64,000 nucleotides of DNA, from NCBI GenBank assembly GCA_002269645.1, contig NIVC01000040.1, positions 434,001-498,000 of the forward strand, in the 5' to 3' direction. Position 1 is the stretch's first letter; every line of letters starts with the position of its first letter. The notes under the pieces are model-generated. The model had not been told where the DNA came from. It searched no databases and saw nothing but the letters and a program-made list of their open reading frames with translations. The translations under genes and the position numbers were made by a program. Shown here one piece after another: positions 1 through 64,000 of this stretch. This DNA is from Macrostomum lignano (Eukaryota).

Positions 1-30
1 GACAATAGCTCTACTTGTAGTAGTACAAAC

Positions 31-44274
<44,244 letters not shown>

Positions 44275-44828
44275 ATTGAAAATTTGGCGGATTACTCCTT
44301 AACACTATAAAGATCAATCTAGTTGAGTAAAGCGAAAAAAACAGCTAGCTAACATCTACGCGATAACGGGGAATCGACACTGCTCTTATATCCGCTCAGT
44401 GAAATACAATCTGACTTGATAACAGAGCTAATTTATTCGCGCGTCTGATAGGAATCTACTTTAGATAAATTCTAATTGACAAAGATCTCTTACTAAGCAA
44501 GGTGCAATGCAGCTTAATACAGCTCTCTAGAGTAGTTTTGCTCACTATATACTTGCACACGTACGGAGAGGAAGAATGTCCTAATGCACTAACTCAAGTT
44601 AGCCTACCTATATACATACGTGTAAGCACCTCGACGTTAAACAGAGTGGAGTGGCAGTGAAGACGAGAGACACAGGAGAGCCAGAGGCATGATCGGGAGG
44701 AAAAAAGAGCTTATCTCTTTCTATCTCTACAGTGGATGGAGCTAATTAGATGGGGAGTAAACGCTGACCCTATGCGAGTGGGATCGAATGGGAAAGGGAA
44801 AGACGATTTTAAGGGGGGGGGGATAAAT

Positions 44829-44839
44829 CCCGCCCCAAT
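44829..44839 (-). promoter_or_regulatory. Possible GC-box and CCAAT promoter element upstream of the MLNEE exon
   Basis: Overlapping CCCGCCCC and CCAAT about 530 bp upstream of the 44304 acceptor; motif-only evidence. Confidence 0.2.
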
Positions 44840-44918
44840 CAGGAATCCTCGAACGATATTGTTGGGATTTCTATCCAGTTTTGTCGGCTTTTTGCATAAA
44901 GCTAGGCTATAGTCTATC

Positions 44919-44990
44919 CAGGGGTCCCCAACCTGCGGCCCGCGGGCCGCATGTGGCCCGCGAGCCCTTTTTTTTGGCCCGCGGCACCTT
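44919..44990 (+). mobile_element. Orphan terminus of hAT/Charlie-like DNA transposon
   Basis: CAGGGGTCCCCAACCTGCGGCCCGCGGGCCGCATGTGGCCCGC is the typical Charlie-type terminus with subterminal palindrome; no partner TIR seen. Confidence 0.6.
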
Positions 44991-45728
44991 CCAGTACTAG
45001 ACTCTAGACTGCTATAGTAGATTTTATAAAAAGTAATTTAATTACTGTCTGCAAACAGTATAGATTCAGTATCAGTATGGACAGTTAATGATATTCAAAG
45101 TTTGACTAAGATTAAAAGTACTTTTGGAACCCAGGGGCTTTGAAAGAACTGTGGAGCGATTTCTGACAGATAGAAGCGTTCACTGAAGGGTTAGGGGGTT
45201 GAGCAGTCAGTGCGCCTGAAGGATCGCGGGTTGAGCATTCAGTGCGCCTGAAGTATCAGGGAATTGAGCAGTAAGTGCACCTGAAGGATCAGGGAATTGA
45301 GCAGTCAGTGCACCAGAAGGATCAGGGGATTGAGCAGTCAGTGCACCTGAAGGATCAGGGAATTGAGCAGTCAGTGCACCTGAAGGATCAGGGAATTGAG
45401 CAGTCAGTGCACCTGAAGGATCAGGGAATTGAGCAGTCAGTGCACCTGAAGGATCAGGGAATTGAGCAGTCAGTGCACCTGAAGGATCAGGGCATTGAGC
45501 AGTCAGTGCACCTGAAGGATCAGGGCATTGAGCAGTCAGTGCACCTGAAGGATCAGGGAATTGAGCAGTCAGTGCACCTGAAGGATCAGGGGATTAGGCA
45601 GTCAGTGCACCTGAAGGATCAGGGGATTAAGCAGTCAGTGCACCTGAAGGATCAGGGGATTAGGCAGTCAGTGCACCTGAAGGATCAGGGAATTGAGCAG
45701 TCAGTGCAGCTGAAGGATCAGGGGATTA

Positions 45729-47046
45729 CGAGGGGTGATCAAAAAGTTCTGCAACCTTTTGTTATAGCTTTTAGTTATAGAATCAGCAAAAGCCAAAAAC
45801 TTACACATATGCGGCTATATCTGTTTGCTATATTTTTTGCATTTTTGGCTTCCAAATGTGCTCCATTAAAATTTCACAGCCATATATTTTCCATGTGTTT
45901 TCAGTAGCTGATGGAAACATCAAAAGACAGTGTTCGCTTCTATATCTTTTTGTGCATGCAACTTGGTTGCAAAGTGACAGAGATTCACACCATGTTTTGT
46001 GAATGTTTTAGCTGACTCTGCTCCATCATTTGACACAGTTGCCTGCTGGCTGCGCCATTTCTTGGAAGGCTGGGACAGCTTCAACGATGAACCAAGGTCT
46101 GGCCGACCCCGGACATCCGTGACCGAAGATGTCGTGGCCCATGCCGATGCAATAATTCATGAGGATTGGAGCTTTTTGCTAAGATTCATTGCCTATGAGC
46201 TTGGTGTCAGCTATGGAAGTGCTCATAACATCATGCATGAGCAACTAGGCCGCACAAAGACCTGCGCTCGGTGGGTACCCCATCTTCTCACTCCGGAGCA
46301 GCAAGCAGAGAGGGTGCGCATCTGTCGCTTGTGGCTGCAAATGTTTGAGCCCCACGGCCCACGACAACTGTCAGATGTCATCACAGGAGACAAATGTTGT
46401 ATCTCCTTCTTTACCATGAGGGATAAGCAGTCCAACATGGTCTGGCTGGCAGAAGATGAGCCAAGGCCTGAGGTGCTGAAGACCGGATTCCGCAGTCGGA
46501 AGCGGATGTTCACCATTTTTTTCAACTCTCAGGGTGTTGTATCGGTGAACATCCTTCCAGCGGGTGCCACAGTGACTGCCAGGTACTACACAGACACTGT
46601 TCTGCCAGGCGTGCTGCAGGAGCGGCAGGAACGTGCGCGAACCAAGCATGGACCTCGACTCCTGCTGCACCATGACAATGCGGCACCGCACAGAGCGGCC
46701 TCAACCATGGCGTACCTGGAGCAGCAGGGGGTCCAGCTGCTGCCCCATTCACCCTACTCTCTAGACCTAGCACCTTCCGACTTTTGGCTGTTCCCGAGGA
46801 TCAAATCCGTCATTTCTGGGAGGCCATTTTCACGCATGCAAGACTTTGCCCAAGCGGTAAATTCAGCTCTACAGGGTATACCAACTTTGGAGTACCATGA
46901 CTGCTTTCAGACATGGTGCACACGGATGCGACGGTGCATAGATAGTGGTGGAAACTACTTTAAGGGAATGTGACACTGATTAGACGCCTCGGCTGCTGTA
47001 GCACAGAGTTGTGAGGTCACTTGCAGAACTTTTTGATCACCCCTCG
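45729..47046 (+). mobile_element. Mariner (DD34D) transposon, 1318 bp, inserted in a 33-bp minisatellite
   Basis: Perfect 26-bp TIRs CGAGGGGTGATCAAAAAGTTCTGCAA, TA duplication on both sides. Confidence 0.97.
45911..46973 (+). CDS. Mariner transposase (about 353 aa if one frameshift near 46009 is corrected)
   Basis: WVPHLL, TGD, HHDNA and YSLDLAPSD motifs; 34 residues between second and third Asp. Confidence 0.9.
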
Positions 47047-47610
47047 TAGGCAGTCAGTGCAGCTGAAGGATCAGGGGATTGAGCAGTCAGTGCACCTGAA
47101 GGATCAAGGGATTAGGCTTTAAGTGCACCTGAAGGATCAGGGAATTGAGCAGTAAGTGCACCTGAAGGATCAGGGAATTGAGCAGTCAGTGCACCAGAAG
47201 GATCAGGGCATTGAGCAGTCAGTGCACCTGAAGGATCAGGGCATTGAGCAGTCAGTGCACCTGAAGGATCAGGGAATTGAGCAGTCAGTGCACCTGAAGG
47301 ATCAGGGCATTGAGCAGTCAGTGCGCCTGAAGGATCAGGGGATTGAGCAGTCAGTGCACCTGAAGGATCAGGGAATTGAGCAGTCAGTGCACCTGAAGGA
47401 TCAGGGGATTGAGCATTCAGTGCACCTGAAGGATCAGGGAATTGAGCAGTCAGTGCACCTGAAGGATCAGGGCATTGAGCAGTCAGTGCAGCTGAAGGAT
47501 CAGGGAATTGAGCAGTCAGTGCACCTGAAGGATCAGGGCATTAAGCAGCATAGATGAAGGATGTTTAGAATCTATAAACAAGAACACAATCGCCAAATAA
47601 GATAACTCAC

Positions 47611-47622
47611 CCCTTCAGGCAT
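47611..47622 (-). CDS. Possible alternative ankyrin start exon (MPEG) or 5'UTR exon
   Basis: ATG CCT GAA GGG|GTGAGT, phase 0; weak acceptor near 47661. Confidence 0.3.
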
Positions 47623-48919
47623 TTCCGGACTTGGATTTTTAAAACATATAACCAGCCAAGCTAACTAATCTGACTAAAGAAAGGTCAAGCGGGCAATAAA
47701 ACTGTTTAGCAAGGCCAAATGTTTTCTATTCACTTAGTTTCTCACCGACAAGAGCTAAAAATAAATTTAATTCGAAAATTAACCTGCAACTTACAAGATC
47801 TATAATTCCTAAAGTTACACTAACAGAGCTCGATTTCGTATTTTGGCTTGCTCTCAATTTCTCTCTCTCCCTCCTCTCCACCTCTCTTCCTCTCATTTAT
47901 TATTCAACGAAGCGCAGTTCAAGTCAAGTCAGTGTGTCGCGCAGAGCATACAATTATAGCTGATTTGAGAGCGAGAGCTTAGTTGCGAATTGTGTGCGCC
48001 TGTGCATGGAAGTCATTGCTGAGAGTTTAGTAACAGGCGCAGAGAAAAACACGATATATAAATGTATGTAGGTATATGTATAAACCCCTATGTCATGCTA
48101 TTATTCAAGACCAGATAGTTAATAACAACTAAGACAGAGTACCATTTTGAGCTCTAACTCTTCGCTCAAAAGCCACCGTATTAACTATTAATCATTTTAT
48201 AGTCTAAATACAATACAGGCTTTACAGCTAGAAAAACAATAATCTAATTAATAACATTAGAAATACGAGCTAAAAACATAAAACGCTAAACATGCCTACT
48301 ATAAGTAGCTAGTTCAGACGAAAAAATGGCACAACCCAGAAAAATGACACCGAGTTAATTTAGCCTACCTAGGACAAGTTTTTTAACGTCTCAATCAGTA
48401 AAGCTTCTTTTTTTAAAGAGAAGAGACAAGAAACACAGGGAAAAACTTGAGCGATTTTGAGACTAAATTCTAGCCACAGGAACGCAACACATACTAATAC
48501 GTGCATATGCGATAAGAATGAAAACCCGACAGTTTAAATAGATAGATAAAAATGACCAGAAATCTTGGCTCCTATACAGTCGTAAAAAAGGCAGTATACT
48601 AAACAACTAGCGAGCCCCATTAATGAAAGACTGAAGGCCCAATCTTGAGTTTCTTGCTATCCAAATCGCATCTGCATTATGGGAGAGATTGAGCAAATAA
48701 TCTGAGTAATTTAAACACACAGTCAGCTAGATTTCATATAACGGAGGACCAATTTTCAAATTTACAAATAAAATGAGGCCACACACAACGTTATACATCT
48801 AGAGTAAGGAACTCCGCAACATTGGGTATACTGCTCTACTTTAATGGGAGAGCCTTCCAGAGAAGGTCTTGAGGGTCTCATTGAAAATGAAGGAGACATA
48901 TTTTGTGGAAAAAATCTAG

Positions 48920-49335
48920 TATTTGGCGCTTAATTGGCGCTAAAAATTTCGTCTATGGCGCCTAATTAGCGAAAAAAAATCACATCTGCGGCGCTAAATT
49001 CGCGCTAAAAATCTCGTTTGTGGCGCTTAATTAGTATTAAAACGCCTTCTGTGGCGCTTAATTAGCGCTAAAACCCCCTCTGTGGCGCTTAATTGGCGCT
49101 AAAACACCCTCTGTGGCGCTAACAATCCTCTGTGGCGCTTAATTGGCGCTAAAAACCCCTCTGTGGCGCTTAATTAGCGCTAAACCCCCCTCTGTGGCGT
49201 TTAATTAGCGCTAAACCCCCCTCTGTGGCGCTTAATTAGCGCTAAAAACCCCCTCTGTGGCGCTTAATTGGCGCTAAAACACCCTCTGTGGCGCTAACAA
49301 TCCTCTGTGGCGCTTAATTGGCGCTAAAAACCCCT
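48920..49335. repeat. About 31-bp minisatellite CTCTGTGGCGCTTAATTAGCGCTAAAACCCC
   Basis: About 13 units. Confidence 0.92.
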
Positions 49336-49345
49336 CTATAAATCA

Positions 49346-49378
<33 letters not shown>

Positions 49379-50669
49379 TTTGAGCGACTATTCCATATCC
49401 ATACAGTCGCCAAGCCTGGTTTCTAATAATTATTCTTCTTAAGTGTAGCTGCGATCCTTAAATCTTCATCAAAAAAGATTTAATACGGCACGCAGAGCCA
49501 TAAAAATAGCCGGATACAAGGAGATCATAATTATAAAATCTGGAGTAGACCCTTTCATTTACAATGCTGAAGTTGATTATCAGGAGAAATTGAAGAAATT
49601 GCAGAAGGGCTACGACCACCATGGCGCAACGCCTTCGCCGACATTGTCCTATACAAACCAATTTCTAATCGTCAGACATGTACACTCTCAGTGCCCTGGG
49701 GGCAGGCCCTCATAGGTGACTCTGGGATTTTAGCATCCCTTAGTTGGGGTAGACCTACACCAAATTCTGTCTTAAGTTCTCCTCGGTTTCTCCTCGAAGG
49801 GGAAGCCTAAGTGTTGCTTTGAACTCCCCAAACAGACCGAGCCAATCAACCACCCCAATCTCATTTTAGTGCAGACTTGCGCGAACCTCTTTCGCCCAAG
49901 CCAACCCTCCCCCCCACCCATCGAATACCTTCCCACTCGTGCATTCCCAACCAACCCTCCAAACCATATACTATACTATGCCATGCCAGACGTCTTTTTT
50001 TGGAGCCAGCCAGTTGAAGAACGGACAGAGGAGAAGAGGGGAAGAGAGGGAGATGGGGATAGACAGACATAGAATGGTCTGGTCATGGCGATGGAGCGGA
50101 GAGAGGAAAGAGGATGCAAAGAGAGAGAGAGAGAAAATCGATACCTTATAGGGCATACATAGTAGACCCTTCATTCCAATCCGTTCAGACTTCAGACGCC
50201 AGCCACCTCCCCTCCCAAAACCCGCCACCCCTAAAAGCAGAAACCAAAGCCACTGGCTTCGCTATACATAATATTATTTTCTGCTTACTTTTATAAGAAT
50301 ATATTGCGCATATCTCTGCTATGCGTGGAAGTCACGAACGAAGCAGCAAATTGGAAAGAAAAAGAGAGGGAGGGCGACTGTAAAGCAGAAATTGTGCGCA
50401 AAAGTCAAAACATTGGGGCGCATATTCTGAAAAGAAAGCTTAGTAATAATATACTAAATATGCTGTCTGTACTGAATAGTTATAGGGTAAACTAAAAATG
50501 ATGAGACCCTAACAGACGAGAAAATCAAAACCATCCCAATGCAGACAAACATCTATTTTCTTTGAACAACAATTCATATTAATATTTACTGGCGCATCCC
50601 AAAAGCTCTATTTCAAACATCATGCAAATCACATGCATTATACCGTTAATCGCAAGTGATACTAAATAA

Positions 50670-53600
50670 CATAAACCATCAATAGAATCGCACATAAACC
50701 ATCAATAGAATCGCACATAAACCATCAATAGAATCGCACATAAACCATCAATAGAATCGCACATAAACCATCAATAGAATCGCACATAAACCATCAATAG
50801 AATCGCACATAAACCATCAATAGAATCGCACATAAACCATCAATAGAATCGCACATAAACCATCAATAGAATCGCACATAAACCATCAATAGAATCGCAC
50901 ATAAACCATCAATAGAATCGCACATAAACCATCAATAGAATCGCACATAAACCATCAATAGAATCGCACATAAACCATCAATAGAATCGCACATAAACCA
51001 TCAATAGAATCGCACATAAACCATCAATAGAATCGCACATAAACCATCCCTACAATTGCCCATAAACCATCCCTACAATTGCCCATAAACCATCCCTACA
51101 ATTGCCAATAAACCATCCCTACAATTGCCCATAAACCATCCCTACAATTGCCCATAAACCATCCCTACAATTGCCCATAAACCATCCCTACAATTGCCCA
51201 TAAACCATCAATAGAATCGCACATAAACCATCAATAGAATCGCACATAAACCATCAATAGAATCGCACATAAACCATCAATAGAATCGCACATAAACCAT
51301 CCCTACAATTGCCCATAAACCATCCCTACAATTGCCCATAAACCATCCCTACAATTGTCAATAAACCATCCCTACAATTGCCCATAAACCATCCCTACAA
51401 TTGCACATAAACCATCAATAGAATCGCACATAAAACATTCAATAGAATCGCACATAAACCATCAATAGAATCGCACATAAACCATCAATAGAATCGCACA
51501 TAAACCATCAATAGAATCGCACATAAACCATCAATAGAATCGCACATAAACCATCAATAGAATCGCACATAAACCATCAATAGAATCGCACATAAACCAT
51601 CAATAGAATCGCACATAAACCATCAATAGAATCGCACATAAACCATCAATAGAATCGCACATAAACCATCAATAGAATCGCACATAAACCATCAATAGAA
51701 TCGCACATAAACCATCCCTACAATTGCCCATAAACCATCCCTACAATTGCCCATAAACCATCCCTACAATTGCCAATAAACCATCCCTACAATTGCCCAT
51801 AAACCATCCCTACAATTGCCCATAAACCATCCCTACAATTGCCCATAAACCATCAATAGAATCGCACATAAACCATCAATAGAATCGCACATAAACCATC
51901 AATAGAATCGCACATAAACCATCAATAGAATCGCACATAAACCATCCCTACAATTGCCCATAAACCATCCCTACAATTGCCCATAAACCATCCCTACAAT
52001 TGCCAATAAACCATCCCTACAATTGCCCATAAACCATCCCTACAATTGCACATAAACCATCAATAGAATCGCACATAAACCATCAATAGAATCGCACATA
52101 AACCATCAATAGAATCGCACATAAACCATCAATAGAATCGCACATAAACTATCAATAGAATTGCACATAAACCATCAATAGAATCGCACATAAACCATCA
52201 ATAGAATCGCACATAAACTATCAATAGAATTGCACATAAACCATCAATAGAATCGCACATAAACCATCAATAGAATCGCACATAAACTATCAATAGAATT
52301 GCACATAAACCATCAATAGAATTGCACATAAACCATCAATAGAATCGCACATAAACCATCAATAGAATCGCACATAAACTATCAATAGAATCGCACATAA
52401 ACTATCAATAGAATTGCACATAAACCATCAATAGAATTGCACATAAACCATCAATAGAATCGCACATAAACCATCAATAGAATCGCACATAAACCATCAA
52501 TAGAATCGCACATAAACCATCCCTACAATTGCCCATAAACCATCCCTACAATTGCCCATAAACCATCCCTACAATTGCCAATAAACCATCCCTACAATTG
52601 CCCATAAACCATCCCTACAATTGCACATAAACCATCAATAGAATTGCACATAAACCATCAATAGAATCGCACATAAACCATCAATAGAATCGCACATAAA
52701 CCATCAATAGAATCGCACATAAACCATCAATAGAATCGCACATAAACCATCAATAGAATCGCACATAAAACATTCAATAGAATCGCACATAAACCATCAA
52801 TAGAATCGCACATAAACCATCAATAGAATCGCACATAAACCATCAATAGAATCGCACATAAAACATTCAATAGAATCGCACATAAAACATTCAATAGAAT
52901 CGCACATAAAACATTCAATAGAATCGCACATAAACCATCAATAGAATCGCACATAAAACATTCAATAGAATCGCACATAAACCATCAATAGAATCGCACA
53001 TAAACCATCAATAGAATCGCACATAAACCATCAATAGAATCGCACATAAACCATCAATAGAATCGCACATAAACTATCAATAGAATCGCACATAAACTAT
53101 CAATAGAATTGCACATAAACCATCAATAGAATTGCACATAAACCATCAATAGAATCGCACATAAACCATCAATAGAATCGCACATAAACCATCAATAGAA
53201 TCGCACATAAACCATCCCTACAATTGCCCATAAACCATCCCTACAATTGCCCATAAACCATCCCTACAATTGCCAATAAACCATCCCTACAATTGCCCAT
53301 AAACCATCCCTACAATTGCACATAAACCATCAATAGAATTGCACATAAACCATCAATAGAATCGCACATAAACCATCAATAGAATCGCACATAAACTATC
53401 AATAGAATTGCACATAAACCATCAATAGAATCGCACATAAACCATCAATAGAATCGCACATAAACCATCAATAGAATCGCACATAAACCATCAATAGAAT
53501 CGCACATAAAACATTCAATAGAATCGCACATAAACCATCAATAGAATCGCACATAAACCATCAATAGAATCGCACATAAACCATCAATAGAATCGCACAT

Positions 53601-54185
53601 AAAACATTCAATAGAATCGCACATAAAACATTCAATAGAATCGCACATAAAACATTCAATAGAATCGCACATAAACCATCAATAGAATCGCACATAAAAC
53701 ATTCAATAGAATCGCACATAAACCATCAATAGAATCGCACATAAACCATCAATAGAATCGCACATAAACCATCAATAGAATCGCACATAAACCATCAATA
53801 GAATCGCACATAAAACATTCAATAGAATCGCACATAAAACATTCAATAGAATCGCACATAAACCATCAATAGAATCGCACATAAACCATCAATAGAATCG
53901 CACATAAACCATCAATAGAATCGCACATAAAACATTCAATAGAATCGCACATAAACCATCAATAGAATCGCACATAAACCATCAACAGAATCGCCCATAA
54001 ACCATCCCTAGAATTGCCCATAAGCCATCAACAGAATCGCCCATAAACCATCCCTAGAATTGCCCATAAGCCATCAACAGAATCGCCCATAAACCATCCC
54101 TAGAATTGCCCTTAAGCCATCAACAGAATCGCCCATAAACCATCCCTAGAATTGCCATAAGCCACCCCAAGAATCGCCCATAAAC
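50670..54185. repeat. 3.5-kb 23-bp two-monomer minisatellite
   Basis: Monomer A ATAAACCATCAATAGAATCGCAC and monomer B ATAAACCATCCCTACAATTGCCC in alternating blocks. Confidence 0.97.
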
Positions 54186-55871
54186 CATTAATAGAATAGC
54201 CCAAAAACGACCAAAACAATCGCCTATAAACAATCCTTAGAACAAAAAATATTGAAAAAATCAGACAATACTTGATACTCAAAGTGGAAATTGTCATCAT
54301 GTCAACTAAATCTTATGTTACAAGGTAATAAAGCTTTTGCATAGCTTTAAGTCAAAAGTCAAAGAATCAATATTAAGCCTGATTTTACATTTTAGTTTAT
54401 TAACAAACTATTTGTCATTAGGTATATAACTCAGTCCTTACTTAATATATAATCTTTTTATAAGACTTTTGTAGCAAATGTACAATACATACATTCAAAC
54501 TTTACTTCAAATTAGTTTATTTCGTTTACCAGTATATATATATACTAATTTCCAAAACTGAAGATTTTAAGCTTTTTTAACTTATTCTGAAAGCCTAATG
54601 ATTTACTAGGCTGTTTCTATTGACAAAATACCCACAGTTTGAAAGGCAACATGTATGCCAAGATTTCCTACCATACAAATACTTGCTATTTTTAGCATAC
54701 ATCAAAGTATATCCTAGCATACATGATAGAGTGGAAAATTTTTAGCTTAAATTAAAGTGACTTTACATAAGATACACTATATACAATACAATCAAAACCA
54801 AACAACTAGAATAAAAAATAATCTGAAAATTAGCACCTTAAAAAATTATTTTACAAAAATTTTAAACAAAATAAAAGTATTCAAAGTATTTCTTTTATAA
54901 TTGTCATCTATTAGTGAGCATTGCAAATATGCATAATCATAAAGTTTGTAATTGCATAAATTATGAATTCATTTCAAACAGAGCAAAACAAAAAGTTTTT
55001 AGTCTTGGCATAAAACAAGGTCCTATACTTTTTCTTCTACTAGACTTGGCATTCACTAATACACAATTTGAACTATGGCAAGTTGGAAATACACATATCA
55101 TAAAATAATAGTCATAAGATTGCTCTTAGCCAATAGCAACTTATATTTATATGTTGCTAATAGAAATGGCTAGTTCATTCCCAAGGTTGTGCATATATAC
55201 CTAAATAGTATGAGATATTTTCTACAAGATGTTTTGGTAACAGATTACAAAAGAGAGCTCTTAACTTTTTATAGCCTAGGCATATAGAATTGCTTTGCAT
55301 TTATAGAATTGAACCTGAATTTAAATTCTATTCTTGAACTTAAATTTAAGATTTTTTAAATTGATCATATAAACATACCTTACACTCCAGATCATGTATT
55401 ATACACCCAAATTTTTGGGCATAGATTGGCCTTGCATACCAAAAGCAGGCATGCACAGTTGGCGTGCATCATTCCCAAGAAAATAATGTGCATGCACACC
55501 TGGAGTGCACTTAGAATATAGATGTGATATAGAATCATGCATAAATTTTAAGCTTTCTAGGTTTTTTAAGCTTGTAATAAAAAGTTTAAACAAATCTTTG
55601 TATGTATCAATTTTCCACTATAAATATCATTGCCAAAAATGCATAAAAATCAACCAAATTATTTGTCAAAAGGGGTCTATTATGCAACTCAAAAAAGACA
55701 TTTATTGTCGCAACACTGGCATAGTTTTAAGAATGGGCATGCACTCAATTCTTTTTTGTTGTGCATTTATAATTATTGAATTTTTGTTTGAGCGTGCACC
55801 TAGCATGATCTGGACTATGGCATATACCTAATGACAAACCATTTTAGTATTTAGAATACTTCTTCAATATA

Positions 55872-56832
55872 CAAGGGTCATCCCAAAAGTTTCAGCAAAT
55901 GCCTATTAATTTTCAACAAACGAGTGTCAGTACAATGAACATGTCAAAAACCTTCAGAATAACTTTTGTTGACTTGAATTGTGCACTCCCAGCAGCCAGG
56001 CAACTTCTGAATGCTGTCAGCAGCGCCAGATTTGCACAGGTCTTTTGCAATGCAGCCGACCTCGCTGAACAGGTCATCAGGGCAATGGAAACGATGCCCT
56101 TGGAGCTGGTTCTTAAGCTTCGGAAAAAGGTCGAAATCACAGGGACTGAGGTCTGGGGAGTAAGGAGGATGAGGCAGCACCTCCCACTGGTAGTCCCGCA
56201 GTAGGTCCTGCACAATGCAGGCTGTGGCGAACTGGCATTGTCGTGCAGAAGGAGTGGACCAAGTTCCAGGGTCTGTGGCCACTTTTTGCACAAGGCAGGC
56301 CGAAGATGGTAAATAATGAAGCTCAACGAGGGGATTCCGGACAGCTCAGCCATTTCTTCGCATGTCTAATGACGATCGATGTTCAGCAGCCCTTGGATCA
56401 ACTAGATGTTCGACTCTGTGCGAGCTTCTTTTGGCCTTCCTCGTCCTTGACATCATCCTTGACATCAGAGCGGCCATTCTTGAATCGACTGTACCAGTTG
56501 TACATGGCTCGCTGGCTCATCGCATTTGGCCCATGGGCCTGCAGCAACTGACGGTGAATTTGAGCTGCAGGGACACCACGAAGACATTCCGTTTTAATGT
56601 TTGAGCGCTGCTCCAAATTCAACGGAAATTCCATTTTATTGTTGTCGGCCAATGTTAGATTTAGTATCTCACAAAATGTTCTTTAGAAAACAGAATTTTG
56701 AAGCTAAAATGCTAAAAACTTACTCAGACACCCAAAATATGCTTATCTTTCGTGTGGTATAAGTGCTATAGTCCTAAAAGTTGTCTATGGCACAAAATCA
56801 TTCGATTGCTGAAACTTTTGGGATGACCCTCA
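55872..56832 (-). mobile_element. Internally deleted mariner, 961 bp, non-autonomous
   Basis: 27-bp TIRs (CAAGGGTCATCCCAAAAGTTTCAGCAA, mismatched at two terminal bases), TA flanks; N-terminal HTH fragment (56398-56652) and C-terminal LLLHDNA / PYSPDLSPCDF fragments; WVPHEL region and first Asp missing. Confidence 0.93.
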
Positions 56833-58489
56833 TACATGTATAGATACAAATACTAGCCTATAATATATATAATGCATGTACATTTATTATATTAACTTTA
56901 AGATAGGTTTATTCTACTCAGTGAACATTGCATATATTTGTGAATATATTGTGAATATTTGTGTATATTTCATTCAAGTTCATTTAGTTGAATTATTGAG
57001 AAATTATATGGTCTTAACAAAGTCATATCTTTCCTAATTAAAAAATTATGTACAATATAATTTTATACCTAGACACCTAGCATGCCATAGTTTAGATTGT
57101 GTATTAGTTTATACAGGTTTAATACCATAAAAATGATGAGACCTTGTTGTACACCTGGTTGGTATGCCAATACAAAAAATTGACATTTGTCATAATATAT
57201 CTGCTGTATCATGTATGCCAGGATATACCTTGATATATGCTGAAAAATGGTAAGACTCTTGTTGTACACCAGGAAATCCTAACATATATGTTGCTTTCCA
57301 AACTATGGCTAGTATATACAGGCCCTTATAACTTATGATAGACTGAATATAGATTTTACAAGTTTCTAAAACCTAATCCGAATGAACACAAAAATTTCAA
57401 ATCTAAATCTAAACATTCAAATGTGTTTTTTAATGTAGACAAAAAGTGAAAGGTAAATGGCAGGAGTAACTATGACAAAAACTATGAAAAGTGACAAAAA
57501 AGCCTCATCATCTGATTAGTAATCACATTGTGCTATACCTTAATTTATTGACAAGATTTAATCTATCTTGGGCTTATACTATATCTATCTAGTATAAATT
57601 GAATTGAGCTTAGAATTGAACTCAATTCCTATATATCTAATCTAAACTGATTCTAATTATTGACATTACATTTGTGCATTTTGATAGCTTTACTATGTAC
57701 AGTGAATGTACATAGTCTGTTGCATTTGTATTTTGAAAAAAAACCAAGTGAGGATTATACTGATACACTAATACTAATAAACAATGATACCTAAAAATGT
57801 TTTTGCAACTTTAGGTTAAATACCTCAAAGGTCCCAAAAAAGACTTTTTAAAAATATGTTTTTGAAAAAACAGACAATTGCAAAAACAAACAATACAATA
57901 TTAAATTTTACGTTTTTTTAATTTACTTTCTCTTCAAAAGCTTTTTCTTTTATTTTTAGCATAAATTTGCTTTGATTTTTTTTATTTTTTTCATATTTGA
58001 AAACACACTCAGAAATTTGGAAAAATTTCCAAATCCAAAACATTCAAATTTCTAAAAAAATGAGACTTTCGGAGTCCAAATCCAAATATTTTGATCTATC
58101 ACTAGCCCCCCCCCCCTTACTTATAACATAATTAAGCAAGCTTTCTCGCATTTGAATTCTTAAAGCTTTTAAAGATTTCTGAAATTTTCAGTTTTAACAG
58201 ACAAACCTTCTGGCACCTATGGCTGCATAGTAAAAAACTTTAAATTAAAAATTTTACTTGACAAAATATGTACTTTAGAGAATGTCTTACATTAGATCAT
58301 AGGTTATGGGTACTAGCTTGACTTGAACCAAATGTCTTATTAAACGAAATATCTTTTGAGGGTGAGGTGGCTCGTACAAAAATCTTAGCTTGAAGTATGA
58401 AAGACGCACCCCATAAAACATTGACACAGAATAGAGGAGTATAGTGCAGTATTTTAAGCAAATATTGACAGTTAGGCCTACATACTTAC

Positions 58490-58537
58490 CGGTTGATTAG
58501 AATCCTCAGCATGACCTTTTTCCTCAGTTAATGTCAT
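58490..58537 (-). CDS. Candidate distal alternative first coding exon of ankyrin (MTLTEEKGHAEDSNQP)
   Basis: Strong pyrimidine tract and tandem acceptors (58623-58630), in-frame TAA TAG before ATG, donor CCG|GTAAGT phase 0; peptide resembles MLNEEDKG. Confidence 0.45.
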
Positions 58538-59753
58538 TTTGCAGAAAAATGACTATTAGAGACTGGCTATGAAAACTCTGGCAAATTGATTTACTGCCGC
58601 TGTAGTGAAATGATTTGAATGCCTAGAACTGGAAGAGAAATGAAAATGATGATTAATATAGGAAGTCTAAGAAATGCGGTCTGCAGTTTAAATCGGACGA
58701 AAATATTTTAATGAGTTCACAAAGACGTAAAACAAAATGGTAACGTATTCAGCAATTAAAAAGCTTTTTATAAAGCTAAATTTTATAAAAGTTTACATTT
58801 TATACTTTCTATTTTCCAATAAAATTCTCTACTTTTTTATTTTCTGCGCTAGTTTTACAGGAACTATATCCAATAACGTCATTCCTTCTGTATATCATGT
58901 TGTTTTGTCCATGGGGCGTGTTTTAAGACCTTTTTGAAATATACACATTTGTTGGCCACAACGCCGACAGGAATCCCAGCCAGCCTGCGTTCCTGAACCA
59001 GCTGATGGGGCGTCGATATGATGATTATAGGCAGCCTTCGTGCTGCTTACGAATTGCATTATGATAAAAAGAATTTATCCGCCTATGACAGTTCGTTTGG
59101 ACGCGATAGGACGCAATTAGTAGAGAACGCATTTACTGTAGCACTGAATGGGCCGGGTAATTTTGCCATTATCCGTTACAGCACAATCCAACGTCGGCGC
59201 GGTCGATGTCAGCCGAAGTTTCCGACGTGCATGATCTATCGAAGTCGCTGACAAGTAGGTACTTTTACATAACATCGATGGATCACGACGTTATACGTAG
59301 GCTGAACGTCGGTGCATGTACATTTAAGAGTGCGAATACATGTACTTTTTGTCATCGACCTCTATTGATGATGTATACATGTGGGATACTACTGGTACTA
59401 TTCGTCAGAGAAAATTCGATCCCTCCGCAAGAATATACATGTACTACATGACCGAACGTAGATGCACTAGCAAAATGACAAATACGTATCTTACAGTATA
59501 CGTCATGTATGGCATGTATTAGCTGCTTACATGTATCTCGCCACATCCATGCATGCATGCAGTTCATTATAAAAAAGCTATACTCATGAAGCAACATCGA
59601 AAAGTCGCCATCACAGAAGATTCCGTCTGTGGTCGCCAATTTTGAGAGTGCAGGTAAAGTCTCTCAATCTTGCGAGTGACGCAACTCAGCTACGCCGCGG
59701 CAGACTTGAGTTGAGAAATGAAGTGGGGGGGGGGGCAGTGTGCGAGGGTTTAA

Positions 59754-61759
59754 AGCAACCCTGATCAGTTTTTTTCATATCTTTTAATTCAGAATAGTCC
59801 AAGAGAAATATTGCTCACTGGCGCATAAGAGTGGCGACTAATGGTTCTGACTATGGATTTTCAGGCAGGAAATGGTCGCTCATTCCTGCCGTCAAATCCA
59901 TAGTCAGAACTATGTTGTCCCATCATTTCGAGGGCGCCACTAAGCATTAACCATAGACGAAACTAGCGGGCACAAAATTCATTCCTGCCCGCGTTCAAAT
60001 CTTTTCTGCCCGCCACTTTAGTCTGTGGTAATACTCAGGCTTTTTAAACTGTATTTTTGCAACAGCTGATAGAATCCTGAAGAAAAGAGCGAATATATAT
60101 ATATGGAAGTCAACAAGCACGACCACTAATTATTGAGCACGAGGCATGATCAATTTGCAAAGAATCGCCACTGGCGATATTAGTGGCTTGGATAGTGCTG
60201 AATTGGAATTCATGTCCAAACTGCGTCCATGAGCGCGAAGACGTCTGTCGATCAGTGGTCGGGATTGCCAATCCTGGACCTCAATGACGTGGAAACGTTT
60301 TTGGCGGAACTACGGACTCAGGAAGATTCGTATCGCGACTTAGATGTACAAGAACTAGAGGACATCAAACGACTTGAACAGTCGTCAAAGTCGGCATTCA
60401 CCTTAGCAACCACTAAGAATCAAATTAATCGGTTCAAGAAATTTCTTCGAGAGAAAAACCTGCCTGATGACATTGAAAGCTACGTACTTAGACGGCTATC
60501 TGCGCCTCTGGTACGTAAGTCTGCGAGCTAATCCTGCGCTTGGAACGAAGACCTATGCACCGGATACGATTCGAGGCTTTCGGGCTAGTATCCATCGATT
60601 TGTAAAGGAGGCAAACAGAGCTTGAGAAAGACGGTGTAAGACTCAGCTTCTATCTTTAACGCTGCATGGCTTTTGATGAAGCATTGATGAACTATTCTGC
60701 TATTGACGTATTGTTTATAAATGTACTTTTGTTATGCTGGCTAGCATGTACTGTTACTTCGATAAATTTATCTTTTTCTACGCTTAATAATAAATGCCAT
60801 AGACTAAAATCGCGGGCACACATTGACGATTCCGTGGGCCGTGCGGCCCGCAAAATCATGGGACAACTTTTCAATGTTGCTGAGTATAGTGTTGCTTCCT
60901 TTTTCTGTTGTTTATGGTCGTGCGGCTCGGATCTCTCTGGGGCTGCTGATTTTAGAATTTTAAAAGCGTGCTGTTGTACTGTGAGGCAGCGCCAAATGAA
61001 CTAAGATGCGAGAAGCAATTGCAGGGTAGAAAAGTCACAAAGGCTTGGAAGGCCGGTGCGCACTTATATTATAGTTAAACTATACTAACCATGCAGCATG
61101 ATTTAGCAAACACCAAACCCCCCACCCGGCCTAGGCCGGTCTGGGCAGACAGACAAACCCCCCAGCCAATCAGAATGCAAGACTCTAGGCGGCGTGCAAA
61201 ATTAAGCCGTATGCACAACACGTGCCATGTGCTCGTAGGCGCTTTTGTTTTCATATATATTCCCGTCAAGGATGCAGTACCAATTACATGTGTAGATACT
61301 GCAACTGAGTGAGTGCATCGATCGATTTCGCCAGGGGTTAGCGAAATGGGCGGCAACGCCTCCTCGCTGTTTCCGGACGCACGGAGCCCCCTGCAGCTAA
61401 GTCAAGTAAGTCAAGAGTGCATCGATCGGTTTTATTTTTTTTTTAATTTCTCGATGTCGCACTTTAAAATACATGTATCTCATTAACGTTCATTTGTATT
61501 AGCGTTGCTGATTGTTACGTAAGCATTTCACATGCATACATGTATGAATATCTAATGAGGTTCATAGTTTAATCGAGCTCATGTATATGTCCAATATGTT
61601 GTATACAAGAACCACTGCAAGTTGTATATATATTCAATACTTACAGTGGTCCCTAGAAGGTTTATCATCAAAGCATGTTTATATTCGGTTGTAACGATCA
61701 AGGTCATTGCACATGCACACGTAATACAGAAAAAAAAATTCATCAATATCAGAGTTCCT
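59754..61759. mobile_element. Candidate Kolobok-like non-autonomous element, 2006 bp
   Basis: TTAA on both flanks; termini AG...CT; 12-bp imperfect TIR AGCAACCCTGAT versus AGGAACTCTGAT. Confidence 0.4.
60229..60625 (+). pseudogene. Crypton/DUF3504-type tyrosine recombinase N-terminal remnant
   Basis: KSAFTLATTKNQINRFKKFLREKNLPDDIES, then after a frameshift at about 60485 YLDGYLRLWYVSLR...TYAPDTIRGFRASIHRF, matching the Crypton core-binding pattern as I recall it; catalytic domain absent. Confidence 0.65.
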
Positions 61760-61888
61760 TTAAATTCGTATTAAACAGTATCATTTTGGCGTCTTATATA
61801 GTTTTGCGTAGATAGCATAGTGCATTATACATATCGATCACATTTCCAGATGCTATTCGAGTCCTACTAGATATAAGCGAACCAATCT

Positions 61889-62125
61889 TCACAATCCTGC
61901 CAACAGACTCGCTTTCGTAATGCAGGTGTCCTTTTTATGACTGCAGCTTGTGCAACAAATCGAACTGTCTTTACTACAACAGGGCGATTTCAATGAGCAG
62001 TGCTCACCGATGCCGGCACAGTAGGCAACGTAGCGCTTGCTGACTCTGTTCATTATCAAGCTCATGCAGGCACAGGACGACTCGAGTAACAACAGAATGC
62101 AGATGGTTTGGTACAAATTCAACAT
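61889..62125 (-). CDS. Secreted cysteine-rich knottin/toxin-like prepropeptide, 78 aa
   Basis: True ATG with A at -3; hydrophobic N-terminus (TICILLLL), short pro-segment ending in KR, then 47 aa with C-x6-C-x5-CC-x6-CC-x2-C-x6-C. Confidence 0.7.
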   Translation of the reverse strand: MLNLYQTICILLLLESSCACMSLIMNRVSKRYVAYCAGIGEHCSLKSPCCSKDSSICCTSCSHKKDTCITKASLLAGL

Positions 62126-62749
62126 GATTTTAATATTAAATTTCTAATAGTGTAGTTGTTTAAAAGATTTTCTTGAATTCTCGATTTTCTTGAAAATCAT
62201 TCTCCAGTAGCACGCCTGATCGACTGTTGTCTATGGCTTGATATGAAAAAAACATTCCAGATTATCACAGATATGATAAAAACTATAAACATATGTATAT
62301 GGGGTAGAGTTCAAGCCGTCATCGACATGTGGCTATAGCTGGGTGGTTTACACATGTAGGTATAAATATAAATACATTTACGCAAAGTCTTGCGTTTTTC
62401 TGCTAGTTTTTTTTCTACAACAATCTTTAACATACATGTATATTACGAGCGTATTAGGTCGTCGAAGGCACATGCATGTACACATGTATAGGCTGATCAT
62501 AGAAAATTACTATGATCGATAGCTCGATCACAAATATGTACACGTACGACGTAAGGGATATGTACAGTTTCAGAACCGCACAAGAGAGACTAAGGTGACT
62601 CTGGCTTCAGCACTCCCCATGCATCGATCATTATGTGCACGTACATGTGCATCCTGATGTGTTATGTACATCTAGAAGTGCATGCGACTGACCTGCAGTA
62701 TCAGACGTATTCGATGTCGTATGTAGGCTCCTGAACAGATCCATTGTAA

Positions 62750-64000
62750 TTTTACTTGATTAGGTGCAGACTCTGTAGGTCCCCATGTCTGCCGGAGGGG
62801 CACGGAACCGCGGCACGAGATTGCTGACAGTTCTGGGTGCCCGCCCAACTGTCCCTGCGAAGGGAATCAGCCCAGTCATCGATCTGACGATTGACGACCG
62901 CAGAAGGGATAGGGACCAGAGGAACAGGGCCAGAGAAAGAGCCAGAGACGCCCCTCTTGGCGTGGGTGTCTGCCAGCTGGTGCCCCAGAAACCCTGCGTG
63001 CCCTGGGATCCACTTCAGCCTGACAGTATTGCTACTGGCCATGCAGGAGGTTGAGCTGCCGGGCGCAGTCGGCGATTGTCCGGGAGTTCGTGGTGGTGTG
63101 GCAAAGGGCCTGTAAGGCCGCTTGGCTGTCAGAATGGAAGACGACGTCCCTCCTCTCGTACCCTTGGCATTCAGTTCTGCGGCGCGGGAGATGATAGCAA
63201 GGACTTCGTTCTGGAAGACCATATGGAGAGTCTGCCAGTGTGCTTGGCATGCGTGATAATGAAGTGGCCGTTATTTATGATGCAGACCCAAACGCCAGCG
63301 TGGCCGTCTTTGATGGATCCGTCCGTGTAGCAATCCATTCCGTCCCCGAGGGTATCAGGGGACGGACCAGATGCCACCGTAGCTCTGCGAATGGGGTCAG
63401 GCCGAGAATCATCGATAACCATATTCCAGAGAACTGGAGACAGAACCCCACCTTTCGGGCTACCTTTGCAGACGGGGACTGTCCTCTGGTAGCCCAGCCA
63501 GACTGGCGGTGGCCGAGCGATGGCTGATCACGTACATGATCCACCTGGTGAGATGTGAGTGCGATCGCCTCCCACAGAGAGCTCTTCGGAACGCCTCCAG
63601 GAAGTCCAGGAAGATCCCCAGAGCAAAGCCGTTTCAAACACGGCCTTCTCTAGTTTATCAACCAGGACGGGCAGCGCGCTTTCAGTGGAGCGACCCGCCC
63701 GAAAAGCGTGCTGGTTCTCGCTGAGGGGTTTGTTATTCAGCTCAACAGTGAGAGGCGCCAAAGCACCAGTCTCTCCATCAGCTTGACCAGGGAGGAGGTC
63801 AAGCTGATCGGTCTGAAGGATTTGATAGAATGGTAGTCCGGGCGGCCTGGCTTAGGGATGAAAATCACCTTTGCCTCGGTCCATGCCTGTGGGACATAAC
63901 CAAGCGTGATGCATGCCCGAAAAAGGCTGCAAAGTTTACGCAGGAAGCCTGGGCATTTAACCGCCTCTCTTAGGAGGGCCGGTACAATACCGTCGGGTCC
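62750..64000 (-). mobile_element. Decayed non-LTR retrotransposon with RT and RNase H (I group, Loa/R1-like), cut by window edge
   Basis: GPDGI, AKVIFIPKPG, FRPISLTS, QHAFRAGRSTESAL, LGIFLDF, GGVLSPVLWN; RNase H YTDGS, SDSQAALQAL, WIPGH; many frameshifts; YADD missing. Confidence 0.9.

Follow-up and report, generated by a model that had tools for sequence, protein, structure and literature searches.

An unannotated open reading frame of Macrostomum lignano that may encode a small secreted cysteine-rich peptide

INTRODUCTION

The cysteine order C-C-CC-CC-C-C is that of framework XI in the I-superfamily conotoxins (for example iota-RXIA), which start with the spacing C-x6-C-x5-CC, and it is also that of the Janus-faced atracotoxins of spider venom such as kappa-hexatoxin-Hv1c, where eight cysteines make up an inhibitor cystine knot (ICK) core with an extra vicinal disulfide. 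The agatoxin-like pattern (omega-agatoxin IV and the arthropod ALP) reads C-x6-C-x6-CC-x4-C-x-C-x6-C-x-C. Granulins, which are secreted and present in flatworms, consist of 12-cysteine modules with four CC pairs that start C-x5-6-C-x5-CC-x(6-8)-CC. No ICK peptide from flatworms is described in the open-access literature that we searched, and literature queries on flatworm knottins, on cysteine-rich peptides and on the identifier of the ankyrin gene discussed below gave nothing relevant.

Macrostomum lignano is a free-living, diatom-grazing flatworm and is not venomous. Its genome is reported to be highly repetitive and to have transcriptional units of several genes, which trans-splicing resolves. 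Here we describe a reading frame of 78 codons, ORF78, within a stretch of 64,000 nucleotides of this genome (the window), for which an earlier note had proposed a conotoxin-like cystine-knot prepropeptide gene upstream of an ankyrin gene. Taken as a whole, that interpretation is partly supported by the comparisons reported below.

RESULTS

An intact reading frame with a prepropeptide-like layout

ORF78 runs uninterrupted from ATG to TGA, just as the earlier note had read it. It lies on the minus strand, whereas the note gave no strand, and its product divides into three segments.

61889 to 62125, minus strand: ORF78, an ATG-to-TGA frame of 78 codons plus stop, the candidate single-exon prepropeptide gene
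62069 to 62125, minus strand: signal-peptide-like leader, residues 1-19, MLNLYQTICILLLLESSCA, recognised by its hydrophobic core and its -3/-1 residues
62033 to 62068, minus strand: putative pro-segment, residues 20-31, CMSLIMNRVSKR, read from the sequence, with presumed cleavage
61892 to 62032, minus strand: putative mature peptide, residues 32-78, 47 aa with eight cysteines

In record coordinates the frame occupies NIVC01000040.1:495889-496125 (complement) of the Macrostomum lignano assembly Mlig_3_7, with its ATG at window position 62125 and its TGA ending at 61889. The placement comes from an exact match of the 100-aa ORF at 60229-60531, which puts window position 1 at record position 434001 in GCA_002269645.1, the accession that papers give for Mlig_3_7. 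The 78-aa translation is MLNLYQTICILLLLESSCACMSLIMNRVSKRYVAYCAGIGEHCSLKSPCCSKDSSICCTSCSHKKDTCITKASLLAGL, which includes the peptide segment YVAYCAGIGEHC... Between the preceding in-frame stop and the ATG there is no in-frame ATG, GTG or TTG; an A stands at position -3 of the ATG, and the opposite strand holds ORFs of 31 and 36 aa only.

The prepropeptide-like arrangement that had been claimed (a hydrophobic leader with SCA/C, KR at residues 30-31 and a C-terminal domain of eight cysteines) is present in the translation. The leader core ICILLLL has a mean Kyte-Doolittle value of 3.81, and ESSCA/C after this core fits the -3/-1 rule, with the small residues S17 (-3) and A19 (-1). A strict heuristic for core and cleavage site was run on 208 non-repetitive ORFs with an ATG start from about 140 kb of the M. 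lignano genome, and the ORF78 leader was the only one to pass. The putative pro-segment terminates in the dibasic motif K30-R31 directly before the cysteine domain, and Val at P4 makes this motif a dibasic site and not a furin site. Past K30-R31, the remaining 47 residues hold exactly eight cysteines with the claimed spacing C-x6-C-x5-CC-x6-CC-x2-C-x6-C, a net charge of about +2 and a hydrophobic 10-residue tail (ITKASLLAGL). The complete product has 11 cysteines; C9, C18 and C20 lie in the leader and pro-segment, where C20 is the one unpaired cysteine of the putative pro-segment.

Likeness to toxin families and its limits

With the I-superfamily conotoxins ORF78 has in common the cysteine order C-C-CC-CC-C-C, the opening C-x6-C-x5-CC and a putative succession of signal, pro-segment, basic site and mature peptide, whereas its later loops (x6, x2 and x6) are different, its signal sequence, the part by which conotoxin superfamilies are defined, is unrelated to theirs, and it is a single ORF where conotoxin genes have introns. 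Membership of a conotoxin family fails on sequence (0 Pfam families at E<=10), on the signal sequence and on taxon, the host being a flatworm and not a conoidean snail. Of the earlier description as conotoxin-like, the framework XI cysteine order stands and a family kinship is not supported; framework XI names no more than an order of cysteines. A venom, which the earlier note had also raised, is unlikely in a diatom-grazing flatworm.

Both the cysteine order and the count of eight are those of the Janus-faced atracotoxins as well, a comparison that serves as a lead and not as a test. The atracotoxin loops (x6, x2, x1, x4 and x9) differ from those of ORF78, and no atracotoxin matched it in PDB or Pfam. 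The proposal of an agatoxin-like peptide did not hold: ORF78 has a second CC pair, is without the C-x-C motifs of that pattern and gave no sequence match to it.

Search for relatives and copies

No homologue of ORF78 was found by a word-indexed search of 5.8-billion proteins or by exhaustive phmmer against 1.84 billion representative proteins, and 0 Pfam-A families were matched at E<=10 whether the query was the whole precursor, its mature part or the cysteine core. Metagenome contigs and viral contigs contained no relatives, public assemblies list no identical product, a literature search on fragments of the peptide returned no match, and no Rfam family was found across the window. These negatives are the weaker because a 47-residue cysteine-rich domain reaches E<=0.001 in such databases only at high identity, and the protein collections searched hold little flatworm sequence, with GenBank proteins as their only M. 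lignano content. The 100-aa product of the neighbouring annotated gene (P0121) is carried by its single GenBank record only, so that the missing identical product is likewise a weak negative for ORF78. Query length also bears on these results. When a 206-aa part of the ankyrin protein was the query, every listed match was at most 361 aa long and at most 74% identical, and the 1984-aa protein of the window itself did not appear, whereas with a rebuilt ankyrin query of 1434 aa that protein was the top match; short queries seem not to recover proteins that are much longer.

The earlier note had looked to homologues and paralogues with conserved cysteines. Homologues that keep the spacing were found in none of the collections searched, poor in flatworm sequence as these are; the earlier note had itself named this among the outcomes that would speak against its reading, and we count it against ORF78. 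Nor did the roughly 140 kb of genome that we examined contain a paralogue or second copy, this being the window, the 6.5 kb beyond it (to window-equivalent position 70531) and a 68-kb paralogous ankyrin locus. The latter (L003), the locus of an older ankyrin paralogue (P0128), has no relative of ORF78 upstream and no repeats in common with the window by blastn. As the genome has a recent duplication behind it, a homeologous locus was also sought, but none was retrieved: the ankyrin protein of the window (P0122) and the 100-aa neighbour are each alone in their 90% cluster, and each is found on one contig.

Chance expectation, composition and signals around the frame

An orphan without homologue or paralogue in the searched collections may be non-functional, either a chance or recent frame or a decaying gene relic that yields no stable mRNA or translation, a reading that we regard as possible though rather unlikely. 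The rarity of the layout speaks against it. In the window the eight-cysteine pattern is found a single time, and none of 200 windows shuffled locally contained it. Cysteine-rich ORFs are by themselves not rare here: local shuffling produced 0.44 per window that were 78 aa or longer and carried 11 or more cysteines. In a simulation of 1.2e9 codons drawn as independent and identically distributed (iid), which real genomes are not, a deliberately loose eight-cysteine framework pattern turned up 2 times when GC was 0.42, equal to about 5 per 764-Mb genome, and never when GC was 0.47, and about 2-5 such patterns are expected per genome (analytic estimate about 4). None of the 561 chance cysteine patterns (559 with six cysteines and 2 with eight) was preceded by a Met and a hydrophobic leader together with a dibasic site, and by our own arithmetic the whole layout of Met, leader, KR and eight cysteines would be expected about 3e-4 times per genome (analytic estimate). 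Under the iid model this joint expectation lies far below one per genome, and a chance origin of the complete layout is unlikely even when the freedom to notice other patterns is allowed for; that many windows were scanned for anything striking is the multiple testing that speaks for a non-functional frame.

Repeats in the window produce cysteine-rich and long frames of their own. Two (AGAC)n/(GACA)n microsatellites at 39986-41313 and 17209-17658 (333 and 113 copies) give rise to cysteine-rich 'LSVC' pseudo-ORFs that inflate naive counts of cysteine-rich ORFs, and one of the two directly adjoins the second coding exon of ankyrin (about 41390-41490). Intronic minisatellites at 8832-11054 (28-bp unit, 80 copies) and 27888-29577 (21-bp unit, 80 copies) yield very long spurious ORFs on both strands, the longest of 939 aa.

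Base composition sets ORF78 apart from the DNA around it.

61850 to 62100, no strand: GC island (0.43-0.53) that coincides with ORF78, within a 1.1-kb stretch of GC 0.24-0.40

The frame has a GC content of 0.47 and a GC3 of 0.63, against 0.33-0.36 in the 500-nt flanks and 0.30-0.36 in the flanks as a whole. Among 152 non-repetitive ORFs that begin with ATG and span 60 aa or more, drawn from about 140 kb of the M. lignano genome, ORF78 comes eighth by GC3 minus flank GC; the seven that rank higher overlap ankyrin exons without exception, whether sense or antisense, which leaves it the top-ranked ORF outside known exons. The composition of ORF78 is exon-like, and a GC and GC3 island that matches the frame and ranks among true exons counts against a non-functional frame, as do the intact Met-to-stop frame and the even number of cysteines (eight) in the putative mature part. 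Codon choice is neutral, which favours that reading: the synonymous codon log-likelihood ratio of ORF78 is about 0 bits per codon, compared with 0.4-0.8 in ankyrin exons, -0.2 to -1.2 in most non-coding ORFs and about 0 in transposable-element ORFs. As it equals the score of transposable-element ORFs, codon-usage likelihood does not discriminate here.

The surroundings of the frame and two details of its product also favour a non-functional ORF. No canonical poly(A) signal lies within 300 nt of ORF78, and the sequence shows no TATA-like motif. Past the stop, a canonical AATAAA is first reached at 61431-61436, 453 nt away.

61568 to 61573, minus strand: ATTAAA nearest to the ORF78 stop on its 3' side, 316 nt past the stop

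Debris of transposable elements surrounds the frame in this highly repetitive genome, the leader and pro region contain an odd number of cysteines, and the n-region of the leader is uncharged, with 0 basic residues.

Genomic surroundings and annotation

ORF78 was claimed to lie upstream of ankyrin, and this placement is correct. The ankyrin gene BOX15_Mlig001678g5, annotated as a 'hypothetical protein' of 1984 aa, is on the same strand, its CDS starts at window position 58537, and ORF78 ends 3.35 kb upstream of this start codon.

58490 to 58537, minus strand: first coding exon of BOX15_Mlig001678g5, ATGACATTAACT..., MTLTEEKGHAEDSNQP, then a GTAAGT donor
60229 to 60531, plus strand: annotated 100-aa gene (GenBank annotation), which overlaps an ORF at 60467-60625
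62752 to 63868, minus strand: frameshifted remnant of a non-LTR retrotransposon (LINE), with the start of an RT domain, then RNase H

In the LINE remnant, which continues beyond the end of the window, the RT and RNase H parts are split over at least four frames; the RNase_H match (E=0.0015) is below the Pfam cut-off, and the RT motifs were identified by visual inspection. On the other side of ORF78, the segment 60229-60625 (plus strand) reads as what we take to be a frameshifted N-terminal domain of Crypton/KIAA1958 type, with the ORF at 60467-60625 in the +1 frame. These ORFs have no Pfam match, and the annotated 100-aa gene may be a transposon relic that was called as a gene. ORF78 lies between the decayed LINE and this suspected relic, apart from both in the 1.1-kb AT-rich stretch. 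Direct repeats of 28 nt and 22 nt flank the frame and were considered as transposon ends; they do not extend on alignment and were judged to be chance.

This arrangement bears on the reading that ORF78 is coding as part of something larger, namely a longer transcript (an ankyrin 5' exon or an upstream cistron) or the cargo or 3' sequence of a retrotransposon or repeat, which we hold to be improbable. Its position on the ankyrin strand 3.35 kb upstream, in an animal with trans-spliced multi-gene units, would suit a longer transcript, and so would a donor-like GTGAG inside the frame at the G38-E39 codons; against this, ORF78 is self-contained, running from the first in-frame start after a stop to its own stop. 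As for cargo, the last ORF of the same-strand LINE remnant ends upstream of ORF78, 627 nt before its ATG, but about 430 nt of AT-rich DNA (GC 0.24-0.40) part ORF78 from the end of the GC-rich sequence of the LINE. The single copy in about 140 kb, the lack of blastn repeats shared with the paralogous ankyrin locus and the short flanking repeats that go no further on alignment all argue against a repeat.

The second ankyrin coding exon is about 17 kb downstream of the first, and the first intron between them (41490-58490, minus strand, about 17 kb) is filled with satellites and transposons. Its arrays include a 23-bp unit at 50669-54242 (3.6 kb, 155 copies) and a 30-bp array at 43172-44155. A mariner-type transposase ORF at 45999-46973 (plus strand; Transposase_1, HTH_32) stands between arrays of one and the same 33-bp minisatellite at 45183-45727 and 47050-47548, and over 45183-47548 a single 33-bp array appears to have been split by insertion of the transposon. 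A second, frameshifted remnant of a Mos1-like mariner is found at 55916-56652 (minus strand), with HTH_48 at 56398-56652 and DDE-like ORFs at 55916-56353. Opposite in strand to ankyrin, and inside or close to the gene's 3' part, lies an 825-aa pol ORF (1645-4122, plus strand) with protease, RT, RNase H and integrase, which belongs to an LTR retrotransposon of Ty3/gypsy type.

ORF78 itself is absent from the GenBank annotation, which has no gene from window position 60531 to window-equivalent position 70531, in line with the earlier expectation that gene predictors would miss it. TransDecoder has a default minimum of 100 aa. The pipeline behind the annotation kept only transcripts that TransDecoder called coding and dropped the non-coding ones. 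Given this minimum and a neighbour of exactly 100 aa, a 78-aa ORF would have been dropped even if transcribed.

Fold evidence

For the full precursor, AF2 run without an alignment gave a pLDDT of 55, which is poor and uninformative; the mature 47-mer alone reached a moderate 70, with 78-80 over residues 11-30, and was modelled with three short strands at residues 18-20, 25-27 and 34-37. Foldseek matched this mature model to three PDB entries only, SHL-I (1qk7), omega-grammotoxin SIA (1koz) and asteropsin C (2lzy), all of which are knottins, at non-significant scores (E=9.7, probability <=0.04); the superpositions covered 27-32 columns, with TM 0.33-0.55 and rmsd 2.3-3.9 A. By sequence, phmmer against PDB likewise gave three matches only, none of them significant: 6px7 ('venom polypeptide'), AcaTx1 (6nk9) and Hd1a (2mpq), with E-values of 0.091, 1.6 and 1.7. 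The best of these, 6px7 (E=0.09), has C-x-x-IGEHC-x5-CCSK in common with ORF78. We take Hd1a and 6px7 to be ICK peptides; AcaTx1 is cited in papers on sea-anemone ICK peptides.

Together, the PDB sequence matches and the matches of the predicted fold show only that ORF78 is compatible with a knottin. The knottin claim of the earlier note stands in so far as the cysteine pattern opens with ICK spacing (C-x6-C-x5-CC, where at least six cysteines and C-x(3-7)-C-x(3-8)-CC in the first half are called for) and the sole weak matches in PDB and Foldseek are knottins; it does not extend to significant similarity with a known ICK family, of which phmmer against PDB and Pfam found none. Spider, sea-anemone and sponge ICK peptides are the best and only sequence and fold matches to ORF78, which differs from them in its second CC pair, its eight cysteines and its 10-residue hydrophobic tail, and in which knotting is putative.

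Granulin modules resemble ORF78 in their N-terminal spacing (C-x6-C-x5-CC-x6-CC in ORF78), and membership was rejected on its two CC pairs. That ORF78 encodes a real secreted peptide of another disulfide-rich fold, such as a truncated granulin-like beta-hairpin stack, is very improbable: its first six cysteines resemble the N-terminal half of granulin (C-x5-6-C-x5-CC-x8-CC) and the AF2 model is of moderate confidence only, but it has eight cysteines and not 12, no granulin match in Pfam (Granulin) or PDB even at E<=10, and Foldseek matches that are knottins and not granulins.

DISCUSSION

We give a probability of roughly 0.5 to the reading that ORF78 is a real, lineage-restricted, single-exon gene of M. 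lignano for a small cysteine-rich peptide that is secreted and may be a knottin. The intact frame, its motif layout, its exon-like composition and its lack of annotation are shown by the data, whereas expression, secretion, cleavage, fold and function of its product are inferred, as follows. Residues 1-19 would steer the precursor into the ER and be cut off after SCA, and a proprotein convertase specific for dibasic sites would then take off the short pro-segment at K30-R31. The leftover mildly basic peptide of 47 residues would fold around four disulfides, its first six cysteines being spaced as in inhibitor-cystine-knot peptides, while the second CC pair and the last cysteine could form an extra bridge as in the C-C-CC-CC-C-C toxins. 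Such a stable mini-protein might act outside the cell by binding a membrane target, for example on ion channels, receptors or the surface of microbes. As this worm feeds by grazing on diatoms, we lean towards a role in defensive, mucosal or reproductive secretion or in signalling over one as predatory venom. The absence of the gene from the annotation would be due to its length of less than 100 aa.

If ORF78 is not expressed, it is a striking orphan ORF of little consequence. If it is expressed, it would be an unannotated secreted mini-protein and a convergent case of the C-C-CC-CC-C-C order outside venomous animals, and transcript-based annotation, which apparently excludes ORFs of less than 100 aa, would systematically miss genes for small cysteine-rich peptides. 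A further step, which we consider speculative and on balance unlikely, is that ORF78 founds a family of eight-cysteine C-C-CC-CC-C-C peptides of knottin type that is specific to flatworms, arose independently of the toxins of cone snails and spiders, and is made here by a meiofaunal worm that has no venom. Should such a family exist, its possible roles would include epidermal or mucosal defence, seminal fluid and neuro-endocrine signalling, and the standard annotation of M. lignano would hide a class of genes of less than 100 aa. As M. lignano is a transgenic model for regeneration and reproduction, the candidate is directly testable in the animal itself.
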